A DNA stretch of 63,544 bases, filler included, from Reticulomyxa filosa (GCA_000512085.1; 25 parts of 25 records of this genome joined end to end with filler, not necessarily neighbours in it), one strand, 5' to 3'; positions 1-63,544 are shown, counted from the whole stretch's first letter. A program made the numbers and translations. The notes: generated by a model not told the origin, from the sequence alone.

Positions 1-125
1 AAAAAAAAATCCCCCCCCCCCCCTTTTTTTTTTTTTTTTTTTTTGTACGTTTTTTTTTTTTTAAGGTAAAAAAAAAACCCAGTGACCCCCTCCCCTCCCC
101 CTCCTTGCTAATCTAACAAAATTAG

Positions 126-839
126 GACAACGAAGACATTGTCCAAGGCATGAGCGTATTGGAATTGGAAGATGAAGAGATAAGCGTATCTTCCTGGAAA
201 CAACGACCAAATCCTCAAACACCAACACAAAGTCAAAGTCAAAGTCGAAGTCAAAGCCAAAGTAAAAGTCAAAATAAAAGTCAAATCAAAACAACAAAGG
301 CACAAAGCCAAGAGCAAAGTCAAAGTCAAAGTCAAAGTCAAGGACAAAAGCATGGACAAGGACAAAATGAGACGAGTTTGCAAAAGCAAAGCAAAGGATT
401 GTTGGGCGAGCCACGATCATGGATAAAGGACAATCGCAACAACAACAACAACAGCAATAACGGTGGGAACAGCGAAACGATGTCGAAATCAGGCGATGAA
501 AAAGGCAACCTGAAACATTCCAAGAAAAGTGGCAACAACCAATATTTACACGCAAGCAACGAAAGCAATGAAGTAAGGCCTTCATCATCATCATCATCAT
601 CAACAACAACAACGACGATGATGGCGACAACAACGGCAGCAGTGGAACATTCGTTTGCGGACCCCAGTCGATCGATCGTGTCGTCTCATCCGCCAATGGC
701 CGAGGAACCTTCGCGGTCCTATCACGTCCCAAGCCACAGTTACTCGTACTCGACCTCCTTCACGCACCCGGCGTCTCATCTTTCTCATCCGTCGTTCAAT
801 GCCGTCACTAATATCAATTATAATAATAACAATTATAAT

Positions 840-875
<36 letters not shown>

Positions 876-2080
876 AATAATAATTATTATTATACCGCTA
901 CTTCCGCAATGCAATCGCAAAAGCTGTTGCCGAGTCATCACGTCCACAATCTATCCAGATCTCAAACACAACCGCAATTACAATCGCAATCACAACAAAC
1001 ACAGCAAACGCAATCAATTCAGCAAGCACAATCACAGCCACAGTCTCAGTCTCAGTCTCAGACGCAGACGCAGACGCAGACGGAAACGCAAGCGCAGCAA
1101 AATCAATCACGAAGTAGTGGTCGCATTCACTTTCCTGACAATGAATTAGGTGGAAAGTATGAATATGTTCGATATATTGGCCACGGCAGGTATAAATGTA
1201 TATATACATACATATGTATGTATATGTACATATATACATATATATACATATATATACATATATATACATATATGTATATATGCATATATGTATATATGCT
1301 ATTTATATCGATGTCGACAAAACAATGAAATAATAAAACAAATAAAAAGCTATGGACATGTGTGCCAAGCACGTCGAATAAGCGATAATTTAAGGGTAGC
1401 GATTAAAAAAGTTCCTTACATGTTTCGCAATCCATTGGACGCCAAGCGAATATTAAGAGAACTGCGAATTTTGAGACTGTTAAAAGACTGCCCAAATATT
1501 GTCTCATTAATCGATATATTGCCGCCTGCTGACATCAACAACTTCAATACTCTGTTAATTCATCGTCTACACCTTTTCTTTTTTTTCCCCCCCTCCCTCC
1601 CCTACTACATTACAAACATAAAACACACGAGGCCAAATGCAACTCTGTTTATGTGTATGCGTATGTATATGTGTATGCGTATGTGTATGTATGCGTGTGA
1701 CTTTATATGTAATAGATATATTGTGTTTGAGTTTGTGGACACGGATTTGTCATGGCTCATGAAATCCAAGCAATATTTTCAGTTCAGCTTTTTTTTAATT
1801 TAAAAAAAAAAAAAAAAAGGCGTATATGTTACATTTCTTTTTCCTTCCCATTTGAACAGGAATCTTTGTATATATCTTTTTTTTTACAAAAAAAAAAAAA
1901 ATTATATGCATATTTCTGCGTGTGCGCATATTTGGGCTATGTACAACCAACAGGGAGTTACACATTCAATATATAACTTATCATATACTACTTGCATTAA
2001 AAATCATGCATTCTGCCAATATTGTTCACCGGGACTTAAAACCAGCCAATGTTTTAGTCAATGAAAATGTGTCATGTAAA
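126..2080 (+). CDS. Mitogen-activated protein kinase (CMGC) with long Q/S/N-rich N-terminal extension; multi-exon, partial at both ends
   Basis: Spliced kinase motifs: YIGHG|SYGHVC (intron 1190-1349, GT..AG), [43 protein letters not shown]. An AG acceptor at 124-125 is in frame with the 150..1328 ORF. Confidence 0.93.
829..890 (+). repeat. (AAC/AAT)n trinucleotide repeat encoding poly-Asn
   Basis: Directly visible aacaacaac...aataataat run inside the kinase N-terminal exon. Confidence 0.9.
1195..1300. repeat. Intronic (TA/TACA)n microsatellite
   Basis: tatatacata repeats inside intron 1190-1349. Similar tracts occur in many introns (about 9675, 13910, 19290, 34480, 39010, 54985). Confidence 0.85.
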
Positions 2081-2096
2081 GTTGCGTTTTTTTTTT

Positions 2097-2196
2097 NNNN
2101 NNNNNNNNNNNNNNNNNNNNNNNNNNNNNNNNNNNNNNNNTTAATTAATTAANNNNNNNNNNNNNNNNNNNNNNNNNNNNNNNNNNNNNNNNNNNN
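2097..2196. other. Artificial contig linker N44-TTAATTAATTAA-N44 (first of 24)
   Basis: Identical 100-bp spacers with stops in all six frames start at 2097, 3273, 4873, 6368, 7887, 9762, 11040, 12476, 13602, 20124, 24380, 25648, 26790, 31828, 33048, 35148, 39959, 44050, 45623, 47035, 48143, 49361, 59716 and 61772. Confidence 0.99.
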
Positions 2197-3272
2197 CAGG
2201 CCAATTGCCGCAAAAATACCAGCAAATTTAGCCACATCAAACGGGGCTGACGGTTTGCCGCCGGTTTCAGCCACTTTGGCGGCATCACCAACGCCGGCAG
2301 CACTTTTCGCTTCGATCTCTTTATCTTTGGCGGCAGCAAATTTCTGGATTTGGTCGGAAATTAAGCGGCCGATGCGTTGGTAGGGGGTATAAAACGCTTC
2401 ACGAATGGAAATCGGATTTTGCACGATCGAAGTCACCGTCGCATCCCAGTCTTGCCCGAGTCGGTCGTAATAAACGCCATTACGACCGACCATCAGATTG
2501 CCACCATCACCGGCGGTAACCGCCGCTACAATGGTTTTTTTCGCGCTGCTGCCAGCCCGCACACAGTCCAGATACAACAGATAAGTGCCACTGAGACCGG
2601 CTAATTTAGCGTGTTTAGCCGCGTCGTTGACTTCCATGCATAAGTCGCAGCTGCGCCCGTCAATATACAAGCGGCCATTTTGGAACAGCGCTGGCTGCTC
2701 CAGGCTGTAAAAGCGGGCAAAGCTGACAAAATTGGGCAATAAATCACGTAAATAGCGCTGATAACGCACCAGCTTGTCGACATCAAGAATGGCTTCAGCT
2801 TCTGCCGCGGCTGCGCTGTCCGCCTCAATCAGTGCCTGTGCCTGCGCGACGACGGTCTCGTTACTGATGTTGCTCAGGGTGGCAGCATCAAGCTCAGCCA
2901 ATGGACCGCTGCTGGCCTGTTGATGCCAGTCGCGGTAACTGGCTAATTGCACGGCAAGCTGTTGCCAGTCTGTTGCGCTGATGCTACTTGCTTGCCAACC
3001 GACCAGCTTGGCCAGTTGCGCCAGACGATCCGCCCAATGCGGATGCAAGCCGCTGTGCAGCGGCAAACTGGCGGTTTCGCTGATGCGCGCCAGCGGCAAT
3101 TGGCTGGCTTCGCTGTTTTGTGCCGACAACAGCGATTTCGCCAGTTGCAGATAATCGTCATTATTGCCATTTAACGCTGAAATCGCGTTGGCGTCATAAG
3201 CGGCCAGTTGGCAGCGCGTAAAATAGTCGGTTACTTTGCCATCCAGCTCGTTAAACAAGCCGGCGATTTGCG
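2197..3272 (-). CDS. Bacterial conserved hypothetical membrane-associated protein (internal fragment)
   Basis: Uninterrupted ORF across the whole contig, markedly higher GC than host contigs and no introns. Motifs FQNGRLYIDGRSCDLC, VGRNGVYYDRLGQDWDATV, IREAFYTPY and FDVAKFAGIFAAIGL. Confidence 0.8.
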
Positions 3273-4972
3273 NNNNNNNNNNNNNNNNNNNNNNNNNNNN
3301 NNNNNNNNNNNNNNNNTTAATTAATTAANNNNNNNNNNNNNNNNNNNNNNNNNNNNNNNNNNNNNNNNNNNNAAACAACACTTGTGACTGACTCTTGTTC
3401 GCTTTATTTTGAGGAATCCAATTATTTGCAAACGAAAGAGATCCCATCGGAAGTATATGGATAAATATACTTGCACAAGTGATCCAACACAGAGCTTCGC
3501 TTGCGCAAGTACGCGACTCAAGTGTTGAAAAAGTGTGTGTTGTCCATCAACATTTCCATCATTGCATTTAGAGCTGCACGCATTTGGACACGGTCCATGC
3601 ATTGTTCTATCGCTACCATATTGGAATCCAGTCTCGTATCAAACTGTGCGACAAATTGGTAAGATTCATTATCGCCATTCGAGAGGGGGAAAAGTCGGCG
3701 TTGGAACAAGACAAGCATGATGACTTGATGGGACAGCTCATGGAACAAGTAGCTGCAGATAAGAAGGATGCCAATAGTCGAGCCAGGAACCGAATATCTG
3801 GCAAAAAAGAAAGCAAAAAATTGACGGGGAAGTGGCCGAAAATGAGGAGACCAAAGGGAAGACACTATTGTCGTCGTTGATCCAAAAGATTACATTGTAA
3901 ATCAAATTGGTGATATCACCAAGTACTCGTGAATTTGGACGGACTTGAAGCATCTGGTGTGATCAATAAAAATTATCGAGGTGTCAATTTATTGAAAGAT
4001 GTTTGGAAGCTCATTTGCTCTCATTCAAAAATATCTTGTGCTATTATCCTCTACGGAATTCACACTTTGTTCTTAAATACACTGACATTCATTGGAAGAT
4101 ATACATTTTGCTGGGAAATGAAAAGCGATTTGAAAAACACTACGATCCTTATTGGGCAAAAACGTGTCTCAGATTGTGGTTGTCAATGGGACACTGGTTA
4201 GTCGATGTTATAAACAATAACTCGCCAATTCGAAAATGCAAAGCACAGCAATTATTGTACTTAAATAGCACGGAATTAAAACGCTGAAACATATCATACC
4301 TTTTTGCACTCGAGTATTATAGATCGTGGTATTTTCACCGCACAAAAACAACCACAGCCTCCAAAGCAATCCAATTCCAATGGCGTGCTCTTTGAAGTGT
4401 TTGATGATGAGTTCTTCTTTGATGTGGTGATTGTTGATTGCATTGACAAAGTATAAAAAGAAAAAAAACAATTTTTAAAGGATTGCTCTTAAGAAACAAA
4501 TCCGTCAATCTTGTTCTAAACTGAAAATTTTTCACTACAAATATTCTTCTAAAAAAATTTTTCTCCAACATTAAAATACATTTGCAGCAGTTAACTCGTT
4601 ATGATGAAATGAATATGACAATCTAAAACAATTTTGAAATGAAAAATTGTAAATAAATCTCTTTGCAGTACTAAAAATTGTGAAATAAATTAGTTAATTT
4701 TTTCTTACACAATTCTAAAAGTGTCATTAAATCGATTAATTTCAGAGGATTATTTTTTATCTTTTGTTATTATTATTTATTCAATCCTTTTTTTTTTTAC
4801 AATTTTTTTATCATTTAATTTTTATTAGTTTTTTTTTATAGTTTTTTTGCTTTTTTTAATAAAACGAAAAGTNNNNNNNNNNNNNNNNNNNNNNNNNNNN
4901 NNNNNNNNNNNNNNNNTTAATTAATTAANNNNNNNNNNNNNNNNNNNNNNNNNNNNNNNNNNNNNNNNNNNN

Positions 4973-5793
4973 AAAATAATTTGAAAAAGAAGTATACAAA
5001 TTTGTTCAATTATTTCAAAGTAATTCATAAAAACATATCATTTGTGTAATTTATGGAATTTATATTTACGCAATTTTAATGTTTCAAAGTCAGATATTCA
5101 AATGTTTACTCTTCGAGTTTAGCAAAGCAATAGGTCAATTTAAAAATAAGAAATAAACACATTTAAGACAATGCATCTTGTCACAAGTCAAATTCAACTA
5201 TTGAATTTTTGGAGAATCATCGAATAGCACTATTAGAACATCCTACGCAGAGCCCAGACCTCAATTCAATCGAGAATCTGTTGCAAATTATAAAGACGAA
5301 GATCCACCAAAACCATTAGGCTACATCTTTGGAGCAGCTTTGGGAGGTGTTGAGAAAGAATGTGAAGAGATTGACAAAGATATTTGTAGAACGTTAGTGG
5401 AATCAATGCCTGATATGATAAAAGCTTTGATCAAAGCAAGGGGTGGGCACACGAAATATTAAGAATTTTTGTTTATGTTTTTTGTTTGTTTTTATTTGTT
5501 TGTAACAGTAGTTATTATATATCTACTGCGGAAGCCTCTTCTTGTAAATAATTTTGTAAAAACCAAATACATTCTGCTACTTACCTCAAGGTGATGCAAT
5601 CATTTTTGAAAATTTTTTTCTTCCAATAACTTTTCTAAATTTTTGTTTATTATTTTTACAAACTAATTATAAAAGTGTAAACGTATATCCAGTAAACCAG
5701 AAAAAATAATCACAATTTGCTACTAAAATTTTGATTAGAAACACAAAAAGTTCATATTTTAGGGTTGGCTAATTTTTTTTTGTCGCAACTGTA
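4973..5793 (+). mobile_element. Degenerate Tc1-like DNA transposon, right portion with putative terminal inverted repeat
   Basis: The transposase remnant is followed by 5761-5791, whose reverse complement starts CAGTTGCGACAAAA (Tc1-type CAGT terminus). It is flanked by TA at 5792-5793. The left end is not on this contig. Confidence 0.65.
5161..5462 (+). pseudogene. Tc1/mariner transposase C-terminal remnant
   Basis: Reads I*DNASCHKS...EHPTQSPDLNSIENL...(frameshift)...LVESMPDMIKALIKARGGHTKY*. This matches the Tc1 QDNA / SPDLNPIE / SMP..KGG.TKY motifs, with two internal stops and one frameshift. Confidence 0.9.
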
Positions 5794-8700
5794 GAATAGC
5801 ATACACACGTGCTGGATGGTTGAAAGTGCTCTTACCCATCCCAAAGTTAAACAGAACGCATTCTTTTCCGACATCAGCAACGAAATACTTATTAAGAATT
5901 GCTTTTTTTTTTTGTTCAGTTGTTCGATTCTTTTGTTCCTAAAACAATGCTTAATTTTTTACCATTTTATTTGGATGAAAAATTATTTTCAGTCAGTATG
6001 CTGGCTTCTCAATTGTGTGTTCAAATTACAATGTTTTGTTATAGAAAATGTAATACTGACTAATACTGTATTAAAGTTATTAAATGTTAAAAACATCATC
6101 ATTTTTCTTTCGTCAAGATTGAAATATTTTGTTAGAAGCGTAATTACATGAAAGAGAAATAAATAAAAAATCTGGAACTGACCAACATAATTACTATTTA
6201 ACAAATGTTTTATATAAATATCAACTTTAAATAGATTACATAAACAAATTGTCAATGAATAAAAAATAAATAGTTATATTGTTGAATAATATCAATCCAA
6301 AATAAAATCAAAAATCTTTTTTGATCCTAGCAATCCCTTCTCCATCAGAATCAGTGTTTCTATAAACNNNNNNNNNNNNNNNNNNNNNNNNNNNNNNNNN
6401 NNNNNNNNNNNTTAATTAATTAANNNNNNNNNNNNNNNNNNNNNNNNNNNNNNNNNNNNNNNNNNNNCATTAGAGCATAAGCTTGTAAATGTGGCAAAGG
6501 GAATATCAATTTTATCATTAAATGTGAAAATGCCAATATTCACAAAATATGTGATTCACAACAGCAATAATCCCACTAATCATTTATTAATACAATCATT
6601 TGCCATCTTTTTTCGTCGCCAAAGTTCATCGTTGTGATAAAATATAAACGAAAGTGATGTTATAATATTCACAAATTATTGCACATGACTTTTTGCACCA
6701 TATTGTGCTTCGACTTTCGTTTTGTTCCATTTTAAATTTTAAAATCGTCATTTTATTTTTATTTCAACGTCGTAAGTCTAAAGCTTAAACAAAAATAGAA
6801 AGACACAAATTGCAAGGAGCAAGAGCAAGACAGTATTTTTCATTTTAAATGTATTGTTCAAATGTTGTTGATAGCTTTAGATATTTATTAAAATTTAAAA
6901 CTAAAATTCAACTATCACCACAAAAACTCTGATAATTTTTCATTCTTCGATTGCTCGTATCTTGAGCAAGCTCTTTTTTTTCTTCGTTGGTCTCATTCAC
7001 TTGACGACATTCTTACGAGCTTGAAATGTGTCAAAGAAAGAACTTTCAAATCTTTCTTCATATTCAAAATCACAAACCTCTAACACGTTGATATGCTTTG
7101 CTTTCTGTGCCAAGGTCTCAAAATTTCGGCAACACGTCGTTTTCAACATTACCCAAAGGGGGCCATCCCAATATCAAACAAAATAAATGAACGAAAACTT
7201 CAATTTTCTCTATTATCTTATCAAAAAATTTTTGTTTGTTAATTACAAAAAAAAGTTGTGGAAATAGTATATTTTGCTTTAAATTGTATTTATTTATTGT
7301 TTTTTTCTATTTTTTCCAAAGACGTTTCACAGGTGATTTTTTAAAAAAAAAAACTAGCTAATTGAAATAACTTATTGTTATTGTAGAAAAAAATTAAACT
7401 TTTGTATTCCCTCGATTAATTTAGCAAAAAAATAAGAAACAAAACACTGATGTTTTTGAAGCAGTCTAAATGTGAATTGAACCAAATACTACATACCATG
7501 AACTTTGGAAAAGTGCAGCAAGTAATCTTTGTCAAACTTAACGCATTAAAGTTAAAATTCGAGTCGTAATTGTTGTTTACAAAGAGAAAACGTTTTATTC
7601 AGTAACATCATTTTCAAAAGTTTTTGTGATATAAAGAAAAAGAACGGTTTTTCTTTAATTTTTTTTTTTATATTGTCCGTATCTCTTTATTCTACTCTCC
7701 TGACACTTTACTTTCTATTCTTCATGACTCTTTCAAATCATTTTTTGTTTCAGGAACAGAACCATTTATTGATATTTCGAGATATTCAATTGATTTGTCA
7801 AATTATTCTGTTAGAGAATATTGAAAAACCAAACGAATACATACTTCTGCAAGTGCTATGATTGAATCCAAAAATAGCAATAAGTTNNNNNNNNNNNNNN
7901 NNNNNNNNNNNNNNNNNNNNNNNNNNNNNNTTAATTAATTAANNNNNNNNNNNNNNNNNNNNNNNNNNNNNNNNNNNNNNNNNNNNGACGAAAAACAAAG
8001 TGTTTTCAATTTCAAAATTGTTTTGTAATTGGGGTGGAGGTGAATCTTTACATTGCAATAATTTTAATGATTTATTGTTTGAAAAATATTTTTGTAAGAT
8101 TTTCGCAATTTTGCACCGATTAAAGTTGAATGAAATTTTTTGACGTAAGCGTTTAAGCAAGTCTTGTGTTCTCACTCTTTGCAAAAAAAAAATGAACGAC
8201 GTTCCACCGTTGGAAGACTGCAGCGAATTTTTACAAGAAAATTTTGAACGGCAAAAAATATTTGTACAAACTAACTGTGCAGCATAAGAAATTTTATTTT
8301 GGTTTTTTAAAAACAGGCTCGTGAAAACCCCTTCATATTCCGAACAGAATTTAATAACATCGACTGTTCCACACGTCATAGAAACAAAAAAAAAACTTCG
8401 AAAAAAGGCTTTGCTTCTGGATTTTTGCTAAACCAGCAGAAAAAGACAACATCGAAATCAAAAAAATTTATAAATAAAAATGATGGGCAAAATAAACGAA
8501 ATACTCTTGATTTACCCAAAGAACCAAATAATGGTATATTTTTTAAAATATCTTGTACAAATTTTATAATCTTGCACATTAAAAAAAAAAGTCCCAAAAT
8601 ATGTCAAATCAAGGAAGCACAGAAATTGCTAGAAAAATCACCTGGTATGTACAAAAAAAAATTGTTTTAAATTTTCGTTTTCACAATTTCGATGTATGTT

Positions 8701-9314
8701 GTAAGAATTTGGTAGAGCTAAAATGGCAGAGGTCTTGTGGAACGACAAAAGCATTTGGAATAACATTACATCAGACAAATTTCAGCTCGCGATGGATGAA
8801 ATGTCCAAACATCCACAGGTTAGAAAAAAAAATTATTTAAAGACAAAAATTAAAAAAAAAAAAAAAACTGACAGGAGGCATTGGCGAAATACGCCACAGA
8901 TCCCGACATTTTGCCAACTTACAAAAAAATAATCGAAAGTTGGACAGGGATGTCGTTATGTGAATTTGGCCAATTGTTGAACAAGTAAAAATTTTTAAAA
9001 TCTTTTGCAATCCACTACTACTTTTAAGTTTTACTTTCTTATAGTATTTAAGGGAATTTTTGGGTTGGTAACTTAGTTTAATACTCTTTCGTAAATCAAC
9101 ACCTGAAATCCTTACAAAAAATGCACTTTGTCAGAATGTGCCATAACCAGTTGTAAAGTAATTTAAACTATCGTTTGACTGAGATTAACCTCTGTATAGT
9201 TACAAAGCTTACCGTTTAGTTTAAACTTTTTTTTTTTGATGTTTTTTCCCTTGGCAGCGCAATAAGTCCATAAACTTTGATTATTTTATTATTTCTTTTA
9301 TTTTTTGTTAAGAG

Positions 9315-9661
9315 ATGAGCACTCAACGCCGCCCTGTTATGCAGGGAAGACATGTAGTTCCCCGTGGAGGTGGACAAGAAGCAGGTAGCAACACAGCAAA
9401 TCAGCACACGCAGATCTCTCATGGCACGAATTCGCACAACATGCATCTAGATGTGAAGGAGCTACCTCTTCTCCCAGGAACAAAAATGACGCGTCAATTT
9501 TTTGCGCGTGTTGTGTGTCCAATTTCCTCATTTCTGGTCCTGTTTGTTGGTTACGTCATCTGGACGTTTATCTACGCTTGCAACTTGGAAGTGATCATAC
9601 TGCCAACCGATGGCATCATTTTTACGCTCGGGTGGATTTTATTCGTTGCATCTTTCTTGCG
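9315..9661 (+). CDS. Membrane protein, first exon; possibly DHHC palmitoyltransferase N-terminus
   Basis: ORF with two hydrophobic helices ending ...WILFVASFLR at a GTATGT donor. The layout resembles TM1-TM2 ahead of the DPG motif in DHHC enzymes, but the DHHC motif itself is not on the contig. Confidence 0.4.
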
Positions 9662-10617
9662 GTATGTAGCATATGATATATGTGTATATATATGCATACA
9701 TATACATATATGTGCTCATATACTTATATTTACATTTTGTAATCTATACATGTATTTTTTTNNNNNNNNNNNNNNNNNNNNNNNNNNNNNNNNNNNNNNN
9801 NNNNNTTAATTAATTAANNNNNNNNNNNNNNNNNNNNNNNNNNNNNNNNNNNNNNNNNNNNAAAAAAAAAAAAACATAACATAATTGACAACAAGTCTGT
9901 CAAAGTCTTGGATCCATCCTAATTTAATGCCTGACATCCGGAGCCAGTGTCGAATAATAATTTGAGTTTCTTTTGACTGGTTCGGTTACAAGCCAAATAT
10001 ATTACATTAAACACAATGCGACCTTCTCAAAGATTAAAATGAAGCTTACCTGTGAGAGTTGAATTGCCATTCTTTCAACTTATTTTTTTTTTTTTTGAGT
10101 AGTCTTAGATATGTAAGATAAAATGTTTGAACTTTTTTCTCAAGAGCAACGAAGGGTTTTCAGAAACACTTCGGCGATATCCAACCTCAAAAGTTTTAAT
10201 AAAAACTTTAAAAAAGTTCAAGTAATCCGAAATAAAGCGTAATTGCTATTTTATATTTTTGTCACAGATAATTTGTTATTGTGTATTGGAAGGATAACTT
10301 TTCTTGAATTATGTTCAAAATGATGTTTTACATTAATATTTTTCATTCTCAAGTTACTATTTCATCACGTCATTATTTCTCCCGTTCAAGCAACTTTAAA
10401 ATTTCAATTTTAAAGTTTCTCACTTTACTTGCAAGTCAATACCTTCTCCAGTAAGGGTTTTTTTATATCTGCAATCCCCTCAAACAAATAAATGGAGAGA
10501 AAACACAAAAACAGTACACTGAACTTTTTTTTTTTGACACAAAGAGTGGAAACTTTTGTTCGTTCGTCTTTTTTTAAAAAAGAATAATAACGTTTGTTTT
10601 TTAACAAAGCAAAAGGA

Positions 10618-10993
10618 ATGCCTTTACATATTGTAGTAAAACTAGTGTTCGTTTTGGAACTAATTTTCTGTTGGTCACTGGGAATAGTTTCACTGTTTTG
10701 GCTTCGTCAAATTCATCAAGTACGTTATTTGCCAGTGATCGAAAAACGACATTATGTAGTGCAACTTGCATTAAATATTTGTGTAATTGGTGCTTTATTT
10801 TTTGAAGTGCCATGTAGTTTGATTGCATCTGCATTGATATTGAATGAAGGAAAATCAAATATGAAGGCAAGCGGTTATTTTAGGGAATGTGATTTTACAA
10901 CAAAACTAGCAATTATTGCGTGGGACATATCTTTTACAATTTGTTGTTATGGTCTTTTAAGCCTTTTTCCAGTTCGAACATGGCTGTTGTTAC
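10618..10993 (+). CDS. Multi-pass membrane protein, first exon; 7TM (7TM-RGS/GPCR-like) N-terminal half
   Basis: Three hydrophobic segments with a P-VIEKR-H loop after TM1 and VRTWLL at the end of TM3, then a GTAAAA donor. The pattern resembles 7TM-RGS receptors; no RGS box is visible. Confidence 0.45.
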
Positions 10994-11027
<34 letters not shown>

Positions 11028-11139
11028 ATTTAAAAAAAANNNNNNNNNNNNNNNNNNNNNNNNNNNNNNNNNNNNNNNNNNNNTTAATTAATTAANNNNN
11101 NNNNNNNNNNNNNNNNNNNNNNNNNNNNNNNNNNNNNNN

Positions 11140-12124
11140 TTTCCATAATAATTTACTATCACTTGGAGATTCATATGTTTAATAAAATTATGAAGCAAAG
11201 CATGTTTTCAATTTATCGTGAATGTGCTTGGGTAAACTCGTGTATTTTTTTTTTAAGGTAGTGCAATTTATGGTTTTTTGCAATATCAATCATTGTACAT
11301 TCGCTTTTGTTTTTATGATATGCAAATGAAACATAGTAAATACTTTTTTATTTTTTTACTGTTACAAGAAAATTTAGTTTTACAACAATATTCGGATTTA
11401 CATTGCATATCATTTATTATAAAAAATATACTGAATAATAATAATTGCTTGGTTACGATGTTTTTTCCATTCTTTTTGTTTCTTTTGGAATTTCAATAAT
11501 ACAACGACTTCTCTCGAAAAAAAAAAAAGTATTGAATTATGAAAGTTGTTAAATGAACATCTTCAATTCAAAACTAATGAATAAAAAACAATCAAATTGC
11601 AATGTCAATTAATACTATTCAGTCATTGAAGTCCCACGGACTAACATTAATTCATACAAGCCTGTTTGGCAAGTATTTGATGTTTCGAATGTTCGAAACA
11701 CAAAACAATACATATTTTGTGTTTGAGGGCCTTTCCGCTGTTTGTTTTCTTGGGTCGTTCTTTCTGCATTTAGCTGCTTTGTCTTTCAGTATCTTAACGA
11801 TATCACTAGAACTGAGTAATTATTATTATTCAGTATATTTTTTATAATAAATGATATGCAATGTAAATCCGAATATTGTTGTAAAACTAAATTTTCTTGT
11901 AACAGTAAAAAAATAAAAAAGTATTTACTATGTTTCATTTGCATATCATAAAAACAAAAGCGAATGTACAATGATTGATATTGCAAAAAACCATAAATTG
12001 CACTACCTTAAAAAAAAAATACACGAGTTTACCCAAGCACATTCACGATAAATTGAAAACATGCTTTGCTTCATAATTTTATTAAACATATGAATCTCCA
12101 AGTGATAGTAAATTATTATGGAAA
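11140..12124. repeat. 307-bp long inverted repeat (arms 11140-11446 and 11818-12124, 371-bp spacer)
   Basis: The arms are reverse complements of equal length. The same peptide appears on opposite strands in ORFs 11278+ and 11986-. Confidence 0.93.
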
Positions 12125-12575
12125 GAATTGAGTTTTTGGCTCGTTATGTTGTCTGATATTCAATTAATAAAATGTATAAATGGAATCGTTTCATGGACTA
12201 ATTTCCAAAAAGTGATGTTTTTATTTGAAAAATGTACATATCATTGGTGAAGGTTTTTGTTTTATATCCTATTACTCTGTTGCAATTACACAAATCTTTT
12301 TTAGCAATTTTTTAAAAATAGACACAAGAAAGTGAAATGATATTGGAAAGGTGCTGTTTCACTTTTGATAGATTTGAATAACTAAAGCATTGTCTGTACT
12401 CAACTTCAACGTACTATGTCAAAGGCATACAGGACTATTGAAAAATCTTCAAAGCAGTGGAAACGGCAAGGAGGCNNNNNNNNNNNNNNNNNNNNNNNNN
12501 NNNNNNNNNNNNNNNNNNNTTAATTAATTAANNNNNNNNNNNNNNNNNNNNNNNNNNNNNNNNNNNNNNNNNNNN

Positions 12576-13445
12576 ATTCCGGGTTTTTAAAACCCGGAAT
12601 TCAAACCCTTTCGGTTCCAACTAAAACCGGACACGCCGGGTTTGGGCTCGGTATGGCTATACCAGGACATTTCCACCCAGCGCAATACCGAAGAGGCGCT
12701 GCGCCAGGCGCGCGATCTGGCCGAGGAAACCAGCCGCGCCAAGACCGAATTCCTGGCCAATATGTCGCACGAGCTGCGCACGCCGCTGCACGCCATCCTG
12801 GGCTTTGCCGAAATGGGCGAAAACCGCAGCCAGGGTGGCGACAGCAAGCTCGCCCATTATTTCGAACGCATCCACAACAGTGGCAGCCGCCTGTTGTCGC
12901 TGCTGAACGACCTGCTGGATCTGGCCAAGATGGAAGTGGGCAAGATGGACTACCAGATGGTGCGTACCGATCTGGAGCAAGTGGTGCGCGACGCGGTAGA
13001 AGACCTGCGCGGCCAGGCCAGCAAGCACGGCATCCAGCTGCTGATACAGCCGCCGGAGCAGGCGATGCAGGCCGAGATCGACGCGTTCCGCATTGGCCAG
13101 GTCATGCGCAACCTGCTGTCCAACGCCATCAAGTTCAGCCCGCACGGGGGCCGCGTGGAAATCGGCTACGCCTGGCGCCAGGTACCGGCCCCACTGCTGA
13201 CCATCACGGTCCGTGACCATGGGCCGGGTGTGCCACCGGGTGAACAAGAACGGATTTTTGATAAATTCATCCAGAGCAGCCTCACCAAGACCGGCGCCGG
13301 CGGCACCGGGCTGGGGCTGGCGATCAGCCGCGAAATCGTGCTGGCGCACCACGGCCTGCTTTCGGTACATAATGCCGCCGATGGCGGTGCCATCTTCAGC
13401 CTGACCCTGCCGCAGCAGCAGGACGCGAAGCACAAGGAGAACTGA
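12576..13445 (+). CDS. Bacterial sensor histidine kinase (PAS end, HisKA, HATPase_c), 5'-truncated
   Basis: H-box FLANMSHELRTPL, N-box NLLSNAIKF, G1 DHGPGV, F-box IFDKF, G2 GGTGLGLAIS; high GC. Confidence 0.96.
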
Positions 13446-13447
13446 GC

Positions 13448-13601
13448 ATGGGCAAACGCCTGCTGTTGGTCGACGACGAACCTTTCAATCTGGAGCTGCT
13501 GTCCGAACTGCTACAGGACGCCGGCTACGACGCGGTGCAGGCCGAAGACGGCGAAACCGCCTGGCAGATCCTGCAACAGGAGGGCGAAACCTTCTCGGCG
13601 G
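13448..13601 (+). CDS. Bacterial response-regulator receiver domain, 3'-truncated
   Basis: MGKRLLLVDDEPFNLELLSELLQDAGY; AAGGAG Shine-Dalgarno just upstream; starts 2 bp after the kinase stop. Confidence 0.93.
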
Positions 13602-13701
13602 NNNNNNNNNNNNNNNNNNNNNNNNNNNNNNNNNNNNNNNNNNNNTTAATTAATTAANNNNNNNNNNNNNNNNNNNNNNNNNNNNNNNNNNNNNNNNNNN
13701 N

Positions 13702-13736
<35 letters not shown>

Positions 13737-13759
13737 TATAAAAAAGTTATGTCTCAACA

Positions 13760-15100
13760 GCTGATCTGAGCATAGACATCTTTTGGAGAATCTTTGCTGA
13801 ACATTAGGTCTTTGTCTTCTTTGAAATAAACTGACACCCGGTCGTATACTGTCTGTTGCGACTACATACAAGCAGATTTTCTTTCACAATTTTTCACTCC
13901 ACTTATAAACATATATACATATATACATGTATATATGTATATATGCATCATATAAATCATATGTCGTCGTTGGTTATGACAAACAAACAAACAAACAAAC
14001 AAACAAAAAAATCAAGATTTCGGAACAGTTTTGGAAGAGCACTCGATGGTGTAAATATCATCTCGCTTCGGAAAGGTGTGCACGTAAATGGTTTCGGGTT
14101 TGTCCAATATTACTTTCATTTTTTTTTTTTTTAAAGTATGTTATGTTATGTTATGTTATGTTAATGTTTTATTGACATATCATTCATGCCACTCTTTTAC
14201 AAGTTGTTGTTTTTTTTTTTTTCTCCCTACACGCATATATATATATATATGTATATATATTGTGAAATGAATGCCAAACCTGACACAATGTCCTTCAACT
14301 TGCCTCCACTGCCAATTCGCTTTGGCGCGTGGTACATTGTAACAAAAAACCCTGGGGAAATGTGTTCGTATTGGCAATAGGAGGTGTTGCAGCCGTTCAA
14401 TGAATTGAAATTTCGACAAAGCGGCTTTTTCCCTTGATCTATTTTTCCCCTCCCTCAAAGTCAAAACACATCACTCCCATAACATAGTCAATGCTTTATG
14501 ATAAATTGGAGACGGAGAAATGGAAGTGAAAGATTGGAGTTAAATAAGAGAAACTCCATCACAAACAAGGACATCCACCCCTTTTTTTTTTTTTTTTTTT
14601 TTTTGTTTGAAAGAAACAAAGACAAAGAACAAAAAGGGGGTGTTACACTGACTCTATTTTTTTTATTTGGATAAAAAAAGTATATTGCATATATGTATTG
14701 TGTGTGTGTGTGTGAGCCAAAAAACCATTGAAAGTGTCTGATGTTGTCCGGTAGCTTTGGATGGTATCCCAATTGCTTTGGATGGACTTAAAACTCACGT
14801 CTGGATACTTCTCCGCATAATTACTACTAAACTGAATCAACTCTGTTGGACTATCCGCGTAGCGTCCTTTATTTGTTTATTATTTTTTTTTTTTGTGGGT
14901 GTACGTGCACATATGCAAAAAAACAATTTTTTTAATTCTTGGACGTTCACTTTTACCGTGGCTGCTTCGGTACTGAGAGTCCAGTTGCCTCAATATTGAA
15001 GAATTGACACTATTGAGAGACAATATCAATACAAATAATAAATAAAAGCAGAGAGAGAGCAGGAATTGCTATTTACATACCTTGATGATGATGACATTTC
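13760..15100 (-). CDS. Probable multi-exon hypothetical host gene (structure unresolved)
   Basis: Coding-like GC-richer blocks alternate with poly-A/poly-T/microsatellite intron-like blocks. No family recognised. Confidence 0.25.
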
Positions 15101-15409
15101 CTAGTTAGTCCTGACAAAGAATTTGAAGGGACGTACCCCAAAACCTAACAACGCCGATCGTGGAAACAAATATGAAAACAACCACTTCAAATAAAATGTC
15201 ACAGTTGCTCTTCTTTTTTAATTTCAAAAAATAAAATAATATCTGGCAGAGCCACAATCTTATGTAACAGTAGTGACTTTCAATACCATAGAAGGAAACG
15301 ACAACAGTAAAACTTGACAAACAATCGGGTGCTCATTTTTTAACTTCAGTTACTTAAATAATTGAGACGTGGGGAGGGGAGATCGACAGTGACATTTGTC
15401 AAGATAGGA

Positions 15410-17748
15410 ATGGATTCAATTGATACCAACGTAGAACAAAATGCTGATCGGGATATGCAATCACCCTTTGAAACTCTGACCTCTTTGCCGAGACCATTTT
15501 CTCAGGCTCAATGTGTAGTGCACAAGCACGAAATCCTAATTTGTGGAGGTTTTCAGAACAACGAATGTTATTCTTACCACACAATCAAAGAGCAATACAA
15601 ACATATATGTTCTTATCCAAAGGAGATGCTATTTTCTGGGCACACTGTAGTGAGCCGTGTGGAAGCGAGTAGCTCAAGAGCAATTACGTTGTTATCATTT
15701 GGTGGTCATCCCAAGCACACATTAGTGATGAAATACGTGAGTGTTTGGGAAAATGATAAAGATGACAGCGCTGATACAAGTGATACTGAAAAGATAAAAG
15801 ATTGGAATCAATGGTTACCTTTGACCGATAATCAAAACAATCGAATTCAGATTGGAAGAAATGGTGACAATTATTTTGGCGTGCGTGCAGTGATTGGTGG
15901 AAGTGAAAATAATTTATTGTTCATTACTTATCGTCCAAGCAACATTGACATATTTAATTTGGATACATTGCAATATATTAATCACTACACTTTTCCATAT
16001 GAAAAGCATGTGGTATTTTGCCATTGCTTTGTGTCAATTCCAGAGAACAAAGTATCGACAATGATACTATTTTCTGAAAAAACTGGACTATCAATTGAAT
16101 ATGACGAAGACACCAACACTTTTGAATTTTATAAATTATGGGTTTGCACAAACATTAGGCCATTCAAGAGATATGCATATGTGAATGTCAATCAATTCAT
16201 CTTTTTTTTGGTGGATGGAATGAAAATTCGAGCCAGACTTCTTCGTTTTCAAATGCAATTTACAAGTTTTCACTGAAAAAAAAGAAATGGGTGAAATTGA
16301 GACATACTTTACCTGTCTCATTGAGAGATTGTGCTGGAGTGATGGATGGAGATGGCACGTATATACACATTGTTGGAGGAAGTGCTGGACTTGTAACAAC
16401 TTCAACGCATTTGAAAATAAAAATGAGCGAATTGCTGAAAGAAGAAACCGAAATAGAAAAGCAATGGATTGAAGAAGAAGCAAAAGTGGAAGAGATTGAA
16501 AAACAGCATGACGCTACTGAATGGGAAATAAGACAAATCAACACAGACATACAACACATGAAAAAAAAAATATTGGAAAGAACAAAATTGCAAGTTAAAT
16601 CTTTTTCTTCCAAAAAAAAAAAAAAAAATTGGTAAGGTAATCGGCTTGTCAATGTAACCAAAAATTAAAAAAGAAACAAAGAGAAGCGAAAATGATGATC
16701 AAACGTTGGCTTCGATTATCGTCCATTTGGAAAGGATGGATTGATGAATTTGACAAAATTGTTTTGCAATATGCTCTGGTACACTTTATACATATACATA
16801 TATGTATATATTGATTCTTCTTGTAATCTTTTCAAAAAAAAAAAAAAAAAACAAAAATAGCGAAAATATTTTAAAGCAGCAAAGGTAATCAAAGGCCATC
16901 ACAACAAAGTGATAAATGTAAAATTTTCACCAGATGATACTAAAATTGTTTCGTCTTCCTCAGACAGAACAATTCGACTATGGGATGTAATGTCAGGAAA
17001 AGAAATTAAAACGTGGAGAGAAAATCCGGGTTACTCTGGTGCTGTTCAATTTTCACCAGATGGAAATACAATTGCTGCCTGTGTATTAAATGGTACAATT
17101 CAATTGCTAAATGTAAACTCAGGCGTACAAGTAATTGAATTGAAGGGGAATGAACAATTAGGTCTTATGTCCTGTATCCAGTTCTCGCCAGATGGAAAAA
17201 CTATTGTCTCAGGCTCACATGACGGAAAAATTCGAATTTGGGATGTCAAATCTGGAAGTGAATTGCAAAAGCTCGAAGGAACAAATTCGATAAATGATGT
17301 AAACTTCTCACCAGATGGTCAGTGTATTATAGCCGCCTCTGCTGACATTAAAATATGGAATGTGGCATCGGGTGACATGGTAAGAAAATTAACAAAAACT
17401 CATCATGGTATAACACATGCACAATTTTCACCAGATGGTCTTTATATAGTGTCCAGTGAGTTTGATTACACAATTCAAATATGGGACGCTGCGACAGGTA
17501 AAGATGTAAAAAAATTGGAAGGACATTTAGGCACAATAACTGGTGTGAAAATTTCGTCTGACTCTCGAACCATTGTGTCGTGTTCATATGACAGAACCAT
17601 CCGCGTGTGGGATGTTAAATTAGGGACCGCAATACAAATAGTAAAAGGGTATCTTCATTATATAAACGGAGTAGATATGACAACAGATGGTAATACACTC
17701 GTATCATGTAATGAAGATAAAATAATTCGAGTGTGGGAAATATTTTGA
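15410..17748 (+). CDS. Kelch-like beta-propeller + coiled coil + WD40 beta-propeller protein (multi-exon)
   Basis: Kelch-like repeats (ILICGG, LLSFGG, AVIGG, FFGGW after a frameshift in the T-run 16202-16209, HIVGG) are followed by an E/K coil. A short exon ...WLRLSSIWKGWIDEFDKIVLQYAL ends at a GT donor. An AG acceptor at 16859-16860 leads in frame into about 7 WD40 repeats (FSPDG...SGSHDGKIRIWD). Confidence 0.85.
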
Positions 17749-18797
17749 TAACACGACTGATTTGAAAAATCTTTTTCGCAAATAACACGTCCAAGACGAA
17801 ATATTCTTTCAGTTTTTTCGTTAAATTTCGTGCAGGTATTAGAAATTATAAATTACTATTTATTTCCAAAAAAATTTCTAGTGTAAACCTTTTCGGCTGT
17901 ACACGACCTGATTTCATTTTGTCAAAATCAACAAATTTGTGGTTTATCGATTTAACATATGTACAGATATCAGTTGAAAATTCAAAAGTTTTTCCTGAAG
18001 AAATTGCAATGTTTGTAAGTGTTTCGACTATAAATAATCAACTTTCATTTATGATCGATTTTTTCATTTTTTTTATTGTCGTGTATCCACAATTCATTAA
18101 TAGCCGATCAATTACCTTGCGGTTCTTTTAAGTTTTTGGCAAGAATGTTCATAGCAGACATTGTAAGATATTGTGTTTTCTAAACTGCGACGTCCATTAT
18201 CTTTAAACATCAATCCCCAAAAAAAAATAATAAAAAAGAAGAACATAAACATAGGCAAATGCCTTTACAGTGTTGTTTGCTAAAAATGTAAGTTTTTGTT
18301 AAAATGTGTTTTATTTAGTATTCGCATTTTTTTTTGAATAATGGATTAAGACTGCATGAGTCAGGAGTATGGTTAAGATCACATGAAACTGGGAATAAGC
18401 ACCAACAGCATAACTTGCCAAATGGAAAATCAGCATTATTTTTGTCAAGTCTTTTTTCGTTGAAGTAGCTCTTTCGAGCAGGTGGACTGTCAATTATCCC
18501 ACTTCCAGTTTTGTTTTTGCTTTACACAATCCACCCCATTACATAAACATACACACGTACATATCCCGCATGTTTATATTTGTAGTCATTATATAACAAA
18601 CAGGAGGATCACACATATAAATATATATGCATATATACAAATATATAACATGCAGTGTGGAATTGCTTCATTTTTTTTTTTACAACAACAAACCTCAATA
18701 TTTTTACATTTGTGGATAAGCTTTCAGAGTCGACTTGCGATTGCAATTCTTTGGAATGCTTGTTTTGACTGCTGTCACTTTTTCTTCGACGAGACAG

Positions 18798-18834
<37 letters not shown>

Positions 18835-18849
18835 CAGAGCAATAGACAA

Positions 18850-20088
18850 ATGACAGCAAAGAGCCTAAGACAAAACTCAACTCGCGTTTCGAAGTTGTAG
18901 TTTGGCTTGCGGTTGCATTTTGGTTTAAATTGTGCTTGAGAGGAGAATTTTTTTTTTCGCTCAAGTCGGAGCTTGATTTTACATCTTTGTTTTTTTTTTT
19001 CGCTCGTTCCACCTGTTCGTCACTGCACGTTGCAATTGCATGTTGTTTTTTTTTTTGTTTTTTTTTTTGTCCTGACTAAAAAAAATTAACAAAATCATTA
19101 ACTTCGACGACTTAGGTGAGTAAGTGACGGGAATGAAAGTATTGGAATCTGGATACGGACAACAGCAATCTTCGGCATGTACATCTAGCATGTGTGCATA
19201 AGCAAGCGTGGGGTCCATTTTAGCGAGAGCATGAATGAGATCGTAATAAGATATTTTCCCGTACATTTTGATATTTTCGACCCTCTACATATATGCATAT
19301 ATGTATATGTACATATATATTGTATATTGTATATATTTAAAAAAAAAAAATTGTAAACATGTATTGGAGACACAAGTCTTTCTTCGACGATCTGAATATT
19401 CGTATATTCAGCTGGCAATAGACCTTGTTGAAGCATGTCAATAAGCTTGTGCTTGGCGTCAATCATGTCGTTTTTTTCAATGAAAAACAATTGGGCGCCC
19501 AAAGCGACTCTGTTGATCAAATCCACGACCCTCCCGAATTGCTCCACATGCACCTGGATGGCGTCGACAATGTCGGGATTGGTGATGCCGCTTTGCTCGA
19601 GGATCCACTTCTTGCATTGACTCGCGGTCATGTCGTAGGGCAAGGTTTTGATGTGCATGACCCAGCTGAAGATATCATCGGCATTGTCGTAGCTTGTCGT
19701 GCAGTTCACGATGCGATTGCCACAAAACACGTACGAACACGAGCTCTCTATTTGCTTCCACACGCCGTTCCATCTGTGACTTTGGCCCCACCGTGTCCAC
19801 TTTGCTTGCGGCGATAGTCGGACATATGCTGTCCGCTTTTGACTTATCGAAAATATGTCGATCACTTTTATGCCTATCGTTGCAATTCAAACACGACAGA
19901 TAATTAAACATATAGCATATGGCATATGGCATATGGCATATATGCATATGCATTAGTATATATGCTTGTACATACAAACCATGAGTGGATCGAATTTTAC
20001 GCCAAAATTTCCAACTTTCTTCAACAGGCTTTGGAATCTGGAGCAAGCTCAATACATAGGGTGTGAAGCCATTTGGATTTATTTTGGT
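18850..20088 (-). CDS. Multi-exon hypothetical protein with RRM-like segments, 5'-truncated
   Basis: Exons at about 20088-19980, 19874-19360 and 19283-19100. VMHIKTLPYDMTASQCKKWILEQ resembles the RNP2-helix start of an RRM. Confidence 0.45.
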
Positions 20089-20223
20089 CTGAGGACAAAT
20101 AATAAAAAAAAAATATATGTATANNNNNNNNNNNNNNNNNNNNNNNNNNNNNNNNNNNNNNNNNNNNTTAATTAATTAANNNNNNNNNNNNNNNNNNNNN
20201 NNNNNNNNNNNNNNNNNNNNNNN

Positions 20224-20264
<41 letters not shown>

Positions 20265-20311
20265 TTAATTAAATACACTTGTATTGACTCCAAACCTTGT
20301 TTTTTTAACAG

Positions 20312-23300
20312 TCGGCCTTGGCCAATGGAATATACCAACTCATTCGATCCTTGGCTCCAGAGTTGATTGAAAGTGAAAAGGTGTTTGAGTACAGCAACTT
20401 TTTTTTTCGCTACCTACTGGGCCAAAGCGGCACCAGCATGGGCGAGTCCGAGACGTTTGTCGATTGCGATTTGACCTGTCCTTTGACAAAGACTCGCCTA
20501 CAGGACCCTGTATTTGTCCCCAACTTCGACAACACCACAGTCCCAACCGTCTATTCGCGCGAGGCGGTGTTGTCAAGTGACACCTTTGGTCATTTGACTC
20601 AAAGCGATTTGGAGCCAAGTGCACGACATCAGCTGTTGCTGAGCGCATATCCAAAGGCACACGCGGTCTTCATTTGGGACTGGCGCAATTGTCTGGACAA
20701 GGAGACCACACTTCCAGCGAATGGCCCGGTCCAAAGTGTGGTTCACAATGGCTCTTTTTTGTTGCCACGTTATCAAATGAAGCAAGACTGGATGGTTCAA
20801 TTTTTTTTATTTTTATTTTTATTTTTTCCAAATCTTTATGGATTGTTGTAAACAGGCAATGGTCACTGAAACGAAATTCAAACCGAGAAATCAATGCTTG
20901 AGAATTATTGCAACCTTGTCGCTGAACAAGTAAATCTTGCAAAAAAAAGCAGAGTCTTGTCTTGTCTCGCTCTTTTTTTTTTTTTTTAAAAAAATGTACA
21001 CTCGAACACAAACATCTCAGCGCACATTATCCCGCGTTGACGTCAGACGAAACAGGAAACTTGGTCGTGTTCACGGAACGCAGCAAAAATACTTACTCGT
21101 TAAGTTGATCGTCTTGCTTTCAACAGCGCACAAACATCAATTTTTTTTTTTTTAAAAAAAAAAAGGGGAAAGTTGCAAAGTGTGCTATTGCAATGAACAG
21201 AACGACCGTATTGTTTTATCCATTGTCCCATTCCGAACAACTAGTCAATCTACAAGAACTGGCGACGGCCATATCCAAGCTCCCGCAAAGTGCAGTGACC
21301 AAACTCCAAACTCCTCTCGATGATCGTGTCCCCGAGGAAGGCATCTTGGTGTGTTTAGACACCAGCTATTCCATGAGCTATTCGTGGCGCTCCGCTGACA
21401 CAAAGACCAAATCTACAACTGCGTCCACTACCAATAACAATGATGTCGAAGCTTCGAAAAAAGACAAAAATTTTTTGGACACACTAGAATCTGAAGAGAA
21501 AGCAAAGGATAACACTCATGCCTTGTCAAACAGTATCCGGCGATTTCAGTTTTGGAGTCACTTCAAACTTTTTCATGAAACAGTCCACAAAAAAAAAAAA
21601 AAGTCAAATTTTTCCAAAACACACAAATAAAACAAACGCAAAGACTACATCCCAACCTTCGTCTGTACAGAGATATTGTGAGACAGATTTTGCTTAGTAG
21701 TCAGAAACTTAAGCAGAAACCAATGTCGGCGACTGTCGCCGCAGAGCAAGTATTGTATGAAATTCGGAAATGCGAGTGTATCAAACAAGGGCAAAAGGAA
21801 TACCGACAAATGATTGAAAAATACTCGGGCCAGTTTACAGAGTTGTTGCTGAACGAAAGGAATGCTGATAAAGAAGAAGAGCAAGTTCAGAGTCACTTAA
21901 TTTTTTTTTTTTTTTCATAAACCACTCCACAATAAAATGCGTAAAAAAAAATAAAAAAATAAAAAAAGAAATATGAAGTCAAGAAAAAAAAGGAGTTCAA
22001 TCCGGAGAAGTATCGATGCGCACTGACCAATGAAATAATGACAAATCCAGTGCGATTTATAGATGGTTTATATTATGAAAGAGAGGTGATTGAGGAATGG
22101 CTCAAACAACGACAAACATCGCCCGTAGTTAAGTATCTTCAACTCTTTCTTCCAAGTCCCTCCATACTTTTTGATGCAGCAGTTTGATACGTTGAATTTA
22201 TGTATGTGACAAAGTAGTACGGATACAAATTGAGGGCGATCGAAATTGAAGACGCTCGAAAACTGAAGACGGAAATAAAGCAGTGGGAAAATCAGAAGAA
22301 AAGACCAGAACTGGAAGAACATGATGAGGATGAAGAGGAAGAAGAGGAAGAAGAGGAAGAAAGTGACTCCATAAATTATGATAATAACAGAAATAAAAAA
22401 GTAGACACTCGAATAGACGTGAAAACGTTTGACGGAAAAACAGTCGGAGTGATGTGCTCGTTAAATAACACTGTCGAATATGTGCACGACATAGTACGGA
22501 TGAAGACATCTCGAAGTAAGTCCAAGTTGCACAGTTTGGTATTTGGAACTACTGTTTTACAGCCCAAAAAACGGTTATGCGATTATTCCATTAAAACCGG
22601 TATTTACATTTTTTTTTTTTTTTTAAATTTAAAAAAAAAAAAAGAAGATTGCTTGTTGTGCGGAAAAATAAATAATAATAATAATAATAAAAAAAGGTTC
22701 ACATTGTTTGAAACTGTGAAAATTGCAGAAAAAGCAAAAAAAGAAGATACAACAGTATTTGTGATAGTCGACATCGATAAGGATCGGTCGTTTGCATTTC
22801 ACCGAGACACAAAAATGGAAGAGATAGGGTTCCGAATTTGGAACGGAAGCTTACAGAACCAGACATTGGAGGAGAGTGATCGTCCGTCCTTGACATCGTT
22901 GCGATGTAACGTGAAAGATGTCGGCGACAACGTAAAGGCTGGAGTCGCATGTCGACTGTCTGACCCATTGTTTTCATACCTCAAATATGCAAAGCGAGTG
23001 CAGCATCGCTTTTGGTGTTGCGAAATTGCGCTTGAAACTTGGGGGCCTTTTTCACTCCCTGTCCCTTTGTTGCCCGTTTCTTCTTCTTCTTCTTCTTCTT
23101 CGATGCCATTGCTATCTTCATCGTCGTCATCATCATCAATACTAACATTAGCATCTTCTCCCTTATCGCTATCCTCAACTCCACATCTGCCTTCAAAACA
23201 AATGACCCGCTTTGATATCGTGCGAGAATTGTTTGAAGTGTTCCTTGGTCGATTGGAAGACTACAAATTTACTCATCGCATTGGACTGGTTATGTTTAGC

Positions 23301-24379
23301 GACATCATCGATTACAGATGTACGCTCTCCCCAATTCATAGCGAGTTTAAAGAGAGTGCTGCGACGGCTACGTGCAAGGGAGACACAAAGGTACGTGCTC
23401 TCATGCGTTTCTCACTTTGCTTTACGTCTCTCATTTTTGTCTTGTCTTTCACATGTAAACAAAACAATATCATTGTCGTGCTTTGTCAATATGCAGCTCT
23501 TTGACGCACTTAACCAAGCTTGTGATCATCTGGTCAAGTGGCAGGCAGACTTTCCCACTAGCAAACTAAGAATACTGGTTTTATCTGACGGTCACGATAT
23601 TGGATCGTCATCTGATCCAGTTACTGTTGCAAAGTTAAATGCAATTCTGCGTCCTCCCCTTTTTTCATCATTTTTTTTTTTTTTTTTTGTGCTGCCCCCT
23701 TCCAAAAGAGAACTAGAAAACAAAAAAAAATCTCAATGAAATAGTAAGTTGCAAAAGAATAATGTGTTGGTGGACGCAATATGTATCGGCTATCAATCTA
23801 ATCCAAGCTTGCACGGCATTGTTAAGGCAACTGGTGGCTATATATTCTATCCACAAGAAGAAGGGGAAGCTTTGAATATTGTTGAAATGGAGACAGTACT
23901 ATCTCAAACAAGTACACATCTTTTTTTATCATTCTTTTTTTTTCTTTTGTAAGCAGTCTATAAGATCAATAAAATCCCAAAAAAAAAAAAAAAAAAGTGC
24001 GCCCTCTGATACCTCAGCTCTCAGAAGTAAAGACGGAAAAAGATTTGTCGACATTTTCGTCTGTTCCGGCAGACAGATGCACGGACGAGCTATATCCAAA
24101 AGGTAGAGTCAATCCCAATTTGGAGCAGCCAGCGAATTCCTTGGCAGCTGCAGTGCAATCGACAGAAAAACAGAATCCTCGGAACGAGCAAGTGCAAAAA
24201 AATACTTTCAATCAAGCACGAAATAGTCGAATTAAACGTGAGATGATCGCCCTTTTACGAGAACCACATCCTGCAATGGACATTTATCCTTCAGTTGGTG
24301 ATATCAGTTTTTTGGAGGGTTGTCATGGAAGGACCTGGCGATACGCCTTATGCTGAAGGCATTTGGTTTCTTTTTGTAG
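20312..24379 (+). CDS. U-box / VWA / U-box / ubiquitin-like / E2 ubiquitin-conjugating multidomain protein (multi-exon, partial)
   Basis: U-box-like CDLTCPLTKTRLQDPV; VWA MIDAS VCLDTSYSM (21358-21372); U-box YRCALTNEIMTNPV...YEREVIEEWLKQRQTSP; Ubl IDVKTFDGKT...LVFGTTVLQPKKRLCDYSIK; rest of VWA (IGLVMFSD, GDTK|LFDAL, RILVLSDGHD, VDAICIG, ATGG); E2 start RIKREM...FWRVVMEGPGDTPYAEGIW (needs one T removed from the run 24308-24313). Confidence 0.88.
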
Positions 24380-24479
24380 NNNNNNNNNNNNNNNNNNNNN
24401 NNNNNNNNNNNNNNNNNNNNNNNTTAATTAATTAANNNNNNNNNNNNNNNNNNNNNNNNNNNNNNNNNNNNNNNNNNNN

Positions 24480-25647
24480 GAATATCTTGATATGTAATGC
24501 ATTTATTAGGATCAATAACATCATTTGGGTATCTTTTACAAATTTGATTAAATGTATCATGAATAATACAAGCCTGAGAAAATGTTTCAAATATATCCAT
24601 CCAATCGTTTTTTGACATTTTTAATGAAGACATTCCATCAACTTTTTTTTCTTTAATAATCGTATTATATTGATTTATTTTTGATTTTTTACATTTCAAA
24701 GTATGTCCAATAAAAATGACAATTTCTTGTGAATTCCATTTATTCCATTTTTTTTCTAATTCATTCCATTCTTTTTCTATCCATTTTTGATTTTCTTCAA
24801 TTAATTTTTGTAATTTAGAATTTAATACATTAAAGCCTTTCAACACTTTGTTATCAAATATATGAATCTGATTCATTATTATTAATTGTTGTTCTTTTTT
24901 TTGTTTTTGAATTAATATATCTCTTTCGATGGAACAAAGATTATTATATTGTTCTATGCATTTTGTATATTTTAAAATTGCTTCATCCATTTGATTTTTC
25001 AATTTTATTTTTTCTAAATATTTTTCATAAATTTCTTGTTGAATTGATTTTTGTTTTTCAACTGTTTCTTCAAAATCTTTCAATACATTACTTATATCTG
25101 CCTATGTATTCAAACAAATAAATATATAAAAATACAAACAAAAAAAAAATAATAATAATATCAAACCTTGATAGATGATTGATAAGGAAGTAATGTTTTA
25201 ATGATGGATGTAATATCATCTATCCGAAGCAAATCTTTTTTTTTATTTTGCTGAAATTCACCATCAAAACTCCAAATATCATCCCAATTCATTCTATTTA
25301 ATTCTATCCTTTTTTCTTCATCCCAATCTTTTAATTTTTTTTCAAATATCTCTATTTGTGTTTTCATCTTTTTCCATTCTTCTGGAATTTCTATTTCATC
25401 TTTATTTTTTTTTCATCTTCAATTATTCTATCTTTTTCAATTGGAATTATGTATGGTCTTTCCAATTTTATTCTTTTTATTTCCTTTTTTAAATCATACA
25501 TTTTTATCATTTTCAATAATTCTGATTTTTCAAATAATTCCTCTATATTTGCAATCACGTGCATTTTTTGTTTTTCAAATTTTGCATTCAATCCACCAAT
25601 CACATGAACATTTGTATTATCATTACTCAAAATTGAAAAAGATGCAT
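24480..25647 (-). CDS. Coiled-coil + SAM-domain protein (multi-exon, partial, possibly degenerate)
   Basis: A K/E/Q-rich coil is followed by WNKWNSQEIVIFIG...IKEKKVDGMSSLKMSKNDW, which fits the SAM pattern W...V..W/F...I.G..LL.L. Confidence 0.6.
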
Positions 25648-27098
25648 NNNNNNNNNNNNNNNNNNNNNNNNNNNNNNNNNNNNNNNNNNNNTTAATTAAT
25701 TAANNNNNNNNNNNNNNNNNNNNNNNNNNNNNNNNNNNNNNNNNNNNAATGATATTGATAATCATCAAAATGGAAATTCGGCAAAGAGACGTCATCTGAA
25801 TGATGATACTTCTAATATATCAAAGTTGGAATTGTTGTTTCTGGTAATTATTTTGCAGAAGGAAGAGCCCTAACCACAAGGTGTTCAACACTAAAACGGA
25901 ATACATTTGCTGATTGTCATTTACAAATAGATGACTTAGAAGATTCGATAATCAAATGGGTTTATGAATCTCTCTCAAAGGAAGTATTATGTTTTCCAAA
26001 GACGAGAGGGATCGAGGGAGTGGAAAGATTCATATGTTACACAACGAAGAGGTCGGCACAGAGAGCCATCTTTGTACATCGGATAAACAAAGACATGTGT
26101 GTATACTTATCTCAATATCACAGATTGGAGCATTTTTTGGAAGTTTGGTCACAAAAGAGGATGAACCATTGTACGCGAGTCTTTAATTATTTTTTTATTT
26201 ATTCAATTGCAAGTATTTGATACTTGCCTCAAATTTTTTGATTTTTTTTTATAATTCCCTTTAGTTTCCTGACGCCTTTTATTAAATTATGTGTATCGTA
26301 AAAAATTTTGAACTTTAATTTTAAATCTAAAAGAAAGTAGAAAATATGCAAATAGATTCGATTTGATTCTCACTTTTGTCTTTGAAACTGGAATCGATTG
26401 CAGGTGATAATATGCAATAGACCGATGATGCTTGATATATTTCACCACATCGATTTCAAAATTTTCAAATGTATTGAAAGTCGATTTCTTTTCTTCTTGG
26501 TGCCACGTGATATTTTTTTGTTTTCGGGACGTTTGTGATCAGAATCAGCACTTGTTCCATCATTCGGAAGTCGTCGTGTTGTTTCTTGATTTTTTACAAA
26601 CCTTTCTTTTGTTTTGCCCCTTCTTGCAATACATGATCGATGTTAACAGTCGTTAGTGAGAAGCGAGCTTGGTTGCCTCAAACTGTAACAAATTTTGTGG
26701 CGTATTGCAATGGTGTGAACACTGCGAGGAAACAGAGAAAGAGAGACATTCATATTGTTCTGGTGGCAAGCTCGACAGCTGTGCCACTTNNNNNNNNNNN
26801 NNNNNNNNNNNNNNNNNNNNNNNNNNNNNNNNNTTAATTAATTAANNNNNNNNNNNNNNNNNNNNNNNNNNNNNNNNNNNNNNNNNNNNCAGTTAACAAA
26901 TCTGATATCGATGATGGATTGGAGTTTATAAGTTTGTTTTTTTAAAGAATTTAGTGTCTGACATCATTTTTGTTGAAGCGCTTTTATTGATTTTTTTGTG
27001 TAATTGTTCATTACATGTGTAATTCTATTCTTTTTGATCACTTTTTGGGATGAATTAATTACAACAATACTAAAAACAACAAAAAACAAGAAGGCAAA

Positions 27099-28679
27099 TC
27101 ACTCATTCGGAGACTTCTCTCTATTTGAAAGCTCCTTGAATTTATTAGTTTTTGCTAACAAAGGAAAATGGCCAGAATGGACATCAAATAGCTCTTTCAA
27201 CGTTTCCTCAAAATATTTTGCAGCTCGTGGATGTTCTTTTTTTGTTTTAATAAGCTGTTTCCACAAATTGAAATCCTCTGCGTCTTTAATATCACGCAAG
27301 AATTGCTCTTCATCAAACTATCACATTAACACAAAATTAGTGATGAAAAATTTTTTGTTGCCTTTGAACATTCAAAATGAGTCCTAAGAAATGCAATTAT
27401 ATATATATATGTACATATAGGTGGTCATTACAATAAAAGAGAAACTGATTTGTGTAAAAGACTATAAATAATACAACACGCAGCCTTAGGCATAGTCTCC
27501 AAGTCATATCCACCTTCCAGTAAACAAACAATGCCTGGGACTTGTCCATGTTTCCATGCAATATTGTTGTACAAATAATGCACAAAGCGTCCATACATTG
27601 GAGGGGTAACGTTCATTCCACCGAGTGGATCGCCTATGCATGCATCAAATCCACTTGAAATTAATATCATGTCAGGAGCAAAAGACTCCACGATGGGGCA
27701 GATCACATTTTCGAAACATTGTATGTATTCCTTATCTCCCATCTCCCTCAACAACGGAATGTTCACCACATTGTTATGACCTCCAACATCCGTTGCAAAC
27801 CCAGTGCAAGGATAGAATGATCCATTATCGCCACGATGAATGGACAAATACAACACGTCTTTGTCATCCCAACAAAGATTTTGTGTTCCATTGCCATGAT
27901 GGACATCCCTTTCGACAAAACAAAAATATTATTAATCTTTTTATATAACTTTACACTTCTTTCTTCCTTCCTCTCTTTTCACTTTTTTTTTTTTTTGCAG
28001 TTACAGACCAGTCGATAATAGCAAATCTTTGATACGTGCCCATATCTTTGTACCTCTTTTTAATAACATGCATGGCAACTACTATATTATTGAATAGACA
28101 AAATCCCATTGGTCTGTCGCGCTCACAATGATGTCCCGGAGGTCTTACCACTGCAAAACCGCTGTCCAGCTCATTTTTTATTACTCGCTCCATAATTTCG
28201 ATAATAGCTCCGACTGCCAGTTGAGCTAATTTGTGGATATGTATTTATATTATTCATGTCTTCTTTTGTATATACTTGTTTTGGAAAGAGAAAAAAACAG
28301 ATTACGTATAAATTTTTTCAGATTGTGCTTTCGAACCGGCTCGTTGTGAATGTTTACAATAATATGTGTCGCCATCAAAAAGTTGACTTTCGTCATCTGC
28401 ACTATTCTTCATATCTTCTGAGATAGCCAATATTTTGGAAACATGCGAGCTGTTGTGTGTCAATAATAATTCCTCTTTTGTTACAATTGGAATATTCTCA
28501 TCAGTTATTACCATGCATTTGTTGTACATTCCTTGTTTCTCCAAGTACTCCAAAATCTTGCTAACTCGTTCTGGATTTTCAGGATGTTTTTCTGAGCTAA
28601 CATGCAGAAGACAATCTTGATGAAATGCAAGTCCAATCCTGCTTTTTTGTGGTGTTGTACGCCTCCAACAGTTGCCCAT
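27099..28679 (-). CDS. Class II (HDAC6/Hda1-like) Zn-dependent deacetylase, multi-exon
   Basis: HPENPERV, RPPGHH, GFCLFNN, IIDW|DVHHGNGTQ, SIHR, VNIPL, SGFDA and LEGGY are all intact across GT-AG introns. The 3' end is approximate. Confidence 0.95.
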
Positions 28680-28924
28680 GTTCACGGAAGAAAAGGAAGT
28701 AAGGTTTGTTGAAATCAAATTGAAAAAGATATTTAAAACAAAAAGATACTGTCAATAACAATTTTAAATCGCTGGAAAAAGGAATTATAATTAATCAAAT
28801 TATGCTATCTTGCACATAACCTGGCCTGGTTTAGCTTGCAACGCGTGCAAAACTTTTTTTTTGTATTTCAGTTTGCCCTGTTTATTACTTTTTGATCCTG
28901 TTAACTCTCCGTGAAAACAATCAC

Positions 28925-29398
28925 ATGGCACAAGCGCCAGAGAATAAAGCACCAAACTTTACGGGAAAATGGGTTTTGGAAACCACCGAGAATCTGGACA
29001 AATTTTTGTCAGACAGCGAAGGATGGGGCTGGGCGATGCGTAAATTAGCTGCGACTGCATGGGCTCATCAAAATATTTTGCATGATGATGAAAAAAACAC
29101 TATTAAGGTCAAGATGACGAATCCAAAGTCAACAGTTGTGTATAATGCGACCATTGGTGGGGAAGAATTTGAGTTTGTTGACTTGTCCGGCACCGACATC
29201 CGCGCGCAGTTGTCGTGGAGCGATGACAAGACGATTTTGAGAATGAAAGCCTTGAAGTTTAAGCTAGACAAGGACAACTTGCGACTTTCGGAGCGATGGC
29301 TTGAGGGTGGCAAAATGAAAATCAAGTTATCAAATGAAGAAAAGAAATTGTCAATGACCCAGATATTCAAAAAAGATTCTGATAAACCAGAATTTTAA
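28925..29398 (+). CDS. Fatty-acid-binding protein (iLBP/FABP, calycin fold)-like protein
   Basis: 157-aa intronless ORF starting NFTGKWVLETTENLDKFL..EGWGWAMRKLA, the FABP GxW strand plus helix-turn-helix signature, with GEEFEF and a C-terminal TQIFKK. Confidence 0.82.
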   Translation: MAQAPENKAPNFTGKWVLETTENLDKFLSDSEGWGWAMRKLAATAWAHQNILHDDEKNTIKVKMTNPKSTVVYNATIGGEEFEFVDLSGTDIRAQLSWSDDKTILRMKALKFKLDKDNLRLSERWLEGGKMKIKLSNEEKKLSMTQIFKKDSDKPEF

Positions 29399-30226
29399 CC
29401 GTTTTTGCGTATATAGGATTTTTTTGTTTAGCGATAATTAGGAGAGCTCAAACAAGTTTTTTTCATTAAAGAGCAACAGTAAATTTTTATCAGCTTCTGA
29501 TCAACAAGAAAGGACAATTTGGCTCACAAATTTTTTAAAGCACAGCAATATCCAAGTTAATTGCAATGACACATTCGCTAATTCTCACAACATTCCTAAA
29601 ACAAAATAAAAAGCAAAAAAAAAATGACAAGTTGGGGAGGAAAGTGAGAAAGGCCATTCATTTCAAATTTTTGTTAAACTTGGTATGTTGTACATTATTT
29701 TGCCACTTCTAAATTTAAAAAAAAAAAAAAGTAAGACAAAACACAACAAAAATGCAAGAAAGTCAAAAAAAAAAACATTTTGGATTAGGACAAAAAAAAA
29801 AGAGGTTTGCGTTTAGCCTCATTTTTTTTCTGACGTTGTATGGAGAAGCCACATAATCTTTGGCGAGTTAAGCCAGAATTTTGCAAGTGGGATACTTGTG
29901 CGTTGTTGGAATCGGCATCATCGTTTTGGATGATGAAATTTCGATCGTGCTTTTGGATTAACAATCCATTTACATCAATAATAATCGTTGTTGTGGTTGC
30001 TCTCATTTTGGAACGTCTCTTGTTGATGCTTGCTACTTCTTCCTCTTGCATGATACGATGACATTTTATGGTTGCTCTTTTCTTGCTTTTGGAAATACGC
30101 TATGGTATTTTTTTCAAAGCGTATATACATATGTATACATATGCATATATAACAATTTATGCCAAAAAAAAAAACGACAGCTTCGAGAATGAACTGTAAC
30201 AATTTCATTTTTTAAAAAAAATGTCA

Positions 30227-31795
30227 TCAATTGCTGTCCACAGTCACTCTCAACTCTACAAAGCCCCACAAACATTGATTGGTCACAGCAGTGGTAGTGG
30301 CAGTAATGACGGTGTCGTGATAGAAAGGACTAGGAATGCGCGCAGCAGAGAGGAGTTCGGGGTTGGCAGTGTGTAAGTGATCAGACGAATAGGAGGAAAG
30401 CGAGTCCGATTCGGGATCGGATTCGTGCATACGTACAGACATATAACCGGCGTTGGTGACAGGTTCGTGCTGTCTCTTTTGCTGATGGGCACGATGACGA
30501 TGATGATGATGAAAGACAAAATGGAGATCAAAGTCGTCTCTGGTCTGTACTTTGTCGTCGTGTTCCTTATGACCACGAGAAGCAAAGTGGTCATTTGCCT
30601 TTGGCGAAGACACCGGCACTGCCGTGGGTTTCTTGTCAAAGCACTGTCCCCTGCTAATAACCGGCGCGGCGCCGCTGCAAATGGGTATGGAGATAGAGAT
30701 AGAAGAGCTTCCATCATTTGCAATAGTAGTAGTAGTGGTAGAAGTGCAAGCCGTAGGAGCCTGTGAAAACGGAGCGTTTTGAAATGCAACAGTATTGATA
30801 TTGGACGACGAGGAGAATGATAGATCGGATGGCAGCGAAAACGAGGCCACCTCTTTGACCTGGCGACTATCGGCCATGAGTTGAAACAAGCCAAAGAAGT
30901 TGAGCAGCAACCCACACAACAGACATAGCCATTGTGTCACAGTGGCGTGGTTAAACTCCTCAAAGTAAATCCCTCCGCTGATCGTGCCACATGTGATCCA
31001 CATCACTTGATGCATGGGGACGACAAACATTGGATCATACAATGATAAGGCTTCCGATTGGCGATGCATCCAATATGCCTTTCCGCATTTGTTGTTGTAA
31101 TTAAATTAAAAAAAAAAATAAAACACATAGACAAGAATATGCATATTATCTATACATATCCATACATATATCACATAGACAAAGTTGCTTGGTTTGATAG
31201 AAATGCGAAACATAAGTAATGAGCCAAGCAAATGCGCAAATGACAACAAACAAGAATTGCGACAAGGAAAAAGACTGGACCCATACAATTTGCTTGGTGA
31301 TGGATTTGAGAATGACAATCGCTAAGATTTTACCCAAAACGACCGATTGGGTTCCCGGCATTGCGCTGCACAAACAATACAGCGTACCATTCCACCATTT
31401 TTTAATGTTGTTTTGGCCTTCCTTCTTTTGTGGTCCCCCAAACAAGCATTCGATGTATTGCCACAGCTAACCTCGTCAAAACAGATGGTAACGCAACACA
31501 CACAAACAAACAGATTTATATTATGAAATATACGGCGGTAATCAATAGTAATCGAGTGACCAATAAATAAAACAAAATAAAAACAAAACAATTGAAAAGC
31601 AAAAAATCACAATGACGGCAATTAAATAGTATCGATACATCGTGCGATTAAAATTTTCAAACAATGAGACAATAGTAAAGCGTCGATAATCATCACTCGG
31701 AGAAAAACCAAAGATCAAGATCGAACATCCGGTTACCACCGATATCATTCCAATCACGTGCTTCCAATTTATTCTCGTTTTGTAAAATACCGCAC
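30227..31795 (-). CDS. NIPA-family magnesium transporter-like protein (multi-exon, 5'-truncated)
   Basis: IGMISVVTGCSILIFGFSP, SAMPGTQSVVLGK and ALSLYDPMFVVPMHQVMWITCGTISGGIYFEEF match NIPA TM motifs; long low-complexity C-terminal tail. Confidence 0.85.
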
Positions 31796-33499
31796 TGCAT
31801 AATAAACTTTTGTTTTTTTTTTTTGGGNNNNNNNNNNNNNNNNNNNNNNNNNNNNNNNNNNNNNNNNNNNNTTAATTAATTAANNNNNNNNNNNNNNNNN
31901 NNNNNNNNNNNNNNNNNNNNNNNNNNNCAGACTTAACAGTCCTTTGTTCATTAAAAGGACTTCCTTTTAGATGCGGTGATAGTACCGATTTTTATAAGTT
32001 GATTTATTAAACTACACTAAAACTATATCTTAAAAAAGCAAAATTAAAAAAAATTGCAAATATCGTTTGGTCATTAATTTTTGCTCTTGATAAAGTTGTT
32101 TTTGTGAATTGAAAGGATAAATCAGACAACTTTGATCACATCATGTTTTGCCACGCAACATAAAAAAAAGTTAATCAAGACTTGTCAATGCTGTTTTCAC
32201 ATTCTTTCCCAACGATATTTGATTATGCATGTTCAACAAAGCAATTTCATCACCTGCTTTAGCATGATCGGTTTTCGAAAGAATTACTTCAAACGGTTGT
32301 AATTTTTTACGATCAGAAGGTTTGACAACAGTAATCAGTAGTTGGATTGGAGTTTTGATGACACATGTGAATTGGACTTGTTTCTTGGCTGGTATGTTTT
32401 TGGTTGCTTTCTTTCCTGTCTCTTTGATGGGCTGTGGTTCAATCTTTTTTTTTGGGTTGATTTCATTAAATATTATTCTTCATTTTACGAAAATATCGAA
32501 ACTGATGTCTGATTTGTTTTACTTATTTCAACAAGGAATCTTTTATACTTCTTTTAGAAAATCACAAATAGACGTCCGTTATACTTATAGCTTTGGAACG
32601 CCAAATCCTTTTGGTTATGGGAGCATCAGAAAATTATTTTAAATTAAAAATTGAAGCCCAAAAGGAACAGAAAAAATAATATCATTAATACAGTATAACA
32701 TTTTTCACGTTAATATCCTTTTCATGAAAATTATAAATTAAGCAAAAAATCGATATTTTTAAAAAATTTATTGTGAATTGATCAAATAGTTATTCTGTCA
32801 AATAACAAATTACAAAATATCAAAAAATTTGATCATAACATAACACTTGCAAAACATGATAAAAGGCTAAAGTTTCGCAAGATCCTATTATTAAAAAAAA
32901 GTGTTCAAGTCAGTAACACATTTTTTTGCGATCCAAAAATGAAAATTTCCAATTCGTTGCACTTTCCGTTGTTCGGATTTGCGATCTATTTAAAAACAAA
33001 AACTTTAACAAGAAAAAAAATAATGTCAAAAAAGAAAAAAAAAAGGTNNNNNNNNNNNNNNNNNNNNNNNNNNNNNNNNNNNNNNNNNNNNTTAATTAAT
33101 TAANNNNNNNNNNNNNNNNNNNNNNNNNNNNNNNNNNNNNNNNNNNNGTGGAAAAAGCGTATAAATGATAGTGATATTGAAATGAAAGGAGTAAATATTA
33201 AATGACTCAAGACTACTCTTTTTTTTTGTTATTGTTTTAACATAAACACGAATATTTCGTAAGCTTAGCTTTTGTTGTGTGCGAACAAAATAACTATTCC
33301 TGCTTATTACCTACACGGCAAAAAGTTTTATTAATTTTTTTACAATGTGACCAGTTAAATTTTTCATTCGATTATTATAATTTTTTTGTTTTATTAACAA
33401 AAAAAAATATCAATGTAAAACGCTTTTTTTGTTGGTTTTTTATTTTCTCAAAGAGGCCGTCACATTCACCTTTTTTTAACAAAAAATAAAAACTTTAAC

Positions 33500-33950
33500 A
33501 TGGGTAACCGAAATACAACACAAAACTGTCCTAAAAGAGAAACTGAACAGACTAAACAAAGTCAGCGTCTTATTACCCTCTTTCAAACTTTGCCCATTCC
33601 ACTTTACTAATCTCAATATGTGCTACATAAAAACGAAATAATCATTTGTGGATGAATACAAGTTTATCCAAGCCATGTCAAATTAGAAGACATTGTGTAG
33701 TGAAACTGGTAGATAACAACAATAAACACAACAATCAAATCACTTTGGTGATGAAATATGTAAGTGTTTGGAGTAATATATCAAACAGATCAAATGAATT
33801 TAACAATCACAGTCAATGGGTTTCTTTCACATATAATTGCAATTATCCAATTATATTGGAAGAGATTTGGAGTGTGTGCATTTATTGGTGGAAGCAATAA
33901 TCATTTGTTATTTATCACTTATTATTATAAAAATATTATTGCATTTCAAC
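33500..33950 (+). pseudogene. Pseudogene of the Kelch-like family seen at 15410
   Basis: Fragments LPIPLY*SQYVLHKNEIIICG, HCVVKLVD, TLVMKYVSVW and FIGGSNNHLLFITY align to the 15410 protein but carry stops, deletions and frameshifts. Confidence 0.85.
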
Positions 33951-34213
33951 TTATTTGGATTGTTATGACTCAATTGCAAATAACAAAAGTTTTTGATTTT
34001 ATTTGATTGATAAGATATCAAATAGTTTATAAACATGTAATTTCTTATGTTTTAAATCCTTCACTTTTTAAAAAAAGAAAAGTAAAATGAAAATATGGTG
34101 AATCAACAAGCAAATAAACATTCGGCAACGTCGGTGGTGTTGACAACGTAACAGCGGCTCACGATAGCTACTGGAGCCACAAATGCGATCAAGATTGGAT
34201 TGGACTAAAATCC

Positions 34214-35100
34214 TCACACGAATAAATGGGGAGGAGACGCTTGTATCATGTCGGGCTGCACGATGCCAAGATTTCTCATTGCAAAGCTACTATTAATCGT
34301 TTGAAAAAGTTTCAAAATGCTAAAATCAAAAAGCTCATCCGTCTTTGCAGCAAATGTGGCCACATATTCGTCAATTGATGTAAGGATATATTTATATGGC
34401 CATCTAGATGAGCAAGTATTTTTGACTTTATTGTTTTTCACGCACACAAACGCTTTGATATATACGTATGTACCCATATACATATATATATATATAAATG
34501 TACATATGCATATGGTATATGTATAAAATAAGGTTTGCATTATCTTGAAAGAGCTATTGCAAAAGATGCGATTGATTGCCTTTAAATTGCGCAATTCATT
34601 GTTAAATATCTTGGACGAGGGCCATTGTGAACGAAAAGTAAGAATTGTAGTAGGAAAAAGTAAGTCCAATGAACAGTGAAAGATCGGCAAAGTATTCGGT
34701 CAAGGGCTCAACACATTCGACAAAGCACTGGAACGAATGTTGTTAAAACGAGGAAATAGTCTTGAATGTATTAACTTTCTTTTGATGTATCACGACTCAC
34801 TTTGGAGTTGCTTTGCAGTTGCAATGGTGTGCACCTTATTACTATTATTGTAATAGTGCTGTTGAACTGGACTTTTCGACGAACCACTGGAGTTAGGTGG
34901 ATCGTTGCTATTGGATTCGCACCTGTTCACTCCATTATTTTTTGTCGAAGAAATCAATTAGAAAGACACACATCAACACAAGAGCGACACAATCTGGTTC
35001 ATTGTGGCAAGCTTTCATCAAGAAGATGAACAAGATCCATAAGTCAATGATTTGATCGCAAACGCAAATGCAAATCTTTAGAACAATAGTATGTCACCGC
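34214..35100 (-). pseudogene. Degenerate multi-exon coding region, unknown family
   Basis: Coding-like segments flank a TA-rich intron (about 34420-34530), with stops in the flanking frames. Confidence 0.25.
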
Positions 35101-36059
35101 GTCCATTGTCCATTTCCGTCATAACCAAATTACAATGTTTTTATCTTNNNNNNNNNNNNNNNNNNNNNNNNNNNNNNNNNNNNNNNNNNNNTTAATTAAT
35201 TAANNNNNNNNNNNNNNNNNNNNNNNNNNNNNNNNNNNNNNNNNNNNTTTTTTTCCTTTTATTTATTCGTTATTTTTTTTTTTAATTTGTTGAATTGGGC
35301 GATTTGTCATAAAGATTATTGTATATGTTAATGTCCCCATCAACTGTCATTCAATCGTTTTTATCGCATTTGGCGTTCGCCAGTTACTTTACAAACACAT
35401 ATAGAATCGAGGGATCTGTTTCAACCTAGCCTTCATGAGTGACTTAAGCTATGTCATCTGAACTTTTGAAACATCCTCCATTCATTGTTTTTTTAAAAAA
35501 CAAGTTTGGCTGATAAAGATATGATCACGATATGTCGTTTAATTATGAAGAGGCTTTTTTTTTTGTAAAATAGAAAGGAAAAAAATTATGAAATGTTCAA
35601 TCAGCATTCGTTTCGAGTTGATGACTTTGCAAGAAAAGTAAGCATGAATTGAAATTCAAGCCTACTTGACAAGAGCAGCGTTTAAATTGGAAGAAATTGA
35701 ACTTTTGTCATTTTGCAGATGAAAAAGAAAAATATTTCTTTTAGACTTTGCGATTATTATTTGTTAGACCAGCTGAATTTACTTTACTTTTTTTGAATTG
35801 GAATGTCGTATTTTGTTGGTTGCGTCATTTAATTTTTGTAATATTTTTTTATTGACAAAAGTTTCAAGTTATATTATTCCAACTAGAATTGATTGATTGT
35901 TGGTTCAAACCCTTTGGCTGTAACAATATTTGTATTAGGAAAAGTTTGAATGATCATTTGATTAAAAATATGAAACAACATTTTGATTTGGTAACTGGCT
36001 TATAAAGTTTAGTTTGTTTTTTAAAATATAACATTTGTAACATTACAATAAAGAAATAA

Positions 36060-36770
36060 GGATGACGTAAGACAATTTGAAGCTAACATTTGTCAATTAA
36101 AAGAAGAAAATGCTGATTTGAAAATTGAAAATCGTATTTTGAAAAATGAAATTTGTAATATGATTGAAATTAATAAAGAGATTCAAGTGAATTATATGAT
36201 GGCTATCTAAAAATGAATTAAATGACACTAAGGATGACATTATGTCTAAAGAAGAAAAAGAACTGGACAAGAAAGAAACTTATCAATTTGCTACTATATC
36301 GTTACCTTTCGCTTTTAATTTATTTCGTTCATCACTCAAACTAATCAAAACATTCTGTGGACACACTGGTCGTGTATACGTATTGATTATCCAACATTTG
36401 ATGGTGATCAATTCATTTGTTCTTGATCACAAGATAAAATGCTTCGTATATGGGACGTAGAGACCAACAACAAGTTCAATTATTCAGATAATGTCATTTG
36501 TTCTTCAACTGATAAAATCATTGGTTTTGATATATCAAAAATAATCGACAATTACAAATATTCAATGGACATACTGAGCTATTGGTGGTATTGAATTCTC
36601 GCCATTTAATGGTGGTCGATATTTGTGTTCTAGATTAAATGACAAAATCATTCGTTATTGGATGTCGAAACATCCAAGCCTTTACATATTTTTACTGAAC
36701 ATTCAAGAAGTGTTTGGTCTGTGAATTTTCACCTTTGCAAAGCAATAACAACGATAACAATAAAAGATAA
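36060..36770 (+). pseudogene. WD40-repeat pseudogene with upstream coiled coil
   Basis: KLIKTFCGHTGRVY, LRIWDVET, LQIFNGHT, GIEFSPFNGGRYLCS and DVETSKPLHIFTEH fall in shifting frames with stops. Confidence 0.85.
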
Positions 36771-37429
36771 CATCATGTTTTGAAAACTATGGAACATATT
36801 CCAAACTTTATCGCAATGTGATAACCCAAATACTATAACGAATAATAATAATGAAATACTTTTACATCAACAAACTACGATTTAAGACTAGACTCGATCA
36901 ACAACAGTATCAGTATGTTATTAAATATTTGTAATTACCTTAACAGTTTTACAGAATATATTTTGATGACAATACGTGAACCACAATGATATTTTTTATA
37001 TGATTAGATAAAATTTAATTTTGTTTTGTTTGTTTTGGAATAGATGACGCCAAAATGTTTTACGTGATTTAAAAATAATTTTACTTTGTCTTTTATGAAC
37101 AAGATACTATTCGGTATGATATTGATGATTGCCTTGGAGAAAATCTTGGATCAACCAAAAAGACTCCGTATGCCAATTAAGAGTGCGGGTGGACTATTGA
37201 ACAAGAAATAATTACTCCTGGTATTCCTATTCATTTTTATTCAACGAATACTGGTAAAATATTTTTGTCGCACACTGGTGCATTGATAACCCTTCTTTGT
37301 ATCCAAATAATGCTAAAGTTGAAGGCGCAACTTTCATTGATGCAAATGACCAATAATATTTTGAAAAACAGCAATGCTACAAAATTATATTTCATAAAAT
37401 TTATTATTCGTAGAAGACCAGATAGTAAG

Positions 37430-38067
37430 TAACAAATCAAAATTGTTGCCGAAATTTGTTGGCCCTTATACAATTATTAACGCATGGGTCCAGTAACTTT
37501 TAAGATCAAGAGCGAACATGGTTTTGAAAAGGCTGTTCATGTGTCGAAGTTGCGGAAGCTGTACATTGAAAATGAAAACAAAGAATCGGAAGCATTACAC
37601 GAACAAAAACTTCCTCCATTGGAACCAATATACAAGTCAAATTCGCCAGTGGAACAGACTGATCCGTTACCACTATTAGAACCAATCAATAAGTCACCTC
37701 AATCGTTAGAACCATTAAATAAGTCACCCCACCGTTGGAGCCATTGAATAATGTTGATGAAGTGGTAGTCATAGAACGTAAAAAAGATAATAAACAAATA
37801 AACGAACACATTAGCGACAATTGTCATGCAACAAACGATCAAGCATGCTTATGTTGCCCAGATGGCGCAAAGAGTGGGAAATGTAGGGCAAGTCCTATTA
37901 TGAGTATCTGAACGATAAGTGAACGGAGTATGTTAAACTTTCGCAACAAACTACTTCTTACTCTCTTGCTTTTCTTTACTTTTCTTTTGTTATCTTATTT
38001 TATTACTTAAATTACTTTCGTTGAATAAAATATAAAAGTGAAAAGCGAATTAAATAATTACATTACA
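37430..38067 (+). mobile_element. Ty3/Gypsy LTR-retrotransposon 3' remnant (integrase GPY/F tail, PPT, putative 3' LTR)
   Basis: KLLPKFVGPYTII/(frameshift)RMGPVTFKI...VHVSKLR is the GPY/F module. Purine tract AAAGAGTGGGAAA (37869-37881) directly precedes TGTA (37882). The candidate LTR ends TACA at 38067 and contains AATAAA at 38024. Confidence 0.72.
37615..37752 (+). repeat. Imperfect ~30-bp tandem repeat (LEP[I/L]NKSP units)
   Basis: Repeated PLEPIYKS / LLEPINKSP / SLEPLNKSP in ORF 37484..37747. Confidence 0.7.
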
Positions 38068-38702
38068 AACGAAATTAATGGAATGAAAATTAACAAGATA
38101 TTTAAAATTAACTATTTATGACGATGTACTAATAGCTATAATAAATATAATATACGTTTGTATCAATAATGAATCAAATGATATTAAAAAATGTTTTTAA
38201 TGCAGCTCAAAGACAACAAAAAATAACCGGTATATTTTTGAGATTTTGCTTGACTTATTATTTTGTATTGAAAGAATTCGTGTTTGAGAAAGTTAAATGC
38301 AGAGTCATTATCTTTTCATAAGTGTTTTTACTAGTATTCATTTTAAAAAGGACACGAAAAAATTGCGCTATTTTTGTCAATTTTACAATTGACTAATTAG
38401 AAATATACAAGAAATTGCAACAAATCACAAGTAAAAATGAAAAAAAAACATTTTGTTTGATTGACAAAAAAAAGAAAATCCACGACGTAACATTAGAACA
38501 AAAGACAAACAAAAAAAAATGAATTGCTCCTAAGAAAACACACAAACAATTAAAAAAAAAGAAAGATGGATAAAACAAAAAGAGGGTGAAAAAATGGCCA
38601 AAATTGATCACAAAAGAAAAGAGAAAAAAAAAAACAAATAAAAAGAAAGTGACCTAAGTGCGAATAAAGATTGTTTGTGTGTACGTAGAAAAAAAGACGG
38701 TA

Positions 38703-39025
38703 TTAAGAATCGACAGGGTTATAAGGGATGGATAAAAAGTGCAAAATGGTTCGGTTATCCGGAGTAAGAACGGGACTTTGTGGTTGTATCAAATGATTTA
38801 CATCAATATTAATACTCGGTGGTTTTTGCCTTTCTTTCTCCTTTTCTTTTTCTTTCATTTTTTGATGGTATTCGTCAGTTGTCACGGACAAGGGTAAGAT
38901 TTTTGGGATTGGTACTGTACAATGAACACGAGAAATAGCAAACAAAGCCGGAAAAAAAAGTGAGAATCGAATAATAGAAAACTGAACGTTACATATTTAT
39001 GAATGTGTATACATGCATATATGCA

Positions 39026-39058
<33 letters not shown>

Positions 39059-39946
39059 ATTCCATAACATTCAATATATGGAGCAGACAAGACGGATTCT
39101 TTGTCTTTATTAGTGGCGGCATCTTCCAAGGCACGTTTTTCATCTTGTTCACGCTGCCACTCTTGCCATCGATTGACTTCGCCCATGTCGATGCTATTAT
39201 TTCGGTTGCTTCGTTGTCTCGACAAAGCCCTGGGCTTACCATTTCCAGTCAAGTCTTCCGTCATGGGCGACGGTGCAATGACCGGATGAATCCCCCCTCC
39301 TCCTCCTCCTCCTCCTCCTCCTCCAGGGGAAGGGCTTTGGTTATGGAAGGGCGACCCCAAGGGGGACGCGTTCATGTTCAACGAATGTCTGCGACTATGT
39401 GTTATCGACGGTGAATTTCCACGACTTCGTGCACTCACCTGTGCCAACCCAGCTGTCGCCATATTCGTTGACGATTGCTCCATTACAAGTATACGACGGC
39501 TGCTTTTATTCGCTGCCGCTTTCAGCAACAATGCCATTGGATCCATTCCAAACAACAGCGACGATCTAAGTTATACATATATACACACATATATATATAT
39601 TATTATTAGGTTTTTTTTTAATTTAAAAAAAAAAAAAAAAAAAAAAAGGGGCCTTTTTACGTTTCCATTTTTGACAAATCCATCAGGCAACTGCCTCAAA
39701 ACGTAAATTAATTTTTTGTCGTAAATTTTGCCGAGCATTTTTCCGTCGAAGGACAAGGCACAAGCTACGTGAATGCGCAACTTGCGATGTCCCAAGGCGT
39801 CTTCCAAGCATGTCTGCAACTGTTCACTCAGAAACACCAACTCAAAGATCGACTTTAACCGAATCACCTCGCTCTCTTCACAGCGACAAACCAAGCGAAT
39901 GTGGCTGTAATTGTCGCCAATGGGAGTGACTTTGCTGAATTTGTAC
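38703..39946 (-). CDS. Multi-exon hypothetical protein, 3' portion
   Basis: Open frames 39571-39894, 38989-39555 and 38703-38945 are separated by intron-like poly-A/T and TA tracts; poly-Gly low-complexity region. No family recognised. Confidence 0.55.
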
Positions 39947-40058
39947 CTTTTTTTTTTTNNNNNNNNNNNNNNNNNNNNNNNNNNNNNNNNNNNNNNNNNN
40001 NNTTAATTAATTAANNNNNNNNNNNNNNNNNNNNNNNNNNNNNNNNNNNNNNNNNNNN

Positions 40059-43000
40059 AAGCGTTTTGTGGATACTGTGATGATACTCTTCCATCAGCAT
40101 TGCTTTATTTGAGTATACAAAAAGCGCTGAAAACAGAAGAAAGCAAGGACGATGAAAAAAAGGAACAAATGGAAGCAACATATATAAAATTGAACACTGT
40201 TCACTTTGACAAAGAGGAATTGAGATCGCAATTGTTAGACTTGTTTCTTCCCTTGTGTCAACCAGAAGAAGTTATCAAAGCAAAGATTAATGAAGACATA
40301 CAATTTTATTCATTGGTAGGTGTAAACATTTTTTTTTACAGTGCATTTATAGCATCATCCCCTTTGTTTGGCATGACACAAATAAAAAGGGAAAGGCTGT
40401 GACAGATCAAAAGGAGAAATCCAGAAATCAAATGCTGATGATGATTACAAATGACGTAGAGCGCAACATTCCAATAGAGTGGCTCCATTGCACAAAGAAA
40501 ATTGCGTCATTCAAAAAAATTAGTGAATTTGAAAATACAATTGCAGAGTTTTTCAAATGTCAAGCATCGGGTGATGTGTTAATCTTTCAGCATCGCCACA
40601 CTCCTAAAAGTAGCAATCAATTAGAACAAGTAATACATATCCTTCAACTCAAGCATTATCTCTTTTATAGTGATCCTAACAACAGTAAAAAAAAGAAATT
40701 GGTGGTTTTGCTGATTCACACCAATAGAGAGTCGCCCTTTCCTCTAATATTTCGACAGTTAAAAGAGAGTTTTCTTTAAAATTGGAGCCTATGCTTATTA
40801 TCTCTTTTTTATTATTGAAAATAACAGAAAGTGGAAGATCGTGTATATTGATTGTTTATTGTCAACGAATCCAATGTCATTGCAAAATATTTAAAAGAAC
40901 GATTGGTGGATGTAGTTGATAAACAGGTCAAATAAACCAGTCCTTTTGAATGTTTTTTTTTATGAAATAAATGCTTACAACAAAAAAGAAATTATTGTTC
41001 ATAGGATTTGTTCAAATGCGCTCACCAAGCATTTGGAAAATTACATTTTTCACATTCGTTCAAATCCTTGGAAGAAAAAAAGATATTGCGCTTGATATTT
41101 GAGGACAAAGAATTTGAGAATTGCAGAAACTTACTTGTAGAACGATTGAAGGGACTCTTGTCCAACGCTACAGAAAATAGGTCAATTGATGATTTTTTGC
41201 AGGACTTAGAGAAGGGAAAAAAGAAAGGCATTGAAGGATCTTTTTTTGCAAGACGTCGGAATAATATTGATACTTTGCTAACTTTGGCTTTGGTCAACAT
41301 TTTATTTGTTATTTATCAAAACGGTGGTTTTGCAGTTTTGTACACTCGCTACATAATCACGTGTTTTATTTACATATAAAATATATGTCAAAATGATATT
41401 GAAAAGAACTATGCCGAAAGCAAGAAAAACGAAGAGGATGGGCATCAATGGTATTCAGAATTGTTTGAAAAAGCGTTGAAAAATCGAAAATTAGTTGAAA
41501 TGAAACCCCCAAACTTTTATGTCGATCACTTACTTTTGTTTGCAATTCAACCTCGGCTCTATTCAGTTCAAGACAACTTCCAATTCTTTTTTCCCTTTGG
41601 CCACTGCATTCATAAATGGTATCAGCATCAACTTGCTACCTATTCCGACTCACCAAGCACTGGCTTTAATTCATGTGCGACAACTCTCGAACAAAGGCTG
41701 ATTGAAAGCGATGATTTGACAATCTGGAACGCTCCTTGGCCCGCGAAATCTATTCATAAATATGCAATGGACCTGATTCAAAATTACTTTTTGTGTTATG
41801 CACGCATCTTGGATCAACAAACTATCTTGCGTGATATTCTTGTATCCATCACGCTGTTGCTGTGTAAGAGATTGTCGATTGCATCCATCGAAGTGACCAT
41901 GCACTATTTTCATCATATCATTTTTCATTATTCTTGTTTGATCTTTGCTTCTTCCATGATCTCAAATGACCTCTCCAAGGTGGGTAAACAGATAATGCGT
42001 GAGAATGATCCTGGACAATGGTTGGCGGATACAACTTTATCTCTTTGGGAATCGATTCCAGTGATGACAAATTTTACTGCAAGCGTGAGTCAATTGTTTC
42101 TTCCCAAATCGATCGCGGTTGTCTTAGATTTCGTACGCAATTACCTGCAAAATAACACTAATTTGGTAAATAAGATATTGAAAGGTGCTCGGAAAATTGA
42201 AATAAAGCGTCTTAGAACTATGTATTTGCAAATAGATCCGTTTGTAGATAATGAAAAACATTTAATTGAGGAAGGATTTTTGAAACATGAAATACTTGTT
42301 ACCCGTATCCTTGAAATTAACTCTACACCTAACGAAAAATATTCTCTTTTTGTTCAAGATTTACTTGATACAATAAAGCGTGTGGAGCAAATTGAGGAGA
42401 ATGGAGACAAACATAAAGAATATGCCTCTATTTTGTCGAAATTGTATTTCAAGGTCGCTGCACCCATTTGTAAAATGCAAATTTTGAAAGAAATGGTGAT
42501 TTACGGTAATCTTAACTTACATTCGGATGAATCAATACTGGTGAATCGTTGTTTGGAGTCAATACTTTTAAATAAACAAGTGAATACGAGTACAAATGTT
42601 TGGAGGAAGTGGTGTAATCCTAGTAACAAAAGTAATATTGGCTTGGTTGTTAAAATTTCGCAAATAAAAGTGAGTGTCACTGAGCATATTTCCACGATGA
42701 TGGATAAGGATATAGATCTGTCACTCGAAAAAAACGTCTCGTTGAACAAAATCAACCAATTATTGTCCAGTTTTATAATTGAAAATGAACAATATAAGCA
42801 TACCTTATACGTGTGGTTTTTGAAACAACTTTATGTGTGGAAAGGGATTCTTTGGATTGCAATCTTGCTTAGGTATCAAGGCATAGAGCTTCCGAATAAA
42901 ATGTCCCGTTTACTGCCTGAAAAACCATCCTACAGAAATATATTTGACCCTCTCAGTGCAATGTATGGATATGATAATAATTCTATGAAAGATGTACACA

Positions 43001-44049
43001 CAAGATTAGTCAATGCAATTGCTGCTTCGATTAATAAGCGCACTCCAAATGTAGAAAATCAGTCGTGGATAATTGCGCAGTCGTTATCATTAATCAATGT
43101 ATATAATATTCCGTATTCAAGCAAAGAAATTAAAGGTTAATTGCTTCACTTTTTTTTATTCAAATTTATCGATGCAAATTAAAGCAATAAAAATGCAAAT
43201 ATTTCATATAGACTTGATAAAGTATCTTGAAATATCAGGGTTCTCCAAACAAGAAATATTTAATCAAATTTTCACTCATTTCATCTCTTCTGGAAATGAT
43301 AAACAATTGTACTGGAAACCTCTCAGAGATACACTCGATTTGATTGTGATAAGGCTATGCTTTCATTTTATGGCTGTTTTGTCATTTATGAAATCCAATC
43401 CATTTCGATTGCTATTTATCGAATCTGAGTTATTCTTATCCAATAATGCAGTCTGGGAACTAGACCCGGATTTTAAAATCCATTGTTGTTTGCATAATCA
43501 TCCACTATTAATCAACACTTCAGAATCTAAAGGAATAAAGTGTCCATTGAAAGGCTGTGGAGCCACGGTCGCCAGAACATCTTCTGAATTGGAGAATACG
43601 AGAAGTAGAATCAGTATTTGGTTTGTATTAAAGAGATATTATACATTTCCCAAAAAAACCGAGCCAAATAATTTGAAACCATTAACGTCAATATTGTTGC
43701 GATTGTTATATCATTTGTTGCTGCTTTTACGAAATGAAGGAATTTCACAAAATAAAAACAAAATTCAAGAATTGGTGAAACAAACCAATAAACAAGATAC
43801 GTCCAACTTTTTATGGAAGCAAATAAAGCAAGATTTTAAAAGATTAAAAATACAAACGAAATTAAATGAAGAGTTATTGAGTATTGCCCTTCATTTGTGG
43901 ATCAAAGATTTCTCTGAAAAATTTGAAACATGGTATCCTCAGGGACTGGCTTGTGACACTTTATCAGAAATTTATGAGTTTGAGAAGAAATTAGATGAAG
44001 AATATTCAACATTTTTTTATTCGAGGGCCAATTTTATCAAACTCCGAAA
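40059..44049 (+). CDS. RNF213: RNF213 (mysterin)-like giant protein, E3-region fragment with degenerate RZ-type zinc finger
   Basis: Long helical ORFs joined by short introns. CLHNH...CPLKGCGA is followed by LKPLTSILLRLLYHLLLLL and FLWKQIKQDFKRL...SIALHLWI, matching the RZ finger and following helices of RNF213 as recalled. Confidence 0.72.
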
Positions 44050-47000
44050 NNNNNNNNNNNNNNNNNNNNNNNNNNNNNNNNNNNNNNNNNNNNTTAATTA
44101 ATTAANNNNNNNNNNNNNNNNNNNNNNNNNNNNNNNNNNNNNNNNNNNNAGGGATTGTCATAATAATTGTGTTTATCAATTTTTTCTAGTCTTGTTATGT
44201 TCACACTGCTTTTTTTTGAGAAAAACAAGGTTTTATGAAACATTCTTTTGTTTAATTTGTAGTGAATAGTTAGACGAAACAAAAAAAAAACCTTGGAGAG
44301 GAACAGAGAACTTTTTCGAAACCTCTTTCTTGTATGTTCTCTTTGAAAAAGATTGCAGCAATGCTTTGTACAAATTCAAAAAGATTTTTTTATTTTCAAA
44401 AGATTATCGTTGCATTAAAAAGAATTTCAATAATGTAAAGGATAAAAAGAACTCATTTAGACTTGCTATGATCTTAAAAAAAGGTGAAAGAAAATTCTAT
44501 GTAATTTATCCCACTTTTTTTTTTGGAGAGATTACATTTCTTACTTAGTTCAATTTTGATTTCTTTATTTCAAAAAAATAAATGTCATCAGTTTGATAAT
44601 AAAGTGATTTTTATGCTCAAGTGCTAGTTTTTTTTAAAGAAATTATTAATGTTAAAATGATAAATAATTTTTCTTTTTGTTATTGGAACGGTCATGTTTT
44701 GTTTGAAAGAAAATAAAATCAATTCATCAGTAAGTATTCTTTTTTTTTTTTTGCGAGATTACCGAAATATGGAACAATCAAAACATTCAATATGTTTTTC
44801 CTTGTGAACTCAAGCAAAAATGATTTTTCTTTATATTTAACAAATAACCAAATTTCTTCTTTATAGTATTAAATACATTCTGCACTTTCAAAAAAATTTT
44901 GTTGACTGTAATCATTACATTGTGTAATACAGTCAATATTTCAATTTTTTTTAATTTTCTCAGTTAGGCCACTTCAAAAAGGTTTGGATTCTTTTTTACT
45001 TCAAAGAAGGATCTTTTTCATGTACTCCACCTCTTTAAAAGTTTCTCAACATGAACAACCAAACCTTTCAAACTTTGAAGAAGTTTCCCACTCCACTAGG
45101 AGATTCTCCATGTTTAGAACCTCCAAATGAAGAGTTCATGTTTGTCTAGCACACATTGAGAATCTATTTATGGCTGTTGTATTGTATAACAATATTGAAA
45201 AATAAGAAAGGAAATTACTCAATGAGTTTTGATTACATTTGGTGCAATTATTTTTTTTTCCTAATATACACAATTTATTGGTTGTGGTTTTTATCTTCTT
45301 TTTTTATATCAACAATAATCTATTCCATATCTAAAAAACAAAAATTTACATTCATATTTGTATGGAAAATCAATGAAAAAGGACTGTATTTATTTATTTA
45401 ATCTAAGACAAAAAACTTGAAATTATTTTTTATAAATGTGCACTCTTTTAAAAAATAAAAATAAAAACTGCACACACAAACATCATCTTGAACCTTTAAA
45501 ATTTTGAATATTTTGTCGCAAAGAATGATCAGAAAAAAGCTCTAAATTTCCATCTGTCATTAAAGAATCATAATTTGGAATATTTTTATATTGATTCATA
45601 ATTGATGATCGATCATATGTTANNNNNNNNNNNNNNNNNNNNNNNNNNNNNNNNNNNNNNNNNNNNTTAATTAATTAANNNNNNNNNNNNNNNNNNNNNN
45701 NNNNNNNNNNNNNNNNNNNNNNACTATCTTTGTTTTGTCTTGGTGTAACTTCTTTCACAGAGTTATTTTTTCTTTTTTTGACATATTGTTTAAGTCTTAA
45801 ATATTTGCTTTAATCAAGAAGAAAACAAGCAAAAACCCTAAGAAAAAGGGATCTGAGAAGTTTGAGCAATGTACGTGTGTGTTCCAAAGCAATAATCTAG
45901 TTCTTATGTAACTCTACCAAAGATATTTGTTAGACGTCAACATTACGCGATTACTTTTTTTTTCAAATTGTCACAGTGCAGTTGAGGAGTTATGATTAGA
46001 TATTGTCAGATTGGAAAAAATATTCCTATGAGAAAAAAAGAGATGTAATTTCTTATTCTCCTATCCACAAAATAAATTATTTATTCTTATGTTTATGTTG
46101 TCTTGCAAATAACCCAAACAAATCAACTTTTTACCTGTGTTTGATCGAGAAAAAAAATCAAAATATTGAATTTTTGTTTCAATGTAGTTTTGTTGATACT
46201 AAGTCGTGCATTTTTGTTGAAGAAAATTACAAAAGGAAATCTTGATGTTGAGTATATTCATTTGCATCATTTTCTTCGACATCAAAAATTTCAATTGAAA
46301 CTGATATCATTCTATTATTTTTGACCAAACTCAAAATTTTACAAATTGTTGTTACCGACAAATTAGATCTGCGTGATATGGATGTCTGTTTAGAAGTCAA
46401 TTTTGGCTTTTCTTGATCAACATTAAATCAAATAGCAATGCTGAAGATATGGCTTATGCTATAAACTCTTTGAGCAATCAATAAAGCCACATTAAAGAGT
46501 CATAAGTGTGTATCCAAATTTTTTTTCACATACTTCTAATCTGTTTTGCGTAAAAAATCTTTGTTGGAGTAGTTGTTTGTGGTATTCTTTCTTAAAAAAA
46601 GTTGCAGCTAAATTATACAAATTCAAGTGTTTGCCACGATGATGTACATAACTATACGTCATACATAAAGTAAAATGTCTTTAACCTCACTACTACCGCT
46701 ACAATGCTGAATTGTTTTGTGAACAAAAAAGTGCATCTTAAAAATATTCATTATTCAAATGTAGTAATCACGTGGCAAAAATAAACAAATTTATCCAAAC
46801 AGCAACCTTTCGAACAACCAAATAAAACTCCACAAAGACAACGCAAACGTCTTTAATTCCTTCCACTCCAAAAATTGTAAAAACTGATTTCCTTATTATA
46901 AATGTTACTTCGTTTCGCACAATGACATAGAAAAAAATTGAAAAAAAGGGACTACCTTCCCCCTTGTAACTCGTTGATTTAATTGATTTTTGGATATATT

Positions 47001-47631
47001 TTTGATTTGACAAAAACAGATGAATAGCACAATANNNNNNNNNNNNNNNNNNNNNNNNNNNNNNNNNNNNNNNNNNNNTTAATTAATTAANNNNNNNNNN
47101 NNNNNNNNNNNNNNNNNNNNNNNNNNNNNNNNNNTTTTAATGAAAGTACAGAAAACAATAAAAATTGTTGATTTTTAAAACATATCTACATAACTTGAGG
47201 TTTACGAAAAATATAAAATAAAACGGGTAATATTCCAATGCTTTAATACTGGAACGAATCTTTAATTTTTAAAAAATGAAAATCAACGATTTTTTAAATG
47301 TTTTCTACACTTTTATTAAAAAGTAAATATTTTTAATTCCGCCGGGATGGTATATATTATTAAAAACATTCATTTTTTATGAATAATCGCAAATGTTTAG
47401 TGGTCCATTTTAGGGAGATATTTTTCTGGTCGGTTATATTTTGTCTAGTGTCTGTGGTTATGATACACTGTAAATTAAATCATTTCCGGCATGCGCACGA
47501 ACAATAATGTGTTTCCCTATTTTGTGTAGGTTCAGTACTTTTGTACCGGTCTTTTCTCCTTTTTTGGTAAGAAAGCACTTACTTTTAAAGCAAACTAGCA
47601 ACATATATATAGGCAAGTAAAAAAAAAGAAA

Positions 47632-48101
47632 ATGTCCAAGGAATCGAAGAAGAAGGGCGGGTCAAGGCAATCAGATCCAGATAAATTTCCAGGCTACGAA
47701 TTTGGTGGCCCGGTGGGCACCGGATTATTGATGTTGTGGTCTCATTACATTTTATACTATTTTTGGTATTGTTATGAATTCCACAATGGAAAAATGTATT
47801 TCCCAACAAGTGTGGGAGAATTAGTGCAATTTCCGCTGGTGTTGCTATTGAAAATACGAGACAAAGCATGGCCAACCACATTCACAATGACTTGCTATGG
47901 TGCATTTTTTTGTTCACAATTGTTATTGGCAGCAATCGTGCCGGGTCCAATAGTTGAGGGTTTGGCAGTGTTTAAAGACAAAAGACTGCCTTATTTGATC
48001 AATGGATACTATTGCTACTACATCACCCTGTTTTTCTTGTTATTATTGCATTTCTTAGACGTGTTTCCATTGGATTCGATTGTCACCGATTTTGGTGTCT
48101 G
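47632..48101 (+). CDS. ERG4: Sterol reductase, ERG4/ERG24 family (delta24(24-1) reductase-like), first exon
   Basis: YEFGGPVG, YYFWYC..FHNGKM.FP, AWPT, VPGPIVEG and LPYLING are N-terminal motifs of ERG4-type reductases. Confidence 0.85.
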
Positions 48102-48242
48102 GTAAACTTTTTTTATTTGCTTACTCATCAATTTTTTTTTTTNNNNNNNNNNNNNNNNNNNNNNNNNNNNNNNNNNNNNNNNNNNNTTAATTAATTAANN
48201 NNNNNNNNNNNNNNNNNNNNNNNNNNNNNNNNNNNNNNNNNN

Positions 48243-49360
48243 TATGGCGGCACCGGACTGGGGCTGGCCATCTGCAAACAACTGGCCAGCCTGATGCAAG
48301 CAGAACTGCAGGTGGACAGCCAGCCGGGCCAGGGCAGCTGCTTCAGCCTGCTGCTGACGCTGCCGTGGCAAGCCGAAGCCGTGCGCAAGCCGGCACTGCG
48401 CCCGTTGCAGGTACTGGTGGCGGACGATCACCCGCATACCCGCAGCGCCTTGTGCGACATGCTGCACCAGTTCGGCATGCACGCCAGCGAGGCCAGTGAC
48501 GGCGTCAGCACACTGGGCATGCTGTACCAGGCGCAGGAACAAGGCGATGCCATCGACCTGCTACTGCTGGACAGCGACATGCCTGGCTGGAGCGCACCGG
48601 AAACACTGCAACGCATCCGCGATGCCCGCCTGCTGCGCCAGCCGGTAGTCGTGATGATGAACCATGGTTATCACCACGCAGACAGCGAGCATGTTTCCGG
48701 CGTAGAGGGCGCGCTGAACAAACCGGTCCGCCCTGCTGCCCTGCAGGCGCAGCTGCAACTGCTGGCCGGCCACCGCCAGCCGCCGCGACAGGACAGCCAG
48801 GCCCAACTGCAACAACAGTTTAGCCAGCCTGTCTGGCGTGGCAGGTAACCGCATCCTGCTGGTGGACGACAACGCCATCAACCGCGAAGTGGTACTGGGC
48901 CTGCTGGAAACAGCGGGCTGTTGATCGACGTGGCCGAAAACGGCATTGACGCCGTCGACGCCGTCAATTGCAGCCACTACGACCTGGTATTGATGGACAT
49001 CCAGATGCCGTTGCTGGACGGCTTTGCCGCCACGCGACAGATCCGGGCCAACCCGGCACACGCCGGCTTGCCCATTGTGGCGCTCAGCGCCCACGCCATG
49101 GTCAGCGACCACCAGGCTAGCAAGGCCGCCGGCATGAACGACCACCTGGACAAACCCATCGTGCCCGCAGCACTGGTGGCCGCCCTGCTGCGCTGGCTGC
49201 CGGTACGCCAGGCCAGCCAGCCGCGCCGCGTCTTCCTGCCCGGACGGCAATACGATCTGGCACAACGCCTGCGCCAGCATTCGTGGCCAGCTACCGTCCG
49301 CTACCGGCCAAGCTGCAGCTGCTGCACGAAACCGGCGACTGGGCCAGCATCGAGTACCAC
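48243..49360 (+). CDS. Bacterial hybrid histidine kinase fragment (HATPase end, two receiver domains), frameshifted in assembly
   Basis: YGGTGLGLAICKQLASLM; REC1 VLVADDH...LLLDSDMPG...KP; REC2 ILLVDDNAINREV...VLMDIQMPLLDG...LSAHAM...KP. Frame changes near 48840 and 48918; high GC. Confidence 0.92.
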
Positions 49361-49460
49361 NNNNNNNNNNNNNNNNNNNNNNNNNNNNNNNNNNNNNNNN
49401 NNNNTTAATTAATTAANNNNNNNNNNNNNNNNNNNNNNNNNNNNNNNNNNNNNNNNNNNN

Positions 49461-50213
49461 TCGTCGTCAATGTCAGAGATATCTATTATTTTCGATATTT
49501 TGCCATGTGTCTGTTCATCCGCCCAACTATTTATTAGCGATGCAACCAGATTCTTGTCAAGACCGACATTACGAGCGGTACAACCAAGTTGCAGTTTTTT
49601 TTCTGACAACTCTGAGTTAATGATTCTATCTTTTCCAAATACTCTTTTTTTAACGACATAGCTTTTTTTTTTTTTGCATTTTTTTTTGTTATTAGATTTA
49701 TTAAAAAATATGTATACAATATATGTATACAAATATATATTTATACGTATTTAAACTGCAATTAACCCAAAGTCGATTGGCAATTGTCAAAATTGGTTTT
49801 CCTTTTTCACCATTGTAATGTTCGGCCATCAAATCGGATTGCTTTACTAGCCATTGGAGATGCTCGCATATTCCGTATTTCTCTTCGTTGAATGTCGTTT
49901 TAATTGTCTCCACTTTTGTTTCTGTGTCGTCGTTTGTTGTATCACTTTTCCTAATTCGGCTCATTTGCCCATCTACTACCAACGTCTCTCTTCTGCCCTG
50001 CCACGAGTCCCGAATTTTATGTCGTAACTTCGCCTCTGGCAAAAAAACTCTTTCGAATTCATACAGCGTTTGCTTTTGTGCCCCTGCTGCTGCGATCATT
50101 AGTGCAAATTCCAAACTAAAAGGAGAAATAACTACTCTATTCTTTTTTAAGTCGTCCAAAAGACGATTTGAATGCATAACTGGGCTTTCTGAATTATTCA
50201 CAACTTCAGACAT
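49461..50213 (-). CDS. Serpin (serine protease inhibitor), N-terminal portion, 3'-truncated
   Basis: VVISPFSLEFALMIAAAGAQKQT, LTIANRLWVN and, after an intron, INSWADEQTHGKISKII are conserved serpin motifs. Confidence 0.92.
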
Positions 50214-53086
50214 AATAAATTTCAAGACGTTTAGGCACTGATTTCTCAAAATAAGAAAGATTTTGACAATGTTGGCTTTTTTTAGGTATTTAGACTAAAA
50301 GAAAGTTCATACTGAGATCCTCCGAAGTTCAATATTTAATGGAAGCGATGAAACATTTTTCCTGATATTGCAGGTTACAATTGCATAGTTATCTTTTGCA
50401 GAGCAATAAAATTTATAACGGTGTAAAAACCCAGAAACTCATTTGTTTAATATTTTTTAAAAGGCGAATGTTAGTCAAACATTTTCCTTTTCAAAGAGTA
50501 TCTATATTTTTTTCACTACTAATGTTCATTATCTGCAATTTTCAGTGAATATTCTAGTTTTAAAAAATTTGTCAAAACTGTGAACAAATAATAAAGGATA
50601 GAAAGCCGAAAGAAAATTACTTTATCACCAGAGTCACGACGCAGAAAAACAAACTAGAATTAATATTTTTAATACATTGAAGCGCTAAGATACTTCTGCA
50701 CTTTACAATTAATGTGATTGCTTCATCTTTTAAAAACTGAGATAATATTTGACATTGACAATGGCATGAATATAATTATCTTGAAAAGTATATTCTTGAC
50801 AGTTTGATATCTTACAAAAAGGAATGCTTTCGTTCAATATGTTGATATATTCTATCAGTTAAAAAAAGACATTAAAATATTTCTATCTTTTTACGTATTT
50901 TGTATTGATGAAAAAAAAAGAAATTGCTTTTTTGGAATAATAACATTTTGATAAAAATTGAAGTATAAAAAATATATCAAGAAATATCAATATATATTTA
51001 CTAAGCATATATGCCATTATGTGTAGAAAAAAATGATTGCTTTGCTGTGAATGAAAATGATGAATTACTGTATCAATTGGTTTTTTTGAATGTATTGCTC
51101 ATGATTACTGATAATTAATGCAATAACTTCTCACAAATCATTAAAAAAAATTACTTTCTTACATATTTGAATTCTTATTTTTCCGTAAGCGAAGCGTTTG
51201 TTACAATAACATGACATTATAATCCAATTTCAACAGTTAAAAGATTTGCTTCTGTGCAGCCTCAAAAAAAGTGCAATGATAGAGGGAAAAAAATGAAGAA
51301 ATAAAACAAACAGCGTTGGCTTTTACCTATAAAAAATGATAGTAAGATTTAAATCTTTGAAATGTTGCAAATGTGGGAAGGTTGGAATATTATTGAATAT
51401 ATTTAATGACATAGATAATGCTATTCTTTGCATTAGAGAATATTTTGTTCTATTTGTTTTCTCAAGAGTATCTGTGTATATAAAATAGAGTCATAAGATC
51501 GTAACGGTATAGCTCCAAAACCTGAGCACTTCCTATTTTTTTAAAGAGAGCAAATGAATAGTAACATTGCACATTAACTGTATCCAAAAAGAACATACGA
51601 AAAACATAAAAAAAGAAAATGCCTATCAAATGATAAAAATGTGGCATCAAAGTAGTAGCTAAACAATATTATAAATCCTGCTGATAGTATCTTTAGTTTT
51701 GAATCAACAAGCATTAAGTGCTGCTCACACTTTCTCCTACAAATACATCCCAATATATATAGTTTGTCCCGATTCCCACTTTTTCTTTTCTCCAATCCTT
51801 TTCCATTTTTTGCATTTTACTGGACATATTGTATGTGCCCAAAAACTCGCTCTATAAAATACACAACAAATTGTACTTATGTATTTTTCTCTCAAATACT
51901 CTCTGGGTTATAGTTTTATAACTGGCTCAGAAGACGTGTGTTTGTCTTTCTCCATTTTCTTTTTCCGCAATGTTTTGCGTTTCCTATGTAAAGTAGAGCA
52001 ACTTTAAAAAAATAATCGAGTGTCGACAAAAAAATATTCAAATTACAACGTAAAAAAGAAAAAACTTGTGTTTATTTCGTGGCCGTATTTTGGATTGGCA
52101 GTTCTTGCAACAAAATCCTTCATAAATCATTTTCCCTTCTTGTACCATTAAAGAGCAATAGATACACTTTCTTCCTTGTTTACAATTAGCATTCATACTT
52201 TTGATTTGGCTTTTGTTTTGTTGTTTTTTTAAGTCAATTGTTTTGACTGACTCAATCTATGGGCATTTCTAGCACACAAAAATATTATTTTAGAATACCT
52301 AAAGCGGGCCACTTCATCCGAAGATTTGTTTAGTATGACAGTACGATCAATCTTGTTTTGCTTTCTGTATTGTGCTGGGCGGTTGTTTTCTGTCCCCCAG
52401 CTGTCTCTCACAGGCCGACACCAATTATCTGAACAGGACATCTTACAACTTCCTTGAGTCCTTAATTATAAGCGCCAACACTGAACACAATTTTTGATTC
52501 CTTGGAAGCAATCTTTAGATTCTCAGAAAAGGAGTTTCGTGGGTAAAGGTTGGTAAGAAAAAAAGGTAAAATTTTTCTAAAAGAAGGTATTGTGATTTCT
52601 TTGCAAATTTGAAACTCGCAAACACACAACATCGCTGGGCGCATTTGTACACAAATTTGCATATGTATCGGAGACCGCACAGCAAGAACAGAACAAAACA
52701 AAAAACAACAGCCAAACAAGGTAAAAAAATTAAATTTTCAAAAAAAAAAGAAGACATATGACCATAGATTACAACACAACACAAACCAAATCACCAGAAT
52801 CTTGACAAAAAAATAGTTTTAGACACGCCCCCTAAAAATGTGTGTCACAGACTTTGTACAGTATATTTTCAAGGGTGATACATTTGTGTTGCCCTACTTT
52901 GCAAAAAGTCATTTCACAGTTTTAATTTTATGTTTCAAGCATCTTTGAAAAAATATATTGTATTTATTTTTCTTTGTTTATTTTTTGTTGTCATTTAGTA
53001 AGTTTTATTTTATTTTATTTGAGTTTATTTCATGGCTATTACATTGATTGTATTGATTTATTTATCGTTTTGAAAAGTAATTGAGC

Positions 53087-54988
53087 TTATCTACTCCCGA
53101 CAAGACCTCCACTTCGTTGTGAACCATATTGCAAAGATCTCCTTTTAACTCCAAACTTTTTCATGGTCGTTGTGTCAGCGCGTTTAGCAGTGGAGCGACT
53201 GGACGTGTTGCCACTAGCAGCGGGGCCCAAGAAGGAAGACGAAACAGGGTTCATTGGATTATGCATCCTTTTTCCAGAGTTTTGGTGTCGCAAAGTTCCG
53301 ATGGAAGAGTTGGTGATGGTCATGGGTGTGTTGGATCCTACGTCCACATTTCCAATCCACTGGCCTTCATTATTTGCGCTTCTCTCCGAGTTCCCAATGA
53401 TGTTATTATGATTGGTACTTCGGCCAGAGACTCCAATGAGACCATGACTGCTTCGTTTGGATCGATGCAAGCTTTTGTTGTTGTTCAAGGCACTATTGTT
53501 ATTGTTGTTGGCCAGGTCGTTGCCGCCGCCACCACCATTCATGGAAGATGGCTCTTGGTCCACTTCATTCATATACTTTCTCTCCATCTCGATTTCATCC
53601 ACGACAGCCAAGACTAAGCCAAAGAACAAATTGGTGAAAATCAAGGTGACAATAAACATGAAGCTCATAAAAAAGAATCCCCAGGCAAAGTTATTTGTAG
53701 CCACAATCGTTTCGTTCATGATGTTGTTCCAGCCCTCGCTGACAAGCATTTGGAACAAGGACAGCCACGCCTGGCCGACTGAGGAAAAGCCAAAATACAC
53801 AAACGAGGACGGAGTCAGGGATAAGTACTCGATTTGATTCCCCACCAAGGCTGTTCCGAATACTGCGTAAACATAGAACACTAACAACATGAGCACAAAG
53901 AGACTGGAGAATCTCGGGATGACTTTGAACACAGTATACACGGCGGCACGCGTGGTACGGATTAAAGTGAACATTCGAAACAAAGGGAAAATCATTGGAA
54001 GACGGATCCAAAAGTCTTTTTTATTGGTGTTGAGATAAAAGTTTTTGCCATAGGCCGCTCGGGTGACACAGAACAAGATGACGGAGACGAGCACGATGAC
54101 GAGATCAAAGCGATGGGCAAATTGGCGGTGCAATAATTCCAACGGGTCGTCTTTTCGAGGAGGGCCATACATCATTCCATTGCGCGTGATATCACCCACA
54201 CGGATGAAAGATGAGCTGGTAATTCCAGGATTGAGCAAAGGAGTGGTCTGTGGAAGAAATCCAGTACTGGCATTGCCACTGCTGCGGGGTTGCCAGATAA
54301 CGACATTGGATGGAACGAATGGCCACTGTTTTGACTAAATTTCATTTGATCGTCTTGCACCAATGCAGGCACACTTGTCGGGATTGGTATTAATGGAATG
54401 ACACGACATTTGCTGATGTTCCAGTAATAATCCCATCCATACACGACCAACTTGATAAATACATCAGACCCGTTTAATAGCACGCATATCCCCAACATGA
54501 TATCCAACATATTTAACGATAATAGGCCGGGGTACGTGCCATACATCATTAGCAACATGACTTCGGTCAATATGATCACCAACACGGCTTGATTGAATGA
54601 GTTCTTTTCAATGATCGATTTTCGGAGCCAACTGCGCAGCGAATCATCCTCGACAATATCCGTGACAGTAGGTTTATTGTACAGCCTTTCCAAATGTAAT
54701 ACGAATTCGTTAATTTCGATTTGATCATCGCCGTCGTCGTCGAGACTATCAAAGCCTTGCAATCCGCGCACCAATTCCTTTGCTTCCTTCCCGGGAATGC
54801 GTTTCAAATAGCTAATAAACGATTCAAACTCGGTTCTGGACACCACATTATCATTGTCCAAATTTACCAAGCAAAACGCTGCTATGAACCCAGTGCGTTT
54901 GAAAAATTTGCGTCGCTCTCTTTCATCACTATTGATAGCACTAAATCCTATACAACATTTATGTTGCAAATATACAATATATTTATAC

Positions 54989-55022
<34 letters not shown>

Positions 55023-58000
55023 TGGATATCAAATACAAAATACTATTCTATTGCATACCCTCTTGGAATTTAGACACGACTAATGGAATAACAATAAAGG
55101 TCCCTGCGATGGTCAATAGGATAAAGTAAAAGATGAAACCTTGCGACCTGGCGACGGCGGCGTATACAACGGCTTCGTAATTTTCACCCGAGATCATGAA
55201 CACAAAGCTTTGCATCATGGAGCGAATAAAATTATAAAAGGACTGAAGGTTGGAATACTCTAAGAAAATGCCGAATCGGAAGATTAGAGTCCCCGTAACG
55301 GCGGCGATAGCCCACACCACAAAGTACAACACGACACCATCTCTGGCCTCGTACATGGTCAAAAGAAAGGCATACAAAGCACCAAGCAATGTATCATTGG
55401 CCAGAATCAAAATAAACGGCCGCACATCAAAGTACCCGGACAGGACAAAGTACGAAGCGTGCGCGACAATGACGTCCAAGATGACAAGGACAATGAGGAT
55501 AACGCGGAAGACAAACACACGCATTTGTTGTCCGGGAGATATCAACGAATTGGCCTCATTGTCTTGCCAGCGGAATTGAATTAGTCCAGTCATCCAAATG
55601 TCCAATATTTCGACAAACACGAACAGGAATTCGGCTGTTAAAATCCCGGTGCTATAGCCATGATGTTTGCGCAATGTCTCTCGACTGTAAGGTTTCCAAA
55701 AAGCTAAAAACAAGTGAGCGATCATGACACAATGGAAAAACGTGAACCAAATCTTGCTCGAATGGAACGTATACAAAGTCAAGCGGTGCCACGAATGGCG
55801 ACCAATCTGTTCCATTTGCACCACGGTGATAATGTTTAATCCCTGTTTGGCCTGTTTGATATGGTTTAAAGCTCGTTTGTGATAATGGTCCAACATGTCT
55901 TGTCTCGATGTCGGGTTATTCCTCGTCGTGTCATGCTCGCGCAGCCAACTCTGCAGACATGCGTCACGCACTGACTGTCGAATATTTTCGCAAATGAATT
56001 CTAGCACATTTGTGTCTGAATTGATTGCCCATCCATCGCTTTCTGTTTTTTTCGCGTTTTCATTCTCCACACCGCCGTTCGGATCCGCGACACTGTTGCG
56101 AAGCGTCCCACTGTTGCCTTGCTGCTGCTTTTTAGGTGAAGATACTGCAGGGGGGATTAAGGCGCTGACCAAAGGCAAATTTGATGGGCGCTCTTGATCT
56201 TGATCTTGCTCTTGCTCTTGTTCTTGTTCTTGTTCTTGTTCTTGTTCTTGTTCTTGCTGTTGTCGTACTAACTGCTTCTCTTCCGACAAAAATCGCATCA
56301 ACTGACGCTCCTCTTGGGCGAATATTTCGTCCTCATTCATTCCGTGATAGTGTCCGGAGAAGTCGTCCATCCCACTCCACCCGTATTTCTTGTTCAGCCA
56401 CATCAAGTATTCATCTTCCCACTGCTCTATTGTTGATTCGAAATTACGTCGACTCACTGCGTAAATATACGCTAAAATCTTAATTAATTATTTATTTATT
56501 TGTTTGTTTGTTTGTTTACATAAATAAATAAATCAACCAATCAATAAAATGTGTGAATGTGTGTGTGTGTGCCATTCGACTTACAATCAAAACTCCAGCG
56601 ATGGAAATGATGCCCAAAGCTGCATATTGCTCAAAGTCCCCACTAAACACTTGCTGTGACAAGCTGAATACCAGAATCCAGTCCAATTTGGTCCAATAGA
56701 TGCAGTTGGTAATGCTGGACTTATCGCTGCAGTTGCATTTGGTAATGTTAGACTCGCCGTTGAACACGTATACGCCAATGGCGGGATAGCCGAATATCTG
56801 CTTGAGAGTTGAGAAATGGTCTGGCATGGGTATTTGATTGGGCGACGACTGGATCAAGTATTGCGTAACAGACGAGATGGTGGTATCGTTAACGTCTTCG
56901 GCCTGCGTAACGTAGGAAATGGTATCGGAATATGGGGACAGTGCGGTGGAGGTTAAGTTTGACTTGTCGTTTCGATCAAGTACCATTTGGGGGAATTCGA
57001 TATATTGTAATATCTACAATTGCATCGTGCATTGGTCATGGCGAACAAGGAAAAGTTTAAGTACGACATGGTCACGGTCTTATTGGGACGGTGAAGCTTT
57101 TGCAATGTGGCGAGTTTACTTGGATTCCAAATATGGTCGTGGACAATATTGGAAACATTTCGAAAGGAGAGCAAGACGCCAATGAAATTTGTGCTGGAAA
57201 TTTTATACAGCCCTAGGTAACAAACAGTCGCGCCGCGGAAGCACGAGTAAGGCTTTGACCATGCCACCATAACTTCTTTGTCAGTGAAGTAGTCGATCAA
57301 TTCGAACGTGGCTTTGAACGTCACACAGTCTCGAATCTTGCTGTTCGTGGATGAAACTTTCCACCACAAGCACTTGTCGTTACTCACACCTGTGGACAAT
57401 TGCAAGTTAGTGTCATTCGCGAACGCATATCCCTGCGTAAATTTGTAGCTGGTCGTGTTTTCCACTCTCACCACACCCAACACCTTATAGCTTTCCCAAA
57501 ACGTAAACAAGTCACTGTTATCTGTCTTATTCGCCACATACATCTTTTTAAAGTTTTGCAACATCAAACGGCCTTTCAAGTATTCGTATTCCATTCCTAA
57601 TTCGCCAATGCTCGTAGCAATGGACATATAGTTTTGCCTCATTTCTTTGATCGCGTTCGACGCCAGCGATCGACACCCGGTATAACTCAAGCCAATGCAT
57701 ACCAATACCAAAATCGCCAGTATTGTTTGTGCTCGCGAGGCATACACACCCCATTTGGTCTGCCATTGACTCAATTCGCGGTTAAATATAGATCGCATCA
57801 ATTGTCGCTTGATATTCGACTGCAGATGTTTTTTCTGCTCTTCCTTTTTCCAATTTCGAATGTGCTGTCTCACCTGCTTCGCCGACATTTTATCCACACG
57901 CTGTTTCGCCGCCATCACATCTGCCGTTCTCGCACGTCGCAACATCGGACCCTGTTCTTCGGTCGCCGTTGACTCTTCTTTTTTTATCGCTTTCGCCAAC

Positions 58001-59698
58001 TGTGGGCCCGTAAGTAATACTTCCCCACTCGTCACATCTTCATCATCATCATCGTCATCATCGTTATCATCATCATTATTGTTATCATCATCATTATCAT
58101 CGTTTCTCTTTTTGCTATTGTGGTTATCGTCATTGGTATTATATTCATCATCGTCAAATTCATATTCCTTCTCTTTCTCATTTCTGTCATTCAAGTCCAG
58201 CAATAGATTCAGTCGAGGTTGTTCTTCCATGTTCTGCAACACCTCTATTTTTTTTTTGTCCAGCTCCGAAGGATGCGTACTTCCTATGGAATGTCTTCGA
58301 GGTGTTGTTTTGTTGCTTGAAACGTTACCACCAGTATTTTTTTCATCCGCATCATTTGCATTTGCATTTGCATTGGCATTGTCTTTATTCTTGTCGCTGG
58401 CATCGCCATTGATATTGTTGTCTCCATCAGTGGCCGACTTTTGTAATGATACCAGTTCCACTTGTTGTTGTACGGCGTAGGAGTTGGGATTGACGGATGC
58501 CATGTCGTTCTTGTCAATGGTCCTGGTGTAGCGCAGATCCCGAATTTGCGACAGCAGTTGATCCTTCTGTTGTTTAGCCTTCACCATAATATCCTTCACG
58601 ATCGCCGCGTCCGGGCCTTTGTTTCCTGTCTCCTCGTAAATGGTCGCAAAGAACGGATGAAGGCGATACCGTTCGTCAGAGGGGATAACGGGTACCGCCT
58701 GGCCAACGAAGCCGACGATGATGGCGAGGAGACAACCTAAGCCTGTCAGCACAACGACGACAGAGAAAGCGTTATTGGCGTTTTGGTTGACGGCATCCAA
58801 GGGATAGACGATAACACACCAAAAGCATAGTCCTTTGCCAAGGTTAACTCTTCGCGTGTACATAGAATATTGTTGATCGTAGTGCAATTGGCCGCTCGTC
58901 TTGTCGAGATATTTACGTCGACTTTTGAAGTCTCCAATGGTCTGTGCAATTGCTTTGGAGTACGATGTCTTGTTTGCATCTTCATGGTTGTCACTAAACG
59001 TGGTGCCACTACTGTTCAGACTGATATTGCTGTTCTCACTGCTGTGCGACGAGATTTGATAGCCCTGCTCGTAGGTCGAACTGACAAACACATCGGCATA
59101 ATCGTCGTCGCTGACCCAATACACGACTGCATCAAAGTGTAAATCCAGCGAATGATACTTTGCGTCGATCTGCGAGGAACGCATCACAACGACGGTGGTT
59201 CGATTCTGCTCCTCGTAGTATCGAAATCGCGAGATCCATATGCTAGGCGATCTCCCACGCAATTGTATGTCGTTAAACCAATACAAACGTGTGCCATTCT
59301 TGGACTTCTGGCTATACGACCATATATCGTTCAAAATGTTGGCCAAAGAGGACTTGAGTTGGGCCCCGTTATTCCGATACTCTTGACAAGACAAGCCTTG
59401 AGACAGGTTGCCATTGCAAGCAATTATTGATGTATTTTCTATCACAATGCCATCTACGTGCACTATTCCATTGTTATTCACCAAATCAAATATTCCGTCG
59501 ATTGTCGGCTTCACAATCGTGGATTGAAAGTAGTAATTGTACAACTCACTCGTGTTATCCGATGACATCTTCTCTGCGAAATCCAAAAATCGATCGCTCA
59601 CAAAAAACAACTGTTCCGCGATCAGTTTTGCAGAGTCGCCTAACACCGCATCGCCCATGTTCATCAGGCCTTTTACCGTTGCGTACAATGGCAAGCTC
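53087..59698 (-). CDS. Two-pore channel (2x6TM, EF-hand linker) fused to two N-terminal TM-anchored dCache-like extracellular modules; 5'-truncated
   Basis: Five ORFs join through intron 56479-56584 (in-frame GVLI|ILAYIYAV), intron 54948-55058 (FQEG|FSAI) and two single-base frame changes (about 56955 and about 54287). Pore I is MISGENYEAVV and pore II is FQMLVSEGWNNIM. EF-hands are NLDNDNVVSRTEF and DDDGDDQIEINEF. Sensor motifs are RLYWF..WISRF, AWSKPY, FIGV, WCVIVYP and LDWILVF. Confidence 0.8.
56195..56260 (-). repeat. (CAAGAA/CAAGAG)n hexamer repeat encoding poly-QE
   Basis: QEQEQEQEQEQEQEQEQDQDQE in ORF 55048..56457. Confidence 0.9.
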
Positions 59699-59815
59699 CT
59701 TTTTTTTTAAAATTCNNNNNNNNNNNNNNNNNNNNNNNNNNNNNNNNNNNNNNNNNNNNTTAATTAATTAANNNNNNNNNNNNNNNNNNNNNNNNNNNNN
59801 NNNNNNNNNNNNNNN

Positions 59816-60684
59816 TAATTGTTGAACGACGAAGCACTCCAATATTGGAATATGGTCAATCAGACACATCCAAATATTTTGATTTGGCTGCTATTGAAAA
59901 TGATATTTATCATACTTTTATTCATGGTCGACAACAAATTACATTTGTTATTCCTTTATTCGAATATCGCAATGAATTTGATATTTGCAATTGCATTACA
60001 ACCATTGAAACCAAATATGAAGTTCTCAAATGTGCTCAATTTCAATCATTTTGGGACAGCTTAAGTTTATCGATTGCTTCTCCTTTGCAAAAACAAAGAG
60101 CATTGGAAATGATCAATGATGCCATTGTTTATTCATTTCAACACATCAACGAAATCAAAATGGAAACAGAATTAACTGAATTGTTTACAAATTTACAATT
60201 TGAAAGAAAAGATTGGATTTTGTTTTCAAAACAAGTACATACCAATGATAGAACTAATCAATTACGTGTTGAACATATTGGAGTATTGTGGCGTCAATTA
60301 AACAATTTAGTTCAATCAGGACATTTGGATGAAAGTTCGATCACTCCATTTGTCCTTAATATTTATCAACGGGCATTACCTAATGAAATCCAATCACAAA
60401 TTAAAGATTTTGTGAAGAGGACATCATTGGGAACAATGAAAGATATATTAAAGGCGTGGCGTGAAGTAGCTTATAAACAAGGACAGATTAAACGAGATGA
60501 AAACTCTCAATTTGGTCATTTGTTGGAACAACATCTCGACAATCTATTAGAATATTTTCCACATCAACCATTGACATGGAGTTATTGTGCTGCTGCATAT
60601 AAATGTGCATATCAAGAATGGAAAAAACAAGACCAACAATCAACTTCGTTGCTTACTAAAATTAAGGACGTCTTCTTTTTCTAA
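59816..60684 (+). CDS. RNF213: RNF213-like protein, C-terminal domain (5'-truncated)
   Basis: EYGQ...FDLAAIENDIYHTFIHGRQQI...LFEYRNE, EHIGVLWRQL, PF..IYQRALP and YFPHQPLTWSYCAAAY parallel the RNF213 C-terminus (FDLEKIQ...F.QGKP.L, H.IALW..L, FP..I....C....). Confidence 0.75.
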
Positions 60685-61156
60685 AAACAATGGATTTCAT
60701 TTTATTATGTAAAGAAATGAGTATTTGTGCGAATTTCTAACAAGATAAAAGTCCACTTTTTGAATTTCTGTAATTGGCTTTATCATTCTTAAATGAAACA
60801 TACGCAAGCCTTTATAGCACTGGCTGCGACTAGATATGTCTTGTAGGTGTTGATGATATTTCTGTCTATCTCTGCTTCAACAAGCACTTTAGAAAATTTT
60901 TTACAAATGAGCGTTTTTCAAATTTTTTTTATATGGAGGATATGTTCCGGTGGCCAATGCTTTTAAATATTCATCCATTTTATAAATAATGTTTTAATTT
61001 AAATCCTTTGTTTCAATTGCGAAATTAATTTACCATCTTACTAAAAGAACGTGCCAATTTGTTCAAAAAGAGAAAGGAACCAGTAAAATTTTTTCAGTTC
61101 AAAAGTAAAATTTGAATTTTGATCCATTAAGACAAAAACAAAAAAAGACACTTGAA

Positions 61157-61771
61157 ATGTCTTCTTGGATAGTCTTTGTTACAATTGAGTCGAAGAAATA
61201 TCAAATTGAATTGACAACATTGACAATAGAATATTTGAGTCAACAAGTCGTCAAAGTAAGCAAGGAAGACCAACAAGGAAATATATTAGTTAAGATTACC
61301 AGTGGCAACAATTGCGACGTTACAACAGACGAGGAGCTTAAAAAAATGGCTGAAAGTGAGCAGATTGATTTGGTTGCTTGCTTTCGTCCAGGTTACTCTA
61401 TTGTATGTTATTTCCTAACATATGTGCCAATATTCTAAGCAAAAAAAAAAATGTTATTAGAAGGACTTCCGAACAAAGATGTAGCCCTACAAAAAATAAG
61501 GAATCCACTTGTGCTATTGGCCAGTGCGATACAATATGAACAACAGCCATACTTGACAGAGGCAAAACAAGATCTCCATATATTAAAGTCACTTTTTGAA
61601 CGAAGATTTGGTTATCAAGTGTTTAGTATTTTTCCGAACAACGAATCATTAACATTGGATAATTTACATAACTTCATTGTGCAACATTGTTCGAATTTAG
61701 CAGAAAATCTTGATAAAACATTTTATGACGGGTTGATTTTTGTGTGGTGTGGACGTGGAATTGTCGAAGAT
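61157..61771 (+). CDS. Beta-grasp (PB1-like) domain + caspase-like (peptidase C14) domain protein, 3'-truncated
   Basis: Exon 61157-61391 splices in frame (intron 61392-61460) to NPLVLLASAIQYE...L..AKQDL..LKSLF...FGYQV...YDGLIFVWCGRG, the caspase p20 pattern. The canonical HG is RG here. Confidence 0.75.
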
Positions 61772-61871
61772 NNNNNNNNNNNNNNNNNNNNNNNNNNNNN
61801 NNNNNNNNNNNNNNNTTAATTAATTAANNNNNNNNNNNNNNNNNNNNNNNNNNNNNNNNNNNNNNNNNNNN

Positions 61872-62039
61872 GACGACGACGACCATCGATCGCCTCGATT
61901 GCTCTGTTTTGCTTGAGTAGAGGCAGAGACAGAAGAGGTTGTTGAGGAAGCAGAAGAAGAGTCTGCTGTCGTAGGAATAGATGATGATACTGTGGTGGAC
62001 CTTCGATTGGGAAGTGAAGAGGTCGTTGTCATTGATGAC

Positions 62040-62073
<34 letters not shown>

Positions 62074-62818
62074 GTGTTACAGTTAAAATAGATGTCGACG
62101 AGGAATTTGCATATGGAGATGTGGCGAATACGTGATGATAGATGGCGGAACAGTCACAACTAAAACCATTTTCGTGACGGTATTTGTGAACCTTGTGCAG
62201 CAACATCCCTGTCACGTTGACGTCGTTTTGACGAAGCTCGTTCAATGTCAGCGTTGCATTGACTAAACTGCCTTTCGATTGCGATTGCAATGGCAATGGC
62301 GTTTTGATCCGCTGGTTCAATAAACGAATGTGGAAAGGATCACTCAACAGCAAGTAGTCACTCACGATTTTGTCAAATAATGCCTGCTTGTTCAAGTTTC
62401 GTAGTGTGGTTATATCCAATAACTGCTCTGATTTTTTATTCGATAATTGCACTGGTTTTTTATTCATCGTTTCATTCGGATTATTGTTATTATTATTGTT
62501 ATTATTATTATTGTTGTTGCTATTATTTATGTTGATGCTGGACACATTGTCGGAACTGCTCGGTACACTCGGCCCTGTATTCACAGAGATCTTTGCCTGT
62601 CTCAACTGCTCGCTAAGGTCGTGAATTTGTCGCTGTGCTTGCTGCAACAGTGACTGCAATATTGATATGTGGTCCTCCAATTCCTGGATTTTCGCTTGGT
62701 CTTTGCCATGTCGAGCAACCCAATACTTTTCCAACGATAAATGTCGGCCTCGCAATAACGAGTAACGCGTTGCTAATGACAAGGTATCCGTCTGTGGTAA
62801 AGGTTGAGAATGAGACAT
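61872..62818 (-). CDS. Hypothetical coiled-coil protein with poly-N and poly-S tracts, 3'-truncated
   Basis: Open frame of more than 300 aa with a heptad region (IQELEDHISILQSLLQQAQRQIHDLSEQL) and low-complexity runs. Confidence 0.6.
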
Positions 62819-63073
62819 GATCAAAGCCTTTTTTCAGTACATAAGCGTCCGTTTTCCCTCCTGCTTTCTTTTTTTTTAAAAAAAAATTGATCCTCATTGT
62901 CAATCTTTCTTTTTCTCAAGCCACTTCTACTTTCATTTGCCATACATTTACGTCTGACTGTTCAAACGGCAAGCTTAACTTCGTAGAGGACTCTCAAGTC
63001 CCTTCAAAACTTCTTTATTTGGAAGAATTTTGTAGTGAGTGGGAGTATCTTCGATTAACGAATTGAAAAAAAA

Positions 63074-63385
63074 ATGTTTTGTTTTAAGTCCATCTATTTT
63101 TGTTGTGATATTAATATTCCCTTGGCCGACACTGACAATCACAACAACATAAAACAAAGGGCTCAACTGGTGCAAGTAGTGAACAGTCAAGCCTCAGTCT
63201 ATGCGCTGCAGGCCAATCAATGGCAAGAACGAGGCCAAAGTGGTCAATTGATGCTGTATTACTACACGACGTCCCCACAAGATTTATTGATACGTTGGTG
63301 GAAGGGTGACCAATCTCTAGCCTATCAATTAGTCCACGGCAAATTGAAGCCAAAGGGCGACAGATCATGGGTGTTGCGGGCATAT
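63074..63385 (+). CDS. PH-superfold (RanBD/EVH1-like) domain protein, exon
   Basis: ASVYAL..NQWQERGQSGQLML...LKPKGDRSWVLRA resembles RanBD WKERGxG and DRSWV motifs; GTATGT donor at 63386. The start is uncertain. Confidence 0.55.
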
Positions 63386-63544
63386 GTATGTCTCAAACCA
63401 CACAATGTCAACTCCTACAACAGAATAGCCTCTTTTTTTGTTCACTATGGTTTTTTTTTTTTTTTAAACATGCAAAAAGAGTTACTTTTTTTTTTTTTTT
63501 AAAAAAAAAAAAGGGGTAGATTTTAAAAAGTTCTCATTTATTTG

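What the first reader, a model, noticed from the sequence alone, without database searches (positions are those of the whole stretch)
53087..59698. Cache-sensor / two-pore-channel fusion: candidate ligand-gated chemoreceptor channel
Seen in sequence: one minus-strand gene with topology [TM1 off-contig]-extracellular module 1 (about 58790-59690)-TM-acidic cytosolic linker-TM-extracellular module 2 (about 56650-57660)-TM-cytosolic linker-6TM-EF-hands-6TM. The join is real at sequence level, because intron 56479-56584 (GTAAGT...TAAG) splices in frame and completes a TM helix (ALGIISIAGVLI|ILAYIYAV). Both modules are dense in N-x-S/T sequons. They also show dCache_1-type landmarks: a long helix after the TM, R..WF, WSKPY (57247-57261), FIGV, and a terminal W-hydrophobic strand (WCVIVYP, LDWILVF) just before the exit TM. 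Established: dCache domains bind small ligands in bacterial receptors and act in trans on Cav channels via alpha2delta/CACHD1, and characterised TPCs lack extracellular sensor domains. Inference: sensing and ion flux are hard-wired in one polypeptide, an architecture I do not recognise as described.
Basis: partly seen in the sequence, partly recalled or inferred. Interest (0 to 1): 0.92.

Follow-up and report, generated by a model that had tools for sequence, protein, structure and literature searches.

The report
Cache sensors fused to calcium-type channel
This Reticulomyxa filosa (foraminifer) gene joins two outward-facing sensor domains with the fold of bacterial chemoreceptor sensors to a two-repeat calcium-channel-like pore in one protein, a design shared by other foraminifera that I did not find described, although its function is untested and this copy carries two frame breaks.

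Summary
On the minus strand of 53087-59706 lies one multi-exon gene of Reticulomyxa filosa. Its order is ectodomain 1, TM, acidic cytosolic linker, TM, ectodomain 2, TM split by a 106-nt intron, cytosolic linker, 6TM repeat I, EF-hand pair, 6TM repeat II.

The fusion is real as a family trait. Predicted proteins of Bolivina argentea and Nonionella stella, listed only by EukProt and probably transcript-derived, are colinear with the gene. So are one environmental ORF and a second R. filosa locus, which has no frame breaks.

Ectodomain 1 models as a double-Cache (dCache) sensor (VIA Z 16; TM 0.72-0.75). Ectodomain 2 does so with less certainty, through a 53%-identical paralogue. No sequence method detects Cache, no VWA insertion is present, and the amino-acid-binding motif is absent.

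The channel has the layout of a two-pore channel (TPC), but repeat II is much closer to Cav alpha-1 domains. Its glutamate aligns with the Cav selectivity filter. "Two-repeat Cav-like channel" is therefore the safer name.

Ligand gating is inference. This copy has two one-base frame breaks (about 56959 and 54268-54214), which are assembly errors or decay. TM1 is off-contig and no RNA run was found. I found no published description.

The parts
58762..59706 (-). Ectodomain module 1 (315 aa), dCache-like double-PDC fold. It opens after a stop at 59709-59707 with candidate AG acceptors at 59700-59696. The exon(s) with TM1 and the N-terminus lie off the piece.
   Evidence: AF2 model pLDDT 66, pTM 0.68. 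Foldseek PDB top hits are nearly all dCache ligand-binding domains, best E 1e-6. VIA Z 16.0, 240 residues aligned, rmsd 3.2 A. Atlas TM 0.72-0.75 to dCache_1 clusters. 8 sequons and 4 Cys.
58705..58761 (-). TM helix after module 1 (TM2 of the family)
   Evidence: Hydropathy 2.87; a helix at the same place in homologues.
57730..58704 (-). Cytosolic acidic, low-complexity D/N/E/K-rich linker (about 325 aa)
   Evidence: Translation; 2 sequons and no Cys; poorly conserved among homologues.
57673..57729 (-). TM helix before module 2 (TM3)
   Evidence: Hydropathy; aligned in all homologues.
56636..57672 (-). Ectodomain module 2 (about 345 aa), probably dCache-like; includes WSKPY at 57247-57261 and four Cys conserved across foraminifera.
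   Evidence: Its 53%-identical paralogue P0004 was used as proxy. The Atlas's own model of P0004 has TM 0.66-0.71 to dCache_1 clusters over 283-296 residues. The AF2 model gives Foldseek E 1e-4 to 1e-3 to dCache domains and VIA Z up to 8.0 on the distal module. 11 sequons and 9 Cys.
56953..56962 (-). Frame break 1: the frame moves back by one base (frame 0 to frame 2) just before the TAA at 56955-56953.
   Evidence: Paralogues P0002 and P0004 align to frame 0 up to 56959 and to frame 2 from 56959. The paralogue locus L001 reads through in a single frame.
56585..56635 (-). First half of TM4, ending at the splice donor
   Evidence: Hydropathy; sequence.
56479..56584 (-). Intron 1, 106 nt, GT..AG, GC 0.245, inside TM4
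   Evidence: same splice in the RFI_14892 model; foraminiferal ORFs continue across it.
55059..56478 (-). Exon with the second half of TM4, a cytosolic linker (conserved juxtamembrane part, E/Q repeats, conserved pre-S1 region) and 6TM repeat I (55752-55078). S4 has almost no positive charges. Pore motif SGENY at 55191-55177.
   Evidence: Hydropathy. 38-42% identity to P0005 and P0006 over the whole stretch. Repeat I of the orthologue matches TPC2 repeat I at E 3.8e-7. Our own repeat I has no Pfam or PDB hit.
54948..55058 (-). Intron 2, 111 nt, GT..AG, GC 0.162. An alternative donor at 55139 gives a 192-nt intron that removes S6 of repeat I.
   Evidence: Gap in the alignments to P0005 and P0006, which keep S6. 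A contig in runs X1 and X2 joins 55140 to 54947 with GT..AG ends.
54269..54947 (-). Exon part with two EF-hand loops (54858-54823 and 54741-54703), S1-S2 of repeat II (54588-54445) and the start of a low-complexity S2-S3 loop
   Evidence: Pfam EF-hand_6 2.6e-4 and EF-hand_7 4.3e-3, both below the curated cut-offs. 76% identity to paralogue locus L001..
54214..54268 (-). Frame break 2: a second move back by one base, inside the S/T/P-rich loop; exact base not fixed.
   Evidence: The paralogue keeps a single frame across the loop. Our frame-0 match ends at about 54268 and our frame-2 match starts at about 54214. Loop GC is 0.466, like coding sequence.
53090..54213 (-). S3-S6 of repeat II, with an arginine-bearing S4 (53980-53948), a pore with filter motif SEGW (53740-53729), S6, and an S/N/G-rich C-terminal tail. 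Stop at 53089-53087.
   Evidence: Pfam Ion_trans 1.5e-21. PDB Cav3.3 3.3e-24. The glutamate aligns with the filter E/E/D/D of Cav3.3 domains I-IV.

Best explanation
What it is. This is one copy of a foraminifer-restricted gene family. The encoded membrane protein has this order: cytosolic N-terminus, TM1, dCache-fold ectodomain 1, TM2, acidic cytosolic linker, TM3, dCache-fold ectodomain 2, TM4, cytosolic linker, 6TM repeat I, EF-hand pair, 6TM repeat II.

Shown here:
- the topology;
- the conserved fusion;
- the Cache-type fold, firmly for module 1 and probably for module 2;
- a glutamate in repeat II that aligns with the Cav selectivity filter;
- a charge-poor S4 in repeat I and an arginine-bearing S4 in repeat II.

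Read from the sequence pattern only: a matching pore glutamate in repeat I (SGENY).

Inferred:
- Two chains form one pore with four pore loops and an acidic, Cav-like, Ca2+-preferring filter.
- The four Cache modules sit on the extracytosolic face.
- Within one chain the two TM-Cache-TM units pair, like the dimer of a bacterial Cache receptor.
- A small extracellular (or luminal) ligand bound in a membrane-distal pocket biases opening. The signal would pass through the flanking TM helices or through contacts with the channel's outer loops. The long, poorly conserved cytosolic linker is a less likely route.
- Ca2+ bound to the EF-hands feeds back on gating.

This copy has two one-base frame breaks and lacks its 5' exon(s) in the piece.
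For: Architecture.

Fusion:
- Bolivina P0006 (1609 aa) aligns in order to module 1, module 2, repeat I with the EF-hands, and repeat II.
- Nonionella P0005 (2886 aa) does the same from module 2 onwards, and its own TM helices bracket a module-1 homologue.
- Pfam finds Ion_trans in P0005 and P0006, the same proteins that carry the modules.
- Environmental ORF P0016 joins the end of module 2, TM4 and the channel.
- Paralogue locus ASPP01006412.1 has the whole order on one strand, without frame breaks.

Fold: and, more weakly, 33, 39, 45, 73.

Extracytosolic side: sequon and cysteine enrichment.

Channel type.

Expression hint: a GT..AG-bounded joint in public contigs.
Against: - No sequence-level Cache signal exists in any family member.
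- The two modules show no detectable similarity to each other.
- The module 2 model is poor: pLDDT 57, with the membrane-proximal half below 50.
- The alignments behind both models are shallow, 8-9 sequences.
- About 90 residues of variable, low-complexity sequence separate TM4 from the conserved pre-S1 region. This argues against rigid coupling through the linker.
- The PctA-type amino-acid motif is not conserved. The Tyr of W-S-x-P-Y is Phe in most homologues, and the R-x-W position reads R/T-D-C.
- No RNA run of R. filosa was found, and the one spliced contig seen removes S6.
- Two frame breaks may mean that this copy is dead.
- Nothing shows ligand binding, conduction or location in the cell.
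Confidence: 0.6

Rival explanations
1. Built-in alpha2delta-like subunit. The Cache modules do not gate the pore with a ligand. They act as a permanently attached extracellular cap, as alpha2delta/CACHD1 does in trans on animal Cav channels, and they set folding, trafficking, surface stability or gating.
For: The pore is Cav-like. Cache modules together with Cav pores are the known animal partnership (PMC8915833). The flexible low-complexity linker after TM4 fits contacts on the outer face better than piston signalling. The amino-acid-binding motif is absent.
Against: The modules have the plain bacterial TM-dCache-TM layout, without the VWA insertion reported for all eukaryotic dCache_1 proteins (no VWA hit). 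Their structural neighbours are bacterial ligand-binding sensors. Alpha2delta itself binds amino acids, so the two readings overlap.
Confidence: 0.25
2. The family is real, but this copy is a decaying pseudogene. The two one-base frame breaks are genuine, and only the 901-aa sensor fragment, or nothing, is made from this locus.
For: There are two frame breaks relative to paralogues that read through. The public annotation calls only a 901-aa protein, P0001. R. filosa has at least five other loci with parts of this family: RFI_16871, RFI_08245, RFI_23494, RFI_14892, RFI_06370.
Against: Apart from the two breaks, every exon is an intact frame with conserved TM helices, filter motifs and splice sites. 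Both breaks are single missing bases, which also fits consensus errors in a draft assembly. Public contigs that match exons 100% include a spliced joint.
Confidence: 0.3
3. Two neighbouring genes, as annotated: a Cache-like membrane protein and a separate channel gene that are merely adjacent. On this view the long foraminiferal ORFs are chimeric assemblies.
For: The R. filosa annotation splits them here (P0001) and at the paralogue locus (1479-aa and 1066-aa genes 226 nt apart). No R. filosa read spans the junction.
Against: The split falls in the middle of a TM helix at a GT..AG intron that restores the frame. The RFI_14892 model itself splices across it. Three independent ORFs from other sources run continuously from module 2 into the channel. 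The annotated channel model RFI_06370 starts with the exon's first conserved residues (MQWEDEYL), not at a natural N-terminus.
Confidence: 0.06
4. The ectodomains are not Cache-related. The models converge on a common alpha/beta sensor shape by chance or by prediction bias.
For: There is no sequence-level signal. The alignments are shallow and pLDDT is moderate or low. For module 2, VIA Z is 8.0 or less, a range the tool itself calls middling.
Against: Module 1 has Z 16 over 240 residues, 158 chains at Z 8 or more, and a top-50 list made up of double-PDC sensor domains (dCache ligand-binding domains and CHASE). Two predictors (AF2 and the Atlas's own model) and the language-model feature search point to the same family for two unrelated-looking modules. 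The TM-domain-TM context matches that family.
Confidence: 0.1

Closest known systems
Bacterial dCache_1 sensor domains of chemoreceptors and histidine kinases (PctD 7prq, TlpQ 6fu4, Tlp3 4xmq, vpHK1S-Z8 3lie)
   Same: Predicted fold: a long stalk helix with membrane-distal and membrane-proximal PDC modules. Size is about 300 aa. The domain sits on the extracytosolic side between two TM helices.
   Different: There is no detectable sequence similarity or Pfam match. The protein is eukaryotic, rich in sequons and has conserved cysteines. Two units stand in one chain. The output is an ion-channel pore, not a kinase, MCP or cyclase module. The amino-acid motif is not conserved.
Animal alpha2delta / CACHD1 (Cache-containing partners of Cav channels)
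   Same: Cache-fold ectodomains are associated with a Cav-type pore.
   Different: The animal partners are separate polypeptides with nested dCache domains and a VWA insertion, which PMC8915833 reports for all eukaryotic dCache_1 proteins. Here two plain, un-nested modules without VWA are joined covalently to the pore-forming chain.
Two-pore channels (plant TPC1 5e1j, human TPC2 6nq0)
   Same: Two 6TM repeats in one chain, so a dimer is expected. Repeat I has a charge-poor S4 and repeat II has arginines. An EF-hand pair lies between the repeats, as in plant TPC1. The orthologue's repeat I matches TPC2 repeat I (E 3.8e-7) and its repeat II matches AtTPC1 repeat II (E 1.5e-5).
   Different: Repeat II scores far better against Cav alpha-1 domains (E 3e-26 to 1e-20). 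It has a Cav-type filter glutamate, whereas TPC filters lack an acidic ring (my own knowledge). An N-terminal extension of about 1200 or more residues carries four TM helices and two ectodomains. Characterised TPCs are endolysosomal or vacuolar and have no such sensor.
Four-domain Cav channels (Cav3 T-type 7wli, Cav1)
   Same: They are the best sequence matches for repeat II. The pore helix and filter motif (FQ..(T/S)xE(G/D)W) are shared.
   Different: This protein has two repeats, not four, a strongly diverged repeat I, EF-hands between the repeats, and fused ectodomains.

Membership tests
Cache superfamily / dCache_1 (Pfam PF02743, clan CL0165) | Significant match to a Cache-family sequence model | tested here: not met
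   No Cache model at E up to 1 for the exons, or up to 10 for any of the 17 aligned family members. Profile searches of solved structures found no Cache domain.
Cache superfamily / dCache_1 (Pfam PF02743, clan CL0165) | Double PDC/PAS-like fold on a long N-terminal helix | tested here: met
   Module 1: VIA Z 16.0 with 240 residues aligned; Foldseek probability 1.00 to dCache ligand-binding domains; TM 0.72-0.75 to dCache_1 clusters. Module 2 (paralogue proxy): Atlas model TM 0.66-0.71. In my AF2 model only the distal module is confident, with Z up to 8.0.
Cache superfamily / dCache_1 (Pfam PF02743, clan CL0165) | Extracytosolic position between two TM helices, the second leading to the output module | tested here: met
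   TM helices flank both modules here and in homologues. Sequons and cysteines are enriched in the modules only. The side of the membrane is predicted, not measured.
dCache_1AA (amino-acid-binding subclass, PMC8915833) | Conserved Y..R.W(Y/F) ... Y ... D motif in the distal module | tested here: not met
   By inspection of alignment A2, the position before W-S-x-P reads R/T-D-C rather than R-x-W, and the Tyr of P-Y is Phe in most homologues. No structure-based residue mapping was done.
Eukaryotic alpha2delta / CACHD1-type dCache proteins | VWA domain inserted in a dCache_1 domain (PMC8915833) | tested here: not met
   No VWA hit in the exons or in any homologue. At 315 and about 345 aa the modules leave no room for one.
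Two-pore channel (TPC) family | Two Ion_trans 6TM repeats in one polypeptide | tested here: met
   Hydropathy shows two six-helix sets. Pfam Ion_trans scores 1.5e-21 for repeat II. Repeat I is recognised only through the orthologue (two Ion_trans stretches).
Two-pore channel (TPC) family | TPCs are the closest relatives by sequence | tested here: not met
   Against solved structures, Cav3 scores 3e-26 and Cav1 1e-20, while TPC2 scores 3.8e-7 and AtTPC1 1.5e-5. No phylogeny could be built with the sequences on hand.
Two-pore channel (TPC) family | TPC-type selectivity filter without an acidic ring | tested here: not met
   The glutamate of repeat II (SEGW) aligns with the E/E/D/D filter positions of Cav3.3. 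Repeat I has SGENY. The TPC filter make-up is my own knowledge.
Plant TPC1-like Ca2+ regulation | EF-hand pair in the linker between the repeats | tested here: inconclusive
   EF-hand_6 scores 2.6e-4, EF-hand_1 1.2e-3 and EF-hand_7 4.3e-3, all below the curated cut-offs. Two loops with acidic ligand positions lie at 54858-54823 and 54741-54703. The pair is conserved in P0005.
Four-domain Cav/Nav/NALCN channels | Four homologous 6TM domains in one chain | tested here: not met
   There are only two repeats before the stop at 53087-53089. The orthologues also have two.

The most novel reading that the evidence does not exclude
Foraminifera have a previously unrecognised class of ligand-gated Ca2+ channel. 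Two bacterial-type dCache chemoreceptor modules in the same chain directly gate a dimeric, Cav-filter, EF-hand-regulated pore. A chemical cue would then become Ca2+ entry in one molecule, for example to steer the reticulopodial network. This would also be a eukaryotic Cache lineage outside the VWA-containing alpha2delta/CACHD1 clade.
Probability: 0.35. Interest if true: 0.9.

Novelty: new variant of a known kind. Interest (0 to 1): 0.78.

Why it matters
Cache domains are the most widespread extracellular sensors of prokaryotes. In eukaryotes they are known mainly as alpha2delta and CACHD1, which act on Cav channels as separate subunits. They are the target of gabapentinoid drugs, and what they sense physiologically is still debated.

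A natural protein with Cache modules covalently joined to a Cav-type pore would give a direct system for asking how a Cache domain talks to a voltage-gated-type channel. It would add a new way of building a ligand-gated channel, beside the iGluR, Cys-loop, P2X and CNG designs. It would contradict the published generalisation that every eukaryotic dCache_1 protein carries a VWA insertion (PMC8915833). It would also give a molecular handle on chemosensing and Ca2+ signalling in foraminifera, where almost nothing is known.

It also shows that the R. filosa annotation splits these genes in two.

Tried and rejected
1. Similarity between modules 1 and 2: BLASTP and profile-profile comparison found nothing, so a tandem duplication can be neither shown nor excluded.
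2. Sequence-level Cache membership: Pfam on the exons and on all homologues, and profile searches of solved structures, all negative.
3. RNA evidence: no RNA run holds the gene. The two listed runs are one 'synthetic metagenome' study covering about 10% of the stretch. They cover neither frame break nor intron 1.
4. Small introns as the cause of the two frame shifts: rejected. Paralogues read through in a single frame, no GT..AG pair fits, and local GC is exon-like (0.47 against 0.16-0.25 in the introns).
5. A 206-nt intron at 54396-54191, suggested because Bolivina has no residues there: rejected, because the R. filosa paralogue conserves this stretch as coding at 76% identity.
6. The 192-nt joint as the normal intron: rejected. 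It deletes the S6 helix that P0005 and P0006 conserve, so it is an alternative or aberrant donor.
7. More homologues for deeper alignments: two word-based searches added only one paralogue. The channel search found only foraminifer-like sequences.
8. Our own repeat I against solved structures: no hit. An earlier hit to FAM155A lies in the E/Q low-complexity stretch and is spurious.
Exons were searched separately by reference, and intact paralogues and orthologues served as continuous proxies.
11. No complex prediction was run.
Full report
SOURCE AND GENE MODEL

Paralogues of the encoded protein are named proteins of Reticulomyxa filosa (Foraminifera, Rhizaria): RFI_16871, RFI_08245, RFI_23494 and RFI_14892. 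The public annotation holds a 901-aa product (P0001) that is 100% identical to the first open frame here.

On the minus strand, five open frames tile 59706-53090:
- A: 59706-56956
- B: 57013-56519
- C: 56487-55051
- D: 55047-54175
- E: 54334-53090

The join fuses GVLI to ILAYIYAV inside a TM helix.

C joins D through a 111-nt GT..AG intron, 55058-54948, in phase 1.

A-to-B and D-to-E are not introns. Each needs the frame to move back by one base, that is, one base is missing. Paralogues read through both places in a single frame. The breaks lie at about 56959 (...TSQ / NLT...) and within 54268-54214, in an S/T/P-rich loop. They are either consensus errors of a draft assembly or real lesions, and I could not decide which. 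The only public runs that hold parts of this gene do not cover either site.

I built and searched no joined or corrected protein. Each exon was used by reference, and intact homologues were used where a continuous sequence was needed.

TOPOLOGY

Hydropathy gives single TM helices at 58761-58705, 57729-57673 and 56635-56585 (continued at 56478-56455). It also gives two sets of channel helices.

They hold 4 and 9 cysteines. The linker between them has 2 sequons and no cysteine.

The piece begins with a stop at 59709-59707, followed by AG acceptors. Homologues carry a TM helix just upstream of module 1: P0002 at 70-88, P0007 at 126-144 and P0005 at 888-906. 'TM1 off-contig' is therefore the likely reading.

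IS THE FUSION REAL?

An exhaustive HMMER search with frame A found only 13 proteins. Two come from other foraminifera and are held only by EukProt. Their record names look like transcript ORFs, and transcriptome data for both species are reported in PMC8153729; I did not verify that source link. They are Nonionella stella P0005 (2886 aa) and Bolivina argentea P0006 (1609 aa).

- Pfam finds Ion_trans in both proteins and a weak EF-hand pair in P0005.
- By tblastn, P0006 aligns in order to module 1, module 2 (both sides of frame break 1), repeat I with the EF-hands, and repeat II.
- P0005 does the same from module 2 onwards. Its TM pattern brackets a module-1 homologue as well.
- Both run from the TM4 helix straight into the conserved RR(N)F..I..WE..Y segment that follows the intron here.
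- An environmental ORF, P0016, joins the end of module 2, TM4 and the channel.
- A second R. filosa locus (ASPP01006412.1, locus L001) carries RFI_08245 and, 226 nt downstream on the same strand, an Ion_trans gene. The foraminiferal proteins and all five of our exon frames align to it in order, with no frame breaks.
- The annotated model of RFI_14892 itself splices across the TM4 intron.
- The channel model RFI_06370 starts at the first conserved residues of the post-intron exon.

The two-gene annotation is therefore best explained by a missed intron.

A contig present in two runs of one study joins 55140 to 54947 with GT..AG ends and uses the same acceptor as intron 2. This points to cDNA-derived sequence. 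The joint removes S6 of repeat I, which the orthologues conserve, so it is an alternative or aberrant splice.

WHAT ARE THE ECTODOMAINS?

By sequence they are nothing known. There is no Pfam hit in the exons or in any of 17 aligned family members. Their profiles find no solved structure. Module 1 and module 2 show no similarity to each other.

By predicted structure the answer is clear for module 1:
- The AF2 model on a 9-sequence alignment has pLDDT 66 and pTM 0.68. It shows a long N-terminal helix followed by two alpha/beta modules.
- The Foldseek top 50 in the PDB consists almost entirely of dCache ligand-binding domains: PctD, TlpQ, Tlp3, TlpA, Mlp24 (best E 1e-6, probability 1.00).
- VIA-align gives Z 16.0 (3lie_B, 240 residues, rmsd 3.2 A), with 158 chains at Z 8 or more.
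- The ESM Atlas shape search gives TM 0.72-0.75 over 271-286 residues to clusters in which 86-96% of members carry PF02743.

For module 2 I used the intact paralogue P0004, which is 53% identical, because of the frame break:
- The Atlas's own model of P0004 matches dCache_1 clusters at TM 0.66-0.71 over 283-296 residues.
- My AF2 model is poor (pLDDT 57), and only the distal module is confident.
- Foldseek still ranks dCache domains on top, beside tandem PAS domains of FixL, at E 1e-4 to 1e-3 but with low TM.
- VIA gives Z up to 8.0 on the helix plus distal module.

Language-model feature searches put both modules next to Cache clusters, with scores of 0.92-0.95.

I rate the dCache-type fold at about 0.9 for module 1 and 0.75 for module 2.

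The amino-acid motif of dCache_1AA is not kept, so no ligand class can be proposed. There is no VWA insertion, whereas PMC8915833 states that all eukaryotic dCache_1 proteins have one.

WHAT IS THE CHANNEL?

Repeat II:
- It hits Pfam Ion_trans at 1.5e-21.
- Among solved structures it matches Cav3 T-type alpha-1 best (3.3e-24), then NALCN, Cav2.2 and bacterial Nav channels. No TPC appears among the 60 best.
- Its motif LFQMLVSEGWNNIM aligns with the pore of all four Cav3.3 domains, and its glutamate falls on the E/E/D/D filter position.
- Its S4 keeps several arginines.

Repeat I:
- It is strongly diverged, with no Pfam or PDB hit for our copy.
- It has six hydrophobic helices, a nearly uncharged S4 and a pore motif SGENY that parallels (T/S)GE(D/N)(W/Y).

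With the continuous Nonionella channel region, Cav3 scores 3e-26 and Cav1 1e-20. TPC2 scores 3.8e-7 (repeat I on repeat I) and AtTPC1 1.5e-5 (repeat II on repeat II).

Two EF-hand-like loops lie between the repeats. Their Pfam scores are below the curated cut-offs.

The layout is thus TPC-like: two repeats, an inert first voltage sensor, and EF-hands as in plant TPC1. The pore is Cav-like. I call it a two-repeat Cav/TPC-like channel and leave TPC membership open. A word-based search with the channel part found only foraminifer-like sequences.

MECHANISM

Shown:
- the order of the parts;
- their conservation in at least three foraminiferal genera;
- the Cache-type fold;
- a Cav-type filter glutamate in repeat II, by alignment, and a matching one in repeat I, by pattern only.

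Inferred:
- Dimerisation gives a four-loop pore with an acidic ring that favours Ca2+.
- The four Cache modules lie on the outer (or luminal) face.
- Each chain's two TM-Cache-TM units could pair like a bacterial receptor dimer, with its four-helix membrane bundle.
- Ligand occupancy biases gating.
- The EF-hands give Ca2+ feedback.

Between TM4 and the conserved pre-S1 region lie about 90 variable, low-complexity residues. Coupling through that linker therefore seems unlikely. Contacts within the membrane or on the outer face, as alpha2delta makes with Cav, are more plausible.

The main rival is a built-in alpha2delta-like modulatory cap. A luminal location, as for TPCs, cannot be excluded.

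NOVELTY

Full-text searches found nothing that describes such a protein. The term sets were: Cache domain with Reticulomyxa; dCache with eukaryotes, ion channel and fused; Cache domain with eukaryotes, protists and calcium channel; Cache with Ion_trans; foraminifera with two-pore channel. The library does not cover subscription journals.

I rate it a new variant (domain architecture) of known kinds, restricted so far to foraminifera. The high interest depends on function.

Noticed in passing
window 49463-50249 (-): Two open frames with weak Serpin (PF00079) matches (E 8e-5 and 2e-3, covering profile positions 13-58 and 109-149). This looks like the 5' part of a serpin gene downstream of the channel gene, cut by the piece's edge.
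   Followed up: partly
window 54948-55139 (-): A public contig (runs X1 and X2, one 'synthetic metagenome' study) joins 55140 to 54947 with GT..AG ends. It shares the acceptor of intron 2 but uses a donor 81 nt upstream, which removes S6 of repeat I in frame. The runs seem to hold cDNA-derived R. filosa sequence although they are listed as DNA.
   Followed up: partly
L001 8192-18454 (R. filosa ASPP01006412.1): At the paralogue locus the annotation lists three same-strand genes (453 aa, 1479 aa = RFI_08245, and 1066 aa with Ion_trans). Together they align in order to the single 2886-aa Nonionella protein, so they are probably one gene of about 2900 aa that was split by annotation.
   Followed up: partly
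P0005 residues 1-900; L001 8866-11492: Family members have a conserved cytosolic N-terminal region of about 900 aa before TM1, with no Pfam match. In our gene it would lie off the piece.
   Followed up: no
window 50250-53086: An AT-rich stretch (GC 0.25-0.35) between the serpin fragment and the channel gene's stop, without long open frames. It probably holds the 3' UTR and intergenic DNA.
   Followed up: no
window 56186-56269 and 57960-58200 (-): Simple coding repeats: an E/Q repeat in the post-TM4 linker, which causes a spurious match to FAM155A, and D/N-rich runs in the linker between the modules. Read laying skipped the first of these, with the two introns, as repeats.
   Followed up: no
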